DNA of 64,000 bases from Trichormus sp. ATA11-4-KO1 (GTDB lineage: Bacteria > Cyanobacteriota > Cyanobacteriia > Cyanobacteriales > Nostocaceae), in the NCBI GenBank assembly GCA_019358915.1, contig JAHHIM010000055.1, positions 32,001-96,000 on the forward strand, written 5' to 3'. A model generated the notes under the pieces. It made no database searches. It was not told where the DNA came from and was given only the letters and a program-made list of their open reading frames with translations. Both the position numbers and the translations under genes were made by a program. This document shows positions 1 through 64,000 of the stretch, piece by piece. How positions within the stretch are numbered: position 1 is the first letter of the stretch; every line of letters begins with the position of its first letter.

Positions 1-746
1 AATTCTGGTTTTAACTCTAGCCTTCCTCCTTCCAATTTAGAAAAGTCGAGAACTTCATTTAATAGCATGAGCAAATGCTTACCATTATTCAAAATTCGCT
101 CCACCATGTCTGTTTGCTGGTGGGTAAGTTGACCGAACTTAGGGCGCAATAATATTTGAGAAAAACCAATGATGGCATTCATGGGAGTTCGCAGTTCATG
201 AGACATAGTTGCCAAAAACTGGGACTTGAGCCGTGATGCTTCTAATAGTTTGAAATTTTGCAACTGAATTTGTTGTCTTTGACTCTCCAATTCTTGATTC
301 TTGCGAATTAGCTGCTCATTAGTTTCTCTCAACTGCTGATTTACCAAAGCTGTCTGCATTTCAGCGCGGTGTACCCGAATTGCATGGCGCAAAACCTGTG
401 CTAGAGTTTCTGAACATACTCTAGATTTAGAAAGATAGTCTGTAGCACCAGCTTTCATCAATTCGACAGCAATTTGTTCGTCTCCCTGAGATGTGAGAAC
501 TACTAAAGGAACTTTGATTTCCGAAGAGCGTAGTTTTTGGATTAGCGTCAAACCGTCCTGATCTGGTAAGCGATAATCGAGGAAAACACAGTCGTAGGGA
601 CTATTTCTCAAAGCAGAAAGTGCATCATGGCCATCACCTACCTCAGACAGTTCCATGCAAACACCTGCTTGCGTCAGAGCGCGACGCACTGCCATGCGAT
701 CTGCTTCTTCATCATCTACAACCAAAATTCTCAGCGTCTCTTCCAT
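1..746 (-). CDS. Hybrid response regulator/histidine kinase (3' part runs off the window start)
   Basis: Manual translation from ATG at 746: MEETLRILVVDDEEADR...CVFLDYRLPD (receiver domain), then FLATMSHELRTPMNAIIGFS (H-box); not in the ORF track. Confidence 0.9.
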   Translation of the reverse strand, partial: MEETLRILVVDDEEADRMAVRRALTQAGVCMELSEVGDGHDALSALRNSPYDCVFLDYRLPDQDGLTLIQKLRSSEIKVPLVVLTSQGDEQIAVELMKAGATDYLSKSRVCSETLAQVLRHAIRVHRAEMQTALVNQQLRETNEQLIRKNQELESQRQQIQLQNFKLLEASRLKSQFLATMSHELRTPMNAIIGFSQILLRPKFGQLTHQQTDMVERILNNGKHLLMLLNEVLDFSKLEGGRLELKPE

Positions 747-913
747 TGGTTTTTACTTTCGCTGTCAAATACAGGTTGATGTATAGCATTTCTATTTTCA
801 AAGTATCCAACTAAATAATTTTGATTTTAGATGGGGTTTTGATGGATATTTACCCCTCACTTGATTGCGTCTTAATTTTCGTACTCAAATCTCCCCACAA
901 TTTGAGTTACTTA

Positions 914-1116
914 TAGGACTTACGCAAAATTTGCCAAAAAGCTTAATTTATCTAACCGCCAAGACGCCAAGAATTCATGGCATTGCTGAATCAGAATATG
1001 AAATGCTAAAATCACCCTGATTTTTCTTTGTACCTTTGCGCCTTTGCGCCTTTGCGCGAGATAAATTCATATTTTCGATCAGCAACGCCGAATTCATAGA
1101 GTGTGCGTAAGTCCTA
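914..1116. mobile_element. MITE with 13-bp TIR TAGGACTTACGCA, carrying a nested element
   Basis: TAGGACTTACGCA at 914 and TGCGTAAGTCCTA ending at 1116; flanking 5-bp direct repeat ACTTA (909-913, 1117-1121). Confidence 0.8.
979..1089. mobile_element. 111-bp MITE nested in the element above
   Basis: Imperfect 24-bp TIRs GGCATTGCTGAATCAGAATATGAA / TTCATATTTTCGATCAGCAACGCC; 8-bp duplication GAATTCAT (971-978, 1090-1097). Confidence 0.8.
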
Positions 1117-1499
1117 ACTTAAATCAGATAGTATGTTGATCCTTTTCTTGGCATTTTCTGGAATTGAATTCACCTATTTGATTTTCAACTGGTTAATTAA
1201 ACAGTGTATGAGAATTAAAATTGAGAAATGTAGCTCAATGGGTAATAACCAATGGCTTTCACACAATTAATTAGCAACCTCACAATAACTGGTTACTCCA
1301 GTAGAAGAAACCAACATAAAGTAAAATAAAATACTTTATCGAGCCTCACAACAATTGTAAATGAGCGAGTTAACGCCCGTCCTCAGTCATTAGTGAGAGT
1401 TGCGTAGCAAAAACATGTACCATAAGCCTGAGCAGTTATACTCATTCAGTTGCTGAGGTGAAATAAAATGGAAAGCGCCGTCAACAGCAGCAATAGAAT

Positions 1500-1691
1500 T
1501 CAAAAGCATCGTACCTCCTTCTGCTTCACAGTCTTTTGGAAGATCGCTAGATCGATGCCAGTATTTTCTTTGCGATCGCTGTTTTCTAGCGTTGGTAAAA
1601 TCACAAAACTTTTCCAGGTTTGGTTAAAGTTAACATGTAAGCATCGATCACTTTCTTCTATGGGAGCTTCAACTGGTTCTGATTTGTTCAT
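1500..1691 (-). CDS. Possible small hypothetical protein (63 aa)
   Basis: ATG-started part (MNKSE...) of ORF 1500..1784; no recognisable motif. Confidence 0.25.
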   Translation of the reverse strand: MNKSEPVEAPIEESDRCLHVNFNQTWKSFVILPTLENSDRKENTGIDLAIFQKTVKQKEVRCF

Positions 1692-1990
1692 TTCTTTGAG
1701 CTTTTTTCCCAGCTTTAGAATAATATTAATTATTAAATGAGTTGTTACTCTTGAGGTCATGACAAAAGTTAGAGTTCGTCCCAATATTTCATATTTTCTT
1801 GTAAAATAGCCATATATCTTCAGCTAGATTTTTGTCTGTATTTAGAATGAAAAAAGCAGAAATTTATTATTTCTATCGGTGGATGCAGGTTTGCTAAAAC
1901 ATCATCTATCTTTGGTTTGGGAAAATTCAGATAAACTGCTTAAAAAAGGTCATAGTTTGCAAGATGCAATCAGCAAAAGCGGGTATAGCA

Positions 1991-2716
1991 ATGAGTGAAA
2001 TAAGCATTATTTTAATTGAGGATCATGACCTGACGAGAATGGGACTAAGAGCTGCATTGCAGTCTCACAGTGCATTGCGAGTAATTGGTGAAGCCGCAAA
2101 TGCTACCCAAGGACTAAAACTTTTGGAAACGGCCAAGCCGGATGTGGCAGTGGTAGATATTGGCTTACCTGACATGGATGGCATTGAACTCACCCGTAAG
2201 TTTAGACGCTTTCAAGCGGAAACTGGGCAAACAGCTACCAAGATTTTGATCCTGACAATGGATCACACAGAAGATGCCGTACTAGCAGCTTTTGCGGCGG
2301 GTGCAGACTCTTATTACATGAAAGAGACAAGCATTAATAAATTAACAGAGGCAATACAAGCGACTTATGGCGGTAACTCTTGGATTGATCCAGCGATCGC
2401 CAACGTGGTATTGCGGAAAATGCGGCAAGGTATTCCAGTAGGAGATAGCCAACCATCTGATAAGCCAAAAACAGTAAAAATCGAGGCATTGGCGACGGAA
2501 TACGAACAAGTTTTAGAAACCTACCCTCTGACACAACGCGAACTAGAAATCCTCGAGTTAATTGTCGCTGGATGTAGTAATGGGCAAATTGCTGAACAAC
2601 TCTACATCACAGTTGGGACAGTTAAGACTCACGTTCGTAACATTTTAAATAAACTCTGTGCTGATGACCGTACCCAAGCTGCTGTGCGCGCATTGCGTTC
2701 TGGTTTAGTAGGGTGA
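1991..2716 (+). CDS. NarL/LuxR-family response regulator
   Basis: Receiver motifs IEDH, VVDIGLP, YYMK; C-terminal LTQRELEILELI...GTVKTHVRNIL HTH; alternative start at 1964. Confidence 0.93.
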   Translation: MSEISIILIEDHDLTRMGLRAALQSHSALRVIGEAANATQGLKLLETAKPDVAVVDIGLPDMDGIELTRKFRRFQAETGQTATKILILTMDHTEDAVLAAFAAGADSYYMKETSINKLTEAIQATYGGNSWIDPAIANVVLRKMRQGIPVGDSQPSDKPKTVKIEALATEYEQVLETYPLTQRELEILELIVAGCSNGQIAEQLYITVGTVKTHVRNILNKLCADDRTQAAVRALRSGLVG

Positions 2717-2719
2717 GGG

Positions 2720-3017
2720 CGTGATAGGTGATAGGGGACAGGTGACAGGGGACAGGGGGACACGGGGACAAGAACAAAAATACTCCCCCATTCCCCAGGG
2801 CTGATTCGTTCCCTAAAAGGGTTAAAATTGCAAGGGCAAATCCACAATTAAGACCGAAAATTTTGGCATCTTCAGTCCGAAATACCTGATTTTTCTTTGC
2901 GTCTTTGCGCCTTTGCGTGAGATTATCCTCTTGACAAATCTCTAACACAAGCGAATGAAACAGCCCTGCCCCATTCCCCACTCCCAATGCCCAATGCCCA
3001 ATGCCCAATGCCCAATT
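2720..3017. repeat. STRR-type heptamer tandem repeats (GG[GT]GA[CT]A and CCCAATG) interrupted by the MITE
   Basis: Tandem 7-mers between convergent genes. Confidence 0.8.
2796..2968. mobile_element. 173-bp MITE, copy 1 (ISAs1-like CAGGG ends)
   Basis: TIRs CAGGGCTGATTCGTTC / GAATGAAACAGCCCTG; perfect 10-bp TSD CCCCATTCCC (2786-2795, 2969-2978); near-identical inverted copy at 39702-39874. Confidence 0.92.
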
Positions 3018-3021
3018 CCCT

Positions 3022-4370
3022 TTAACCTAATCTTTCCTGTAAACAATTAGCAATCCGTCGTGCTGCACCTGGTTTACCCATGCGCCGCAGTCCGTTTTCG
3101 GAAATTATTTGCAAAGTATCAGGATTTTTGAACAGCGATCGCATGACTTGGGCAACTTTTGCTGGTTGGTCTACTAAAATCAAAGATGCTCCTAACAGAC
3201 GGCTTTGAGCTTCGGCAAAGGCTGGGGTATATTGGGGGCCATTACCAGGAATAGCGATCGCAGGTTTCCCTAAACCAACAAATTGTTCTGTTGCTGTACC
3301 TGCCATGGCGATCGCTACATCTCCCCAATGTAAACAATCGTTGTAAGCTTGTTGTGTGAGCAACAAATAAGCGTTTCTTTGATTAAAGATTAAGGCATTA
3401 GTATCAGCAAGTGGAATAGGACTTTCCGAGTGGGGTTGCCAACCTTGAGATTGAAGAGTTTGACATAAAATATTATTGTCTAGATTAGGTGCGATCGCCC
3501 CCAAAAATACCACGCTTCCAGAAGTGTGTAAAATAGAATCCCGTTCCTGGAAACTAGCCAGTAATGCAGATACAGCCGTCATAATTACTTCCCAGTTCTT
3601 ATATGCTTCCGGGGGACGAGAACCAGGTAATAAAGTCACAACTAATGGTCTAGCTATTTCTTGCTGTTGGGCATCAGCACTGTAAAATTTTGGGGATGAA
3701 AACGTAGGTTCTAAATCATCCATCATTGGATTGCCTAAATCAAAAGCCGGAATTGACCACTGTTGTAATATTTGCGTAGTCAACGCATCTCTAGGGAACA
3801 CAGCCTGACAACGGCGACGACTCATCAACCAACGTTCCCAAGGATGATAAATCGAACCAGAAAAATTTTCCCAACGTGTAGCTTTTGATTTCCTGGGTAA
3901 TAATCCTACTTCATCTCGGACATAGTATTCTGATTTTGCCGTACCCACAAAAGCATAATTAGCACCACTGAAAGTGGCAAATAATAAAGGTACAATATCT
4001 CCTACAGCTAAAATAGCTACCTTGTTGCCTAATTTTTTGTGATAACGCACCCAACGACGCATAGCTTTAATTTGCTGGAGAGTTAGTTGCACTAAACCGC
4101 CACGCACATCTCGTACTAGTTGGCGACTATCCATATACACAAAACCACCAGAAGGCATAGTGCGGACTGAACCGATAAGCGGGATATTTAACTTTTGGTA
4201 AGTGTGTCCTTCACCCACCAAAGGTAAAGCAAAGATATCTGGGGGGTTTGCTTGTTGCTGGAGTTCCTGCAAAATGGTAACAGCGATCGCATCTTCACCA
4301 TGACCATTACTTAAAACTAGTAGTTGCAAACCAGAGGTCGCATCTGACGATAATTGGGATACATTACTCA
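3022..4370 (-). CDS. Lipid-A-disaccharide synthase-related protein (GT-B fold)
   Basis: LSNGHGED, LLPGSRPPEA and AMAGTATEQ motifs; ATG at 4370 preferred over the track start at 4410. Confidence 0.85.
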
Positions 4371-4511
4371 TAAGAAACAAAATATGAAAATTAACTGTCT
4401 TTTTGGGCAAGAGGTATCAATGAGGATATCAATCAACCAAGGTGGAAGTTAGTATTATCCTCATGAATTCAACTCACTACAACTAACTACCAGTTAATTA
4501 AACTAAATATT

Positions 4512-6554
4512 ATGCGAATTTCTTCTGCTGCAATTTTTACTTTAGCTACTTTGGCAGCTAGCAATATTACACAACAAGCAACGGCTACAACTATTACAGC
4601 CGCTTCTGTGGATGAATCTGCTGAAAACTCAGTAGTGCCAGTCATGGAAGAAACACCTGCGCGAGTAGAGGCTATTTCATCCCCTGAAACTGTGGCTACA
4701 GAAAAATTTTCCCCAAATTCTGTAGTTGTGCCAGCAAGTGTAAATCAAAATTCCCCAGTTGCCCTCACACCAGCAACCAAAGAAAATCTCCTCATCGCCT
4801 CCTCTGCTACTGACAATAATTTAGTAGTCACCGCTACAAATATCCAAGTAGTCGGAGCAACTCAGGAATTGCAGCAGATTGTTCGCCAAGTGATTAAAAC
4901 CCAAGCGGGTGGCGAAACCAGCCAAAATCAGCTAAAAAGTGATGTGGCAGCGATTTTAGAGACTGGTTTATTTGCCAGTGCCAACGTCAATAGCAGCAGC
5001 ACACCAGCCGGATTAAATGTAGTGTATCAGGTGCAACCAGTGGTAGTGCGATCGCTACAACTTTCAGGAGCCAAAGCACTCACCTACCAAGTGGCACAGG
5101 AACGTTTTCAATCCCAAATCGGCAAACCCATCAGTCCAGAAGGACTCAAACAAGCCGTACAACAAGTTGATAAATGGTATACCGATAATGGTTATCAACT
5201 AGCCAACGTGTTATCGATTAAACCGAACCGCGAAGGCATTCTCACTGTAAATGTAGCTGAAGGTTTGGTGGGTGACATCAAATTTCGCTTTATTAACGAT
5301 GAAGGTAAAACCACTGATAGCAAGGGTGAACCAGTAGGGGGACGTACCCAACCAGATTTTCTGCGGCAGCAATTAACACTAAAACCAGGGCAAATCTTTC
5401 AAGAAAATACTGTCAGGCAAGATGTCCAACAGTTGTATCGCACTGGCTTATTTGAAACCGTAAATGTTGCCCTCGCAGGAGATGCCACAAAAGTTGATTT
5501 AATTTACGAACTCAAAGAATTTGGGGCCCGGGCGATTAACTTAGGTGGTAGTTTTAACGCTGATTTAGGGCTATTAGGGACATTAAGCTATCGAGATCAG
5601 AATATCGGTGGTGTTAACGATAACTTGGCTGTTAATGTGGGCGTTAGCCGCAGCGATTTGCAGTTTGATACTAAATTTACCAGCCCCTATCGCTCAACTG
5701 AACCCGATCGCCTAGGCTACACTATCAATGCCTTCCGTCGCCGGGAAATTTCCGCAACGTTTGATGACAGCATCAAATTGGCTAATGGCGATAAAGTGCG
5801 GGAAGGTCAAATCGGTGCTGGTATTAGCCTCCAGCAACCGCTTGACGACTGGAATACATCTTTAGGATTCAACTATACTCGCACCAGTATTCGCGATCGC
5901 CAAGGTAATATTACCCCAACAGACGAACAAGGCAATCGCCTCTCTGCCAGTGGTACAGGTATCGATGACCTAACTACTGTATCCTTCACCGCCTCCCAAG
6001 ACAAACGCAATAACCTCATCAATCCCACTCAAGGTTCGTTACTGAGTTTGAGTACAGAACAATCCGTACCTGTTGGTCAAGGGAATATTTCCATGAATCG
6101 CCTCACAGCAAATTACAGTCAATATGTGCCAGTGAAGTTATTCAACACTAATAATCAACAGCCACAAGTCTTCGCGGTCAATTTCCAAGCTGGCACAGTG
6201 ATTGGCGATTTACCACCTTATGAAAGTTTTAACTTGGGTGGTTCCAATTCAGTGCGGGGTTACGATGCTGGAGAGGTTGGCAGTGGCCGCACTTATTTAT
6301 TAGCTTCCGCAGAATACCGCTTTCCCATCATGCCAGTGTTGGGAGGTGTGTTATTTGCCGATTTTGCTTCAGACTTAGGCTCCGGTGATACTGTATTAGG
6401 AGATCCGGCTGGCGTGCGGGATAAACCAGGTTATGGTTTTGGTTATGGGGCAGGAGTACGTGTAAACTCACCTCTAGGCTTAATCCGGGCTGATTATGGC
6501 ATTAATGACCAGGGAGAAAGCAAAGTACATTTAGGTATAGGTCAAAGGTTTTAA
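4512..6554 (+). CDS. Omp85/BamA-TamA family outer membrane protein
   Basis: Signal peptide, POTRA-like region, LGGSNSVRGY motif, SPLGLIRADYG, C-terminal GQRF. Confidence 0.93.
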   Translation: MRISSAAIFTLATLAASNITQQATATTITAASVDESAENSVVPVMEETPARVEAISSPETVATEKFSPNSVVVPASVNQNSPVALTPATKENLLIASSATDNNLVVTATNIQVVGATQELQQIVRQVIKTQAGGETSQNQLKSDVAAILETGLFASANVNSSSTPAGLNVVYQVQPVVVRSLQLSGAKALTYQVAQERFQSQIGKPISPEGLKQAVQQVDKWYTDNGYQLANVLSIKPNREGILTVNVAEGLVGDIKFRFINDEGKTTDSKGEPVGGRTQPDFLRQQLTLKPGQIFQENTVRQDVQQLYRTGLFETVNVALAGDATKVDLIYELKEFGARAINLGGSFNADLGLLGTLSYRDQNIGGVNDNLAVNVGVSRSDLQFDTKFTSPYRSTEPDRLGYTINAFRRREISATFDDSIKLANGDKVREGQIGAGISLQQPLDDWNTSLGFNYTRTSIRDRQGNITPTDEQGNRLSASGTGIDDLTTVSFTASQDKRNNLINPTQGSLLSLSTEQSVPVGQGNISMNRLTANYSQYVPVKLFNTNNQQPQVFAVNFQAGTVIGDLPPYESFNLGGSNSVRGYDAGEVGSGRTYLLASAEYRFPIMPVLGGVLFADFASDLGSGDTVLGDPAGVRDKPGYGFGYGAGVRVNSPLGLIRADYGINDQGESKVHLGIGQRF

Positions 6555-6861
6555 TCAGTCGCGGTAGGGGCGAAGTGCGATTTTCCCCTACTGTATGATG
6601 AATAAGACAAAGCTGTTACGATAATCGTGAGTTTTTTTCACTTCGGGATTCTCAAACATAAATCAATTCTGTATGTAGCGATTCCCAGTTGAGTGAGGTA
6701 CAGACCATTGTCGGGGCAATTCCTGAATTGCTTCTGACTAAGTAACTCAGCAGATGAGGAAATGCTATGAAGATATGGCAAAAATTTGTGGTTTAGAATT
6801 GCCTGAAGACTCAACAAACAGTAACATCTGCTTACTCAGCACTCAGCACTCAGCACTTCTT

Positions 6862-8400
6862 ATGTTAGCAGGCACAATTTTGCAGGGTGGCAAATATACC
6901 CTGATCCAAGAAATAGGGCGCGGTGGCTTTGGCATTACGTTTAAGGCTACCCATCACTACTTAGGTCAGGAAGTAGTGATGAAAACCATTAATGAACGAC
7001 TGCGACAACATCCTGATTTTGCTAAGTTCGAGCGCCAATTCCAAGATGAAGCCAGAAGATTAGCTACGTGTATTCATCCCAATATTGTCTGGGTCAGTGA
7101 CTTTTTTGTCGAAGATGGCCTACCTTACATGGTGATGGAATACATTCCTGGGGAAACCTTGGGAAATGCATTTGTACTGCCAGCAATACCCTTACCAGAA
7201 GCCATAGCAATTCATTACATCCGTCAAATTGGGGCAGCATTACAGGTAATACACAACAATGGTTTACTGCACCGGGATGTCAAACCAGATAATATTATCC
7301 TCCGTCATGGAACTCAAGAGGTAGTACTCATTGATTTTGGCATTGCCCGCGAATTTAATAATGGTGTCAGGCAAACTCAGACAGGAATGGTTTCTGAGGG
7401 CTATTCTCCCATTGAACAATACTTAACCCAAGCACCGCGCACACCCGCTACAGATGTTTATGGTTTAGCCGCAACTTTGTATGCTTTATTAACAGCACAA
7501 GTTCCCTTACCTGCATTATTGCGCGATCGCGAAAAAATGCCTTCTCCCCGCGAACTGCAACCCCATCTGAGTGCAGCAGTCAATCAAGCAGTAATGCGTG
7601 GTATGGCTGTAGAATCCCGTTTTCGTCCGGCGACAGTCGCCGAGTGGTTACAACTACTGCCGGGAAATGTGATAAATACACCTCAAGTAATTCCCACGCA
7701 AGCAATACCGACAATTAATTTATCTCTGAAGCAGCAACGAGAAAAATTTCCGCAAGAAACCATCCTCAGTCGGATTAAGCAGCCATCAAAGTCTCACAAA
7801 CACAGGGCTGCTCAAGTATATATAGGAATAGGTGTAGCCGTTGTTGCTGCTACAGCAGGTTTTGGTGTAACTAGCCTATTTTCTTCTTCTGAACCACAGT
7901 CATCCTCACCACCGCTATTTGAAAGGCGGATAGTAGAGCCGACTAATCAAAAACCTACCTTTGATTCTCCTTCTTCCTCTCAGGAAGAGGAGAATAGTAC
8001 CACACAAAATTCTCGAACTTCTTCCCCAAGTAATTCTGCACCAGTCTCAACTCCCAGGCGACGCCAGCGCAACCTTCCTGTTGCTCAAGATGAATCTCCA
8101 AAGACCACTAGTAGCAGTAGTTCAGAAAAATCAACGCCAACCAACCCTGATCAATCTTCAGTCAAACCTAGCATCGCTCCCACACCGTCGTTAGTAGAGA
8201 GGCTAAGGGCTATCCGTTCATCTCGTGATGCTTCACTAGAAAATACTGTACCTGCTTCAAGAAAAGATTCTATCTCACCCCCATCGGTAAGACCATCAAA
8301 TCCTGTAATTATACCAACAGCGCCACCACCTGTGGAATCAAAACGCTCAGATCCTCCGCCAGTGATTGTCCCAACTTTGGAGATGAAGCCAAATAATTAA
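6862..8400 (+). CDS. Ser/Thr protein kinase with TM helix and low-complexity S/P tail
   Basis: [34 protein letters not shown] at 6862 follows ACTCAGC repeats. Confidence 0.93.
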
Positions 8401-8463
8401 CCTAAATATTGCCGCTCAGGCTACGCGATTAATCAGCTAAAACCTATTCTTAGTTTTTGTATT

Positions 8464-8609
8464 CAAGGTGGGTAAAAATTACCTAAAATTTTGTCCAATT
8501 TTAGGCTTTCCACCTTTGTGACTTTGAGCCTTTGTGGTTCAAAAGTTATTTTTTTACCACTAAGACACTAAGACACCAAGAAGAATACATTACACCTTGA
8601 AAGGGCTAG
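8464..8609. mobile_element. Degenerate MITE-like dispersed repeat
   Basis: CAAGGTG...CACCTTGAAAGGGCTAG ends; 8464-8521 matches 30718-30775 in reverse orientation. Confidence 0.55.
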
Positions 8610-8682
8610 TCCTAATTTATACTCGTCTTTAGTTCCTAGCTTCTTTTCCATTGGTGCTGGTGTACACAGTTCATGATGGCTA

Positions 8683-8865
8683 CTAGGGAGCTTTTTTATC
8701 CTTGTCTAATGCTTCCTGGATAGCACGTCTACAGAACTCTGGAGGGTCATCTTTTGACTTTACTTCTTCCTTCATTTCCTTTGTGACACGGAAACTTAAT
8801 TGGTCTGATAGTTCTTTGCTCGGTTGATTTCCAAAATTTTCAGGCTTACCCTTGCGGTTAGACAT
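8683..8865 (-). CDS. Small putative ribbon-helix-helix DNA-binding protein
   Basis: QLSFRVTKEMKEEV...PEFCRRAIQEAL fits a strand-helix-helix pattern. Confidence 0.6.
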   Translation of the reverse strand: MSNRKGKPENFGNQPSKELSDQLSFRVTKEMKEEVKSKDDPPEFCRRAIQEALDKDKKAP

Positions 8866-8995
8866 TTGTGTAGAAACATGAATATAGCTTGAAGCCGATG
8901 AAACCATCGGCTTATAGTCTTAAATCGGTGGTGTTCTTTGTCTAGGAAACTGGTACACCACCGATACCACTTTGAGAAAGAGGCATTACTATTCT

Positions 8996-9373
8996 ATGTT
9001 CACTCGTACTGAGTTAGAACTGTTGACCGTTCCGCAGTTAAAAATTCTCTGCAATCGCTACGGTTTACGAGCCACTGGGAACCCAGGATATAAAACCAGT
9101 TACATCACTACCCTCATGGCATTCCCCGTATTGGCAGTACATCAGGTAGAGAAGGGTGAAGGGTTGAAGTCACCCTTATTCGGTAGTCTCCAGGAAATAA
9201 ATACTGCATTAGATGAGATGGGTAATCCCACACCTGAGCAATCGGCGCTGCTAAGAATTTCTTTTGAAGGTAGGAGGATGAGTATTCCGGATAGGTATAA
9301 CCAAGAGAAACTGATAGCTATTTACAAGGCTAAAAACCACTTAGAAGAAGTAATTAGCTTACTGGCAATGTAG
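8996..9373 (+). CDS. Hypothetical protein with N-terminal SAP/Rho-N-like helix pair
   Basis: LELLTVPQLKILCNRYGLRATG..K..YI pattern. Confidence 0.6.
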   Translation: MFTRTELELLTVPQLKILCNRYGLRATGNPGYKTSYITTLMAFPVLAVHQVEKGEGLKSPLFGSLQEINTALDEMGNPTPEQSALLRISFEGRRMSIPDRYNQEKLIAIYKAKNHLEEVISLLAM

Positions 9374-9379
9374 AGTTAA

Positions 9380-9426
9380 TTAGTTAGGACTTTAGTCCCG
9401 TCTGTAGGGACTAAAGTCTCTACTAC
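9380..9426. repeat. Degenerate REP doublet (same family as the RAYT-flanking REPs)
   Basis: TAGTTAGGACTTTAGTCC...GGGACTAAAGTCTCTACTAC. Confidence 0.75.
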
Positions 9427-9437
9427 AAACTGGTAAA

Positions 9438-9522
9438 CGGAGAGGGGGGGATTCGAACCCCCGTTGAGTTGCCCCAAAACGCATTTCGAGTGCGTCGCAT
9501 TCAACCACTCTGCCACCTCTCC
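9438..9522 (-). tRNA. tRNA-Ser(CGA)
   Basis: GGAGAGGTGGCAGAGTGG...ACGCA-CT-CGA-AA-TGCGT, long variable arm, GTTCGAATC T-loop. Confidence 0.97.
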
Positions 9523-9634
9523 AGTTATTTATTCACGCTTGTGAATTTAGGGAAATGTTATTGCATATCCTCTGTCATCATAGCATCCCGATATGTGAAG
9601 GTTTTACCTGAAGTTGATAGAAATGCGATCGCTT

Positions 9635-10744
9635 CTAAGTCAAAACCAAGTTATCTCTGTGAATTACGGTATCTGCACCGACATAACCCAAAATTGTCGC
9701 TATTTCCCGCGAATGACAACCACGAATTTTTTGCAGTTCATCGCTGTTGTAGTTAACCAGTCCTCTGCCAATTTCGTTACCACTGGTGTCACACAATTGC
9801 ACTGCGTCTTGAGTGTCAAATTCCCCTTCTACTACCTTAATGCCAGCTGCCAATAACGATTTTCCTGCCTGGGCGATCGCCGCGATCGCTCCGGGATCTA
9901 AATATAATTTCCCCGCAGGCACTAAACCGTAGGCTATCCAACGTTTACGAGCAGAAGTTGGTTCAGGCTGTGGTTGAAAGTGAGTACCCAGGGGTTCCCC
10001 TTGTAAAATTTTTTCGATATTCTGAGGAAAACGCCCTTCAGTAATTACAGTCCGCACTCCGGCCGCAATGGCAATTCTCGCAGCCGAAATTTTGGTTACC
10101 ATGCCACCAGTACCCCATTGAGAGCCTTGAGAGCCTGTTTGCACCTGCAATTGTGTTAATTCTTTGATGTTACTCACCAAAGATATGGGACGAGCATCAG
10201 GTACAGAACGCGGATCAGCTGAGTACAGCCGATCTACATCGGTGAGCAAAAATAGCCAATCTGCTTCTACTAAGCTGGCAACTAATGCTGAAAGGGTGTC
10301 ATTATCGCCAAATTTCAGTTCGTCCACTGCTACCGTATCATTCTCATTCACCACCGGAATCACTCCCAGTCCCAGCAGTTCTCGAAAAGTGTTGTAGGCG
10401 TTGAGATAGCGGCTGCGCTGTACCAAGTCGCTGCGAGTCAGTAACACTTGGGCTATGGGCTGTTGCAAGGTAGTAAATAAATCATCATACACCCGCATTA
10501 ACCGTCCTTGTCCGACTGCTGCCACTGCCTGTTTGAGGGCGATCGCCTTGGGACGTTCGGTTAAGCCCAACCGCGCACAACCCACTCCCACAGCACCAGA
10601 GGAAACCAAAATCACTCGATGGCCTTGCCGCCTTAAGTAGGAGAGTGTTTCCGCCAAGGTGGCAATGGTGGAAAGTGCTAGTTGTCCGGTTTCTGGTTTT
10701 GTGAGGCTAGATGTGCCAATTTTGACAACGATCGTTTTGGTCAT
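9635..10744 (-). CDS. proB: Glutamate 5-kinase with PUA domain
   Basis: [41 protein letters not shown]. Confidence 0.97.
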
Positions 10745-10943
10745 TGGTCATTTTCAGTAAAAAATTGTAAAGCGCCAGTCACTCTATATATGAGTTCTGA
10801 CGCTTTACGGGTTTATATGTATTTGTTATACGCTAAGGTCTTTATTTGGCTGACCCCATGTTATTAATACTTATGATCCCCGATTTTTGTATCCTGGGGC
10901 AATTCCTTAATTATTTCTTTAGATTTACTTTCCTGACGATTTG

Positions 10944-11489
10944 TTAACTTTTGTGAATCTTGGTTTGTTTGGGAGTAATGGAAGCTCCCAAGATTTCCGA
11001 GAACCAAACTTCAAAATTGCGGATCGGATGAGAGCGGAGGACAGCATCGGGATGGACAATAGGTTCTACTAAAATAGTGAACATTCCCAGGCGATTACCC
11101 GCGATGACATCCGTAAACAAGCGATCGCCTACCATCCCCACGCGCTGAACGGGTAGATTCATCGCTGTGAGTGCGGCTCTGATTTTGCGTCGTGAGGGTT
11201 TGGCTGCACCCAGGTAGTAGGGCAAATTAAGAGAGCGGGCGATACCACCAATCCTAGCTTCACTGAGGTTATTACTTACCAAACACAACTCTGCATAGGT
11301 ACGGATTTGCTCTACCCACTGTTGTAGTTCCGGTGAAGCTACCCCCACTGTAATCGGAACTAAGGTTTCATCTACATCTAGCACCAGCCCCTTTAGCTCA
11401 TATTGTTGGATAATTTCGGGTGTCAGATTTAACACTGAACCTGCTAAAATTAGGTCTGGCTGTAAGAGCTTGTTCCAAGTCATAGTCAC
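10944..11489 (-). CDS. YqeG-family HAD IIIA phosphatase
   Basis: LDVDETL, VSNN, AKPS, VGDRLFTD. Confidence 0.9.
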   Translation of the reverse strand: MTMTWNKLLQPDLILAGSVLNLTPEIIQQYELKGLVLDVDETLVPITVGVASPELQQWVEQIRTYAELCLVSNNLSEARIGGIARSLNLPYYLGAAKPSRRKIRAALTAMNLPVQRVGMVGDRLFTDVIAGNRLGMFTILVEPIVHPDAVLRSHPIRNFEVWFSEILGASITPKQTKIHKS

Positions 11490-11629
11490 AATATCAAAAG
11501 TGAAAAATCAAAATATATAGATGCTTTCAATCAACCATCTTCCTCCAATAGTCACTAGTCAAAGAGTGAATAGTCAAGAGTCAGTTGAGCGTTTCCCTGA
11601 AGAAACCTTGCTAAACTTTTTTCTCACCT

Positions 11630-12133
11630 CTATTTCCGCATCTGACTAACCAAGTGCGCGATTTCTGGCAAAATCAGCTTTTCCATCCCCAAGCGCACAG
11701 CATTACTAGAACCAGGAAGCGAGAAGATTAGCTTATTTTGATAAACACCAGCCACAGCGCGAGAGGCGATCGCTCGTGAACCAATTTCTGCATAACTTAA
11801 AAATCGAAACAACTCCCCAAATCCGGGTAAGGTTTTCTCTAATAATTTCTCAATGGCATCATAGGTAGTATCTCTTGGTGCAATACCCGTGCCACCATTA
11901 AATATGACAACATCTAAATTTGCAGTTTCACCTAGCAGTTCTATCTGTGCTTGAATCTGCATTGGCTCGTCTTTGATAATTACATAAGCTCCTACAACAT
12001 GGTTAGTGCTAACGAGCAATTGCTGAATTAGCTGACCACTTTTATCTGTTTCTGGGGAGCGAGTATCACTAACCGTAACCACAGCACAAGTTACGGTGAT
12101 TCCTGGTGAGTCTGGGTGAGGTTGTAGTGACAT
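11630..12133 (-). CDS. MogA/MoaB molybdenum cofactor biosynthesis protein
   Basis: [29 protein letters not shown]. Confidence 0.9.
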
Positions 12134-12226
12134 AGAGGTATGAGGGGGATGACAGAGATGATGGGGATCAGGGGGGATGGAAAAAACCAAATTTTCATTC
12201 CCCATTCCCTACTCCCCTCTCCATAG

Positions 12227-12565
12227 TTATTCAGCTTTGTTAAATCCCAAACCATTTTGTTCGGCGTACCGCTCCATGAAGCGCATAAAGCGATCCCATT
12301 CTTCGGCGGATTTCATTAAATAAACTGCTTCTAAGGCTTCCGGTTTACCGTTGACGAATTTACCCTTGACTTCGCGGGTAACTATTTCTCCTTCTTCATC
12401 AATCAGGTACATCCCGGTGACTTCTTCAGTACTGCCTTGATCTAAAATTTGCGGATTGGTAAAAATAAACGTTGCTGTACCACTGTCACCACTGCGCGAT
12501 CGCGTCAACCGCACCTCTGGAATTACTTCTTCGTCAATACCTCTAGAAAACTGGATTTTTGCCAT
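12227..12565 (-). CDS. psb28: Photosystem II assembly protein Psb28
   Basis: [24 protein letters not shown]...[17 protein letters not shown]. Confidence 0.97.
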
Positions 12566-12699
12566 GATGGGTGTATTTAAAGTTTTGTAATGGTTAATTT
12601 TTTATTCTCTCATTATTTGGGAAATGCTGAAAACCCGAATATTTTTAGCTGAGATTGGTAGACAGCCTGCTTTAGTAGCATAAGTGAGTCAATAATGCA

Positions 12700-12946
12700 A
12701 TGGATAAACTAGAAAAATACCGCAATTCTATCAAGAATATATTGACTGAATATTCAAGGATTTGCAGCAAGCGATACCTACGATCAGCTACGCTAACACT
12801 TGGCTTTTGATGAACAAAGAGATCAGTATCTTTGGTTTAGGTTTGGCTGGGAAGAAAAAAGGCAAATGCAGCATATTATTATGTATCTCTGCATTAAAAA
12901 CGGTAAAATTTGGGTTGAGGCAGATGCTACTGATTTATGCATTTAA
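12700..12946 (+). pseudogene. xisI-like pseudogene (frameshifted and truncated)
   Basis: MDKLEKYRNSIKNILTEY in one frame; LAFDEQRDQYLWFRFGW...IKNGKIWVEADAT in another, then a premature stop; compare intact XisI at 24555-24890. Confidence 0.8.
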
Positions 12947-13056
12947 AGTTTGTGTGAAAAATTTCTAGCCTAGATGTTAGTTCCTGTGATGTTGTGGGTA
13001 ACCTTTTTACTAGAGGTTTACATTAGCTAAGTATTTTCCACAGGAAGCAATAAAAC

Positions 13057-13452
13057 ATGACTGGTTCAGGGGAAGATTATTTCATTGCCCGTCAGAAGAA
13101 AAACGAGCGGCGAAAGAAGCGATTAGCAATAGTATCGATTATTTCATTTGCAGGTTCTACTGTGTTTGCAGCAGTGCCGATGATACAACGAGCTATGCAA
13201 AGTCCCCCACCAGAACCAGTATCTGTTGAGTCTTCATTACAACAACAAGTCCAGGGTTATGAGTTGGTTTTACAAAAAGAACCCGAAAATCAAGTTGCAC
13301 TGGAAAAACTATCTTTGTTGCGAGTGCAATTGAAAGACTTTAAGGGTGCGATCTCTCCTTTGGAAAAGTTGACCAGCTTACATCCTGATCGGCAAGATTA
13401 TAAGGTAATTTTGGACAGTATTAAAAAACGGCAGATAGAGAGTGATCGCTAG
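13057..13452 (+). CDS. Membrane-anchored TPR protein
   Basis: N-terminal basic patch plus TM helix; YELVLQKEPENQVAL...AISPLEKLTSLHPD TPR pattern. Confidence 0.8.
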   Translation: MTGSGEDYFIARQKKNERRKKRLAIVSIISFAGSTVFAAVPMIQRAMQSPPPEPVSVESSLQQQVQGYELVLQKEPENQVALEKLSLLRVQLKDFKGAISPLEKLTSLHPDRQDYKVILDSIKKRQIESDR

Positions 13453-13481
13453 ATTCATCGAACAAATAGAATAATGTAATT

Positions 13482-16400
13482 ATGAATAATAAAAATACTA
13501 ACTTTGAACTTAACTGCTTAATTCCTCCTGAAATTAAAAATGATGAATTTTATGTAGCAATACAAAAAATTGCGAGAGAAGAAAATATAAGAACGGTTTT
13601 AGAAATTGGATCATCATCAGGGGAAGGAAGTACAGAAGCTTTTGTTACTGGATTAAGGGAGAATCCTAATAATCCGCAATTATTTTGTATAGAAGTTTCA
13701 AAAAGTAGGTTTAATGAATTAAAAAAAAGATATGAAAATTATAATTTTGTCAATTGCTACAACGTTTCTTCTGTAAAAATAGAAAATTTCCCTGAAGAAC
13801 AAGAAGTTATTGATTTCTATAACAATATTCAAAATAATCTCAAGTTATATCCACTTGATATAGTTCTTAACTGGCTAAAGCAGGATATTGAATATGTAAG
13901 TCAATCTGGAGTATCTGAAAGTGGCATTGAAAAAATTAAGCTAGAGCATAATATCAATTATTTTGACTTGGTTTTAATAGATGGTTCTGAATTTACTGGA
14001 TATGCTGAACTAAATGAAGTATATGGAGCTAATTTTATTTGCTTAGATGATATTACAACATTCAAAAACTATCAAAATCATCAGAGACTTCTTGCAGATA
14101 AAAACTATATATTAATTTATCAAAATACTAATGTTCGTAACGGTTATTCTATTTTTAAGAAAATTGATCCTATAGAAAACCATATATCTAAATATGAAAC
14201 CTCTGAGCAACTACTTGTTAAAAAAATTGTTAAACAAGGAATGGTTGTTTTTGATGTTGGAGCCAATGTTGGTGATTATTCTATTTTGCTAAGTAAACTT
14301 GTAGGTGAACCTGGAACTGTTTACTCTTTTGAACCAGCATCAGATACTTTCAACAAACTACAAGAACGAATTTGTCAATTTAATTGCAGTAACATTTATT
14401 CAATACAAAAAGCAGTTTATTCAAAAAATAATCAAATCGAATTTAATGAATTTCCAGAAGATTTTTCCGTCTGGAATAGTATTGGTAAGCCAAAAATGCT
14501 AGATCCAAATGGAACAGGAGAATATGTACCTATTATAAAAACTGAAATTGTAGAAACAATTACCCTTGATTGTTTCTGTAAACAGCATAATATTCAAAAA
14601 ATTGATTATTTAAAAATTGATGTTGAAGGAGCAGAAAGCGATGTATTGCAAGGAGCTATAGAATCACTACAAAAAAAAGCTATTCGCTTTATCCAGTTTG
14701 AAATATCACAAAAAATGCTCGAAGGATTAAATCGTGAGGCTAAATCTACTTTCGAGATTCTAATTAAAAATGGTTATGAATGCCATCGCATTACTCACAG
14801 TGGGGATATTGGAGAAGAAGTAAAAAACTCTAATTCTTTTTATGAAAATTATATAGCTTTTCCTTTATTACCCATTCATTTTTTTACCATTGTTCTCAAT
14901 GGAGAACCATTTATAAAATACCATATTGAAGTATTTAAACAACTACCATTCAAATGGCATTGGCATATTGTTGAAGGTGTAGCAGATTTAAAACATGATA
15001 CTGGGTGGAGTGTTGGTTTAGGTGGACATATTAGTGATGAACTCCATAAAAATGGTCGTAGTCATGATGGTACTACAGAATATCTAGACGAAATAGCACA
15101 ACTCTATCCTGATAATGTCACAATTTACCGGAAACCGGAAGGTATTTTCTGGGACGGTAAGTGCGAAATGGTTAATGCACCATTAGCCAATATCAAAGAA
15201 GAATGTTTACTTTGGCAGGTAGATGTAGATGAATTATGGACATTAGAACAAGTTTGTACTGCTAGAGAAATCTTTATTAGTAATCCTCATAAAACTGCTG
15301 CCTTTTATTGGTGTTGGTATTTTGTTGGCGAAAAACTAATTATTAGTACTCGTAACTGTTATGCTCAAAATCCTAACCAAGAGTGGCTAAGAACTTGGAG
15401 ATTTAGACCAGGGGCATTTTGGGTAGCACATGAGCCTCCAGTATTAGTAGAAACTTTGCCAAATGGACAATATAAAAATGTTGCTACTGAAAATCCTTTT
15501 TTACATCAAGAAACTGAAAATTTTGGTTTAGTTTTTCAACATTTTGCTTATGCTACAAAAGAACAATTACAATTTAAAGAAAAATACTATGGTTATAGTA
15601 ATGCTGTAGCTCAGTGGGAAGTTTTACAAAAAATACATAGATTACCAGTTTTATTAGGAGAATATTTTTCATGGGTCAGAGATGAAACTCAGGTAGACAA
15701 TGCAAAGTCACGCGGAATAGTCCCAATTGCACAAAGAAAAATTCACAGCAATGATTGGCAATTTTTACAACCAGATGAAGTACAGCAACAAATTGCACAA
15801 ATTAGAAAAACAACACCAATAATTTTGGTTGATGGTGTATTTTTTCAACTCTACCAAACTGGTATTGCCCGTGTATGGAAATCTTTATTAGAAGAATGGG
15901 CAGATAACGGGTTTGCAAAACACCTTATAGTCCTTGATCGTGCTGGAACCGCTCCTAAAATTTCTGGTGTTAGATACCGTAACATAGCACCTTACGACTA
16001 TAAAAACACTACTGCTGATAGAGAAATGCTACAGCAAGTGTGTGATGAAGAAGGCGCAGATTTATTTATCTCTTCTTACTACACTACCCCTATGACAACT
16101 CCTTCTGTATTCATGGCGTATGACATGATACCAGAAGTTATGGGATGGGATATGAATAATCCCATGTGGAGAGAAAAGCATCAAGCTATCCAAGCAGCAT
16201 CTAGTTACATAGCAATATCAGAAAATACGGCGCATGACCTTACTAGATGTTTCCCAGATATACCAAGAGATGCTATTACCGTAGCTCATTGTGGTGTTAG
16301 TGCTACTTTTTCACCAGTCAATCCTGAAGATATTAATGATTTCAAAACTAGGTATGGTATTACCAAACCTTATTTCTTATTAGTTGGTGCTGGTGGTGGT

Positions 16401-17303
16401 TATAAAAATAGTATGTTATTCTTCCAGGCTTTTGCTCAACTTGCCAGCAGTTCTGGATTTGACATTATCTTGACCGGAATTGGTGGTGTATTATCACCTG
16501 AATTTAGAGCTTATACATCAGGTAGTATAGTTCATACACTGCAACTTAGCGATGAAGAGTTAGCAATAGCATATTCTGGTGCTGTAGCGTTGGTTTATCC
16601 TTCTAAATACGAAGGATTTGGGATGCCGATAATTGAAGCAATGGCTTGTGGTTGTCCTGTGATTACTTGTCCTAATGCCTCAATTCCCGAAGTTGCAGGA
16701 GAAGCAGCACTATATGTGAATGATGACGATGTAGATGAACTAGCAAATGCACTCTGTGAAGTGCAAAAACCTAGCATTCGTCAAGCATTGATTATTGCTG
16801 GTTTAGTGCAAGTACAAAATTTTTCCTGGTCAAAAATGGCGAAAACTGTCAGTTATGTCTTAGTGGAAGCTACACTTCTGACTTTAAATCTTAAGGAAAT
16901 TAATTTTATTATTTTCCCTGATTGGTCACAACCAGAAGAAACAATTGGTTTAGCATTAGAGCGAGTTTTTAAGGTAGTAGCAACTCATCCTGATAGTGAA
17001 AACATTACTTTACTGGTCAATACTAATAACATTGCTGTAGAAGATGCCGAACTATTTCTATCTAGTGTGGCAATGAGTATTATGATGCAAGAAGATTTAG
17101 ATATTACCGCAGGATTAACAATCTCTCTTGTGGCAGATTTAGCAGATATTCAATGGAAAGCTTTACGGACTCGCATCAACGGCAGAATTATCATAGAACA
17201 TGAAGACAAAGACGCAATAATTCAGGCGAAATCCGAGAATATAACAACTTATGAATTAGAAAGTTTAATTCCAGTTAGAGACAAACAGTTTTTTTTTACT
17301 TAA
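13482..17303 (+). CDS. Multidomain protein: SAM methyltransferase + FkbM methyltransferase + GT-A-like + GT4 glycosyltransferase
   Basis: LEIGSSSGEG; FDVGANVG...SFEP...KIDVEGAE (FkbM); QVDVDE; YPSKYEGFGMPIIEAMACG (GT4). Confidence 0.88.
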   Translation: MNNKNTNFELNCLIPPEIKNDEFYVAIQKIAREENIRTVLEIGSSSGEGSTEAFVTGLRENPNNPQLFCIEVSKSRFNELKKRYENYNFVNCYNVSSVKIENFPEEQEVIDFYNNIQNNLKLYPLDIVLNWLKQDIEYVSQSGVSESGIEKIKLEHNINYFDLVLIDGSEFTGYAELNEVYGANFICLDDITTFKNYQNHQRLLADKNYILIYQNTNVRNGYSIFKKIDPIENHISKYETSEQLLVKKIVKQGMVVFDVGANVGDYSILLSKLVGEPGTVYSFEPASDTFNKLQERICQFNCSNIYSIQKAVYSKNNQIEFNEFPEDFSVWNSIGKPKMLDPNGTGEYVPIIKTEIVETITLDCFCKQHNIQKIDYLKIDVEGAESDVLQGAIESLQKKAIRFIQFEISQKMLEGLNREAKSTFEILIKNGYECHRITHSGDIGEEVKNSNSFYENYIAFPLLPIHFFTIVLNGEPFIKYHIEVFKQLPFKWHWHIVEGVADLKHDTGWSVGLGGHISDELHKNGRSHDGTTEYLDEIAQLYPDNVTIYRKPEGIFWDGKCEMVNAPLANIKEECLLWQVDVDELWTLEQVCTAREIFISNPHKTAAFYWCWYFVGEKLIISTRNCYAQNPNQEWLRTWRFRPGAFWVAHEPPVLVETLPNGQYKNVATENPFLHQETENFGLVFQHFAYATKEQLQFKEKYYGYSNAVAQWEVLQKIHRLPVLLGEYFSWVRDETQVDNAKSRGIVPIAQRKIHSNDWQFLQPDEVQQQIAQIRKTTPIILVDGVFFQLYQTGIARVWKSLLEEWADNGFAKHLIVLDRAGTAPKISGVRYRNIAPYDYKNTTADREMLQQVCDEEGADLFISSYYTTPMTTPSVFMAYDMIPEVMGWDMNNPMWREKHQAIQAASSYIAISENTAHDLTRCFPDIPRDAITVAHCGVSATFSPVNPEDINDFKTRYGITKPYFLLVGAGGGYKNSMLFFQAFAQLASSSGFDIILTGIGGVLSPEFRAYTSGSIVHTLQLSDEELAIAYSGAVALVYPSKYEGFGMPIIEAMACGCPVITCPNASIPEVAGEAALYVNDDDVDELANALCEVQKPSIRQALIIAGLVQVQNFSWSKMAKTVSYVLVEATLLTLNLKEINFIIFPDWSQPEETIGLALERVFKVVATHPDSENITLLVNTNNIAVEDAELFLSSVAMSIMMQEDLDITAGLTISLVADLADIQWKALRTRINGRIIIEHEDKDAIIQAKSENITTYELESLIPVRDKQFFFT

Positions 17304-17338
17304 GCAATAAACTTTACTCTCAGGGCAAATGGCAAGAA

Positions 17339-18967
17339 GTGATCGCTCAATTTCAAGAACTACTAAAAATCCAATCATGTGATGCAGAAATTTATGGGCG
17401 ACTAAGTGAATGCTATAAACATTTAAACTTACTGGATGAATATTTTCAAACTCTCCAGCAAGGGATTCAAGTTCACCCTACAGATGGTAGTTTGCATTTC
17501 TCGTTAATTATTGACTTGCGGCGTAGTGGGCGTATTCAAGAAGCAATTACTTATGCTAAAAATGCCTGTCAATGCCTACCTGATGATTACACTTTCCAAA
17601 TTCTTAAGTATTTAACAGTTCCATCAATATACGACAATCCAGAAGAAATTAACTTCTATCGCCAACGCTATACTCAGGGACTGCGAGAATTAATTCAACA
17701 GACATCTCTAAAAACGCCTGAAGAGAAAACGAATGCTTTAGCCGGTATAGGTCGGCTAACTAACTTTTATTTATCATATCAGGCACAAAATGATATTGAA
17801 TTACAGCGTCAGTATGGCAATTTAGTCCATGAAATAATGGCAGCTAACTTTCCTCAATGGGTAGTTCCTTTATCTATGCCTCAGCTTCAGCCGAATCAAA
17901 AAATTCGGATTGGCTACACTTCACATTACCTACATTCCTATAGTGGAACATTGTGGCTGACTGGCTGGCTACGTTACTGTAATCATGAAAACTTTGAAAT
18001 CTATTGTTACTACACAGGAAATAATCCAGATTTGGTAACTCAACAATTTCAAGAATATAGTGATGTATTTCACCATATTCCGCATAATTTATCAGCAGTT
18101 TGTGAACAAATAATTTCAGATAAGCTACACATTTTGGTTTTCCCGGAAATTGGCATGAACCCGCAAACTATGCAAATGGCAGGTTTGCGACTTGCACCTG
18201 TGCAATGTACAGCTTGGGGACATCCGGTAACAACAGGCTTACCGACAATTGATTATTTTTTATCTAGTGAGTTAATGGAACCAGAAAATGCTCAATCACA
18301 TTACTCCGAGAAATTAATTCTTTTACCAAATATTGGTGTTTCCTACCCTAAACCTTATATTCCGCCAATAGTTAAAAGCCGTGCAGATTTCCAATTATCA
18401 GATGATGCAGTAATTTATTTATGTTGCCAAGCACCTTTTAAATATTTACCACAATACGATTTTGTTTTTGCAGAAATTGCTTGCCGTGTTTCACAAGCGA
18501 AATTTGTCTTTTTGCGTGGTAAGTTACTTCAGCAACGTCTGAAACGCGAGTTTGCTGCTGTTGATTTAAATAGTGAAGATTACTGCGTATTACTCACCGT
18601 ACCAGAACGCCTAGATTATTTAATGATTAACTTACTTGCAGATGTTTATCTAGATACATTCACTTGGTCTGGTGGTAATACTACCTTAGAAGCGATCGCC
18701 TGTCATCTTCCTGTTGTTACCTGTCCTGGAGAATTTATGCGGGGTCGTCACTCTGACAGCTTTCTGAAAATGCTAGGAGTGACAGATACCATTGCTGAAA
18801 ATACAGCAGAATACGTTGATATTGCTGTCAAATTAGGACTAGACCCCGTTTGGCGACGTAGCGTATCAGAAAGAATGAGTCAGCGTCAAGATTATTTATT
18901 TGATGATCAGGTTTGTGTCGCAGGTTTAGAAACCTTTTATCAAGATGTTTTAGAAAAAAGTTCGTAG
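17339..18967 (+). CDS. SPINDLY-like O-GlcNAc transferase (GT41) module; probably the frameshifted C-terminus of the upstream gene
   Basis: KIRIGY, RLAPVQCTAWGHPVTTG, YLDTFTWSGGNTTLEA; this frame stays open upstream to the T9 tract at 17289-17297. Confidence 0.88.
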   Translation: MIAQFQELLKIQSCDAEIYGRLSECYKHLNLLDEYFQTLQQGIQVHPTDGSLHFSLIIDLRRSGRIQEAITYAKNACQCLPDDYTFQILKYLTVPSIYDNPEEINFYRQRYTQGLRELIQQTSLKTPEEKTNALAGIGRLTNFYLSYQAQNDIELQRQYGNLVHEIMAANFPQWVVPLSMPQLQPNQKIRIGYTSHYLHSYSGTLWLTGWLRYCNHENFEIYCYYTGNNPDLVTQQFQEYSDVFHHIPHNLSAVCEQIISDKLHILVFPEIGMNPQTMQMAGLRLAPVQCTAWGHPVTTGLPTIDYFLSSELMEPENAQSHYSEKLILLPNIGVSYPKPYIPPIVKSRADFQLSDDAVIYLCCQAPFKYLPQYDFVFAEIACRVSQAKFVFLRGKLLQQRLKREFAAVDLNSEDYCVLLTVPERLDYLMINLLADVYLDTFTWSGGNTTLEAIACHLPVVTCPGEFMRGRHSDSFLKMLGVTDTIAENTAEYVDIAVKLGLDPVWRRSVSERMSQRQDYLFDDQVCVAGLETFYQDVLEKSS

Positions 18968-19015
18968 TAAGCACTTCAGTGCTTTCAAAAACCAGAGGAC
19001 TAAAGTCCTCACTAC
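18964..19015. repeat. REP doublet (REPIN-like) upstream of RAYT
   Basis: GTAGT-AAGCAC-TTCA-GTGCTT facing GAGGAC-TAAA-GTCCTC-ACTAC. Confidence 0.9.
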
Positions 19016-19021
19016 AAGCTT

Positions 19022-19666
19022 ATGTATAAATATCGGCAACTTACACCAAAACAAAAAGCTGAATTAGTTGAATATCGCTTGAGTCGTGGCTATCCACCCC
19101 ACTCGCCACCACATCTGATACGTGATCAACAGTTTTATTTGTTAACAGTAGCTTGCTATGAACATAAGCATCATATACAGTCTGAATCTCGTCGTCAGCA
19201 GCTATTAAATATGATATTTGATAAGTTTGGCACCATTGAAAATAATGATGGAAGCGCTGAAGCGCTTACTACGGCGCTTACTACGAACTTAACAATCTGT
19301 GCTTGGGTTATTTTACCCAATCATTATCATTTATTAGTCCAAGTTGCCAATTTTGATATCTTAGGTGGCTTGTTTCGTAGAATACATGGTGTGCTTTCTC
19401 GACAATGGAATCTTGAAGACAATATTACTGGGCGCAAAATCTGGTATTCTTGGAGCGATCGCGCTATTCGCTCTCAAAGACATTACTATACGACTCTTAA
19501 CTATATTCATTACAATCCAGTCAAACATGGTTTTGTGAAATCACCTTATGACTGGGTAGAAAGTAGCGTTCACTGGTATTTACAAGCTCAAGGTAGGCAA
19601 TGGCTACGTGATTGTTGGGTTCAATATCCAGTACAAACTTATGGCAGCGATTGGGATAACTTTTAA
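19022..19666 (+). CDS. REP-associated tyrosine transposase (RAYT, HUH/Y1 superfamily)
   Basis: WVILPNHYHLL (HUH), DRAIR, LNYIHYNPVKHG; flanked by GTAG-type REPs. Confidence 0.9.
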   Translation: MYKYRQLTPKQKAELVEYRLSRGYPPHSPPHLIRDQQFYLLTVACYEHKHHIQSESRRQQLLNMIFDKFGTIENNDGSAEALTTALTTNLTICAWVILPNHYHLLVQVANFDILGGLFRRIHGVLSRQWNLEDNITGRKIWYSWSDRAIRSQRHYYTTLNYIHYNPVKHGFVKSPYDWVESSVHWYLQAQGRQWLRDCWVQYPVQTYGSDWDNF

Positions 19667-19672
19667 CTTTTT

Positions 19673-19774
19673 CTTCAGTGCTTTCTAAAAGATGAGGACT
19701 AAAGTCCTCACTACGAGCAGTTCGTAGTAAGCACTTCAGTGCTTTCAAAACCAGAGGACTAAAGTCCTCACTAC
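19673..19774. repeat. REP cluster downstream of RAYT (one partial and one complete doublet)
   Basis: CTTCAGTGCTTT..GAGGACTAAAGTCCTCACTAC..GTAGTAAGCACTTCAGTGCTTT..GAGGACTAAAGTCCTCACTAC. Confidence 0.9.
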
Positions 19775-19778
19775 GAGC

Positions 19779-22010
19779 TTATTTGTTATATCTTAGCCAC
19801 ATTTGCTGATAAGCTTTCTCCATCTCCAAAGTAAACTGCTTACCATTCCATAGCGGTGCTGTTTGTCTTGACTGTCGCAACTTCCAAGCAACTTGTTGTC
19901 TTAAAACAGCATCTTTACCCAACCTCACACCCCAGTCTACATACTCTGCGTCTGTCCACGCGATACCTTCTGTAACGCCTACATTCATCATCATCGTGTA
20001 GCTGTTACGCGCTGCAAATTGTTCTCCTACTCTGGTTACTAAGGGAATACCCATCCAGAGAGTTTCTAGTGTTGTCGTCGCACCATTGTAAGGGTAAGTG
20101 TCTAATACTACATCAGCAATAGCTAAATTGGCTCTGTGGACTGCTTCAGTGGGGTCTTGGGGTAAAAATCGCAGCCTGGAAGCATCTATACCCTCTTCTT
20201 CGGCTATTTTGTAGAAAAACTGTTTAATTGCTTCTTCCTCAGCATCACCTTTAATTAAAAAGTAGCTATTGGGTACCTCTTTAATAATTTTCATTTGCCA
20301 TCTTGTAGTTTCAGGATGACGTTTATATCCCCGTTGAGCGCTGAGATATATGACAGCATCGCTAGGAATATTTAACTCATCTCGCCGTAGTGTGGGTATC
20401 CCTACCTCGAAGCCATCAACGGCTATGTATGTATGAGGTAATCGCCAAATTCTTTCTGTATAATATTCCTGTGCTGAATCTGGTAATACGTAGGGGTCGG
20501 CAATAAAGTAATCAATTGCAGGTATACCGGAAGCATCCCAACCTAGCCAAGTAACTTGAATTGGGGCAGGTTTGAGAGCCATGACTGTACAACTAATATC
20601 TAGAGTTATGCTATCTAGGTTTATTAAAATATCGATTTCATCTACATGGATTTGTTCGGCAACTTCTATAGCTGTAATTCCTAATTTATTAGCTTTATCC
20701 GATTTGTTTACAAACCATTCCTGTGCAAATATATCTAGCGGATTATAGTTGATGAGATAAGTATAAATTTCAAAATTCTCATGATTGTGATGTTGGAATA
20801 GCCAGCGTGATAACCAACCTACAGAATGTCTTTTTAAAGCGTAAGATACATAGCCAATTTTTATTTTTTTATTAGATGTTGCTGTTTGTTGATGCTGACT
20901 ATTACTCTGGGAATAACGCTCGAAAGCTTGATGATATGTGGCTTGTGTATTTTTTTGACAAATTTGTGCTAATTGATTATGAATTGTTCTAAAATTTTCA
21001 GGACTATCTTTAAGGTGAGGTATAGCGAAAGATGGTGTTAATAAACGCAGAGTTCTTACTTCATCTAAAATAAGAGGCTGGGTTTTAATAAACTCTAGTC
21101 GCAAATTCTCTAAATGTTGACTTGTTAAGCATATTTCCTGCCAATATCCACCAGCAGATAATAACCCACGTAGCACTAAATAAGTAGCATAAACTTTGTC
21201 AGAAATTTCTATAGACAAGGAAAGACATAACTTAGCTTTTTCTATACCCTGAGAATAATTTTTAGCATTTTGATAAAAAATTGCCAAATGTCTTGATATC
21301 TCTAATAATATTGTGGGATTATTTGGAGCCTGGTTTAAATATAATTCTAAAAGACGCGCTGCTGTTGCTGGTTGTGCAAATGTGTGACCAATTTTCATGA
21401 CAGCAGATAGAAATATATCAGCGAAGTCTGGTGTATTTATTAAATAGGATAAGCAAGATTGTATGAAGTTTATAGATGATTCATTTAAAGGTGGGGTATC
21501 TAGAACTTGCTGTAATACTTGTAACAATAATTCTAAATCAACATGAACTTGTGAATTCAATAATTCAATAATATCTAATTCTGCAAATTCTATACTTTCA
21601 TAATTATTCTGTTTAAAGGTTAGATAGACTATTTTTAAAAGATTATTAACATCGTAATTATTGATTTCCCTTATATGTTGCCGAATTGCCCAGGCAAGAG
21701 TAAATTGTTCTAGATTTTCCTGTCTTTTTGCTTCTAGTTGTAAGACTTGTGTGAGTTCTTGTGTGTAAGGTTCAATACTTTCTGCTTCTATATCTGCCAA
21801 TGGTATCATCCAAGTCATTTGTGCTTCTACTTCTTTTCCTTGTAAAAGGATCATTAAACCTAAATGCCAATAATGTGATATTATATTAGATTCAAATTCT
21901 ATTGCTTGCTCATATAAATTAGCAGCTTGTTCGTATTGTCCTGCTATCAAGTACTGATGCGCTTGCTGTTGCCAGTTAATAACTTTATTTTCTGAAATCT
22001 CAGTTTTCAT
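19779..22010 (-). CDS. TPR + SPINDLY-family O-GlcNAc transferase (OgtA-like, directly downstream of pilA)
   Basis: TPRs; KIKIGYVS..LKRHSVG, KPAPIQVTWLG, LDTYPYNGATTTLETLWMG. Confidence 0.92.
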   Translation of the reverse strand: MKTEISENKVINWQQQAHQYLIAGQYEQAANLYEQAIEFESNIISHYWHLGLMILLQGKEVEAQMTWMIPLADIEAESIEPYTQELTQVLQLEAKRQENLEQFTLAWAIRQHIREINNYDVNNLLKIVYLTFKQNNYESIEFAELDIIELLNSQVHVDLELLLQVLQQVLDTPPLNESSINFIQSCLSYLINTPDFADIFLSAVMKIGHTFAQPATAARLLELYLNQAPNNPTILLEISRHLAIFYQNAKNYSQGIEKAKLCLSLSIEISDKVYATYLVLRGLLSAGGYWQEICLTSQHLENLRLEFIKTQPLILDEVRTLRLLTPSFAIPHLKDSPENFRTIHNQLAQICQKNTQATYHQAFERYSQSNSQHQQTATSNKKIKIGYVSYALKRHSVGWLSRWLFQHHNHENFEIYTYLINYNPLDIFAQEWFVNKSDKANKLGITAIEVAEQIHVDEIDILINLDSITLDISCTVMALKPAPIQVTWLGWDASGIPAIDYFIADPYVLPDSAQEYYTERIWRLPHTYIAVDGFEVGIPTLRRDELNIPSDAVIYLSAQRGYKRHPETTRWQMKIIKEVPNSYFLIKGDAEEEAIKQFFYKIAEEEGIDASRLRFLPQDPTEAVHRANLAIADVVLDTYPYNGATTTLETLWMGIPLVTRVGEQFAARNSYTMMMNVGVTEGIAWTDAEYVDWGVRLGKDAVLRQQVAWKLRQSRQTAPLWNGKQFTLEMEKAYQQMWLRYNK

Positions 22011-22040
22011 AGTAGTATTAATTTCATCAAAAAATGCTAA

Positions 22041-22068
22041 AAAAGGTGAGTATCATTTACCCACCTTT
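22041..22068 (-). terminator. Probable intrinsic terminator after pilA
   Basis: AAAGGTGAGTA...TACCCACCTTT hairpin with an A-run on its left (U-tract on the minus strand). Confidence 0.55.
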
Positions 22069-22117
22069 GAATAAGATTGCTGACAATATTGTTACCAGCA
22101 AATTATTATGTAACTGT

Positions 22118-22690
22118 TTATTTGACTGCTCTTTGAGTACCAGCGCAGTCAATGCTCTCAATGGGAGTTCCCTGAGGGACTCCATCATCTACTGAACCAG
22201 TACTGATTAAGGGTTCGATAGTCTCACATAATACAGCTATTGTGGTTGCCTCTCCAGTTCCTCCACCTGCTGTTTGTCCAATAGCGACAAAACCACCGTA
22301 GCCTTTCAAAACAGCAGGATTACCAGCAGGAGTTGTTGGCTTGGCTTTAATAGATGCACCTGCAGTGCCTAAGGCAGCAAGGTCGTAGGTATAGTTTTCT
22401 GTTTGTGTCTTGATACCCAGTCCTAGTTTGTTAAAATCAGCTTGAACAGTCACAAAGTTGGGATTTTCCAGAATATAAGCTTGTTGAGCGCGGTTTACGG
22501 AACCAACATAGGTTTTTGCTTCTGAGGCGCGGGCTTTGTTAGCTTGGTTGAGGAAGGCGGGTAATGCAATAGCCGACAAAATACCGATGATGATAATAAC
22601 AACTAGCAATTCAATTAGGGTAAAACCTTCTTCTTCTTTCTTTTTGTTGAGAATGGATTGGAGAAATTTGGCTTTAAATTCAGTTTTCAT
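22118..22690 (-). CDS. pilA: Major type IV pilin
   Basis: Prepilin G|FTLIELLVVIIIIGILSAIALP, ASEAKTYVGSVNRAQQAY, C-terminal Cys pair. Confidence 0.92.
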   Translation of the reverse strand: MKTEFKAKFLQSILNKKKEEEGFTLIELLVVIIIIGILSAIALPAFLNQANKARASEAKTYVGSVNRAQQAYILENPNFVTVQADFNKLGLGIKTQTENYTYDLAALGTAGASIKAKPTTPAGNPAVLKGYGGFVAIGQTAGGGTGEATTIAVLCETIEPLISTGSVDDGVPQGTPIESIDCAGTQRAVK

Positions 22691-22735
22691 AAGTGTTTTC
22701 CCGTAGGTGTCAAGTGGTGTGGTGTTCTGAATATA

Positions 22736-22743
22736 ACTTACCC
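22736..22743 (-). promoter_or_regulatory. Possible SigF-type -10 element GGGTAAGT of pilA
   Basis: GGGTAAGT about 45 nt upstream of the ATG; resembles cyanobacterial pilA promoters as recalled. Confidence 0.4.
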
Positions 22744-22958
22744 ACTTGCTATTTTTGATCTATCACTTCTGGTAAAAAAAACTTTCTCGCTAAGATTTCA
22801 ACCCCAGATAGTGATGAGATAACGGGTTACACAATCAAAATCCTCACATCCAAAATGCCATATACATAAATAAGCCCCTAGTGTTAATCAAGGGCTTAAG
22901 TAAGTTAGTGGGAATAAATCAAACTACATTAAGTAATATAAAAAAATGAAATAAGCTT

Positions 22959-23045
22959 GTAGTAAGAGCTTTAGCCCTTTTTTGTAAAGCCCTGCGGGCA
23001 TGGCGCAGCCTCTCGTAGAGAAGAGAGGACTAAAGTCCTCACTAC
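22959..23045. repeat. REP doublet with internal small dispersed repeats
   Basis: GTAGTAAGAGCTTTAGCCCTT...GAGGACTAAAGTCCTCACTAC. Confidence 0.8.
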
Positions 23046-23102
23046 AAACTTAGGTTAATCATGCTATATTAAACGTAGTCGTTATGAGTTTGCTTAACTG
23101 GT

Positions 23103-24470
23103 ATGAATTCGACTGTAGAAAACTTAGTGATTATTGGTTCTGGGCCAGCCGGATACACAGCCGCCATCTATGCAGGAAGAGCGAATTTAAAACCTGTGGT
23201 GTTTGAAGGTTTTGAAATGGGGGGTTTACCTGGTGGACAACTCATGACAACGACGGAAGTGGAAAACTTTCCAGGGTTTCCCCAAGGTATTACTGGGCCG
23301 GAACTCATGGATCAGATGAAGGCGCAGGCTGAACGTTGGGGGGCTGAGTTATATATTGAGGATGTGATCTCAGTGGACTTGAGTCAGCGTCCTTTTACTG
23401 TGCGATCGCCAGAAAGGGAAATCAAAACCCATAGTATAGTTATAGCCACTGGTGCGACTGCCAAGCGTTTGGGTTTACCTAGTGAACATCAATTCTGGAG
23501 TCGGGGTATCTCTGCTTGTGCAATTTGCGATGGTGCGACACCAATTTTCCACGGTGCGGAATTGGCTGTGATTGGTGCTGGTGACTCGGCGGCGGAAGAG
23601 TCTATTTACCTGACTAAATACGGTTCTAAAGTCAATCTGCTCGTGCGTTCTGATAAGATGCGAGCATCTAAAGCCATGCAAGACCGGGTTTTAAGTAATC
23701 CCAAAATCCAAGTGCATTGGCACACTGAAGCTGTGGATATCTTCGGTGATGGTCACATGGCAGGGGTGAAAGTGCGGAATAATCAAACTGGCGCAGAAAG
23801 CGAACTCCACGTTAAAGGTTTATTTTACGCCATTGGCCACACTCCCAATACTGCTTTATTTAAGGGACAACTAGAACTGGATGAGGTAGGTTACATTCTC
23901 ACCAAAAACAATTCTGTAGAAACCAGTGTAGAAGGTGTGTTTGCTGCTGGCGACGTGCAAGACCATGAATTTCGTCAAGCAATTACGGCTGCGGGTACTG
24001 GCTGTATGGCAGCAATGTTAGCAGAACGCTGGTTATCTGTTAATAATTTAATTCAGGAATTTCATCAAAAACCGGAAACTCCAGATAACGAATGGGAACA
24101 TCAACCAGCCAAGAAAACTGAAGCGGAAGAAGAAGCTGGATTTGATTTGCAGGCGACACGCCATGAAGGGGGTTATGCCTTAAGGAAATTATTCCACGAA
24201 AGCGATCGCCTACTCATGGTCAAATACGTTGCGCCTAGTTGTGGCCCTTGTCATACCCTCAAGCCTATCTTAAATAAGGTAGTAGATGAATTTGACGGCA
24301 AGATTCACTTTGTGGAAATTGACATCGACAAAGACCGAGATATTGCCGAAAATGCTGGAATTACAGGAACACCAACGATTCAATTCTTTAAAAATAAGGA
24401 ATTGTTAAAGGAAGTCAAAGGTGTTAAGCAAAAGAGCGAGTATCGCCAGTTGATTGAAAGCAATCTTTAG
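23103..24470 (+). CDS. NADPH-thioredoxin reductase C (TrxB-thioredoxin fusion, NTRC)
   Basis: [19 protein letters not shown]-terminal thioredoxin CGPC. Confidence 0.95.
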
Positions 24471-24554
24471 AGAGTGGAGAGTGGAGAGTAGGGAGTATTT
24501 ATTTCTAGTTTCCCATCTCCCCATCTCAATATTCTTTTTGAACGCAAATTAGTA

Positions 24555-24890
24555 TTAGGCCACAGCATATCCGGTGTGTTGTCTAACGTTTGGCGGGTGA
24601 AATCCTAAGACAATTTGATCTTTGGGAATACCTGCGGCTACTAATTCGTAGGTCACGCCATCTTCTGTATCATCTCGTTGCACCCATATTTTGCCATTAA
24701 TAATGTCAAGATGAACTAAGCAACCGTGAATTCGTTTCACACCATCCCAACCTAAAGTTATCAGTAAATAGCTGTCATTTTCACTATCAAAGACTGTTTT
24801 ACATTCAATCGCTGCATGAGAATAAGAAATTTGTGTATAGGGTACTAACACGTCTTTAATGATGCGTCGATAATTATCTAAGGTATCCAT
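24555..24890 (-). CDS. xisI: XisI-family protein
   Basis: MDTLDNYRRII...GWDGVKRIHG...NGKIWVQRDDTEDG...GIPKDQIVLGFHPP. Confidence 0.92.
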   Translation of the reverse strand: MDTLDNYRRIIKDVLVPYTQISYSHAAIECKTVFDSENDSYLLITLGWDGVKRIHGCLVHLDIINGKIWVQRDDTEDGVTYELVAAGIPKDQIVLGFHPPNVRQHTGYAVA

Positions 24891-25294
24891 TGGATAATCC
24901 TCTCAGTTTCTGGATTAAAAATGAGTAACTTCAGATTCTCAGCTTCTATTAAAAGTGTACCAATTGGTTCCTCAAATAAGGCTGTAAATACGCTGTCGCG
25001 CACTGCCAAATATAGTGTTCTTTCTGGTTCCAAGCGATGGATAACAGCACGATACATGACAAATCCGCCAATAGCATCTTTGAGGTCAGCTATTTCTGAA
25101 GGACTGACAAAACTTTTAATTTCTACAGCTATTTTTTTAGTTCCTTGTTCTGCGGCTAAGAGTTGTTTAGCTCCTAAATCTACATACATATCTTTTTGAC
25201 CCCACTTTAAATGTAAGCGGTCATCTGTAATTATCCAGCCTGCTTGAATTAAGGCATTCTTAACAGCATCATGATAAATATCTCTTGCAGGCAT
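24878..25294 (-). CDS. xisH: XisH-family protein
   Basis: MPARDIYHDAVKNAL..GWIITDD, DLGA, KIAVEIKSF. Confidence 0.92.
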   Translation of the reverse strand: MPARDIYHDAVKNALIQAGWIITDDRLHLKWGQKDMYVDLGAKQLLAAEQGTKKIAVEIKSFVSPSEIADLKDAIGGFVMYRAVIHRLEPERTLYLAVRDSVFTALFEEPIGTLLIEAENLKLLIFNPETERIIQWIP

Positions 25295-25440
25295 ATCTAT
25301 ACAAATAAACACAATACTCATATTTCATCTGGAGGCGGAACCTTTTATGAGCATTCCCCAGCAGAACCAAGGAACCAACGCATCCCTAAACCGTAACCTT
25401 ATATGTAAAATAGTATCTTGCTTTATGCAGGCGATCGCAC

Positions 25441-26337
25441 ATGGCCATTACCAAACGTCAGCTACCAACATTTTTACGTTTTGCCCAAAATCCCCATCTT
25501 TCGCAGAAATTAATGCTAATTGGGTTAGCCATTACCCTCTTTTTCATCTTCCTAGTATTCTTCGCTCCCCTATTGCAAGCTTGGGGATGGTTGCAAAACC
25601 CCAAGGAATTTCTCTCTAATCCCATTCAAGAACCACCATCAGCCGAACATTGGTTTGGAACCAGTCGTTTAGGACATGATGTATTTTCCCGCACATTATT
25701 TGGCGCTCAAGCTGCACTGCAAGTAGTTATATTAGCTACAGCGCTCAGCATGATTATCGGTGTGCCTTTGGGTATGGTAAGTGGCTATCTTGGCGGTAGA
25801 CTGGACAAGATGTTGCTATTTATCATGGATAGCATCTACACTTTACCAGGGCTACTACTTTCAGTGACGCTGGCGTTTGTGGTGGGGCGAGGCATCTTAA
25901 ACGCGGCGATCGCTATTAGTATTGCTTACGTTCCCCAATATTATCGCGTTGTCCGTAATCATACTGTAAGTGTGAAAATGGAAGTATTCATTGAAGCCGC
26001 TCAAGCAATGGGTGCTTCTACTTGGGTTGTCCTATCTCGCTATCTATTTTTTAACGTAATTCAAAGTGTCCCTGTACTATTTACCCTGAACGCCGCCGAT
26101 GCGATTTTGGTTTTAGGCGGACTGGGCTTTTTAGGGCTAGGACTTCCTGAAGAAGTGCCAGAATGGGGACATGATTTAAGACAAGCTCTAGAAGCCCTAC
26201 CCACGGGTATTTGGTGGACTACCCTCTTTCCCGGTTTAGCAATGACATTGATGGTGGTAGGGTTATCACTACTTGGTGAAGGGTTAAATGAGTTTGTCAA
26301 TCCTCGATTACGGCGAGAAAATGGAATCCGGAAATAG
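25441..26337 (+). CDS. Peptide/nickel ABC transporter permease (DppC/OppC type)
   Basis: HWFGTSRLGHDVFSR, EAAQAMGAS (EAA loop), LGFLGLG..PEWG. Confidence 0.93.
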   Translation: MAITKRQLPTFLRFAQNPHLSQKLMLIGLAITLFFIFLVFFAPLLQAWGWLQNPKEFLSNPIQEPPSAEHWFGTSRLGHDVFSRTLFGAQAALQVVILATALSMIIGVPLGMVSGYLGGRLDKMLLFIMDSIYTLPGLLLSVTLAFVVGRGILNAAIAISIAYVPQYYRVVRNHTVSVKMEVFIEAAQAMGASTWVVLSRYLFFNVIQSVPVLFTLNAADAILVLGGLGFLGLGLPEEVPEWGHDLRQALEALPTGIWWTTLFPGLAMTLMVVGLSLLGEGLNEFVNPRLRRENGIRK

Positions 26338-26408
26338 TCAATCCCTGGTGGGGGAATTAAAAATTAATTTTTAATTTTTAATTGGTGCAAAGTGACCAAA
26401 TAATTACT

Positions 26409-26447
26409 AATTCGTAATTCGTAATTCGTAATTCGTAATTCGTAATT
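26409..26447. repeat. AATTCGT heptamer tandem repeat (x5)
   Basis: Direct reading. Confidence 0.9.
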
Positions 26448-26583
26448 AAAGAGGGTACAGAGCTACCACTGATTGTAACTACTTACAGCCTGGCGGCATT
26501 CGTAGGCTCTATTATCAATTACGAATTATGTTGACTGTTTCCTCGTCTAATATATTTGTTGATTGTATTACTGAGAGAGTTGA

Positions 26584-26784
26584 GTGAAAGATAACATTTC
26601 TTTAATCGCGGCGGCGGCTGGTGGGTTTATGCTTTCTGTTGCCTTGGCTGGTCTTTTACGCGGTACACCAGTTACAAGTTGGCAACAATCAACTTTTCAT
26701 TCGCCAATGGTGACTGATTTACGCGTCACACCCAAAAAGACGGAAAACTCAGAATTTTTTCGCACCATAACGTCAAAAAGCTAA
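26584..26784 (+). CDS. Small membrane-anchored hypothetical protein
   Basis: GTG start after GAGAG; single hydrophobic helix. Confidence 0.55.
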   Translation: MKDNISLIAAAAGGFMLSVALAGLLRGTPVTSWQQSTFHSPMVTDLRVTPKKTENSEFFRTITSKS

Positions 26785-26895
26785 TACCATTTCTTTATAA
26801 GATGTGACTAATTAGTCTGCATAGTGTTGATGTAACCCCAGGTATTCCTGCGGGTTGAATTTGCTAAAGGGTTAGGTCTGTTTCCTTTTTCTCAG

Positions 26896-27792
26896 GTGAT
26901 AAATTCTCAAGTAATTGGTATTGATGTGGGGGGAACAGCAATTAAGCTGGGACGCTTCCTCCCGGATGGGACTTGCTTACAATCTTTGACTGTGGCAACT
27001 CCCCAACCATCGACACCAGAAGCAGTTCTGGTTGTAATATTAGATGCGATCGCTCAAGTTGACCCATATAATCAAGCTGTTGCCATTGGTGTTGGTACTC
27101 CTGGCCCTGCTGATTCCACAGGACGCATTGCCCAAATTGCCATCAATTTGCCAGGATGGCACAATGTGCCTTTGGCAGATTGGCTAGAAGCTAAAACGGG
27201 CAAACCTACTGTTATTGCCAACGATGCTAACTGTGCAGGGTTGGGAGAAGCTTGGTTGGGAGCTGGTCGCCACTTTCAAAATTTCATCCTCTTGACCTTG
27301 GGGACTGGGGTTGGTGGTGCAATTATTCTAGATGGCAAACTGTTTGTGGGACATCAAGGAGCAGCTGGAGAATTAGGTTTAATCAACTTCCAACCTGATG
27401 GCCCAATGTGTAAAAGTGGCAACCAAGGTTCTTTGGAACAGTACACCTCGGTGACAACAATTCGTCGCCGCACCGGAAAGGAACCCGCCGAGTTAGGCGC
27501 TCTTGCCGAAGCGGGAAATACCGATGCCTTGCTATTTTGGCAAGAATATGGTAAGGATTTGGGAACTGGGTTGGCTAGTCTAATTTACGTTTTGACACCA
27601 CAAGCGATCGTCATTGGTGGTGGTATTAGTGCTAGCTTTGAGTTTTTCTTCCCCGCAGTCCAGGCAGAAATTGAAAAGCGAGTGATGCTAACATCTCGCT
27701 TAGGTTTACAAATTTTACCGGCAGAATTAGGTAATTCGGCGGGAATGTTAGGTGCAGCAAAATTGGCTTGGGAAAATTATATGAGGTCTTAA
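26896..27792 (+). CDS. ROK-family sugar kinase (glucokinase-like)
   Basis: GIDVGGT, NDANCAGLGE, LTLGTGVGG, GAAGELG. Confidence 0.93.
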   Translation: MINSQVIGIDVGGTAIKLGRFLPDGTCLQSLTVATPQPSTPEAVLVVILDAIAQVDPYNQAVAIGVGTPGPADSTGRIAQIAINLPGWHNVPLADWLEAKTGKPTVIANDANCAGLGEAWLGAGRHFQNFILLTLGTGVGGAIILDGKLFVGHQGAAGELGLINFQPDGPMCKSGNQGSLEQYTSVTTIRRRTGKEPAELGALAEAGNTDALLFWQEYGKDLGTGLASLIYVLTPQAIVIGGGISASFEFFFPAVQAEIEKRVMLTSRLGLQILPAELGNSAGMLGAAKLAWENYMRS

Positions 27793-27925
27793 ATGCAAAT
27801 AATCCCAGCTAAAAAAATCAGCCGGGAGAATTTTATTTTGGTGCAATTGCCCTATCACACGATATTGCGTCCAGTTATAAGTCATTATCTGGACTTAGTA
27901 TTGGGCTAATTAGTACTACTGCAAT

Positions 27926-28285
27926 TTACTTATTACCTGTGACTCTTTCCAAAAAATTCTGTACATTCTCTTCCACCGAGGTTGCACTTTGTGAATTTTC
28001 AGGACGCTTCATTTTGTCAATATCAGCATCCCCCTGAACCTCATTAAGTCCCTTATTTGACTTTTCTTGAACCTCTTTCAGTTTTGGTGGTTCAGATTTA
28101 GCAATTTCGTCAGTTTTTCGTTGAGTTTCTAGAAGTTGTGTAGGACCTTCAGTTGGGCTACTTTGATAGCTACTGATTGCAAAAGCAGGTAAGGCGCTAG
28201 ACAAAAATATCAGTGCGCCAACAGTAGCCACAATTACAAACCGTACTGGGCGTAAGATAGATAAAACAGGAGCAAAAATCTTCAT
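27926..28285 (-). CDS. Secreted small protein (stress/low-temperature-induced type)
   Basis: Signal peptide ending PAFA; GLNEVQGDADIDKM motif. Confidence 0.65.
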   Translation of the reverse strand: MKIFAPVLSILRPVRFVIVATVGALIFLSSALPAFAISSYQSSPTEGPTQLLETQRKTDEIAKSEPPKLKEVQEKSNKGLNEVQGDADIDKMKRPENSQSATSVEENVQNFLERVTGNK

Positions 28286-28791
28286 TTGTCATCCTCAATA
28301 ACAGCATTAACAACGCAAGATTTGCACATTTAGAGATTACTTTATGCCTTGATTCAGTAAAATCAGAGCATTAAATTATCAATGTGCGCTTATATCTTTA
28401 ATTACTTAAACTATGAAATCTTGAAGAAATCTTTTTGTATTTACGCTTTGAATATTAACGTTTGTCAATATACAATTAATTATTGCGATTTATACAGATA
28501 TTCTTCCAAATTTCATCTTTTACACTTTTACTGGAAAATGACTTACGCTTGTATCGACCTGTGGAATGAAGTTTATTTTATTTATATTGGTGATAAAATC
28601 ACCCTCTAGGTAGATCGGCTAAATATAAATTTGTTAGCCTAACGACTTCATTAACAAAATTACTCAGATTTATTTATTTAGTCTGCACACTAAAAGCGAT
28701 CGCCTGATCATCCTCTATGATTCATCAGGTTAAATTATATTGATTTTCAAATCAAATAGGGTGAGCAATACTACTCACCCCAACAATCATG

Positions 28792-29256
28792 TCACTCACT
28801 CATGACAGAAGTGCAAGCTTGTGCTTCTTGCCAAAGTTTATGCAAAAAAAACTCAATGCGTGAAGCGTTGGGCGAAGCCCTCCCCGTTCGCATATTGTCT
28901 TTACTCACAGAAGAATCGCGATCGCTATTAGGTGCATCGCTCATAGTAGTAACAAACACACCTACAGCATCTTGAGAACTATCTGATAGCCAAGAACCCC
29001 GCAAAGTAACTTCTATATACTTGCTATCGCAGGCACACAGTGCAATAATTTCACTGTCATATTGTTTTACTTCAGCTTTCAGCACCTCTACCCCTGGCAA
29101 ATCCACAGGAAGCAAAAAGGAAGCAGTACTAGGTTCAATGCACAGACTTTGCCCGACGCGCAGTGCCAAAATCACTCGCTGCGCCACCCATTCCTCTAGT
29201 GACTGAGTGAGATATTCTAAATAAAAGCTCCCTTCGGTGTAAGTTAATTTCAGCAT
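28792..29256 (-). CDS. Alr0857-family protein
   Basis: MLKLTYTE..LEEWVAQRVILALRVGQSLCIEPSTASFLLP. Confidence 0.8.
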   Translation of the reverse strand: MLKLTYTEGSFYLEYLTQSLEEWVAQRVILALRVGQSLCIEPSTASFLLPVDLPGVEVLKAEVKQYDSEIIALCACDSKYIEVTLRGSWLSDSSQDAVGVFVTTMSDAPNSDRDSSVSKDNMRTGRASPNASRIEFFLHKLWQEAQACTSVMSE

Positions 29257-29272
29257 TCCTTATGCTCTCCTG

Positions 29273-29839
29273 TTATTCCAGGTTTGCTTGCACATCTATC
29301 CAGAACTGTGTGGCGCTGTCGCGCCCAGCTTCACTAAAGGCAAAAGCAATTGCCGGGTGGAGTGGAGCTTTTGGTTGGTTACGCAACTGCATACCAGCTT
29401 CAAATAATGTACGGTCTCCTTTACGGGAGTTACATCTTTCACAAGCTGTGACTACGTTATCCCAGGTGTGTGAACCACCTCTAGATCGTGGTATCACATG
29501 ATCTAGCGTCAGACGTTTGCCGCTACTGCAATATTGGCAACTGTGATGGTCTCGCCGCAACACTTCCCGCCGATTGACTGGCGGAACTTTCCACATCCGC
29601 TCTTTGGAGGCGATTTTCAAGCGAATGTGTTTTGGTACATGAACTACCAAACTGGGTGAATGAACTCGCCATCCACCTGCTGCGGCAAAACCTAGGGGTT
29701 CAGCTTTGTTGCTTAATAACAACACAATTGCCCGCTTGATATTAACTCGACACAGTGGCAAGTAATTTTGAGAAAACACTACCACGGATTGTTCTAACAC
29801 CTGCATTGCGTTCTTGTAGCGTATCGAAGATATCGTCAC
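29273..29839 (-). CDS. HNH endonuclease (McrA-like)
   Basis: RRDHHSCQYC, LTLDHVIPRSRGG, NVVTACERCNSRKG. Confidence 0.93.
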   Translation of the reverse strand: MTISSIRYKNAMQVLEQSVVVFSQNYLPLCRVNIKRAIVLLLSNKAEPLGFAAAGGWRVHSPSLVVHVPKHIRLKIASKERMWKVPPVNRREVLRRDHHSCQYCSSGKRLTLDHVIPRSRGGSHTWDNVVTACERCNSRKGDRTLFEAGMQLRNQPKAPLHPAIAFAFSEAGRDSATQFWIDVQANLE

Positions 29840-29854
29840 AACTTCGCTCCTTAT

Positions 29855-29890
29855 AAAAAACCCCCGCTTCTTGTTTGGATGAAGCGGGGG
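29855..29890 (-). terminator. Intrinsic terminator in the 5' leader of the HNH gene (attenuator)
   Basis: 10-bp stem CCCCCGCTTC/GAAGCGGGGG followed by U6 on the minus strand, immediately before the HNH ribosome-binding site. Confidence 0.85.
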
Positions 29891-29918
29891 TTAAAGTTTG
29901 ACAGGAAATTTTCCGGTC

Positions 29919-30167
29919 TTATGTCGGTACAGTATTCCTTAGTCTGTACCCCCCGCTTCTTACATATATTTGTGGTTTGACATTCAGCAGACTTATGCTG
30001 ATATATCTAAAATCATAATTACCCTCTGTGATTTGCCGATGATCTCGGTTACCATCGCCCATAAATAAATACTCCACTCCCATGGCGGCTGATTCCCAAT
30101 TGGCTCGGCAATTGGTAGCACGCAAAGAAGTAGAGATGGGGTACACAAATTTCACAGAAAATTTCAC
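29919..30167 (-). CDS. Putative leader ORF (start uncertain)
   Basis: Open frame spanning the antiterminator copy and stopping about 30 nt before the terminator. Confidence 0.4.
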   Translation of the reverse strand: MKFSVKFVYPISTSLRATNCRANWESAAMGVEYLFMGDGNRDHRQITEGNYDFRYISISLLNVKPQIYVRSGGYRLRNTVPT

Positions 30168-30189
30168 CTATTGAACATTCCTTTAAACA

Positions 30190-30208
30190 TACTACACTTG
30201 TATTACTA
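30190..30208. promoter_or_regulatory. Putative repressor operator between the divergent HNH operon and the RHH gene
   Basis: TACTACACTTGTATTACTA; the core CTTGTATTAC recurs in the rtcB promoter palindrome. Confidence 0.6.
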
Positions 30209-30238
30209 TCCTGTCTATACCTTTAAGGAGAAAAAGTT

Positions 30239-30574
30239 ATGCATACGATCGCTCGCACCCCAACTACAGATATGGAAGTTACCAGCATCCGCCTAGAACG
30301 GGAACTCAAAGATAAACTCAAAGAAATTGCTGGCAATCAGGGATATCAAGCTTTGATCCGAGATATCCTGTGGAATTATGTCCAGCAAAAATCAGGTGAG
30401 TGGAAACCTCGATTTTCGCGCTCCGATATTCGAGCTAGTATAGCTGCCACAGCTCAGCAAGAAGAACGTTGTGTACTCACAGGCCAGCTAATTCAGCCCC
30501 AACAACCGATGTTGTTAGGACTAACGAGGAATGGCGACATGGTTCCTCTCAGTGTCGAAAGTTTAGCTGGATAA
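30239..30574 (+). CDS. trcR: Ribbon-helix-helix repressor, probable TrcR (All0854) ortholog
   Basis: VTSIRLERELKDKLK..GYQALIRDILWNYV RHH; divergent from HNH/alr0857-family genes as recalled for Anabaena PCC 7120. Confidence 0.7.
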   Translation: MHTIARTPTTDMEVTSIRLERELKDKLKEIAGNQGYQALIRDILWNYVQQKSGEWKPRFSRSDIRASIAATAQQEERCVLTGQLIQPQQPMLLGLTRNGDMVPLSVESLAG

Positions 30575-30878
30575 CTTTTATCTGTGTCAATGCAGCTCAT
30601 TTACTCATGTGAGCTGCATTCAAGTGTTTAGCTAAATTCCTGTATTAGGTAGACTTTAAAAAAACTTATATGCTATGAGTCATTAAATTTTGTGAAGTAC
30701 CATAAATGACTTTGAAATCACAAAGGTGGAAAACCCAAAATCGGACAAAACTTTAGGTGATTTTTATCAACCTTGCAGGGCTGGGGTACATGGACTCGAT
30801 CTGACTAAAGTTTCATTTCAGCTAAATTTCAGTGTAATGACGCTTGACAGGTGGAAACTATCAGCATATTTAATAAGT

Positions 30879-31022
30879 GGCGTTGCTAAATCAGAATACA
30901 TGTTTTTTTTCTTTGTACCCACGCGTTAGCGGAGCTGATACTTACAGCAAACTACGTGCACACTGTAGCGATACGCTGTACTAGTGTGCTAGGGAAAATT
31001 CATATTTTCAACCAGCAACACC
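30879..31022. mobile_element. Degenerate copy of the GGC[AG]TTGCT-ended MITE family
   Basis: GGCGTTGCTAAATCAGAATA...TTCATATTTTCAACCAGCAACACC matches the ends of 979-1089. Confidence 0.7.
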
Positions 31023-31543
31023 CAATACATCATTTATCGACAAGAGAAACTACATCAAAAACATCCACACTCAAGTAGCCATCGAAGTTTTTTCTCAAGC
31101 TCTGCCATAATAGGATTTTAATTTTTGTCAACCCAATATAAAATCAAAAGTGGTTTAGTAAAAAAAAATACCTAGTCTATTCAAGAGCATAGTATTATTG
31201 CGGTTCAATTTCTCAAGTTATGGTCTCAATTCTGGAGAAATTACGGTTTATGTATAGTTACAGACAATGTATCCTAGTCCCATGTTAGTTAATTAAGTCT
31301 GCAGAAAAAGCCAAACAATAGCTGGATAAATCGTTTTAGTATATTCCGAGTATTTTGATACTTATGTAGACATCAGTTTAATATACCAGTAACTTGGTCA
31401 TCTGAAATAGAAAGGGGCTATAACAGGTGAGAGAAAGTCTTCATAAGATATTTCCCACTCATCAGGGTAGTAGCAACGTAACTAACGGTGAAGAATATGC
31501 CAAGAGATTGGGTGCAGAAACAATGGGGTAATTATCCAAGAGC

Positions 31544-33583
31544 GTGCCAGGAATGAAAAAGTATTTATCATTGCCGCCACAGTCCCCAGATGACCTAGAG
31601 CGACTACAACCATACCCAGTTAAGCTGATGCAGCATCAGGAAGAACCAGTCCATCATCTGGCACAAAGAATTAACCACATCATTGCCAACACTTCGGGAA
31701 CGGCATTGATGTTACAAGAAATTGCCCAATTGCTAGGAGTTACCTTTGAAGTAGACTGTTGCTGTTTAGTTACAGTTAATAGTGACGCCTCAAGTGACGC
31801 GACTGCCGCTAATTGGTGCGCTGACGAGTATCTGGGAATGCCACACCCCAGCGAAATGTCCTCGATGGAACAGTTAATGATGGACTTGCCTGTTGTGCAA
31901 TGTGCAGCTGAACCATTAACGATTGAAGACATTTCGACTATTCAAAACAGCTTGATAGTTGGCTGTCAATATCTGCCGTTACCGATTAAAGCTGTTTTGG
32001 CAATCCCTACACGGTTTGGGGGTAAAAATAACGGTGTGATTTGTCTGATCAAATTCCAGTCCTACGATTGGCATGAGTCAGAAAAGCAATTGCTAAAAGA
32101 GATAGGGCCGTCTTGTGCGATCGCCTTTTCCCAAGTTCTACAAGCACAGTTAATTGCTACTCAAAACCAGTATCTGCAAAAAAGCCATCATTATCAAAGC
32201 TTGATCAAGCAATTAACTATACTTAGTCGGAGTAACTTGGAGTTGAATCAAATGCTCCAGTTAGCGATCGCCTCGACTGCCGAATCACTACAGGCAGATC
32301 GGGGTTTGCTGATATTACTCAAATATACAGATCCACTATTTAGAATTCAACCTAAAAAACAAATTCCTCACGCCAAAGCTACTGTTGTGGGCGAATGGCA
32401 TCGGGAAATGCCAACCCCAACTAATAAGCCAAATTCTATAACTCAGTCGTTTTCTCTTTCAGAGTGTGCTTTGTGCCAGCGCGTATTTATAGAATCTGGC
32501 AAACCAGTAATTATTAATGACTATACAGACCTACAAGATACTTGGACAGTTGCCCCTTTGTTTGCAATTGAAGTCTTACCAACAGTGCTGTTAATGCCAT
32601 TAGAGAATCAAGGCAAAGTCTTAGGGTTCTTAGTGCTACAACAAGCAGTTGCCCGTACTTGGCAACTAGCAGAATTAACTCTTGTAGAAATGGTTTGCGC
32701 CCAGGTGAGTAATGCCATCATTCAGTCGCAGACATTACGGCAAGTCCAGACTGTGGTAGATGAGCGGACGGCAAAATTAACCAGTAGTCTAGAACTACAA
32801 GCAAAATTGCATGAAAGAACGCGGCAATATATCAAGCAGCTGCGGGAACTAAACGAACTCAAAGATGAATTTTTGAGCAACATGAGCGATCGCTTGCGCT
32901 ACCCACTGACCAATATGCTGATGTCAATCAAGAATTTACGTCTACCGGGAATCACACCGGAGCGTCAGGTAAGATACCTAAATATTTTAGAGCAAGAATG
33001 TACCAAGGAAATCAACTTAATTAATGACTTGCTGACTTTACAGAAACTAGAGTCGGAGAAAGAAGCGCCACAGTTTGAGACGATTGATTTAAATAGCAAA
33101 ATTCAGGAGTTAGGTGCAGCTTTTGAGAAAAGGCTAGTAGATAAAGGATTAAGCATAACTTTAGATTTACCGCCGGAACCGTTAACATTACAAACCGAAC
33201 TAGAGAGTTTTGACCGCATCCTCCAAGAGTTATTAAATAATGCCTATACATACTCCGAGCATGACAGTGCTGTCCACTTACAAGCATTTCACCGAGTTGA
33301 AGAGCAAATTGATCAAGTTATTATTAAGGTGACCAACACAGGACGTGCCATCTCTGAAGAAGAAGCAACCTACATTTTCGACAAATTCCGTCGTGGTAAA
33401 GGACGCTGGCATCCAGGGACTGGATTGGGACTTGCCCTAGTCAAATCTCTAGTACAGCACTTGCATGGGGCGATCGCTGTTGAGAGTACACAAATCTTAG
33501 ATTCCCCACTGAGCAAAGTTTGTTTTACCCTCATTCTGCCCCAATTTTCTGATGAAAGCAAAGCATATGCCGAAAGTGACTGA
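31544..33583 (+). CDS. GAF-GAF sensor histidine-kinase-like protein lacking the H-box His
   Basis: Two GAF-like regions; FLSNMSDRLRYPL; ELLNNA (N box), IFDKF, GTGLGL. Confidence 0.88.
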   Translation: MPGMKKYLSLPPQSPDDLERLQPYPVKLMQHQEEPVHHLAQRINHIIANTSGTALMLQEIAQLLGVTFEVDCCCLVTVNSDASSDATAANWCADEYLGMPHPSEMSSMEQLMMDLPVVQCAAEPLTIEDISTIQNSLIVGCQYLPLPIKAVLAIPTRFGGKNNGVICLIKFQSYDWHESEKQLLKEIGPSCAIAFSQVLQAQLIATQNQYLQKSHHYQSLIKQLTILSRSNLELNQMLQLAIASTAESLQADRGLLILLKYTDPLFRIQPKKQIPHAKATVVGEWHREMPTPTNKPNSITQSFSLSECALCQRVFIESGKPVIINDYTDLQDTWTVAPLFAIEVLPTVLLMPLENQGKVLGFLVLQQAVARTWQLAELTLVEMVCAQVSNAIIQSQTLRQVQTVVDERTAKLTSSLELQAKLHERTRQYIKQLRELNELKDEFLSNMSDRLRYPLTNMLMSIKNLRLPGITPERQVRYLNILEQECTKEINLINDLLTLQKLESEKEAPQFETIDLNSKIQELGAAFEKRLVDKGLSITLDLPPEPLTLQTELESFDRILQELLNNAYTYSEHDSAVHLQAFHRVEEQIDQVIIKVTNTGRAISEEEATYIFDKFRRGKGRWHPGTGLGLALVKSLVQHLHGAIAVESTQILDSPLSKVCFTLILPQFSDESKAYAESD

Positions 33584-34175
33584 ACAAGACAACACCATCA
33601 ATCATCTTGACCTTCAAGCCGCTAATGATGACACACAGCTAGAAAACAACTTGGCTGCTGATGTAGTTGGTTTACCAGATGTGGCAATTCAAATTGAAAA
33701 AATAGCGGAACGAAAGCGGCAAATTACTGCTAAGATTCAAATTCCCCAGCCAGTCGAACAAATCTGGCAGGTGCTGACAAATTATGAGGCCTTGTCTGAC
33801 TTCATTCCCAGCCTGGCGAAAAGTTGTCTGCTGGAGCATCCTAACGGTGGGATTCGACTGGAACAAATAGGCTCTCAGCGCTTACTCAATTTCAACTTTT
33901 GTGCGCGTGTAGTTTTAGATTTGGAGGAATACTTTCCTAGGGAAATTAATTTCTCTATGGTAGAGGGAGATTTCAAAGGCTTTTCTGGTAGCTGGTGTTT
34001 AGAGCCTTATGCTCTAGGCGAGGATGTAGGAACTATTCTCTGCTACACAATCCAAGTCTGGCCTAAACTGACTATGCCAGTGGCAATCATTGAACGTCGC
34101 CTCAGCAATGATCTGCGGTTAAATCTTCTAGCTATTCACCAACGTGTTGAGCAGTTAGCTAATTTAAATTCCTAA
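33552..34175 (+). CDS. SRPBCC/polyketide cyclase-dehydrase family protein
   Basis: IWQVLTNYEALSDFIP, FSMVEGDFKGFSGSW. Confidence 0.88.
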   Translation: MKAKHMPKVTEQDNTINHLDLQAANDDTQLENNLAADVVGLPDVAIQIEKIAERKRQITAKIQIPQPVEQIWQVLTNYEALSDFIPSLAKSCLLEHPNGGIRLEQIGSQRLLNFNFCARVVLDLEEYFPREINFSMVEGDFKGFSGSWCLEPYALGEDVGTILCYTIQVWPKLTMPVAIIERRLSNDLRLNLLAIHQRVEQLANLNS

Positions 34176-34252
34176 AACTCAGCCTTTTCTTCAAAGGTAA
34201 CTATAGAAGAAAAGGCTTAAATACAAAATAATTCGATTTTATATTTTTAAAG

Positions 34253-34325
34253 TACCCCCAGGGGAATTCGAATCCCCGTCGCCTCCGTGAAAGGGAGGTG
34301 TCCTAGGCCTCTAGACGATGGGGGC
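34253..34325 (-). tRNA. tRNA-Glu(TTC)
   Basis: GCCCCCATCGTCTAGAGGCCTAGGA-CACCTCC-CT-TTC-AC-GGAGG...GGATTCGAATTCC. Confidence 0.97.
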
Positions 34326-34741
34326 GTAAGACTCAAACCTTTTATAAAATAACGAATTTTATGGTTGATGTCAACAGCTTTTGCCAAAAAAAAATTGCGT
34401 CAGCTAAAATGAGCAGCAATAAGTGCGATCGCCAGTGAATAATCATACAATCACTGTTATTTAAATTTGTGCATCAGGCACACAATGCAATAGCATCAGC
34501 AGCGATTTCTTTAGCTGTTGTATTTTTTCTGGTGTTTGATACTAAAAAAGGACTCTTAATTACCACCCAAGCATCATTGGTTGTTTCTCCAAACATAGTA
34601 GAATAGAGTAATATATAGAACTAAGTATGAAAAAAACTGGGAATTTATCTAGGGACAAAGGATGTGATGTTGTACTCTGTAGAGGTAATATTTACCATTC
34701 TTTACAAAAGATTTTGAAATATATCGCTCAAAATCTACAAC

Positions 34742-36661
34742 ATGGAAGCATCTTTTGAAATCACCCTACAGGTGGTGAGCGTCGTTGTTGCAGGCATTAG
34801 TGCCCAGGTACTGGCTGCATACTTCCGCTTACCTAGCATTGTTTTGTTATTGCTATTAGGCATTGTGCTTGGCTCTGATGGGCTGGGCTTGTTGCATCCG
34901 CATTTGCTAGGTACGGGACTAGAAGTAATTGTTGCTCTAGCAACGGCAATAATTTTATTTGAAGGCGGACTCAACCTAGATTTACGAGAGTTGGGCAGAG
35001 TTTCCGTTAGCCTGCAATTGCTTGTCACCCTGGGAACTTTAATCACTCTCATTGGCGGTAGTATGGCAGCCCACTGGCTGGGCGAATTTCCTTGGAATAT
35101 CGCTTTTCTCTATGCCTCTATCGTTGTGGTCACAGGGCCAACGGTGATCAGTCCTCTGCTCAAACAAATTAATGTAGATCGACAAGTAGCAACGATCTTA
35201 GAAGGGGAAGGCGTTTTAATCGATCCTGTAGGAGCCATCCTCGCCTTCGTTGTCCTAGACACAATCATGAACGGCGATGCTGACCCCATCAATGCCATTA
35301 TTGGTTTACTTATACGTCTGGGAATTGGTGGGGCTATTGGCGCAGCCGGTGGCTACTTGATGAGCTTAATTTTCAAACGCGCCAATTTTCTCTCATCTGA
35401 GTTAAAAAATTTGGTGGTACTGGCGATTCTCTGGGGTCTGTTTTCGTTAGCGCAGACAATCCGCAGTGAATCGGGAGTTATGACAACAGTCATTGCAGGT
35501 GCGGTATTTGCCAACTCTTCGGTGCCGGAAGAGCGTCTATTGCGGAGTTTTAAAGGTCAGCTAACAATTCTCAGCGTTTCAGTGCTATTTATCCTCCTAG
35601 CAGCTGATTTATCCATTGCTAGTGTGTTTGCCTTGGGTTGGGGCAGTTTATTTACGGTTTTGGTACTAATGTTCGTCGTGCGTCCGATTAACATTCTTTG
35701 CTGTACCTGGAACAGTAACCTGAATTGGCGACAAAAACTGTTTTTAAGTTGGGTGGCGCCTAGGGGTATTGTTTCTGCCTCCGTTGCTTCTTTATTCGCT
35801 ATTTCTTTGACACAGCGCGGTATTAACGGCGGTGATGCCATTAAAGCTTTAGTATTCCTCACAATTATCACGACGGTGGTTTGCCAAGGGTTAACAGCTG
35901 GCCAAATTGCTAAGTGGTTGCGAATCACCTCCAAAGATGCAACTGGGGCAGTGATTGTGGGTTGTAATCCCTTGAGTTTGTTAATTGCCCGCTTCTTTCA
36001 AGAACGAGGAGAAACAGTGGTCATGATTGACACTGACCCGGAACGTTGTGCCAAGGCAGCAGCTCAAGATATCCGAGTGATTTCTAGCAGTGCATTGGAA
36101 GTTAGCGTTTTGGAAGAGGCAGGACTTGCTTCTATGGGAACTTTTTTGGCTATGACCAGTAATGGTGAGGTCAATTTTGTTTTAGCTCAACGGGCAGCAG
36201 AGGAATTTAATCCGCCGCGTGTTTTAGCGGTTTTTCCCCGTGACCCCCAAGCTAACTCCAGTTCCCATAATAAAGTTCACCAAGCTTTTGCTACAGATTT
36301 AGCAATTAAAACTTGGAATGAGTACATAAATGATGGCAGAGTGAAGTTAGGAACAACTACACTCAATGATGCTGAATTTCCTAAGCAACAGGATCGCATC
36401 CAAGAAAAGATTCGGTCTGGAGAATTAATCCCACTACTGGTAGAACGAGAAGACCACCTACAGGTAATGCCAGCAAGTCAAGAATGGGAAGTAGGCGATC
36501 GCATTATTTATTTATTGCATGACCCCAGACCTAATCTATTAAAACGTCTATCCGGTGGTAGCCAATCGACTCGCCTTTCTCTAGAAACCTTACCTGAGGT
36601 CGAAGAAGTACCTTTAGCGAAATTATCTCAACTTTTTACTGGCGATGCTCCTGAAAATTGA
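34742..36661 (+). CDS. CPA1/NhaP-type cation:proton antiporter with TrkA-N domain
   Basis: About 12 TM helices, ILFEGG, VTGPTV, EGEGVLIDP, APRGIVSA. Confidence 0.92.
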   Translation: MEASFEITLQVVSVVVAGISAQVLAAYFRLPSIVLLLLLGIVLGSDGLGLLHPHLLGTGLEVIVALATAIILFEGGLNLDLRELGRVSVSLQLLVTLGTLITLIGGSMAAHWLGEFPWNIAFLYASIVVVTGPTVISPLLKQINVDRQVATILEGEGVLIDPVGAILAFVVLDTIMNGDADPINAIIGLLIRLGIGGAIGAAGGYLMSLIFKRANFLSSELKNLVVLAILWGLFSLAQTIRSESGVMTTVIAGAVFANSSVPEERLLRSFKGQLTILSVSVLFILLAADLSIASVFALGWGSLFTVLVLMFVVRPINILCCTWNSNLNWRQKLFLSWVAPRGIVSASVASLFAISLTQRGINGGDAIKALVFLTIITTVVCQGLTAGQIAKWLRITSKDATGAVIVGCNPLSLLIARFFQERGETVVMIDTDPERCAKAAAQDIRVISSSALEVSVLEEAGLASMGTFLAMTSNGEVNFVLAQRAAEEFNPPRVLAVFPRDPQANSSSHNKVHQAFATDLAIKTWNEYINDGRVKLGTTTLNDAEFPKQQDRIQEKIRSGELIPLLVEREDHLQVMPASQEWEVGDRIIYLLHDPRPNLLKRLSGGSQSTRLSLETLPEVEEVPLAKLSQLFTGDAPEN

Positions 36662-37263
36662 GCTAAATCACCTCCGCTATACATTTGCTGTTCCTGCCAA
36701 ATTAAGGCAGATAGATGTACCACAGCCAAAATAATGGCAGCAAGCGAAATAAGATAACTGTGGATGGTGTAAAGGTGTGCAACAGTGACGGTGCTAATAG
36801 CGCCACCGCCTGTCAGAATGTCTCGCAGTTGTCCACCAATGAAAGGAATAGCTTCAATTGTTCCTAGTTCGATGCTAAAACGCCAGTACCCTTCTTGAGT
36901 CCAGTCTAAAAGCATCGCTGTCCAATCTAAGGCGATCGCACTAAGTGTAAACAAAATCCCACTAATCCAAGCAGTCAGCCAACTTTTGCTAAATTGCCGA
37001 CCTAAAAACATCACCACAATTTGCACTAAGGCCACCACGATGACAGCATTACCAGCAAGATCATGCGCTCTCAGAAACAACCAGCCATATGGTACTTGTG
37101 TACTAATTGTTCTCAATGATCTATAAGCACCACCTGCTGTTGGTTCGTAATAAAAAGCCAGCAAAATTCCCGTAGTGATGTAAATCAAGCACAGGGTAAG
37201 AATCACAACCGCTAAAATCGTTGCCAGTCGTCGCCAAATTCTATCGAACTGGGTGCTTTGCAT
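36628..37263 (-). CDS. Divergent cytochrome b/b6 N-terminal-domain protein
   Basis: TGILLAFYYEP, YGWLFLRAH, LDWTQEGYW, AIPFIG, LYTIH. Confidence 0.88.
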   Translation of the reverse strand: MQSTQFDRIWRRLATILAVVILTLCLIYITTGILLAFYYEPTAGGAYRSLRTISTQVPYGWLFLRAHDLAGNAVIVVALVQIVVMFLGRQFSKSWLTAWISGILFTLSAIALDWTAMLLDWTQEGYWRFSIELGTIEAIPFIGGQLRDILTGGGAISTVTVAHLYTIHSYLISLAAIILAVVHLSALIWQEQQMYSGGDLAQFSGASPVKS

Positions 37264-37372
37264 AGCTCACCCCTCCTGTTCTTAACTAAATTATTTATTT
37301 TTATTACAATTTCAATTTTAGCTAAGAAATATTAATATATTTTACTTTTCTCAGAAAAATATAAAGTTTTTT

Positions 37373-37668
37373 TAAACTAAATACTGTACCCAAGTTTTTA
37401 ATGGTTCTGGTGAGCCATACCAAAGGTCTCCAAGGTAAATCCGGGAAATCCAACCTCCTGCCGAGTGACCGATTCAATTGACTTGGGTAGCGTCATGTTC
37501 ATGTAACATTTGTTTGACGGTGCGATCAAGTTGCCACAAAATCAATGTTACAGGTCTCCCACCAATGGTAGGTAACCAGTCACCCAACTGTAAAAGAGAT
37601 TGTTCTAGTTGGCGGTAAGCGATCGCGCTTTCTAAATATCCAAGGACAAGAACTGTGGGTAATGGCAT
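37373..37668 (-). pseudogene. Alpha/beta-hydrolase (lipase/esterase) pseudogene
   Basis: MPLPTVLVLGYLESAIAY...ATQVN*IGHSAGGWISRIYLG: in-frame TGA just before the GxSxG motif; C-terminal half absent. Confidence 0.8.
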
Positions 37669-38227
37669 GTAAAAGTGTGGGGAGTTTGTTTTGCTGAAAT
37701 TTGCCTTGGTGGACTAGTAGCAGAAGACAGTTTTGATGATCATGACATTTCTGGTTGGGAGTCCCCAGAAAAATAGCAAATTTGGCTACAGTGGGAAACT
37801 AGTTTGATGTGATAGGATTAGGCCAAACTAAATTCTGTTTTAAAAGTAAGCTTGGTGTACGTTACAGAGCGTATCTGACTAAAAAATAATTTAGTTCAGC
37901 AAACAAGCAAATAAAACAAACAGTAAGTTATGCATTCAGACTGATGCGATCTCTACCAGTAGCAACTACCCTAGGTTTCAGTCCGGATTGTACAACTCCT
38001 CATAAAAATCGCCATTCAACAGTGAGCATTAATTTCAGCGCCTCTCTCGCCAGTGCAACATTGTTTTAATGTCTAATTAACAAATTAAAAACTTGAAAAA
38101 AGCCTATCCTGCCATGTTGAGTACCAGTATAGGAAGTTATGATCTTTTAGAGGGACGCATCTCCTGTAATCAAGATAAAATTGCTTTGCTAGTCAACCGC
38201 AACCGAGCCGAGTGAACGATAACAGTT

Positions 38228-39643
38228 ATGTCTTACGTCTCCCTGCTAAAAAATATACCAGAAATCTTAAGCCAGCCAACTGGGATAGCAGCCATCGCCT
38301 CTCTTGGCATTCATGGCGCTATTGCATTGATTGTGCCACTGATGCCTGTAGAATCTGACATATCTAAAGAGGAATCAGCATCACCAAAATCGGTCGGTAT
38401 TTTGGAATTAAGCCAAGCTGACCAAAACCGTCTGCCACAAACTCCAGAGACAATGCAATCACAAGTTGCCCTGCAACCGCAGCTGCCCCTACAACCGCAA
38501 TTGCCGCTACAACCGCAACTTCTACCTCCAAATCTGGATACCCAGACGACGATATTGCCACCTTTGCCACCACCGTCTTATACCCAGCCTGTACTACCGC
38601 CAATCGCTTCAATACCTAACAATTATCGCGATCGCACTGCCTCCTTGCCCAATAGAAGGCCTGCATCGGTAGCTCCTAGGCAGAATTTCCGATTTGATAC
38701 ATCTGGTTTTAATGCCGCCGACAGCAAACTCACCGCATCAGTTCCTAATTTTAATGATAAAGACATCACGGTAGCAGTAACCAAACCACTACCTGTAAAC
38801 AAATTACCCGAGTTATCTGCGGCTAGAACACCTGATGACTTGATAAATTCCCCGTCCCCGTCTACGACAACACCAAACAAGCCCACTCCACAAATCACGC
38901 AGCCGGGGAATGGAGCACCGAGAGTTGATCGCAACCAGCCATTGGTATCTCGCATCCAACCAACCCCACAAACTGGAAATAATTTAACTCTAGGAAATGA
39001 AAGTATCCCCAAATTGCAGCAGGGATCTACACCCAAAGCACCTGAGTTGCCCTTGCAGCAAGTCAATGAGCAAGAGACATTGATTGCCCAACTAAACTCA
39101 TACGAAGAACTGAGAAAAGCAGTTCAGCAAGCATATCCTAATTCGGAAGAAAAAGCAGTAATCCGTGAGACTATTGCTACAAATAAACCGGGTATGGATA
39201 GCACTGTTTTGGGTTTCTTAGTAGTAGATACTGAGGGCGAGGTTTTAGATATTAAATTCCAAGACAAGACAGTTTCTCCTGAATTGCAATTAAGAGCAAG
39301 AGAATATTTTAAAACCAGGTCTCCTAAAGGAGATAAGCGGATCAGCCGTTATCCGTTTAGCCTGCGTTTCCAAAACAACGAAAACACTGCTGAAGCTACT
39401 TCAGAGCAGACACCCGCAGCCGTTAAACCAACATCCACCCCAGCAACTACGATTAAACCATTACCGGAACTGCGAATCAGAACTAAGCCACAGACACCCG
39501 CATCGGGAATTACTCCTAAACCATCATTTACACAGGAAGCCAACAGCAATCAGCTGTCACCTTCCAGAGAATCTGGTCAAAAACTCATCCAAAAGTTGCG
39601 TCAAGTGAGAGAACAAAGACAAGATTCTACTCCAGAATCTTGA
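38228..39643 (+). CDS. Pro/Gln-rich membrane-anchored hypothetical protein (TonB-like architecture)
   Basis: N-terminal ASLGIHG TM motif, long P-rich linker, small globular domain (FLVVDTEGEV). Confidence 0.75.
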   Translation: MSYVSLLKNIPEILSQPTGIAAIASLGIHGAIALIVPLMPVESDISKEESASPKSVGILELSQADQNRLPQTPETMQSQVALQPQLPLQPQLPLQPQLLPPNLDTQTTILPPLPPPSYTQPVLPPIASIPNNYRDRTASLPNRRPASVAPRQNFRFDTSGFNAADSKLTASVPNFNDKDITVAVTKPLPVNKLPELSAARTPDDLINSPSPSTTTPNKPTPQITQPGNGAPRVDRNQPLVSRIQPTPQTGNNLTLGNESIPKLQQGSTPKAPELPLQQVNEQETLIAQLNSYEELRKAVQQAYPNSEEKAVIRETIATNKPGMDSTVLGFLVVDTEGEVLDIKFQDKTVSPELQLRAREYFKTRSPKGDKRISRYPFSLRFQNNENTAEATSEQTPAAVKPTSTPATTIKPLPELRIRTKPQTPASGITPKPSFTQEANSNQLSPSRESGQKLIQKLRQVREQRQDSTPES

Positions 39644-39701
39644 AACGGGGAGATGGGGAGATGGGGGGAAGAACTTAATATTAGTAATCTCCCCTTGTCC
39701 C

Positions 39702-39874
39702 CAGGGCTGTTTCATTCGCTTGTGTTGGAGATTTGTCAAGAGGATAATCTCACGCAAAGGCGCAAAGACGCAAAGAAAAATCAGGTATTTCGGACTGAAG
39801 ATGCCAAAATTTCCGGTCTTAATTGTGGATTTGCCCTTGCAATTTTAACCCTTTTAGGGAACGAATCAGCCCTG
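39702..39874. mobile_element. 173-bp MITE, copy 2 (inverted)
   Basis: Reverse complement of 2796-2968 with about 2 substitutions; 10-bp TSD CCCTTGTCCC (39692-39701, 39875-39884). Confidence 0.92.
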
Positions 39875-39907
39875 CCCTTGTCCCCATACCCGGCAATCGC
39901 AGCTGAT

Positions 39908-41302
39908 TTATATTTCCCCTCCAACTACTACATCCCGAATTCGCAGACTAGGGCCACCACAACCCACAGGTAAGCCGTTTTGTCCGCCTTTACCACAACC
40001 ACCAGATTCGTCCCAGTAAAAGTCATCAGCAACGGCTTCAATGTCTGCCAGGGTTTGGAAAACATTACCTGAAAGTGTGACATCCTTCACAGGTTCAGCG
40101 ATTTTACCGTTTCTAATCATCCATGCTTCCCCGGCACTAAAGGTGAACATTTCTCCATTGGTCATGCCGCCTAGCCAATTACGGGCATATACTCCTTCTT
40201 TGATCCCGGTGAATAAGTCAGCAACTGGCGTTTTACCACGTTCAATCCAGGTATTTGTCATGCGGACAATCGGGTTAAAGTGATAATTGAGACAACGGGC
40301 ATTGCCTGTTGGTGCTTCCTCTAATTTGCCTGCGGTTTCACGAGAATGCAAGCGTCCTACCAAAATCCCATCTTTAATTAGTTGGGTAGTAGTAGCAGGT
40401 GTCCCTTCATCATCATAAAAATAGCTACCACGATGTCCTTCTGGGGCAGCACCATCAAAAATTTGTAGTTCTTCTGGCCCAAATCGCCGGCCGATGGTCA
40501 TGACTTCCAGTAAATCCGGATTTTCGTAAGCCATATCAGCTTCGGAAAGATGTCCAAAGGCTTCATGGACGAACAAACCAGTGAGAATTGGGTCAATGAC
40601 CACAGTGTAGGTGTTACCTTTTACTGATGGTAGAGATAAGGCCGCAACAGCTCTTTGGGCGGCACTTTTCACTTGTTTATCTAAAGCATTTAAATCTTCA
40701 TAAGCTTTGCGAGAGCCAGTAGTTTCCCTACCAGTTTGCACTGTTTCTCCATTTCTGGCGGTGGCGGCAAAGCGCATTTCCATATCCACCCAAGATTGCT
40801 CGATCAAAGTTCCTTCTGAGGTGGCGATAATAACTTTTTGAGCGCTGTCACCATAACGGACTGAAGTTGTGGTGATGCGGTGGTCAACACTTTTCAGTGA
40901 ATCAGTATAGCGATCGCATAATTCTTTTTTTTGCCAAAGAGGAATTTTTCGGGGGTCAGTACCTGTCAGAGGTAGTTGGCATATTGCTTGCACTGGGTCA
41001 ACGGGAGCTAGTAAAGTCTCTTCATCACCCACCATTCGGGCGGCGGCGATCGCTTCTTCAATGCGTTCTTTAATAGTTGCCAATTGGTTAAAGCTGCTTA
41101 ATCCCCACCCACCTTTATAACAAGCACGAATATGTCCGCCAATGGAGATGCCTTCACTCAGGGTTTCTACCTTGTCACCGCGCAACAAGATATCAGTCCC
41201 TTCTGCTTCTTCTAGGCGAATCATCAAATAATCTACACGGGATGAGTAGCGGGTGATGAGGTCAGAAAGTAAATTTTGTGCGTCAGCAAGTGTACTCGGC
41301 AT
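39908..41302 (-). CDS. tldD: TldD metalloprotease
   Basis: HEAFGHLSEAD, YDDEG, TGNAR, VRMTNT, GCGKGGQ. Confidence 0.92.
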   Translation of the reverse strand: MPSTLADAQNLLSDLITRYSSRVDYLMIRLEEAEGTDILLRGDKVETLSEGISIGGHIRACYKGGWGLSSFNQLATIKERIEEAIAAARMVGDEETLLAPVDPVQAICQLPLTGTDPRKIPLWQKKELCDRYTDSLKSVDHRITTTSVRYGDSAQKVIIATSEGTLIEQSWVDMEMRFAATARNGETVQTGRETTGSRKAYEDLNALDKQVKSAAQRAVAALSLPSVKGNTYTVVIDPILTGLFVHEAFGHLSEADMAYENPDLLEVMTIGRRFGPEELQIFDGAAPEGHRGSYFYDDEGTPATTTQLIKDGILVGRLHSRETAGKLEEAPTGNARCLNYHFNPIVRMTNTWIERGKTPVADLFTGIKEGVYARNWLGGMTNGEMFTFSAGEAWMIRNGKIAEPVKDVTLSGNVFQTLADIEAVADDFYWDESGGCGKGGQNGLPVGCGGPSLRIRDVVVGGEI

Positions 41303-41435
41303 TTTTATTGAATAACTATGACGAACTCCATTTATTTTGCAATTATTCGGGTCCCACGTGCTACTTCATGGCTTCTGATATCATTTGTAGCGGGTGGTAC
41401 GCCGTCTGTGGGGCACTCTGAAGTTGCACATTCAA

Positions 41436-42410
41436 CTAAACACTCATCTCTAGCATCCGTTGAATTGGACGCAGTGCAGCAATGCGGATCTCTTCTGACA
41501 TGGTAATTTCAGGAGTACGATTCTCCATAGCCCAATAAAGCTTTTCTAAAGTATTTAACCGCATAAATGGGCATTCATTACAATTGCAGTTATTCAATGG
41601 TGGCGCAGGAATAAAACGCTTATTGGGAGCTAGTTTTTGCATTTGGTGAATGATTCCAGGCTCTGTAGCCACGATAAATTCATTTGTTGGACTATTTTGA
41701 CAATATTTGAGTAAGGCGGCTGTGGAACCGATAAAACTGGCGTGGCGCAATACACTACTTTCACATTCTGGGTGGGCGATCGCCTCGGCTTCTGGGTGGG
41801 CAATTTTTAACTGCACAATTTTCTTTTCCGAAAAGGTTTCATGAACAATACAGCTACCTTGCCACAGCACCAAATCTCGTCCAGTTTGTTCCATAACATA
41901 TCGTCCTAAATTCCGGTCTGGGGCAAAAATAATCGGCTGTGACTGTGGTATCTGCTGCACAATCTTGACGGCGTTGGAACTGGTACAGATAATATCGCTC
42001 ATCGCCTTAATATCGGCAGAACAGTTAATGTAGGACACTACCAGATGATCCGGATGTGCTGCTTTAAAGGCGGCAAAAGCCTCTGGTGGACAACTGTCTG
42101 CTAAAGAGCAACCAGCAGCCAAATCTGGTAACAGCACCAATTTATCAGGATTAAGTATCTTTGCTGTTTCTGCCATAAAGTGAACACCAGCAAAAACAAT
42201 CACATCTGCATTGGTCTTTTCTGCGGCTTTAGCTAATTGTAATGAATCCCCAATAAAGTCGGCGATATCTTGAATATCTGGCTCTTGATAGTAATGCGCC
42301 AAAATCACTGCATTGAGTTCTTGCTTGAGACTCTCAATGGCAGCAAATAAATCTAGTGGTAGTCCACCCAGTTGGGTTTTATTTCGTTGAGGTAGTGCAG
42401 TGGTAAACAC
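41436..42410 (-). CDS. nadA: Quinolinate synthase
   Basis: [40 protein letters not shown]. Confidence 0.97.
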
Positions 42411-42560
42411 AGTTAGGGGTTGCTTTAAGTTGCAAGTTTTGATCCTGTGGATTCAATTATAGTAGTTTTTACCAAAAATGGGAGACGGTTGATGTCCCCT
42501 CAGTTGTGTCCAAATCCGTCGGAGTTTCATATGCTGGAGATAGACGGCAAGGAAAGTGGC

Positions 42561-43481
42561 ATGACCAGTCAGAAAACTCAATCAATAACCCTAAAAATTG
42601 CTGTAGTTGGAGATGTTCACGACCAATGGGAAGTAGAAGATGGCATTGCACTCAAGCATCTGGGTGTTGAATTAGTGCTGTTTGTCGGTGATTTTGGCAA
42701 TGAGTCGGTGGAAGTAGTCAGAGCGATCGCCTCCCTCGATATTCCCAAAACAGCAGTAATGGGAAACCATGATGCCTGGTACACTGCCACAGAATGGGGT
42801 CGGAGGAAGTGTCCTTACGACCGTTCTCAGGAAGATTGGGTACAGGAACAACTTGACTTATTGGGACCGGCCCATGTTGGTTACGGTAAGCTGGATTTTC
42901 CCGAGTGGAATTTAACTGTCGTGGGAGGTCGTCCTTTTAGCTGGGGTGGCCCGGAGTGGAAATTTGCGGAAATCGTTCAAGAACGGTATGGTGTGACAAG
43001 TCTGGAAGCATCTGCTGATCGCATTGTCAAAGCAGTAAAAAGCGCCGCTTATGAGACGATTATTTTTCTGGGTCACAATGGCCCTAGTGGATTAGGCGAT
43101 CGCCCCGAAGATCCCTGCGGTAAAGACTGGCATCCTATAGGCGGTGACTTTGGTGATCCAGACTTGGGTGAGGCGATTTCTCAGAGTCTCACTGCTGGTA
43201 AGACCATTCCTCTGGTGACATTCGGTCACATGCACCGCACCCTCAGACATACCAAGAAAATACAGCGCAAGGCTGTTTTTAGAAGTCCAGAGGGGACAAT
43301 TTACTTGAATGCGGCAACTGTGCCCAGAATTGTGGAAAATGAGGGTGAGAAACTGCGTAATTTTTCGATTGTTTCCCTAGAGGCGGGTGAGGTTTCCCAA
43401 GTCTCCCTAGTTTGGGTAGGCAAAGATTTCCAGGTGACCTCAGAAGAAATTTTGTACGAGCGTTCACGTAGTGTGTCGTAG
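42561..43481 (+). CDS. Metallophosphoesterase (TIGR04168-like)
   Basis: GDVH, VGDFG, GNHD, GHNGP, FGHMH. Confidence 0.88.
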   Translation: MTSQKTQSITLKIAVVGDVHDQWEVEDGIALKHLGVELVLFVGDFGNESVEVVRAIASLDIPKTAVMGNHDAWYTATEWGRRKCPYDRSQEDWVQEQLDLLGPAHVGYGKLDFPEWNLTVVGGRPFSWGGPEWKFAEIVQERYGVTSLEASADRIVKAVKSAAYETIIFLGHNGPSGLGDRPEDPCGKDWHPIGGDFGDPDLGEAISQSLTAGKTIPLVTFGHMHRTLRHTKKIQRKAVFRSPEGTIYLNAATVPRIVENEGEKLRNFSIVSLEAGEVSQVSLVWVGKDFQVTSEEILYERSRSVS

Positions 43482-43591
43482 ACATTCGCCTTCGGTAGTG
43501 CAATCTGCGTAGATGATGAGATATAGTATTATCTGTCAGCTTTAGTGCTAGCCCACAAATGTAGGGTAGTTAGTGGCTAGACAGATTTACT

Positions 43592-43676
43592 GGAGAGGTG
43601 GCAGAGTGGTCGATTGCGTCCGACTTGAAATCGGATGAGGCTAAAACCTCCGGGAGTTCGAATCTCCCCCTCTCCG
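43592..43676 (+). tRNA. tRNA-Ser(TGA)
   Basis: GGAGAGGTGGCAGAGTGG...TCCGA-CT-TGA-AA-TCGGA, long variable arm. Confidence 0.97.
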
Positions 43677-43711
43677 TTTTTGGGAACTAGTAAATAAATT
43701 GGTTGGATAAA

Positions 43712-44560
43712 TCAGCTCTGATTACTGAGCTTGACTAATTGGTCTAACTCTTGCTGCATCTGAGTTACAACTAATTCATAGCATTCATTGACATAGTGGC
43801 GATCGCTAGCCGCTTCCCGACCGTAGCGTTCAAATACAATCGGTGGACAAACCCGCGTTTGAATGGGTACAGGTAATGGAATATTGGGAAGTGGCCCAAT
43901 TCCTAACCCCCAAGGTAACCCTAGATAAATAGGAAAAACTACCGGATCAATCCCAAACAGCCAGGGCATTCCCCACTTGTGAAGTTGCTGCAACATTTGA
44001 TAGATGTCAGCCAGCACAATCAGCGTATCGTGAGCACCACAAGAAATCACAGGGACAATCGGCACATTTTCCCGTAGGGCTAGTTTAATAAATCCTTGTC
44101 GTCCCGCAAAATAAATTTTATTACGCAAATTATGCGGTCGGAAGATATCTTCTGCTCCACCAGGATAAACCAGTACACTCGCTCCAGCACGCAAAGCAGC
44201 ATAAGCCATTTTTGGATGAGCCATAATTGCTCCCATTTTGGCAGCCATTTGGGCAATTTGAGGAGTTAGTTCCCAAACCTTGGGATGCATCAAACCATAG
44301 ACAGGCCGCTCAACACCAAATCTGCAGAACCAGTCATACATCATCATCAGCATATCGGGAGCCGCAAGTCCCCCATTATGAGAACCGACAAATAGGACTT
44401 TCTCCTGGGGGGGAATATGCTGCCAACCATCGGTTTTTACTCGAAAGTAGTAACTATATAAAAAGCTCAATAGGGGCATTATAGATTCAATGAACTTTGG
44501 ATCTCGCTCATCTAAAGTCCAACCGAGTTTTGTATTGTTTTTAAGCGGCTTTTGTAACAT
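43712..44560 (-). CDS. Lysophospholipid/diacylglycerol acyltransferase family
   Basis: VGSHNGG, VYPGGAED, GFIKLAL, VPIVPV. Confidence 0.9.
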   Translation of the reverse strand: MLQKPLKNNTKLGWTLDERDPKFIESIMPLLSFLYSYYFRVKTDGWQHIPPQEKVLFVGSHNGGLAAPDMLMMMYDWFCRFGVERPVYGLMHPKVWELTPQIAQMAAKMGAIMAHPKMAYAALRAGASVLVYPGGAEDIFRPHNLRNKIYFAGRQGFIKLALRENVPIVPVISCGAHDTLIVLADIYQMLQQLHKWGMPWLFGIDPVVFPIYLGLPWGLGIGPLPNIPLPVPIQTRVCPPIVFERYGREAASDRHYVNECYELVVTQMQQELDQLVKLSNQS

Positions 44561-45707
44561 CCAGGCATCTGAACAGGATTACTGAAAGTCTGACTATTGC
44601 TCTTGTTGCGGGTTTAAGCACACGGCATTTACATAGAGATGTTACTTTATAAAGCTACATCTTTAAATTAGCATTTGCTGAAACCATCAAGATTTTTTCC
44701 AACTCTCTTGCTGTAGGAGGTGAAAGAGCAGAACCCCAAAATACGCCAGTCAATATTTTTAGCCGGAATATTGTTTTTGGTGGAACTGCGAATTGTATCA
44801 GTGTTTCATAGTTAAATTATAACTTTTTTTAGTTATTTTTCATACATGTGTTTCTGACTTTCATTGAATCATAACCACGTAATTTTTTTGTATTAATTTT
44901 AACTAATAGCTAAATAAAGCATCTGCAATAAAAGATTTTATTAAATGCCGAAATTATTTATAGATTTTTACTAGTTATACATGAGAGCAGGATTCAACCC
45001 GTCTTTTTTATTTTTAATGAGTTGCCATTTTGGCAACTCATTAAAAATCTTGTGTGATATATTTATAGATATTGCCATAATTAATTATAATTAAAACACT
45101 GAGTAGAAAATAAATTCTTGTTCTTTTTGTTTAGATAAATTGAACTTTTGTAATTATTCTAAATTCCCAATTTTATTGCTACTTCAAGCTGTATCGACGA
45201 GATAATACCCGTTTTTTGTTTTATAAATTTCCTAATGTATTAGGGTATACCGGGATAAATCAATATCAGCTTTTATGCGATTTGGACACATCCCATAGGA
45301 AGATGACTAACCACAAAAATAATAGGTAAATTAATCCGGGATGTTGTTATGCACTGGATTTATAGTGAGGTTTGGTGATGAGCCAAACCTCTTTTATTAT
45401 TCCTATATAAAAAATATTTGGATAAATTCAAGAAAATACAGGAGAGAGAGGGCAAACCCCATACAGAAATGTAGAGTCTTGATATCAGGGTAAGCGGATC
45501 TAATTTTGTAGTGCAACATTTCATTTGATTTAAGAATTTCTCAAGAAATGCTGGTAAGGAACATAGAATTTTTCTGTAAATTGACTTAAAAAAATCTAGT
45601 TAGGGAAGCTTATCTTAAAATCTTCTAGGCAATATCATCAAAGCGGGAGTATAAAAGAAACAATAACAAGCAAAACATACTCTCTGGCTTAACTGAGAAC
45701 TACAATA

Positions 45708-48017
45708 ATGGCAAATCGCTGGCGAAAATCTGCTAAACGAAATCCTCATGCAGATGCGAACAAACGCGTCTCCCCAAAACTTCGGCAAAATTCTCCAAAA
45801 AAGGGTTGGCTATTGTCAACGCTAGCGATCGCTCTTTTGTTGAGCAGTGCTGGATTAATTACGGCTTTTGCCTGGATGAGCATTCTTTTTATATTCAATC
45901 CCGAACAAGTGGGCTGGGTAAATAAATTTTTACCAGAATGGGTGCAAATTCCTCTAAATAATAGCGATCGCCCCCAAAGCCTCAAACAAATTCAAGAAAG
46001 TTTGAGTAAACCACAAATAGCTGGGGAAACCCTACCTCTAGATAATGGGGAACACTCGTTTTTACTACCAGTTTTTCAGCAGCGTCCTAATTGCCAGTCT
46101 GACTGTCAAGAAATTGTGGAACTGAGAGTTTACCAGCGCTCAGAAGATTTAAAATTTTCATCGCAACCAGAAAAGTACTATTATCTGGCAACTCAACTAC
46201 CCATAACTGGGACAGAAGAATCTTTAAGCGATGCAACCTCAGAAGAGTATTTACCATTAACTGAAATCAAACGCTTTGAAAGTGGCGCACCATCACCAGG
46301 GGTGTGGTTTTATTTGCATGGTCAGCGTCAACAAGCAACTAGTGCGATCGCTTACGGTAGAATTATCTACTACAATCCCCAACGTACTAACCTCCAACAG
46401 TTGTTATCCTGGAAAAATCCCAACGGACAATTACCCAAATGGCAACAGGTAACTGGTGGCGGTGCGAATGAGCTAGTTATTGATCAAACAGTAAGTTTAG
46501 AACCCCAGTTAAGTGTTTACCAAGTCCAATCGACTAAGTTTTATCTCAACCCCATTCAACTAGAAGCAATTTCCCTCAAATCACCAGCAATTCAGGATGC
46601 TAATTACCAAAATGCCTTGTTGATTGCTCGTAATGGATTGTGGACACCAGCCTGGGAGTGGTTGCAATTTATTCAGAAACAGCGAAAAGGAGTTTTACCA
46701 GCAACAGCCCAAGCACAAATTGATCTGATCCATTTGCACTCCCAACTGACTAAAGCTCAAGCAGAGAAAAATTGGGCGAGTCCCAGTCAACAAGTATTGG
46801 CAGAGTTGATTGATGGTCGCTGGGCAAAAGCTTTACAAGTGTTTACAGCATCGCCCCAAAATGCTCAAGAAATCGCTACTCTCCTGAAAGCAGATACCGG
46901 ACGGTTATGGAATCGCACAGTGGCAGCATTGCAAGTTAACCCAAATCGACAAGACGTACAAGCTTGGGCAGCTTTGATTTTAGCCGTTCAGCAAGGTGAA
47001 GGACGTGCCAATTCCTGGCTAAATTCCCAACCGCAAGTTACACAAGCCTCTCTTGCCTACATTCAAGGTTTATTAGCACAACTCCAGGGTGAAGTAGCAA
47101 AGTCGCAAATCTCGGCTAATCATCCTAGTCAGATAGTGGGTGCAGTGCAACCCATCTCGCAAATTCAGCCCACCGAGTGGTTGCAACCAGATATCAACGC
47201 AGATTTCACAATCCCAGACAACTACATTTGGTATCGGGTAGAAGTGAGTGCCTTTCATGACGGCAAACGCTGGCTGAGTTTTCCCTTTAAGAATTTGCAA
47301 CCTCCCAAAAATTTCCCAGCCGAGTTTTTTTGGGCAACTTTGGGAATTAATTTCGATCCTGTGATGCAAATAATTGTCTGGCTACCAAATGGAGAACAGC
47401 AAATCACCTCTGCCACTATTAAACGGGTACAGTGGCGAAATGGAGTTTTGCAACTATTGGCATCTGGACAAAAAATCTCTGGACATCAAAATCATACTCT
47501 CCAACCTAGACCTCTAGCCCTGACAAATGCAGCGTTGGAATGGGTGCAGCCATCTCCTATTACCCTGACAGAACTCTATGAAAAAAATCCCCAAGATGTA
47601 GAGGCTATGTTAGAGATTGTATGGCGTTCTTTACAAGAAGCTGGACAAATTCCTATTGGTGATGTGCCTAGCTTTTTGCAGATTCAAGCACAACTCAGTG
47701 ACTGGCCAGTGCAGATGATTGATTTAACAAATAATACTCGGCCGGAAACAGTACTAACTATTTCAGCAGATGCCATTGCTGCTTTGAGGAATATCAACTT
47801 AGGAACTGATGAACCAAAAAAAAATCCGTACCGTCCTCGTACCCTAATCTTGTCTGATAGTGGTAAGGTTATATATACGGATTTTCAAAAAAGTTCCCGA
47901 CAAGCATTAGTAGCGATCGCCAAACTTTCAAACAGTCAATCTCTAGCTTTATTGGTAGAGAATGCTAATAACTACAGCTTACAGCGTTGGTCAGATCAGC
48001 ATCAACGCTTTGAATAG
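45708..48017 (+). CDS. Large membrane-anchored hypothetical protein
   Basis: 769-aa ORF, N-terminal TM segment, host-like HIP1 content. Confidence 0.8.
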   Translation: MANRWRKSAKRNPHADANKRVSPKLRQNSPKKGWLLSTLAIALLLSSAGLITAFAWMSILFIFNPEQVGWVNKFLPEWVQIPLNNSDRPQSLKQIQESLSKPQIAGETLPLDNGEHSFLLPVFQQRPNCQSDCQEIVELRVYQRSEDLKFSSQPEKYYYLATQLPITGTEESLSDATSEEYLPLTEIKRFESGAPSPGVWFYLHGQRQQATSAIAYGRIIYYNPQRTNLQQLLSWKNPNGQLPKWQQVTGGGANELVIDQTVSLEPQLSVYQVQSTKFYLNPIQLEAISLKSPAIQDANYQNALLIARNGLWTPAWEWLQFIQKQRKGVLPATAQAQIDLIHLHSQLTKAQAEKNWASPSQQVLAELIDGRWAKALQVFTASPQNAQEIATLLKADTGRLWNRTVAALQVNPNRQDVQAWAALILAVQQGEGRANSWLNSQPQVTQASLAYIQGLLAQLQGEVAKSQISANHPSQIVGAVQPISQIQPTEWLQPDINADFTIPDNYIWYRVEVSAFHDGKRWLSFPFKNLQPPKNFPAEFFWATLGINFDPVMQIIVWLPNGEQQITSATIKRVQWRNGVLQLLASGQKISGHQNHTLQPRPLALTNAALEWVQPSPITLTELYEKNPQDVEAMLEIVWRSLQEAGQIPIGDVPSFLQIQAQLSDWPVQMIDLTNNTRPETVLTISADAIAALRNINLGTDEPKKNPYRPRTLILSDSGKVIYTDFQKSSRQALVAIAKLSNSQSLALLVENANNYSLQRWSDQHQRFE

Positions 48018-48060
48018 CACAACTATAGAACTACTGGCGATCGCTATCATGACAAGTATT

Positions 48061-48252
48061 TTATTCTTCTTGGTTATGATCTGCTAGCCGTTGCTCCTTC
48101 AGGTTTTGTAATTGTTGTAACAGAGAATCTATCTCTGCTTGCAGGTGTTGAAACTTCGCTTGTTGATCATCTTGATAATAAGACTTTGTTAAATCGCTAA
48201 CCCAGAGAGTCTGGGAGTGGCGTTCAGAAACACTAGATGAATAGGTAGGCAT
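48061..48252 (-). CDS. Small coiled-coil hypothetical protein
   Basis: YQDDQQAKFQHLQAEIDSLLQQLQ. Confidence 0.65.
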   Translation of the reverse strand: MPTYSSSVSERHSQTLWVSDLTKSYYQDDQQAKFQHLQAEIDSLLQQLQNLKEQRLADHNQEE

Positions 48253-48419
48253 TGTTAACTAAAATCCACAACTCAACTCACACCATTAGTAAATATTATA
48301 ATAATGTAAGTTTAAGGTTTGTTAAACGATTGTATACTTTCAATCATTTACTCTAATAGGTTACTGGTGTTTTCATAAGTGACTGCGATTGTGAAGGCTG
48401 TGTTCCATACTTAAAAAAG

Positions 48420-48478
48420 TGCTGAGTGCTGAGTGCTGAGTGCGCTTGCCCTGAGCGAAGTCGAAGGGGAGTGCTGAG
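48420..48478. repeat. TGCTGAG heptamer repeats with an inserted small dispersed repeat; a second TGCTGAG tract lies at 49852-49875
   Basis: Tandem 7-mers on both sides of thrC. Confidence 0.8.
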
Positions 48479-48749
48479 TCAAAGAAGAGGTAGATGAGGA
48501 AGCTCTTACTTCTTCTGCACATCTGCTCGCCTGCACCCCTGCCCATCTGCCCCTATTGGCAGTTATGATAAACTGACGTTCCACATAAAATAAAAATCAT
48601 CAGTTAAGACACTGGCACCACAGGAGATAATATTCTTCTAGAATGAAAAATCTGGAAAATAGGAACTGAAAAGGAGAAATTAACTTTCTTTGTCTTCGTT
48701 ATCCTGGTCTTTCTCATCGCCAATCCTTAGTTAAAAAGTTTTAAAACCC

Positions 48750-49841
48750 GTGACTGTGAGTTTGTCTGTTGCTAAATCTCATCGCCAATCCTGGCCTGGA
48801 CTGATAGAAGCCTATCGTGAGTACTTGCCTGTGAGCGATCAAACGCCTGTTGTTACCTTACTAGAGGGCAATACTCCCTTGATTCCGGTGCCGGCGATCG
48901 CAGAACGCATTGGCAGACAAGTACGTGTGTTTGTAAAATACGATGGTCTTAACCCCACTGGTAGCTTCAAAGACCGGGGGATGACGATGGCTATTTCCAA
49001 GGCGAAGGAAGCAGGGGCTAAGGCAGTGATTTGTGCTAGTACAGGCAATACTTCCGCCGCCGCCGCCGCTTATGCTAGACGTGGCGGGATGAATGCCTTT
49101 GTACTCATCCCCGATGGTTATGTGGCTTTAGGCAAATTGGCACAGGCTTTGCTATATGGTGCAGAAGTTCTGGCAATTAAAGGTAATTTTGACCGCGCCC
49201 TAGAAATTGTGCGCGAGATGGCAGAAAGCTATCCTATCACTTTAGTCAATTCCGTGAATCCCTACCGTCTAGAAGGACAAAAAACAGGAGCATTTGAAGT
49301 GGTAGATGCCCTAGGTAATGCCCCAGACTGGTTGTGCATCCCAGTAGGTAATGCGGGAAATATCACAGCATATTGGATGGGATTTTGTCAATATCATCAA
49401 GCAGGCAAATGCGATCGCCTGCCCCGGATGATGGGATTCCAAGCAGCAGGTGCAGCCCCCTTAGTAAATGGTCAACCAGTAACCCATCCCGAAACCATAG
49501 CTACAGCAATTCGTATTGGTAACCCTGCTAGCTGGGATAAAGCGATCGCTGCCCAATCTGCCAGTCAAGGAAGTTTCAAAGCCGTTACCGACGCAGAGAT
49601 ATTGGATGCGTATAGACTTTTGGCAGCATCTGAAGGCATTTTCTGCGAACCTGCCAGTGCTGCATCTGTTGCTGGGTTATTACAAGTCAAAGATCAAATT
49701 CCTACCGGGGCGACAGTAGTTTGTGTTCTCACTGGTAATGGTCTTAAAGATCCAGATACAGCCATTAAACACAGCCACAGCCAATTTAAACAAGGCATTG
49801 ATGCAGAACTACATGCTGTAGCTAAAGCAATGGGATTTTAG
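48750..49841 (+). CDS. thrC: Threonine synthase
   Basis: [50 protein letters not shown]. Confidence 0.96.
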
Positions 49842-50223
49842 CTCAACCTTACTGAGTGCTGAGTGCTGAGTGCTGAGTGCTGAGTAAATTAAAAAGGTAG
49901 GAAGTACTGAAGTAATTAGTACATACTACGCCAATTGTGGGTTGTCTTTTAACGAGCGCATTCCTGATGTAATTATTTTTTTATCGCCTGTTTAAAAAAT
50001 AAAAAAGTGGGCATTGCCCATTTAAAGAAGGAAGTGCTGTTGGAGTCAGAAGGCTTGTACTGAGCGTAGCCGAAGTGAAGAAGGAAAATTGGTGGGGGAT
50101 TGAAATCCACCACCAATTGCAGACCACCAAATCATAGATTTTGTGGGGGATTTAAACCCGTTTGGCAAGCAGAAATAAGACTTCTTCCTTCTTTCTTCTT
50201 ACCTCTTCCTTCGTTAAATTAAT

Positions 50224-51405
50224 TTAACCTTTAACACAAATAACTTGCTTGAGTGTGGCAACAACTTCAACTAGATCCGCTTGATTTTTCATCACTTGAT
50301 CTATCGGTTTATAAGCACCAGGAATTTCATCTAAAACACCTGTATCTTTGCGGCATTCTACACCTTGAGTTTGGGTAATCAAATCATCAAGTGTGTAGAC
50401 ATTTTTGGCTTTATTTCTAGACAACAAACGCCCCGCACCATGACTACAAGAACAGAAACTATGGGCATTACCTTTACCCTTAACAATGAAAGATTTTGCT
50501 CCCATTGAACCAGGAATAATACCATAGTCTTCAGTTTGTGCGCGTACTGCACCCTTGCGAGTAACATATACATCTTCGTCAAAATGCACTTCTTTTTCGG
50601 CGTAATTGTGATGACAATTTACCTGTAATAAGGGTTTAGTGGCCTTTCCACCCGCTAGGTGCTTCTCGATGATGTGCTGGAAACGCGCCATCATCACATC
50701 ACGGTTGAAACGTGCGTAATCTTGCGCCCACTGCAAATCATTCCAGTATGCTTGGAATTCTCGCGTACCAGCCACAAAATAAGACAAATCGGGATCAGGC
50801 AATTTATTACCTGCCATTTTGGCTAATTCTTTAGCTGTGTGAATATGGCATTGAGCTAACTTGTTTCCAATGTTGCGCGAACCAGAATGCAACATTAGCC
50901 AAACTTGGTTTTCTGTATCGAGGCAGACTTCAATAAAATGATTTCCGCCACCAAGAGAACCCATTTGTTTCATTGCTTTGCGTTGCAAATCTTGCACACC
51001 CGGATGTAAATCAGAAAAATCACGCCAGCGTTGCCAATTGGTGGCAGATTTTTCCACATCTTTATTTTCGTTAAAACCAGTAGGAATTGCTGCTTCAATA
51101 TCCAAACGAATTTTCTTTAACTTGCCTTCCAGTTGTTCAGCAGTAAATGGAGTTTTGATAGCACACATACCGCAACCAATATCCACCCCCACAGCAGCCG
51201 GGATGATTGCTTCTTTGGTGGCAATTACAGAACCTACCAAAGCGCCTTTACCTAAGTGAACATCTGGCATTAAGGCTACATGCTTAAATACAAATGGTAG
51301 GGATGCTACATTTTTTGCCATCTTGGTTTCTTCCGATCCTAAAGGATGATTTGCCCAAGATAAAACAGGCGCTGGTGTAGTAATTTCTAACTTTTCGTAA
51401 GGCAT
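50224..51405 (-). CDS. rtcB: RNA-splicing/repair ligase RtcB
   Basis: MPDVHLG, VGVDIGCG, GSLGGGNHFIE, HSGSR, HHNY, PGSMG, SHGAGR, DEIPGAYK. Confidence 0.96.
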   Translation of the reverse strand: MPYEKLEITTPAPVLSWANHPLGSEETKMAKNVASLPFVFKHVALMPDVHLGKGALVGSVIATKEAIIPAAVGVDIGCGMCAIKTPFTAEQLEGKLKKIRLDIEAAIPTGFNENKDVEKSATNWQRWRDFSDLHPGVQDLQRKAMKQMGSLGGGNHFIEVCLDTENQVWLMLHSGSRNIGNKLAQCHIHTAKELAKMAGNKLPDPDLSYFVAGTREFQAYWNDLQWAQDYARFNRDVMMARFQHIIEKHLAGGKATKPLLQVNCHHNYAEKEVHFDEDVYVTRKGAVRAQTEDYGIIPGSMGAKSFIVKGKGNAHSFCSCSHGAGRLLSRNKAKNVYTLDDLITQTQGVECRKDTGVLDEIPGAYKPIDQVMKNQADLVEVVATLKQVICVKG

Positions 51406-51505
51406 AATTTTCTCTACTTTAAATTTTTTATCCTAAATTTAGGCGCAGGTGCCAAATTTTATACTTTAATTTGTGAATAACATTACAGTTTTGAGATAGT
51501 AGTAT

Positions 51506-51527
51506 TTGTATTACAATTGTAATACAA
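51506..51527. promoter_or_regulatory. 22-bp perfect palindrome upstream of rtcB (putative TrcR operator)
   Basis: TTGTATTACAATTGTAATACAA. Confidence 0.65.
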
Positions 51528-51628
51528 GAGTATTTCTAATGTCAACGCGATCGCTTGACAGAGAAAAGCAGATCGTCTCAGATAAGATGAATTAAAATTT
51601 GTAAAGAAAATGACTCTGGTTCCATCCT

Positions 51629-52525
51629 ATGGCAGTACGTCAAGATACTATTTGGGAAAATTTTCTATCTCCTGTAGTGCGTCTGTTGATTGATGAGGAG
51701 AAGTTGCGGCGTTACGCTGATAGTATTGACTGGGAGCAAGAGAGCGATCGCTTGCGAATATCTGATATCATTATTCCCTCATATTACAGTAGCCAAAACT
51801 TTCATGGTATTGAGGGCGGTTATCTCAACCCCCGTGCTGCGGTTTCCTACGATCCCATTACCCAATACGTTCTATTCCCTAACGAAACAGTAGTGCGTCA
51901 AACTTTGATTGATGCTATCAAAGTGCAACCACGACGCATACTAGATTTAGGCTGTGGTACAGGTTCCACTAGCTTGATGTTAAAACAGGCATTCCCCCAA
52001 GCAGAAGTTATCGGCTTGGATTTATCACCGTACATGCTAGTAAGAGCAGAAGACAAAGCTAGAAGTGTTGGTGTAGATATACTCTGGCAACACGGCAATG
52101 CTGAACAAACCAGTTTCAGTGATGCTACTTTTGACTTAATAACTGCTTCTTTACTATTTCATGAAACACCAAATGTAGTATGCCAAACAATTCTGCGGGA
52201 AAGCTTCCGATTGCTGGTAACTGGTGGACAGGTATTGATTCTCGATGGTAATCAAAATACCCTACGTCAGCTAGATTGGCTCAATGATGTATTTGAAGAG
52301 CCGTATATTCGTGAGTATGCTGCTGGTAGTTTAGATGCCAATATGGGTGCAGCTGGGTTTGAAGCAGTGCGAACTCAAGATGTATGGTGGATAAATCAGG
52401 TAACTAGCGGAGTGAAACCGATTTCCCATCATGCAAGGCAGTACATACCCACACCGACAGATACCACAATAGATAATAATGATTTGGAGGACTTCGGATC
52501 TCCCGTGTTTGGCATAATAGCATGA
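51629..52525 (+). CDS. Class I SAM-dependent methyltransferase
   Basis: ILDLGCGTG, GLDLSPYML, LLFHE. Confidence 0.92.
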   Translation: MAVRQDTIWENFLSPVVRLLIDEEKLRRYADSIDWEQESDRLRISDIIIPSYYSSQNFHGIEGGYLNPRAAVSYDPITQYVLFPNETVVRQTLIDAIKVQPRRILDLGCGTGSTSLMLKQAFPQAEVIGLDLSPYMLVRAEDKARSVGVDILWQHGNAEQTSFSDATFDLITASLLFHETPNVVCQTILRESFRLLVTGGQVLILDGNQNTLRQLDWLNDVFEEPYIREYAAGSLDANMGAAGFEAVRTQDVWWINQVTSGVKPISHHARQYIPTPTDTTIDNNDLEDFGSPVFGIIA

Positions 52526-53250
52526 GTTTAAAGGCAGTTTTATTTGATTTTAATGGTGTCATTATTAACGATGAGCGCATCCACCTACAATTGATAGATG
52601 AAATTCTCATTCAAGAAAATCTCCAACCACAAAAGGTGAGTGAGCGTCAAGCTTCTTTAGGACGCAGCGATCACGCTTGTTTTCAAGAACTGCTCACTAG
52701 CCGTGGTAGAGTTGCTAGCGAAGACTATTTAACGCAGTTGTTGCACCGCAAAGCACAAGCTTATGTGCGGGAAATAGAGAAATTAGAAAAACTGCCTTTA
52801 TATCCAGGTATAGAAGACTTAATATATCAGGTGCGATTGTGTAGTCTTAGACTAGGCTTAGTCAGTGGCGCTATTCGTCAAGAAATAGAAATGGTACTTA
52901 AACGCGCCAATCTAGCTGATTATTTTACAGTGATTGTAGCGGGTGATGATATTACCACCAGTAAACCCCAACCCGATGGTTATTTGCTAGCAATGGAAAG
53001 ATTTAATCAAATATATCCCGATTTGCATCTAAAACCACAAGAGTGTCTAGCAATTGAAGATACACTACCAGGAATTCAAGCGGCAAAACAAGCGCAAATG
53101 CAAGTAGTTGGTGTAGCGAATACCTACCCATTTCATATGCTTCAGCGTTGCTGTAACTGGACTGTAGATTATCTCATTGATTTAGAATTGGCACGGGTGC
53201 AGGAAGTTTATTCACAAAAAGAGCTTCAGCCTACTGTCGGGGAGTGTTAA
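52522..53250 (+). CDS. HAD-family phosphatase (CbbY/PGM-like; motif I DFNG)
   Basis: VLFDFNGVI, VSGA, KPQPDGY, IEDT..GIQAA. Confidence 0.9.
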   Translation: MSLKAVLFDFNGVIINDERIHLQLIDEILIQENLQPQKVSERQASLGRSDHACFQELLTSRGRVASEDYLTQLLHRKAQAYVREIEKLEKLPLYPGIEDLIYQVRLCSLRLGLVSGAIRQEIEMVLKRANLADYFTVIVAGDDITTSKPQPDGYLLAMERFNQIYPDLHLKPQECLAIEDTLPGIQAAKQAQMQVVGVANTYPFHMLQRCCNWTVDYLIDLELARVQEVYSQKELQPTVGEC

Positions 53251-53300
53251 AATATTCTTTGGTAGTTAAATGTCGATTTTAGGGCACATAGCTCAATCAA

Positions 53301-53373
53301 GGGGAATTAGCTCAGCTGGTAGAGCGCTGCGATCGCACCGCAGAGGTCAGGGATTCGAGTTCCCTATTCTCCA
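53301..53373 (+). tRNA. tRNA-Ala(CGC); probable prophage integration site
   Basis: GGGGAATTAGCTCAGCTGGTAGAGCG-CTGCG-AT-CGC-AC-CGCAG...ATTCTCCA with G3:U70. Confidence 0.95.
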
Positions 53374-53436
53374 TTTTGACATTAAATGTTAGCTTTATTA
53401 ACCCCGCTTGCTGTCCTAATGTTGTCTTAAAGAATA

Positions 53437-53778
53437 TCACAGTATTACTTGTATTTCTCCGTCCTGTTCATCAACCTGATAAAAACAAGTAATAGGGATT
53501 TCCCCGTCTTCCCCTAAGTACCCTACAAGCCTAAATGTTACGCCAGGGTATTGAGATAGCCCTAGTGTTAGGCTTTGCTCTAGTGACCTCAAGAGCCTGG
53601 GCAGGTCAGATACCACAGTAAACTCAACCCCACCTATACCAAAGTCGGGGGTCATCACCCTTTCTTCATATGTAGTCTGTAATATGTGCGCTATGACCTC
53701 AGGTATGGTTCTATCATACTCAGAGGTTAACTGTACTGTACCGTTTAGTATAGTTATAGGGTATTTAAAAGTAGTCAT
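53437..53778 (-). CDS. gp25/GPW-like baseplate wedge protein
   Basis: FKYPI...IAHILQTTYEERVMTPDFG resembles the gp25 motif il.T..GER.m.P.FG. Confidence 0.8.
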   Translation of the reverse strand: MTTFKYPITILNGTVQLTSEYDRTIPEVIAHILQTTYEERVMTPDFGIGGVEFTVVSDLPRLLRSLEQSLTLGLSQYPGVTFRLVGYLGEDGEIPITCFYQVDEQDGEIQVIL

Positions 53779-53798
53779 AGTTTACCTATATTTAGTCA

Positions 53799-53820
53799 GG
53801 TTGACTAAGTACCAATAACC
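53799..53820 (+). promoter_or_regulatory. Phage promoter/operator cassette 1 (degenerate)
   Basis: GGTTGAC-TAAGTACC-AATAACC. Confidence 0.45.
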
Positions 53821-53833
53821 ATTGAGGTAACTT

Positions 53834-54004
53834 ATGATTGTTAGTCCTGATAGACTTTATCGCGTACTTGAACACTTGGATTCAGCCCTAGCCGAGTTAC
53901 AGGAAGCATCTGTAGAATCGCCGACTGACCGTACACTTCGCAGGGTTATTACTATTGTCATTACAGCCTTAGCTGTACTACGGTTTTACGTGGCTACTAA
54001 CTAG
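53834..54004 (+). CDS. Small phage protein (56 aa)
   Basis: GAGG RBS, MIVSPDRLYRVLEHLDSALAELQEA...; not in the ORF track. Confidence 0.65.
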   Translation: MIVSPDRLYRVLEHLDSALAELQEASVESPTDRTLRRVITIVITALAVLRFYVATN

Positions 54005-54035
54005 GGTTGACAGTTAAGGTTAACCTGGTTATAAT
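54002..54035 (+). promoter_or_regulatory. Phage promoter/operator cassette 2
   Basis: TTGACA-17 bp-TATAAT (perfect consensus) with GGTTGAC-N7-GTTAACC. Confidence 0.85.
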
Positions 54036-54064
54036 ATTATTTATAATACTAGGTTAACTGATTT

Positions 54065-54301
54065 ATGGAACTCGTTAGAGATAATAAACCCGCGCCTGTT
54101 TACCCGTTGGAAGTGGCGAGAGAGTTGCCAGCAGGGGTTATCAGAGCATTTTGGCACCCTGAATATGGTAGACTATACCTATGGGATGACGTTAAGTATG
54201 CGTTTGATTATGAGGGTAAAACGGGTAACTCAGTAGTAAGATACATGAAAGGTAACTTACAAAATCCCGCTCTGGGTCTCCTCTGGCTAGAGAGAGAGTG
54301 A
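54065..54301 (+). CDS. Phage protein, BRO-N-like fragment
   Basis: IRAFWHPEYGRLYLWDDVKYAFDY resembles BRO N-terminal pattern. Confidence 0.55.
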   Translation: MELVRDNKPAPVYPLEVARELPAGVIRAFWHPEYGRLYLWDDVKYAFDYEGKTGNSVVRYMKGNLQNPALGLLWLERE

Positions 54302-54588
54302 GTGTCAGATTTAAGTTAACCGAGTTTCAAAAATGTAAATCCCATATTTGGCTCACCGCAAGGGGTTTTGTTTTAACACTAGAACATTCTAAATCACCTA
54401 ATATAGTAAAACTTAAGCAAGCTATAGAAGCTCAAGTAGACTGGGAGTTGTTCAAGGTAACTTTTATGAGTCATGGGTTCTCTCAGCTATCCCCACAATC
54501 TAACACTAGATTAGCTATGGAAGTTGAACTAGAGAAAAAGATTTTACCATATTCACAACGCACCATTTTAAGCCTAAAATCTGCTTAA
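54298..54588 (+). CDS. Phage hypothetical protein (possibly second half of a BRO-like gene)
   Basis: 4-nt overlap with the upstream ORF; WLTARGFVLTLEHSKSP resembles the BRO C-terminal half. Confidence 0.5.
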   Translation: MSVRFKLTEFQKCKSHIWLTARGFVLTLEHSKSPNIVKLKQAIEAQVDWELFKVTFMSHGFSQLSPQSNTRLAMEVELEKKILPYSQRTILSLKSA

Positions 54589-55106
54589 ACCCACCCCTTG
54601 GTAACTAAAGTATCATTACGGCTGTCCATGGCTCCCACAGTGCAAACTTGGGAGCCATTTATGGTTACAGATGTTGCCTGAGTAAACTCCACAGACTCAG
54701 CCGCCATAGTTAACCCTGTAACCCCTGTAATCTCCATATTACCCTCAGGCTTTACTGTAACTATCACCGATCCTACTTTGATTACTAGGTCATCTCCTGA
54801 GTTAATCACAGGATTACGTAGGTTCTGCATAGACCCAAAATATACCCCTTGATGCGGGTCTCCATCAATGAAGCCCATTAAGACGGTTTCACCCGCTAAG
54901 GGTAATGGGGGGCTAAATGAACTAAATGGTAATGAGCGGTATAGCCAGTTAGTGTTAGACCTGCCCCCCTTAGAAGCGTCTAAGCACTGGATACGTCCTA
55001 AGCCTAAGGGGTCGTCAGTTACACTAACTATCCCGTAGGCTAACCCTTGCACTCGACCTTGTAGTCCTTGGTTAGCTTTGACCAAATCTGCGAAAATGTC
55101 CATCAC
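54585..55106 (-). CDS. Baseplate assembly protein V / tail spike (gpV-like)
   Basis: GIVSVTDDPLGLGRIQ, PLAGETVLMGFIDGDPHQGVYFG (OB fold), beta-repeat C-terminus. Confidence 0.88.
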   Translation of the reverse strand: MMDIFADLVKANQGLQGRVQGLAYGIVSVTDDPLGLGRIQCLDASKGGRSNTNWLYRSLPFSSFSPPLPLAGETVLMGFIDGDPHQGVYFGSMQNLRNPVINSGDDLVIKVGSVIVTVKPEGNMEITGVTGLTMAAESVEFTQATSVTINGSQVCTVGAMDSRNDTLVTKGWV

Positions 55107-55771
55107 TTAATAATCCCTTGTACTCTTAGGTCTGCTACTCTGAAGGTACCCGCAACGCCCCCGGATTTATAAGTTACCGTGACGTTACCGACCTCATCTG
55201 TGGCTACATTAACGCTTTGGTTTCTAATATTTAACTTAGCCCTTTTACCTGAGTTTTTTAGGGCTTCCGTTACCGAGTTAGTTATATTCTGCCGTTCTCT
55301 AGGTGTGTAAGTTACCTGAGGCTTACCAATAGTGCTAGGGGTGACCGCTACGGGTTCTCTACTAATGAGTAAGTCTAAGTTAGCCTCAGCCTGTGTGACT
55401 TTACCCGATCTCCATTGCTGCTCTACGGGCGTAAACCTGAGTATATGACAACGCTCGATAGATGTAGAGCTAAAGCTAAACCTTAAACTAGCTCCTGAGA
55501 TACACCATGATGTTAGTTGCTGTATGGTATCAGTAACGTCCTTAGTCATACCTTGGGATATAAAAAGTATCCGAGGGATTACTAAGGTACTAGTAGAGCT
55601 ATTCCAGCGTGTATCTGGTTTATCAGTCCCCAATACGCTATTAGTTGCATAAGTAGCTTGGTGCGACCACTGCAACTTTTCAGGGTCTAGTAGAAAGTTA
55701 TAAGTTATCTTACCGTCAGATAGGGTAGCCCCCGTAGTCCCTAAGGGCTTATCAGGTAGTCTATCTTGCAT
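55103..55771 (-). CDS. Putative tail-tube initiator / baseplate protein
   Basis: FLLDPEKLQWS..ATY motif; position directly after the tape measure gene. Confidence 0.6.
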   Translation of the reverse strand: MQDRLPDKPLGTTGATLSDGKITYNFLLDPEKLQWSHQATYATNSVLGTDKPDTRWNSSTSTLVIPRILFISQGMTKDVTDTIQQLTSWCISGASLRFSFSSTSIERCHILRFTPVEQQWRSGKVTQAEANLDLLISREPVAVTPSTIGKPQVTYTPRERQNITNSVTEALKNSGKRAKLNIRNQSVNVATDEVGNVTVTYKSGGVAGTFRVADLRVQGIIK

Positions 55772-55785
55772 TTATTACTATTAAG

Positions 55786-57621
55786 TCAGGCTAGGCTATT
55801 CTGTTGATATTGTACATATGCTTGGTTTAGGGCTTGCAGCATAGCTTGCGCGTTCTCTTGGGGGTTACCATTTTGTACTGGTACATTTATAGTAGGCGCA
55901 AATGATTGCTTAGTCTCTTTGGCTATAGGTACACTAGGTAGCGGTAATCCAGGGGTGACTACAGGTTCTACGGGGGTAGATTTAGTATCACTAGGGTTTA
56001 GCACGTTACCTATTATTCCACCACCAGATTTCAGTGCACCTAAAAGCCCATTATCCCCTAGAGGATTTAATCTACCAACTACACCTCCTAAGGCACCTAA
56101 AGGATCAGTAGTAACACGGTTCACACCAGTCTTAACTGTTACCCCAACGTTAGGTATTATATTACCTACCCAGTTGGTAATGTAATCGAACAAGCGCTTT
56201 ATGGCTGACCCTAACTCGTCTAAGTTACCTTGGATAGCTCCTAGGATAAACCCACCAATAAAGTCACCCAACCCATACAGAGCTTTTAAGATACCTACAG
56301 TAACGGTTCCCCAATCTACGCGGGTGAATAGCATGGTAAACAGTTGACCCGTCAAGAAACCTAGCTGTTTGCCTAGTTCCCCCCAGTTTACAGCTTTAAT
56401 GGCATTACCCGTACCCTTCAGAGTGTTATTAAGCCCGTTGAACAGGTTAACAAATAAGTTACTGATGTACTTAGTAATGTCTGAAGCCTTACCTCCTTCC
56501 AAAGTGCCTGTAACGGTGTTAGTAAGGTCGGTGAACCAGTCTAGTGTGGCAATAATACCCGACATAGGGTCGAAGCCAAAGATTTCATTACCTTTCAGGA
56601 TACCTAATGAGTTAAAAAGGGTACCTAGGTTAGTCATAAACCCTTGAACAGCGTCTAACCCCGACCGCCCTCCGGCACTTCCTAACTTTCTTAGAAAACC
56701 AAATAAACCTATATCCGTATCGAACAGGTTGGTATTGGCTAAGGCAATCATAGACTCTACTGTACCATCAAACTCCGCTATAGTTTCATCTGCTACAGCT
56801 TGTCTGGCTGCTACTTTAAGTATTTTAGCTCTAGTTTCGGTGGTCAATGATTTCCAGTCTGCGTCGGACTTTCCAATGATTTTGAGTTGCTCATCTATAA
56901 ACTTACGGAGTAGCGGGTTCTTCTGAAATATATCATTAGTCCCAAAGGCTTCCCCAATACTCATACTACCTGCTAATACGCGGTTAAGCGCGCTACCGCC
57001 CATATTAGCATCTACACCACGGATGCTGGCTAGTACCCCAAAGCGTTTAGTTAGCTCCAATGAATCCTCACGGAACTTATCAATATTACCTTTAGAGTAC
57101 CCGGCTACTGTAGCGGATATCTGGCTATTTATAGCATTATATTCGGCGTTTTCCCCCGGTAGAGCCGCAGCCATCTTAGATATCTCTATACGGGTGTCTT
57201 GTACCAGTTCTTTAGCCCTGCCAAAGTTGATCCCTAACTGGCTACTTAGGTCACCCGCTTGGGCTAACCCTAAAGTCTGGGACTTGGCGGCACTCTGAAC
57301 CGTGCCTGTCATTTTCTGTATACCACTGGTGACTAGGGATACCGCAGCCATTACCCCTGCTGCTCCTAAGTTACCAAATAATATAGACCCCGCTAGCCCT
57401 CCTTGTCCTTGTTCAGCTTGTCCGCCTAAACCCTCCCTAAGTCCGCTTAGGTTAGCCTTAAGTGTGGATAGTTGCATAGGGTTTAGCCCTTGTATATCCT
57501 TCAAGCTTAGGTTAGCTCTGGTGGTAGCCCCCACCGCTTCTATATTTTTCTTTATCTTGGATAACTCAGGGGATAAAAGATCCTTAGCAGTTAGCGTAAC
57601 TTGTATTTTATTACCGACCAT
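55786..57621 (-). CDS. Tail tape measure protein
   Basis: KIQVTLTAKDLLSPEL N-terminus; G/A/L-rich amphipathic repeats (VNWGELG, VDWGTV). Confidence 0.85.
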   Translation of the reverse strand: MVGNKIQVTLTAKDLLSPELSKIKKNIEAVGATTRANLSLKDIQGLNPMQLSTLKANLSGLREGLGGQAEQGQGGLAGSILFGNLGAAGVMAAVSLVTSGIQKMTGTVQSAAKSQTLGLAQAGDLSSQLGINFGRAKELVQDTRIEISKMAAALPGENAEYNAINSQISATVAGYSKGNIDKFREDSLELTKRFGVLASIRGVDANMGGSALNRVLAGSMSIGEAFGTNDIFQKNPLLRKFIDEQLKIIGKSDADWKSLTTETRAKILKVAARQAVADETIAEFDGTVESMIALANTNLFDTDIGLFGFLRKLGSAGGRSGLDAVQGFMTNLGTLFNSLGILKGNEIFGFDPMSGIIATLDWFTDLTNTVTGTLEGGKASDITKYISNLFVNLFNGLNNTLKGTGNAIKAVNWGELGKQLGFLTGQLFTMLFTRVDWGTVTVGILKALYGLGDFIGGFILGAIQGNLDELGSAIKRLFDYITNWVGNIIPNVGVTVKTGVNRVTTDPLGALGGVVGRLNPLGDNGLLGALKSGGGIIGNVLNPSDTKSTPVEPVVTPGLPLPSVPIAKETKQSFAPTINVPVQNGNPQENAQAMLQALNQAYVQYQQNSLA

Positions 57622-57652
57622 GTTGACAGTTATGGTTAACCCAGTGTATAGT
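57621..57652 (+). promoter_or_regulatory. Phage promoter/operator cassette 3
   Basis: TTGACA-18 bp-TATAGT with TGTTGAC-N7-GTTAACC; abuts the tape-measure start codon. Confidence 0.75.
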
Positions 57653-57679
57653 GATAAGTGTAGTTAAATAAAGATAGTC

Positions 57680-57970
57680 ATGGAACCGTTAACTGAAAGA
57701 TTATCAATGCAAGCTTATATCGCAGGGTATCAAAGTATAGACTCATGGTTAGCCGCACTAGAGGAGGGTGAGATACGTCAAGTTAAGGCAAAACTCTACC
57801 ATGTGGCTTTAACCGAAGACGCATGTAAGTATCTAGATATCCTAAAAATAACAGCATATCTCAGGGGTTGTACTCTCCTAGCACTAGACCCTGATGAAGC
57901 TTTTGAAACCTTTAGAGATTGTTATAACCCGCACGTTAACGAGTTTATGGTACTCATCGAGGAAATCTAA
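57680..57970 (+). CDS. Phage hypothetical protein
   Basis: 96-aa ORF behind cassette 3. Confidence 0.7.
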   Translation: MEPLTERLSMQAYIAGYQSIDSWLAALEEGEIRQVKAKLYHVALTEDACKYLDILKITAYLRGCTLLALDPDEAFETFRDCYNPHVNEFMVLIEEI

Positions 57971-58486
57971 ATGGTACACGAGTTATTAGGTAACCATAAA
58001 GCATCTTCAGAATGGTATACCCCTGAAGACATTTGGGGTAGAATCCGGCTTATTTTTAACGAGGATCACGTGTATGACCCTTGTCCCGCAGGGGGTTTGG
58101 CAGGTTTAGAAGCAGATTGGAGTTTATTTAACAATATTTACGTAAACCCACCTACCCCCGCAGCACCTTGGGCTTTAAAAGCACTTCAGACACATAAAGA
58201 CAATCCTGAGGTTGACATCATATTTGCTTGTTTCTCTGAAGCTGTTCTATGGCAAGTTAACGAACTTCAAGACCATTTAGTCTGCTGGGTACGTAAAAGG
58301 ATTAGCTGGATAGACGGCAACCAGACCGTTAAGGGTAAACCTAACTCTAACTATCTGAAACCTGCGAAGTCACCTAGAAACTATAATGCCTTTGTTTGCT
58401 TAACCAATAACCCTGAGATACGTCACAGGTTTCTTTTCCGTTTCCAAGACCTTGGTACTATTAGAACATCTATACCCTTAAACTAA
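57971..58486 (+). CDS. Phage Dam-like N6-adenine methyltransferase homolog (atypical NPPT motif)
   Basis: SEWYTP, YDPC, DW..IYVNPPT, RKRISW. Confidence 0.7.
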   Translation: MVHELLGNHKASSEWYTPEDIWGRIRLIFNEDHVYDPCPAGGLAGLEADWSLFNNIYVNPPTPAAPWALKALQTHKDNPEVDIIFACFSEAVLWQVNELQDHLVCWVRKRISWIDGNQTVKGKPNSNYLKPAKSPRNYNAFVCLTNNPEIRHRFLFRFQDLGTIRTSIPLN

Positions 58487-58689
58487 CTCCGTATCTCTGA
58501 TAATACTTCTAGGGTCTCAATAACCCTCCAGAGTTCCCAGTCTTCCCAACATACAGCTAACCCTACACTATAGCCACCTGAAGCACTCAAGGTGGCTTTT
58601 ACAATATCGTACCTGGCAAAAGCCCGCCCGGATAATGTGAATATCCAGATACCGTTATACTGCCTTCTGATTGAAAACTGGAAAGCTAT
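58483..58689 (-). CDS. Tail chaperone frameshift extension (T part of G/GT)
   Basis: 68-codon ATG-less +1 frame overlapping the end of the chaperone gene, ending WEDWELWRVIETLEVLSEIRS. Confidence 0.55.
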   Translation of the reverse strand: MAFQFSIRRQYNGIWIFTLSGRAFARYDIVKATLSASGGYSVGLAVCWEDWELWRVIETLEVLSEIRS

Positions 58690-58939
58690 TGGTTACAAGA
58701 CCTCCTAGCTCGTTTAGGGTTTCGGCGGGCATATCTAATACCTCATCAACGGTCAGCATATCTGTACTCAGTGCTGACAGGATAACCGCCATCACTTCCA
58801 CGGGTACGCTATCATCCTTAAGCGATCGCTGGATAGTTGCTAAGTCCCGACCCTTGGGCTGTCGAAATCCATAAGGTCTATCAAGTGTAACTGTGAGGTT
58901 ACCAGAGCTGTCAAAAACTGCTTTAGGTTTACTAGGCAT
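58655..58939 (-). CDS. Tail assembly chaperone (G)
   Basis: FRQPKGRDL...LTVDEVLDMPAETLNEL resembles Mu gp41/P2 E-type chaperones; lies upstream of the tape measure gene. Confidence 0.75.
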   Translation of the reverse strand: MPSKPKAVFDSSGNLTVTLDRPYGFRQPKGRDLATIQRSLKDDSVPVEVMAVILSALSTDMLTVDEVLDMPAETLNELGGLVTNSFPVFNQKAV

Positions 58940-58972
58940 AGGTTTTAGCTTATTTAAGATTATTTAGTCAAA

Positions 58973-59006
58973 TAGGGTTGACACTCAGTGTACACTCCGT
59001 TAATAT
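58973..59006 (+). promoter_or_regulatory. Phage promoter/operator cassette 4
   Basis: TAGGGTTGACA-CTCAGTGTACACTCCGT-TAATAT. Confidence 0.7.
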
Positions 59007-59036
59007 AAGGGTATAAGTAAATAGCGAAGAAAACTT

Positions 59037-59201
59037 ATGAGTCCCCAAGAACGAGCTAGAGCTATCTCCGCCAAGTACAACCTAGAGAATCCCGCAGAAG
59101 CAGCCTTGATCAGACTTGAAAGAGAAACCCGGATGGAAAACGCCGAACTGCAAGCTGACCTCCAACTCCGACAGTACCAACTAAGAGTAACACAAGAGTA
59201 A
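59037..59201 (+). CDS. Small phage protein (54 aa)
   Basis: MSPQERARAISAKYNLENPAEAALIRLERE...; not in the ORF track. Confidence 0.65.
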   Translation: MSPQERARAISAKYNLENPAEAALIRLERETRMENAELQADLQLRQYQLRVTQE

Positions 59202-59235
59202 TAGGGTTGACAGTTGTGGTTAACCCGGTTATAGT
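59202..59235 (+). promoter_or_regulatory. Phage promoter/operator cassette 5
   Basis: TTGACA-17 bp-TATAGT with GGTTGAC-N7-GTTAACC. Confidence 0.82.
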
Positions 59236-59262
59236 AGATACATAGAGAACAAAGGAGCCGAT

Positions 59263-59490
59263 ATGAGCCGCACACAGAGGGATATACAATACAGCAATGA
59301 TGCAGGAATCCGGATAGTTCGTTTCAGAAATAACCAAAGGCTCGAACAGCAGGCAATAGACGAACTTTATGATTATGGGTTACTCCCTAACCCTAGGCTC
59401 ATGGTTAGGGCTAACCGCCTAACCCATCCTAACGACGATTTAACCATATCTGCGGTATTAGAAACCTATATAAGAGAAGACGATGAGTAA
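59263..59490 (+). CDS. Small phage protein (75 aa)
   Basis: AAGGAG RBS behind cassette 5. Confidence 0.75.
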   Translation: MSRTQRDIQYSNDAGIRIVRFRNNQRLEQQAIDELYDYGLLPNPRLMVRANRLTHPNDDLTISAVLETYIREDDE

Positions 59491-59641
59491 AGAACCCGAT
59501 TTATTAGTTAGTGATACTACCGTGATTGTTACCGTACAGGAGTCGGCAGATACTCAGGTCATTTATGAGGCACCTGCTAATGAATATGCGGATTTCTTAG
59601 AGGCTAATAATCAAGCCGACCAAGCCCGTAACCGTAAGTGA
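59483..59641 (+). CDS. Small acidic phage protein (52 aa)
   Basis: MSKEPDLLVSDTTVIVTVQESADTQVIYEAPANEYADFLE...; overlaps the upstream stop. Confidence 0.6.
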   Translation: MSKEPDLLVSDTTVIVTVQESADTQVIYEAPANEYADFLEANNQADQARNRK

Positions 59642-59643
59642 TT

Positions 59644-59667
59644 TAGGTTGACAGTACCCATTAACCC
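59644..59667 (+). promoter_or_regulatory. Phage promoter/operator cassette 6 (no clear -10 at 17 bp)
   Basis: TAGGTTGACAGTACCCATTAACCC. Confidence 0.55.
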
Positions 59668-59714
59668 TATCAGGTGTGCTATGAAGGTTTTACTCTAAAA
59701 ATGTTATTCTTTAC

Positions 59715-59775
59715 GTAGACGTTGAAACCTGCGTACGCCGAGGTGGTCACCCATTACCTAACGGTAAATGTCTAC
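59715..59775. ncRNA. Candidate structured RNA (multi-stem junction)
   Basis: Closing stem GTAGACGTT/AATGTCTAC enclosing three hairpins, in an ORF-free gap between cassette 6 and a terminator. Confidence 0.35.
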
Positions 59776-59816
59776 TACTACCACTAAAATAAGATTGTAA
59801 TATTTTGTACATCATA

Positions 59817-59842
59817 ACCCCCTAACCACTTAGGGGCTTTTT
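59817..59842 (+). terminator. Intrinsic terminator
   Basis: CCCCTAA-CCAC-TTAGGGG followed by CTTTTT. Confidence 0.7.
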
Positions 59843-59850
59843 ATTGTTTA

Positions 59851-59884
59851 TAGGGTTGACACTGAGTGTACACTCAGTTATAAT
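59851..59884 (+). promoter_or_regulatory. Phage promoter/operator cassette 7
   Basis: TTGACA-17 bp-TATAAT; the spacer forms the 18-bp palindrome ACTGAGTGTACACTCAGT. Confidence 0.87.
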
Positions 59885-59912
59885 AGAGAAGTAAAGAGAC
59901 AAAGGTTAAATC

Positions 59913-60647
59913 ATGGCTTATCAATCAGGCACTCAAGTGATTAAAGGCGAGCGTGCAGTTATTGAAGTAGCTGGCAAGCCTATTGAAGTGTTCATGTTAC
60001 CGAACGGAGATTATGTTTACTCTCAAGCTTCTGCCTGTGAATCCATTGGCAAAGACAGAAATGACTGGTCTAACTATCTACGCAGTAATAAGGGTTCCAC
60101 GGGTCGTCACCCCTCGGCTGAAACCCCTATTAATACGTTAGAGGATTTTGCAGAACCCCCACGGGCTAAGGGTTCCACGGGTCGTCACCAGGGTACTCTG
60201 GTATCAATCGGGCGGACTAGAGTAAAGGCGATTAATGATGTACAAGTAGCAGCTTACTGGTCTTGGAAGTCTAAGAACGGTAGCGTAGAAGCTGAGGCAC
60301 TGTTAACCGCATTAGTATCCGAGGCATTAGCCAGACGTGCTGACGATGCTTTTGGAATCAAAAAGGCTGAGGCAACCTATGAGCAACAGACAACTACTTT
60401 GAGACTAGACCTAATAGAACACGCCAAAGCGCAATATATGGCAGGGAATAAAGATGAGGTGTATTCCACACTCAGTGAGACTGAAGAGGAAATAAGTCTA
60501 CTTATGGTTACTATAGAGCGCCTAAAGTTATCCATAGACGATCTGGATAACTGGTTGATGCGTCATAAAGACTCAGAGAAGCTAGAGATAGCAGAAAATA
60601 GACTAAAAGCACTACTAGGTGTGCCAGTTAGTAAAGTGGCACAATAG
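59913..60647 (+). CDS. Antirepressor-like (P63C-N-type) phage DNA-binding protein
   Basis: IEVAGKPIEVFMLPNGDYVYSQASACESIG; AAYW...ALLTALVSEALARRADDAFG. Confidence 0.65.
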   Translation: MAYQSGTQVIKGERAVIEVAGKPIEVFMLPNGDYVYSQASACESIGKDRNDWSNYLRSNKGSTGRHPSAETPINTLEDFAEPPRAKGSTGRHQGTLVSIGRTRVKAINDVQVAAYWSWKSKNGSVEAEALLTALVSEALARRADDAFGIKKAEATYEQQTTTLRLDLIEHAKAQYMAGNKDEVYSTLSETEEEISLLMVTIERLKLSIDDLDNWLMRHKDSEKLEIAENRLKALLGVPVSKVAQ

Positions 60648-60678
60648 GGTTAACAGTTAGAGCAAACCAAGTTATAGT
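60645..60678 (+). promoter_or_regulatory. Phage promoter/operator cassette 8
   Basis: TAGGGTTAACA-17 bp-TATAGT, followed by a leader similar to that of cassette 5. Confidence 0.75.
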
Positions 60679-60706
60679 AGATACATAAGCAACCAAGGAG
60701 CCAACA

Positions 60707-61012
60707 ATGAGCCGTTTAACAACAACACAAGCCCGTCGTAACTTTACTTCAGTGTTAGCCAGACACAACGTTAATGACTTCCGTTCTGTGACTAACTTAG
60801 TATATAGAGAGCTATTCGGGTTAGATGCTAACGGGTTAAGAGAAGCCCACGGGTTACCTGATGGTACTAACTTACGGGAAAGCCTACCAGGGTTAGATTT
60901 AGCAGCTATTACTATGCTTGAAGCGTACGTGGCTATCAATATTGATAACTTTAACTCCATTGAAGATGCTATTAGCTACGCGGCTACGGAAGTTAAAGAC
61001 CTACTCGCATGA
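60707..61012 (+). CDS. Phage protein resembling antirepressor/DinD-like C-terminal domains
   Basis: TNLVYRELFGLDANGLRE..GL....NLRESL...DL..ITMLE. Confidence 0.65.
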   Translation: MSRLTTTQARRNFTSVLARHNVNDFRSVTNLVYRELFGLDANGLREAHGLPDGTNLRESLPGLDLAAITMLEAYVAINIDNFNSIEDAISYAATEVKDLLA

Positions 61013-61079
61013 ATAAGTGACCCGGTGGAAGCTACCAACTGTACGCCGGGTCGTCCAATAACCTTAGGGAGTACCAGAC

Positions 61080-61223
61080 ATGACTAATGATAAACGAGAA
61101 CAAGAAAAACAACAAGTACGCGAGCAATGGGTAAAAGATGAAGCCGAGTTGCAGATATACAAAGAACAGATAAAGTTATCCAAGGAAGCGGCGGAAAAAG
61201 ATAGCCGAGGTAGTGGGAGATAG
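61080..61223 (+). CDS. Small charged phage protein (47 aa)
   Basis: GGGAG RBS, MTNDKREQEKQQVREQWVKDEAEL... Confidence 0.6.
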   Translation: MTNDKREQEKQQVREQWVKDEAELQIYKEQIKLSKEAAEKDSRGSGR

Positions 61224-61254
61224 CTTATTATAGTGGTAGCCTAATACTACCACT

Positions 61255-61488
61255 ATGGATATACAAAACCAATATAAAGCATTAGAGACTAGCTTGATTG
61301 AACTCAGGGCTAGTCTTTCTACTGAGGACGCAGATTATATGATAGTCACTACCGCGCTTAGGGCACTTCGGCGATCGCAGATAGCCTATAGCCTAACCCG
61401 GTATTCAGATAGCCAGACACCTCTTGATAATAAACTACATCCATTACTAACGCCCTCTAAACTTACGCACAAGCGCACGGTGCGTTAA
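61255..61488 (+). CDS. Small phage protein (77 aa)
   Basis: ORF track; the start lies in the 10-bp hairpin ATAGTGGTAG/CTACCACTAT. Confidence 0.55.
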   Translation: MDIQNQYKALETSLIELRASLSTEDADYMIVTTALRALRRSQIAYSLTRYSDSQTPLDNKLHPLLTPSKLTHKRTVR

Positions 61489-61833
61489 TAGTTGATTACG
61501 GTCAACCCATAGTACTTGAGTATTTATACCTACCCATGAGCCATCTTGGGTGGGTTGAGCATTTAATATAAGTATCCCTTTAGCTAACTCATCCGGCGTG
61601 TAAGTCCTAGGGATTCCCTCAACCCATAGATCCTCTTGGTTAATGTCTACCTGGTTAGCCATAAAGTTTACAATGTCTTGCTTAGTCATTGTCATAACTT
61701 TAGGGCGAGGGATTAGCTCTTTAAACACACTACCTGATTTTAGGACTACTGTTTGGTATTGCGGGATTCCTAACCGGTCAGCTATGGCGGACATTCGGCT
61801 ATTAACATCAACTAGTCGGGAAACTAGACTCAC
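61447..61833 (-). CDS. Putative head-closure/neck protein
   Basis: Coupled to the gp10-like gene; size and position. Confidence 0.5.
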   Translation of the reverse strand: MSLVSRLVDVNSRMSAIADRLGIPQYQTVVLKSGSVFKELIPRPKVMTMTKQDIVNFMANQVDINQEDLWVEGIPRTYTPDELAKGILILNAQPTQDGSWVGINTQVLWVDRNQLLTHRALVRKFRGR

Positions 61834-62342
61834 GGTCTACCTCCACGGCGTAGAAGTGGTTTAGCGGCTCCTATAATGTCTTTTTGTTTACGCGTCAACT
61901 TAGTCTTAGGGTCAAACCCTCTGCGGTTGGAGAAACCGCCGGGTACATTATCTGACACTCGGTTACCGTAGGTGGGCTGGTCAGGGGTACCCACCATCTC
62001 AGCTATTACTGAGGCTCCTAATGTCCGTCCTAACTCTTTAGCTAACTCTTGCTCAAACACTAGGCTAATATCAATCAAGCTAGACGTTAGCATTTGCCTA
62101 GGTGCCATTTTACGGGTACCTAGTTCTACAAAACCAGCATAAGGTGTATCATTTAACCATCGGATGCCGTTACCCTCTAACTTAGCCTTCCAGTTACTTT
62201 TTAGCTCTCCAGTGTCCACCGGGGTTCTAGCGGATACTAAGGCTAACCCAAAGGTTTTAGCCACATTAGCGGCTTTAGTGATTGCCGGGGTGACTTTATT
62301 ACCTGTAAAAAGTTCCCCAAAGTAGCTTATTTCTGCGCTCAT
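61830..62342 (-). CDS. HK97 gp10-like morphogenesis protein
   Basis: TPVDTGELKSNW, NDTPYAGFVELGTRKMAPRQML. Confidence 0.88.
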   Translation of the reverse strand: MSAEISYFGELFTGNKVTPAITKAANVAKTFGLALVSARTPVDTGELKSNWKAKLEGNGIRWLNDTPYAGFVELGTRKMAPRQMLTSSLIDISLVFEQELAKELGRTLGASVIAEMVGTPDQPTYGNRVSDNVPGGFSNRRGFDPKTKLTRKQKDIIGAAKPLLRRGGRP

Positions 62343-62716
62343 GCGTAGTTCCTAACGACTAAGGGGGTGACTGATAAACCCTGAGGGCTTCTACCTAGGT
62401 ACTTATCAAACTTTAGGGTAACTCCTGATATTTGTTCTAGCTCTTTAAGCAGCCTAGTACCCTCGGCTTTAGTTATTAGGATGTTACGGTTAAAGTCTAC
62501 CTTAACGCCCCCCACATCTATAGCCATCGAGTCTTTACGGTTCTGTTCTAACTCAGCATCTATCAGTAGCAACTTAGACAGTATTGTCTGCATGTACTCG
62601 ATGTCATCAGATGTGTAGTCAGGGATCTGTATAGGGTTACTCGTGTACCTAGGGTCAAACTGGCGCGCCGAATAACCTAATACATAACATAAGTTTTGAT
62701 TAAACGACAGAGCCAT
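62339..62716 (-). CDS. Putative head-tail adaptor
   Basis: 125 aa, helical, VGGVKVDF motif; position. Confidence 0.5.
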   Translation of the reverse strand: MALSFNQNLCYVLGYSARQFDPRYTSNPIQIPDYTSDDIEYMQTILSKLLLIDAELEQNRKDSMAIDVGGVKVDFNRNILITKAEGTRLLKELEQISGVTLKFDKYLGRSPQGLSVTPLVVRNYA

Positions 62717-62721
62717 AAGTA

Positions 62722-63159
62722 TTACTGATATGTGGGTAATGAGTTGAATATTAGTACTAACTCAAACACTGCTAAACCTGAAGACTCACGATCCCAGGTG
62801 GGATACTTATAATCAGCTAACTGACAGTTAGAATATAGGATCTGCTTAGCACCGTCGAAGGGTGAACCAACCAAATCGGACTTAACGGGTTGAATGGCTA
62901 CGTTAAAGGGCGTAGGGTTAGCCACTTGTTGCTCTACCCAGTTAATAACTACCCCATCCTCTTTAGGATCGAAGTTTTTCATTACCGTTAGGTCTTCGAG
63001 GCTAAGAAAACCTACGAAAGTCTGTTCTATACCTTGTTTACCGTCGTTATATTTGATTTTCTCACGGGCTACTTTACCGCCGTTTAATGCCTTCCAATAT
63101 ACCCCTGAGATGTCAGAGATGGTAATGATGGCTTGCTTTTGAGATATGGGATTTAGCAT
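62722..63159 (-). CDS. Tail tube protein (gp19-like)
   Basis: YWKALNGG, EDLTV, NCQLADYKYPTWDRESSGLAVFELVL. Confidence 0.75.
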   Translation of the reverse strand: MLNPISQKQAIITISDISGVYWKALNGGKVAREKIKYNDGKQGIEQTFVGFLSLEDLTVMKNFDPKEDGVVINWVEQQVANPTPFNVAIQPVKSDLVGSPFDGAKQILYSNCQLADYKYPTWDRESSGLAVFELVLIFNSLPTYQ

Positions 63160-63196
63160 AGTTAAACGTGGTTTAAATATAAATAGTCAAATATTA

Positions 63197-63224
63197 AAGC
63201 CTCTTAGGTGATTCTAAGAGGCTT
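63197..63224. terminator. Hairpin after the major capsid gene
   Basis: AAGCCTCTTAG / CTAAGAGGCTT 11-bp stem. Confidence 0.65.
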
Positions 63225-63244
63225 ATTAGGCTATAAGCTAATAC

Positions 63245-64000
63245 TTAAAGTAGCGCACGGATAGCCTGAACCATTCGGCGATTTTCTACTTTCATCTGAG
63301 GTATCGTGAACATCTGGAAGGTTAAGGTACCTGGGTTAGTTTGAGGTAATAACGCCACGTTAATCCGCAAACCCCCTACTTCTGCGGAAGCGATGGTATT
63401 AAAGTTATCCTTTAGTCCGAAGCTAGCTAACTGACCCGCGTCTGCATCAGCTAAGTCAAAAGACATTAACTCGACACATGAGCTATCAAAGGTAACGATT
63501 TGTCCTACGGGGCAGTCTTTATCTGTTTTGATAGGTACGCCGTCATAATGGCGTTCACCAGGAGCTAAGTCTACAGCCGAGCGAGTTGTTACCCCTGAGA
63601 TTTGATAGTTACCCGCAATAGTATCAAATAGCTCATTATATACTTGGCTAGTTAATGGGGACGTTACGATGGTATTATACATCACCTCCTCTAACTGGAG
63701 TACCCGATGGAAATCATACAGGATTTTACGGGTTAGCGCTCGGTTAGCGCCGGAGGTGTCCAGGATAGGTACCCAGTTAGGGTAAGCCACAGGGTCTATG
63801 TTGGCATAAGGTACAGCAGGGTCTAAGACGACTGGGAAGCCTACAAAGCCACCGTCTGCCGCAATACCTGTACCCGTCCAGATTAGGTTATTAATCTTTT
63901 TCCGGATGGTTAGTAAACCTGCCTTGATGTGGTGACTAAACAGTCGCTTGATGTTGTTCGTCCCGCGTCTGCGAGCATCCACTAGCTCTACACGGTTAAG
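63245..64000 (-). CDS. Major capsid protein (5' part beyond the window)
   Basis: KINNLIWTGTG..GFVGF, IVTSP, YDGVPIKTDKDCP resemble HK97-fold capsid features; followed by a terminator. Confidence 0.78.
   Translation of the reverse strand, partial: LNRVELVDARRRGTNNIKRLFSHHIKAGLLTIRKKINNLIWTGTGIAADGGFVGFPVVLDPAVPYANIDPVAYPNWVPILDTSGANRALTRKILYDFHRVLQLEEVMYNTIVTSPLTSQVYNELFDTIAGNYQISGVTTRSAVDLAPGERHYDGVPIKTDKDCPVGQIVTFDSSCVELMSFDLADADAGQLASFGLKDNFNTIASAEVGGLRINVALLPQTNPGTLTFQMFTIPQMKVENRRMVQAIRALL

Follow-up and report, generated by a model that had tools for sequence, protein, structure and literature searches.

Dispersed regulatory repeats and promoter modules in phages

To our knowledge, little is known about the control of lysogeny in the phages of freshwater and terrestrial cyanobacteria. 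Promoter-gene-terminator units situated between late genes are familiar as the morons of lambdoid phages, which are expressed in the lysogen and share no operator with the replication genes. Related sites in large numbers, dispersed over the genome of a temperate phage at promoters or between genes, have been described as the stoperators of L5 and the operators of phiC31 and BPs. L5 and phiC31 carry 18-30 dispersed repressor sites, which a single repressor is proposed to silence, and the L5 sites are asymmetric and bound by a monomer (available text of PMC4557955). In T4-like phages, the PeSL cassettes join a stop codon, sigma70 boxes, an inverted repeat, a short leader and a start codon, followed by small genes of unknown function; they occupy the hyperplastic regions of lytic phages, and their stem-loops have been shown to terminate and to recombine (available text of PMC2839356 and PMC4122927). 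The Nostoc phages A-1 and N-1, whose capsid family is related to that of the prophage described here, contain 43 and 21 copies, respectively, of intergenic, genome-wide repeats proposed to be promoters or stoperators; these motifs are asymmetric, and the available text reports no integrase (PMC4916379). No obvious repressor appears in the published account of either phage. The ESAS repeats of Cluster K mycobacteriophages are inverted repeats at a set distance before the start codons of non-structural genes, with a phage-specific consensus, 17-bp arms, a variable spacer and a reader that is not known; they are tied to the Shine-Dalgarno-like SAS, and the available text does not describe a -35 box (PMC3203893). 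An earlier sequence-only reading of the locus treated here had proposed an undescribed system, which was overstated, since dispersed operators, PeSLs and repeated Nostoc phage motifs had already been published.

The prophage and its plus-strand cassettes

The window, a stretch of 64,000 nucleotides from Trichormus sp. ATA11-4-KO1, contains the attL end of a 46.6-kb prophage that is bounded by a pair of 61-bp repeats and encodes a tyrosine integrase (phrog_1). Its non-structural genes include a cytosine methylase, a primase/helicase-like gene (PF19263), a pol-gamma-like polymerase and an exonuclease. The structural operon is split into blocks on both strands, most of which have their own late-type motif (see below). 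Throughout this late region the sequence-only reading had placed eight copies of a promoter cassette, and the sequences are present at the positions and on the plus strand that it gave. The features of the region are as follows:

53301..53373 (+): tRNA-Ala(CGC), integration site
53326..53386 (+): attL, 61-bp direct repeat; twin attR at C55:131921-131981
53437..53778 (-): gp25-like baseplate wedge gene (PF04965 E 3e-4, below cut-off; phrog_5026)
53780..53798 (-): late-type motif, exact, 20 nt before gp25; overlaps copy 1
53802..53820 (+): late-type motif, 1 mismatch, back to back with the preceding motif; before the 56-aa ORF
53834..54004 (+): 56-aa ORF, no family; terminates at the TAG with which copy 2 opens
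54002..54035 (+): dyad promoter, copy 2, TTGACA-17-TATAAT, 35.7 bits; the dyad covers the -35 and the spacer
54065..54588 (+): ORFs of 78 and 96 aa that overlap each other, no family; convergent with the spike gene, overlapping it by 4 bp
54585..55106 (-): baseplate spike gene, OB domain (PF04717)
55103..55771 (-): 222-aa gene lying between the tape measure and spike genes, with an exact late-type motif at 55770-55788
55786..57621 (-): tape measure gene (tblastn to the annotated Lbo402-yong5 tape measure), beginning directly beside copy 3 with its start codon
57618..57652 (+): dyad promoter, copy 3, TTGACA-18-TATAGT, 25.2 bits
57662..57680 (-): late-type motif with 2 mismatches, facing copy 3 from within the cassette 3 leader, 59 nt ahead of the start of the tape measure gene
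57680..58486 (+): cassette 3 cargo, a 96-aa ORF and a 171-aa Dam-like N6-adenine methyltransferase (weak match)
58572..58597 (+): terminator-like hairpin, short U tail, -14.0 kcal/mol, z -3.97; closes cassette 3 before the TAC gene
58655..58939 (-): tail assembly chaperone (TAC) gene (PF10109 E 1e-4, below cut-off)
58952..58970 (-): exact late-type motif, back to back with copy 4 and 31 nt ahead of the TAC gene
58973..59006 (+): dyad promoter, copy 4, AGTGTACACT subtype, TTGACA-17-TAATAT
59037..59201 (+): 54-aa ORF, no family
59202..59235 (+): dyad promoter, copy 5, TTGACA-17-TATAGT, 34.5 bits
59263..59641 (+): 75-aa and 52-aa ORFs, no family
59643..59667 (+): copy 6, dyad with neither a -10 nor a downstream gene, 22.6 bits
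59819..59836 (+): intrinsic terminator-like hairpin, U tail, upstream of copy 7
59851..59884 (+): dyad promoter, copy 7, AGTGTACACT subtype, TTGACA-17-TATAAT
59913..60647 (+): 244-aa protein of an unnamed cyanobacterial family; ends on the TAG of copy 8
60645..60678 (+): dyad promoter, copy 8, TTAACA-17-TATAGT, 26.6 bits
60707..61012 (+): 101-aa ORF resembling the C-terminal part of a phage transcriptional regulator family (phrog_2657 E 3e-6)
61080..61488 (+): 47-aa and 77-aa ORFs; the 77-aa ORF overlaps late gene 61447-61833 at its 3' end
61447..63159 (-): late genes (128-aa gene, neck, 125-aa gene, tail tube)
63171..63189 (-): exact late-type motif, directly following the capsid terminator (63197-63224) and 30 nt ahead of the tube gene

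Terminator-like hairpins close two of the four cassette groups, namely cassette 3 and the group at 58973-59644. The cargo ORFs have no tblastn match at E 0.001 in six related sequences. Among them, the 78- and 96-aa ORFs may be one split, putatively Bro-N-like gene, as judged by eye; the 171-aa methyltransferase matches PF05869 below cut-off (E 8e-5; phrog_111); and the 101-aa ORF matches a DdrC model far below cut-off (E 2e-4). The 244-aa protein has a predicted likeness to antirepressor-type proteins (P63C, BstA_C, KilA-N), and its cassette, with a terminator, a perfect promoter and an antirepressor- or BstA-like gene, is the one that best fits a moron.

A dyad overlapping sigma70-type promoters

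The cassette heads are characterised by the dyad GGTTNAC-N7-GTNAACC, in which a sigma70-type -35 box is embedded. The prophage contains 26 such sites on both strands over its full length (the orientation of two, 100178 and 117549, was set by hand, towards their -10), whereas a matrix scan found only two matches of at least 20 bits in 5.9 Mb of host DNA. Matches of at least 16 bits number 0.12 per prophage in 100 simulated prophages, and four of the 26 sites score below 16 bits when left out of the matrix. For the strict dyad, the prophage has 12 occurrences and the host a single one. The motif also proved far above chance in the prophage with a matrix built from the eight original copies alone, which gave 23 matches of at least 20 bits (some being one palindrome counted on both strands), 16 of them outside the training span, against three in 5.92 Mb of host DNA. 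A literature search whose coverage excluded most subscription journals found no published description of the dyad or of the late-type motif.

When the eight copies were scored with a matrix trained on the 19 other sites, seven held up (22.6-35.7 bits) and copy 1 (53799) did not (-1.6 bits). Copy 1 was rejected as a dyad promoter; it is a pair of late-type motifs placed back to back and read on both strands. The two perfect TTGACA-17-TATAAT promoters reported earlier are those of copies 54002 and 59851, while 57621, 58973, 59202 and 60645 match at 10-11 of 12 positions, and re-scoring likewise left copies 1 and 6 without a clear -10. The leader and start said to be shared by cassettes 5 and 8 are seen as 48 identical positions out of 62 in the heads. 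The AGTGTACACT palindrome described for copies 58973 and 59851 was located at 58987 and 59865; a third copy lies at C55:123303, and the host has none; in copy 7 an 18-bp perfect palindrome fills the spacer. This subtype may answer to a second regulator and is possibly on in the lysogen.

The picture of a plus-strand array confined to the late region does not survive, as 19 of the 26 sites lie beyond the window and 16 of those 19 are on the minus strand. The plus-strand copies among the virion genes are part of a prophage-wide set and probably not a dedicated antisense system. Across this set, 23 of 26 dyad centres are intergenic, in a prophage that is 9.6% intergenic, and a TANNNT -10 follows at 17-18 bp in 15 (background 6%), 13 of which have a start codon 57-69 nt downstream. 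Conversely, the dyad is present at 13 of the prophage's 16 exact TTGACA promoters. A dyad head precedes 16 of 38 non-structural genes compared to one of 24 structural genes (p 0.001), and the genes so headed include the primase/helicase-like gene, the cytosine methylase and members of the polymerase/exonuclease cluster.

A second, late-type motif

A compact second promoter-like signal, TGACT-N3-TA-N4-TAAAY, stands ahead of most structural gene blocks and is probably a late promoter. Nine exact copies are found, where the host rate predicts 0.09, and all lie 17-37 nt before structural genes. With at most one mismatch, the motif precedes seven of 10 blocks without a co-directional structural neighbour upstream and four of 14 blocks with one, counts that concern the same genes from which the motif was derived. 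It is weak (three mismatches) before the capsid, scaffold and sheath genes. At the tape measure and portal genes, it is located inside the leader of an early cassette and faces the early promoter. An out-of-sample case is provided by the related fragment L094, whose single late-type match precedes the one late gene that stands there behind an antisense, sigma70-headed and terminator-closed cassette; the prophage counterpart of this gene is coupled to its neighbour and has no late-type motif. Neither the late-type motif nor the dyad occurs in the 50-kb stretches of A-1 and N-1 that were searched.

A probable shared operator and its alternatives

We consider it probable, if by no means certain, that the dyad is the shared operator of one phage-encoded repressor, which would hold the early genes off in the lysogen by acting on sigma70 promoters at their -35 box. 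Five of the six arm pairs are nearly invariant and show no compensatory change, as expected of a protein-binding site. Since replication genes, too, stand behind dyad promoters, these promoters are most likely early and closed by a single repressor. Host RNA polymerase would fire them early, and a dimeric repressor bound to the dyad would block recognition of the -35 box. Dyads that lack a -10, or that stand just behind a late motif (in the capsid, portal and tape measure leaders), could serve as extra operators or roadblocks. The late-type motif would perhaps be read with a clade-conserved helix-turn-helix protein encoded before the terminase, and the cassettes on the plus strand would be early units lodged between late blocks that have promoters of their own, a setting in which their direction is of little harm.

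The idea of one repressor switching all units, already put forward for the window, fits the data and would extend to the whole prophage; no repressor was found for it, and no cI-like protein matched among the annotated ORFs and 73 further frames (Pfam, PHROGs, NCBIfam). The sole helix-turn-helix match (C55:102051-102488) is below cut-off, and its model has no solved-structure match at E of 0.001 or lower. Several antirepressor-like proteins are encoded in the prophage. Two promoters directly before the exonuclease lack the dyad, which counts against a shared operator. As in L5 and phiC31, the sites are numerous, rare in the host, promoter-overlapping or intergenic and accompanied by an att repeat and integrase; unlike the L5 site, the prophage site is a dyad, its left arm being formed by the -35 box (available text of PMC4557955). 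It resembles ESAS in its inverted repeat, its set distance from non-structural start codons and its own consensus.

A rather unlikely account, which is compatible with an operator, is that the dyad acts mainly as an RNA stem-loop attenuating read-through from upstream, and that the stop-promoter-leader-start units are homologous-recombination joints of the PeSL type. The anatomy agrees: an upstream stop, sigma70 boxes, a stem-loop between -35 and -10, a Shine-Dalgarno sequence and a start (available text of PMC2839356), followed by small genes of unknown function. Twelve of the 26 sites begin within -8 to +14 nt of a co-directional upstream stop, and the best reach folding energies of -10 to -13 kcal/mol. 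An RNA-hairpin role is possible given that the single variable arm position allows pairing in 20 of 26 sites, above chance (permutation p 0.025), and that site 110608 is called a terminator. However, the arm sequence itself is conserved beyond what pairing alone asks for, and most dyads have no U tail. With regard to recombination, the structural gene order is scrambled compared to three collinear relatives, whose structural blocks contain 0, 1 and 0 strong sigma70 promoters, against six in the prophage and four in the likewise scrambled Lbo402-yong5, and a 56-nt duplication (C55:122593 and 122919) ends within a dyad. Apart from this duplication, the heads share only short homology (longest exact run 8.5 nt on average, 19 nt at most), several order changes (tube, wedge, spike) have no dyad at the joint, and the dyad is present at none of 14 loci carrying homologues of the 244-aa cargo protein. 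In contrast to PeSLs, the units also stand before replication genes and among structural genes. Dyad heads as recombination points for cargo, suggested earlier, are by this analogy plausible.

Antisense or interference control of the virion genes is improbable, whether in the lysogen through convergent transcription, as first proposed, or in a weaker form early in lytic growth, with strong plus-strand promoters delaying the late genes, above all at the tape measure and portal. All six strong sigma70 promoters of the left structural block oppose late genes, cassettes 2 and 8 run into late gene 3' ends with no terminator called, and the late motif faces the early cassette from within its leader at the tape measure and portal. 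Yet these heads also serve replication-module genes, which a lysogen must keep off, and this argues against silencing there. Furthermore, most late blocks behind a cassette carry a late motif of their own, the two terminator-like hairpins mentioned above and a two-way terminator in L094 close cassettes, and Lbo402-yong5 has sense-oriented units among its late genes. N-1, reported to lack an integrase in the available text (PMC4916379), has the same antisense layout between its baseplate and gp25-like genes.

That a host regulator reads the dyad, such as PlmA, a GntR protein of cyanobacteria, at a CGRE1-like site, tying phage genes to host physiology, is very improbable. CGRE1 has a GTGTACAC-like centre between flanks of GTTG or GTTA, resembling the dyad arms and subtype core, but it is reported, in the available text, as restricted to marine picocyanobacteria, and it starts 55-57 nt upstream of the start site and activates, whereas the dyad covers the -35 (PMC6191309). 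In favour, no phage repressor was found and host Yfr2 promoters hold a similar short centre; against, the prophage arms are spaced by 11 nt (24 matches compared to 3.8 expected) and not by the 13-14 nt of CGRE1 (7 and 9 matches, with about 4 expected), no full CGRE1-like site occurs in prophage or host, and the best host dyad matches have no -10, several lying inside ORFs. Finally, it is hardly credible that the dyads form a shufflon- or integron-like array of tyrosine-recombinase targets (7-bp arms around a 7-bp overlap), for although their geometry is like that of core-type sites and a tyrosine integrase gene is present in the prophage, such recombinases need matching overlaps while the 7-bp spacers vary between copies, the arm order GTT..AAC is the reverse of that in attC cores, the att repeat holds no dyad, and no recombinase besides the att integrase was found.

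Implications and relatives

The shared-operator reading would make the 21-bp dyad a defined bait for a repressor pull-down and would provide a set of strong, probably repressible promoters for cyanobacteria, next to a candidate late-promoter motif common to the prophage and a relative. If the modules were the joints of the scrambled structural operon, shuffling of the PeSL type would extend from accessory to essential genes. One joint reading, speculative and on the whole unlikely, is a cyanophage lineage with its virion operon in self-promoted blocks and with accessory and essential genes shuffled at two kinds of promoter module, in which a non-cI repressor of the P63C/KilA-N class would read the dyad, shut early promoters and roadblock late transcripts, the early and late promoters that face each other at the portal and tape measure genes acting as an early-to-late timing switch.

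The layout recurs with other sequences in L094 and N-1, the latter having sigma70-headed antisense ORFs between its baseplate genes, while the A-1 and N-1 repeats are unrelated in sequence to the prophage motifs. Lbo402-yong5 carries a dyad of its own on seven sigma70-like promoters.

The prophage and its host

The dyad repeat belongs to a 46.6-kb prophage, of which the window (C55:32001-96000, C55 being the whole contig) covers just the first 10.7 kb. Its boundaries are the two copies of a 61-bp direct repeat, one at tRNA-Ala(CGC) (window 53326-53386) and the other at C55:131921-131981. Its genes for structure and packaging include terminase, portal, capsid, sheath, tube, baseplate and fibre, accompanied by an integrase, a pol-gamma-like polymerase, an exonuclease, endonuclease VII and methylases. 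The nearest named capsid is that of Leptolyngbya phage Lbo402-yong5 (30% identity), followed by Mic1 and the Nostoc phages A-1 and N-1 (24-25%). The HIP1 octamer occurs 8.3 times per 10 kb in the host and 1.9 times in the prophage, and by this density the host is a cyanobacterium. GGWCC sites are absent from the prophage (C55:85326-131981; 0.82 per 10 kb in the host) and GGTACC sites number 24, which is 12 times the host rate, suggesting that the prophage avoids a host restriction site. In the circularised phage, attP and the integrase would separate gp25 from the baseplate wedge gene, two genes that adjoin in collinear relatives (window 53437-53778 and C55:129591-131842). A tRNA-Ala also lies close to the phage genes in the distant prophages G112 and G335.

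A dyad repeat across the whole prophage

The dyad repeat is a genuine, strongly non-random regulatory repeat, larger than first noted and less exotic than proposed. The sequence-only reading had described eight plus-strand copies starting from 53799 to 60645, and all eight stretches were recovered at these positions. A matrix built from them yields 23 matches of at least 20 bits in the prophage, 16 of them outside the training span and palindromes being partly counted on both strands, against 3 in 5.92 Mb of host sequence. The iterated search settles at 26 sites; 19 are outside the window, and of these 16 are on the minus strand, so the motif is not confined to the late region or the plus strand. 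The core is GGTTNAC-N7-GTNAACC; in its strict form it has 12 occurrences in the prophage and a single one in the host. Scored with a matrix from the 19 outside sites, seven of the eight original copies reach 22.6-35.7 bits and hold as members of the family, while copy 1 (-1.6 bits) drops out. The comparison of prophage and host frequencies that had been proposed as a check bears the repeat out: host matches to the 26-site matrix number 2 at 20 bits or more and 7 at 16 bits or more, and 100 simulated prophages contain on average 0.12 matches of at least 16 bits. In leave-one-out scoring four real sites fall below 16 bits, and the sites at C55:100178 and C55:117549 were oriented by hand, towards the -10 box. 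A pattern scan of genome contigs returned 80 loci, none named cyanobacterial, which were discarded; the six that were checked are U-tailed palindromes from Vibrio and Chitinophaga.

Anatomy of the dyad head

The left arm of the dyad is the -35 box, and a TANNNT hexamer follows 17-18 bp downstream at 15/26 sites (background 6%). Dyad centres are intergenic at 23/26 sites, the intergenic share of the prophage being 9.6%, and 13 of the 16 exact TTGACA promoters in the prophage bear the dyad. Thirteen of the 15 sites with a -10 box stand 57-69 nt upstream of a start codon; of the other two, one lies 95 nt before a primase/helicase-like gene and one before a long ORF-free stretch. Twelve of the 26 begin between -8 and +14 nt from the stop codon of a co-directional upstream gene, which is sometimes the motif's own TAG. 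The head stands upstream of 16/38 non-structural vs 1/24 structural genes (p 0.001).

The arms could in principle act as DNA or as RNA. Five of the six arm pairs hardly vary and show no compensatory change; at the sixth, RNA pairing is possible in 20/26 sites (p 0.025), and one dyad site is called as a terminator. As far as sequence can tell, the evidence favours a protein site, with a hairpin role possible as well. As to which protein, NtcA, LexA and HLR1 boxes do not fit the dyad (judged by eye), and a reading by host PlmA through CGRE1 fails on spacing and position against the available part of PMC6191309.

The host lacks the subtype with the palindrome AGTGTACACT, which the prophage carries three times. 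Two of these copies were noted earlier; the third has a late gene on one side and, on the other, a leftward promoter-like site that faces four clustered dyads. These precede a 200-aa antirepressor-like protein, weakly similar to the 244-aa cargo protein, and could represent an immunity switch, an origin or decayed cassettes. The following features on the contig (with positions in its sub-stretches L002 and L003) involve the dyad.

C55:106575-107290 (L002:6575-7290), minus strand: 716-nt stretch that lacks long ORFs, downstream of a dyad promoter
C55:110885-114163 (L002:10885-14163), minus strand: DNA polymerase of the mitochondrial pol-gamma-like cyanophage type (S-CBWM1, S-TIM5, Mic1, A-HIS1/2), with a weak dyad enclosing its first ATG
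C55:120184-120204 (L003:4184-4204): perfect variant dyad with GGTCAAC arms and a 7-bp spacer, departing from the consensus on both sides and flanked by the sheath gene and a divergent 143-aa gene
C55:122530-123330 (L003:6530-7330): the four clustered dyads, all within 500 bp, among short duplications of which one measures 56 nt

The 716-nt stretch folds better than 20/20 shuffles (z -3.4) and ends in a 79-nt element that matches both ends of the tmRNA model, the mRNA-like part being absent (E 3e-13; at 41 bits it falls short of the gathering score, 47), and includes a G3-U70-type pair. Among phages its sole match is to 39 nt of an annotated tmRNA. It is thus a candidate for a large non-coding RNA with an alanine-acceptor mimic.

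A late-type motif and the virion blocks

The upstream regions of the structural genes share a second motif, TGACT-N3-TA-N4-TAAAY, which we infer to be the late promoter. The host rate would predict 0.09 exact copies; there are nine, each standing 17-37 nt upstream of a structural gene. Allowing up to one mismatch, the motif lies before 11/24 structural and 2/38 other genes, a count that is circular because the motif was derived from those genes. At the same stringency it heads 7/10 blocks without a co-directional structural neighbour upstream vs 4/14 with one, and it is weak before capsid, scaffold and sheath. Copy 1, formerly read as a dyad promoter, is instead a back-to-back pair of late motifs before gp25 and a 56-aa ORF. 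Before the tail assembly chaperone, the late motif stands back to back with copy 4; for tape measure and portal it lies within the leader of a plus-strand cassette, facing the dyad promoter. In the capsid leader, a degenerate late motif is followed by a weak dyad and then by the start codon; there is no cargo gene. A helix-turn-helix gene before terminase, kept in 7 homologues (50-62% identity), encodes a candidate reader of the late motif; a fold search with its modelled product gave no match at E 0.001 or better. This two-class promoter layout, accompanying a fragmented virion operon, is the more original part of the system.

Proposed mechanism and known systems

What the sequence shows is two classes of motif, where they lie and which kinds of gene they precede. 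On this basis the dyad units would be early promoters used by host polymerase and repressed by one dimeric phage protein, which may also roadblock some late transcripts. No phage repressor was found by family scans, PDB sequence search, fold search of the helix-turn-helix protein model or Atlas (two proteins); the protein at C55:121928-122530 has 42 matches, and the 18 scanned gave one weak helix-turn-helix match. Candidate dyad-binding proteins are those encoded at C55:102051-102488, C55:121928-122530 and C55:119696-120127 and at window 59913-60647 and 60707-61012. Because replication-module genes share the head, the dyad units should be off in the lysogen, which argues against the earlier proposal that antisense transcription silences virion genes there. 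Nor need an antisense insert cut late transcription, since late blocks have their own late motif. Cassette 3 and the 58973-59644 group each end in a terminator-like hairpin (58572-58597 and 59819-59836, respectively). Some early interference with late genes is possible, because cassettes 2 and 8 extend into late 3' ends, where hairpins are weak or tail-less.

The dyad regulon would work like the dispersed-operator regulon of L5 and phiC31, for which the consulted part of PMC4557955 gives 18-30 dispersed sites; unlike the asymmetric L5 stoperator, the present site is a dyad. In their anatomy the heads resemble PeSL units as described in parts of PMC2839356 and PMC4122927, and the ESAS repeats (PMC3203893, in part) are a further parallel. 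Repeated promoter or stoperator candidates in A-1 and N-1 have been reported earlier (PMC4916379, in part).

The heads had also been proposed as recombination points. Exact homology between them has a mean longest run of 8.5 nt and a maximum of 19, apart from one 56-nt duplication, which ends in a dyad, and some gene-order changes have no dyad at the joint. Contigs from one DNA sequencing run, possibly the source of this DNA, were compared over C55:85000-101000 and 116001-133000 (33 of ~47 kb; contigs drop rare variants). They gave one joint, which is a match of the motif to its other copies on that contig.

Cargo genes

Family scans assign most cargo ORFs to no family; one has a weak Dam-like methylase match, and PADLOC gave weak partial matches only. 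The 244-aa protein (59913-60647) falls in an unnamed family of cyanobacterial proteins, with a predicted resemblance to P63C, BstA_C and KilA-N proteins (Atlas). It has homologues in 15/400 genomes, and the dyad motif is absent from all 14 fetched loci. The 101-aa ORF (60707-61012) matches part of a phage regulator family, and a search for a longer form found none. The 96-aa ORF has zero homologues among 300 genomes, and the 56-aa and 77-aa ORFs do not align. The 78-aa and 96-aa ORFs meet at a GA-dinucleotide run (54285-54301) and may be a single gene split there.

Relatives

No close relatives were found by blastn in the phage collection or among 60 related genomes, nor in IMG/VR by capsid, capsid alignment, primase, helix-turn-helix alignment or portal. 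A single IMG/VR record (G001) is the present prophage and not an independent relative, since its site positions are the same and its proteins 100% identical; L093 proved to be the window's own record. Genome searches found distant prophages only (3/400 and 18/388 genomes), three of which (G112, G208, G335) were compared in full. Their structural genes are collinear on one strand; in the present prophage and Lbo402-yong5 they are scattered on both. The structural block contains 0, 1 and 0 strong sigma70 promoters in the three collinear prophages, against 6 in the present one and 4 in Lbo402-yong5, a comparison of five genomes and no statistical sample.

The dyad of Lbo402-yong5 differs (TGTAA-N8-TTACA); it is present on 7 promoter-like sites, and two of these head sense-oriented genes among late genes. 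Its genome (L092, OR994056) also holds eleven copies, in both orientations, of a ~57-bp element with 8-bp inverted ends GTCCACTT..AAGTGGAC (e.g. at 3883, 6371/6463, 16528, 25610, 30297/30411, 41411/41525 and 48211). Most copies adjoin the scattered structural genes, and the element may be a late promoter or a unit of rearrangement.

In the closer fragment L094 (38-63% protein identity), a single antisense ORF of 113 aa separates the neck gene from the following late gene; it has a sigma70 promoter ATGACA-17-TATAAT (by eye), back to back with a late motif, and a two-way terminator. In the present prophage these two genes are coupled, without a late motif; the next junction, coupled in L094, is here broken and headed by the late motif. 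The dyad is absent from L094 and from L095. The Mic1 transcriptome paper does not treat promoters in its available part (PMC11237433).

N-1, reported without an integrase (PMC4916379, in part), has antisense ORFs between baseplate and gp25-like genes, two with TTGACA promoters, one of these of a five-copy type. Both the dyad and the late motif are absent from 50 kb each of A-1 and N-1. An 11-mer, CCCCGGARTCA, occurs 57-59 times per 50 kb in N-1 (L147) and A-1 (L148), within genes and, in intergenic DNA, as inverted pairs, and probably corresponds to the motifs reported in PMC4916379.
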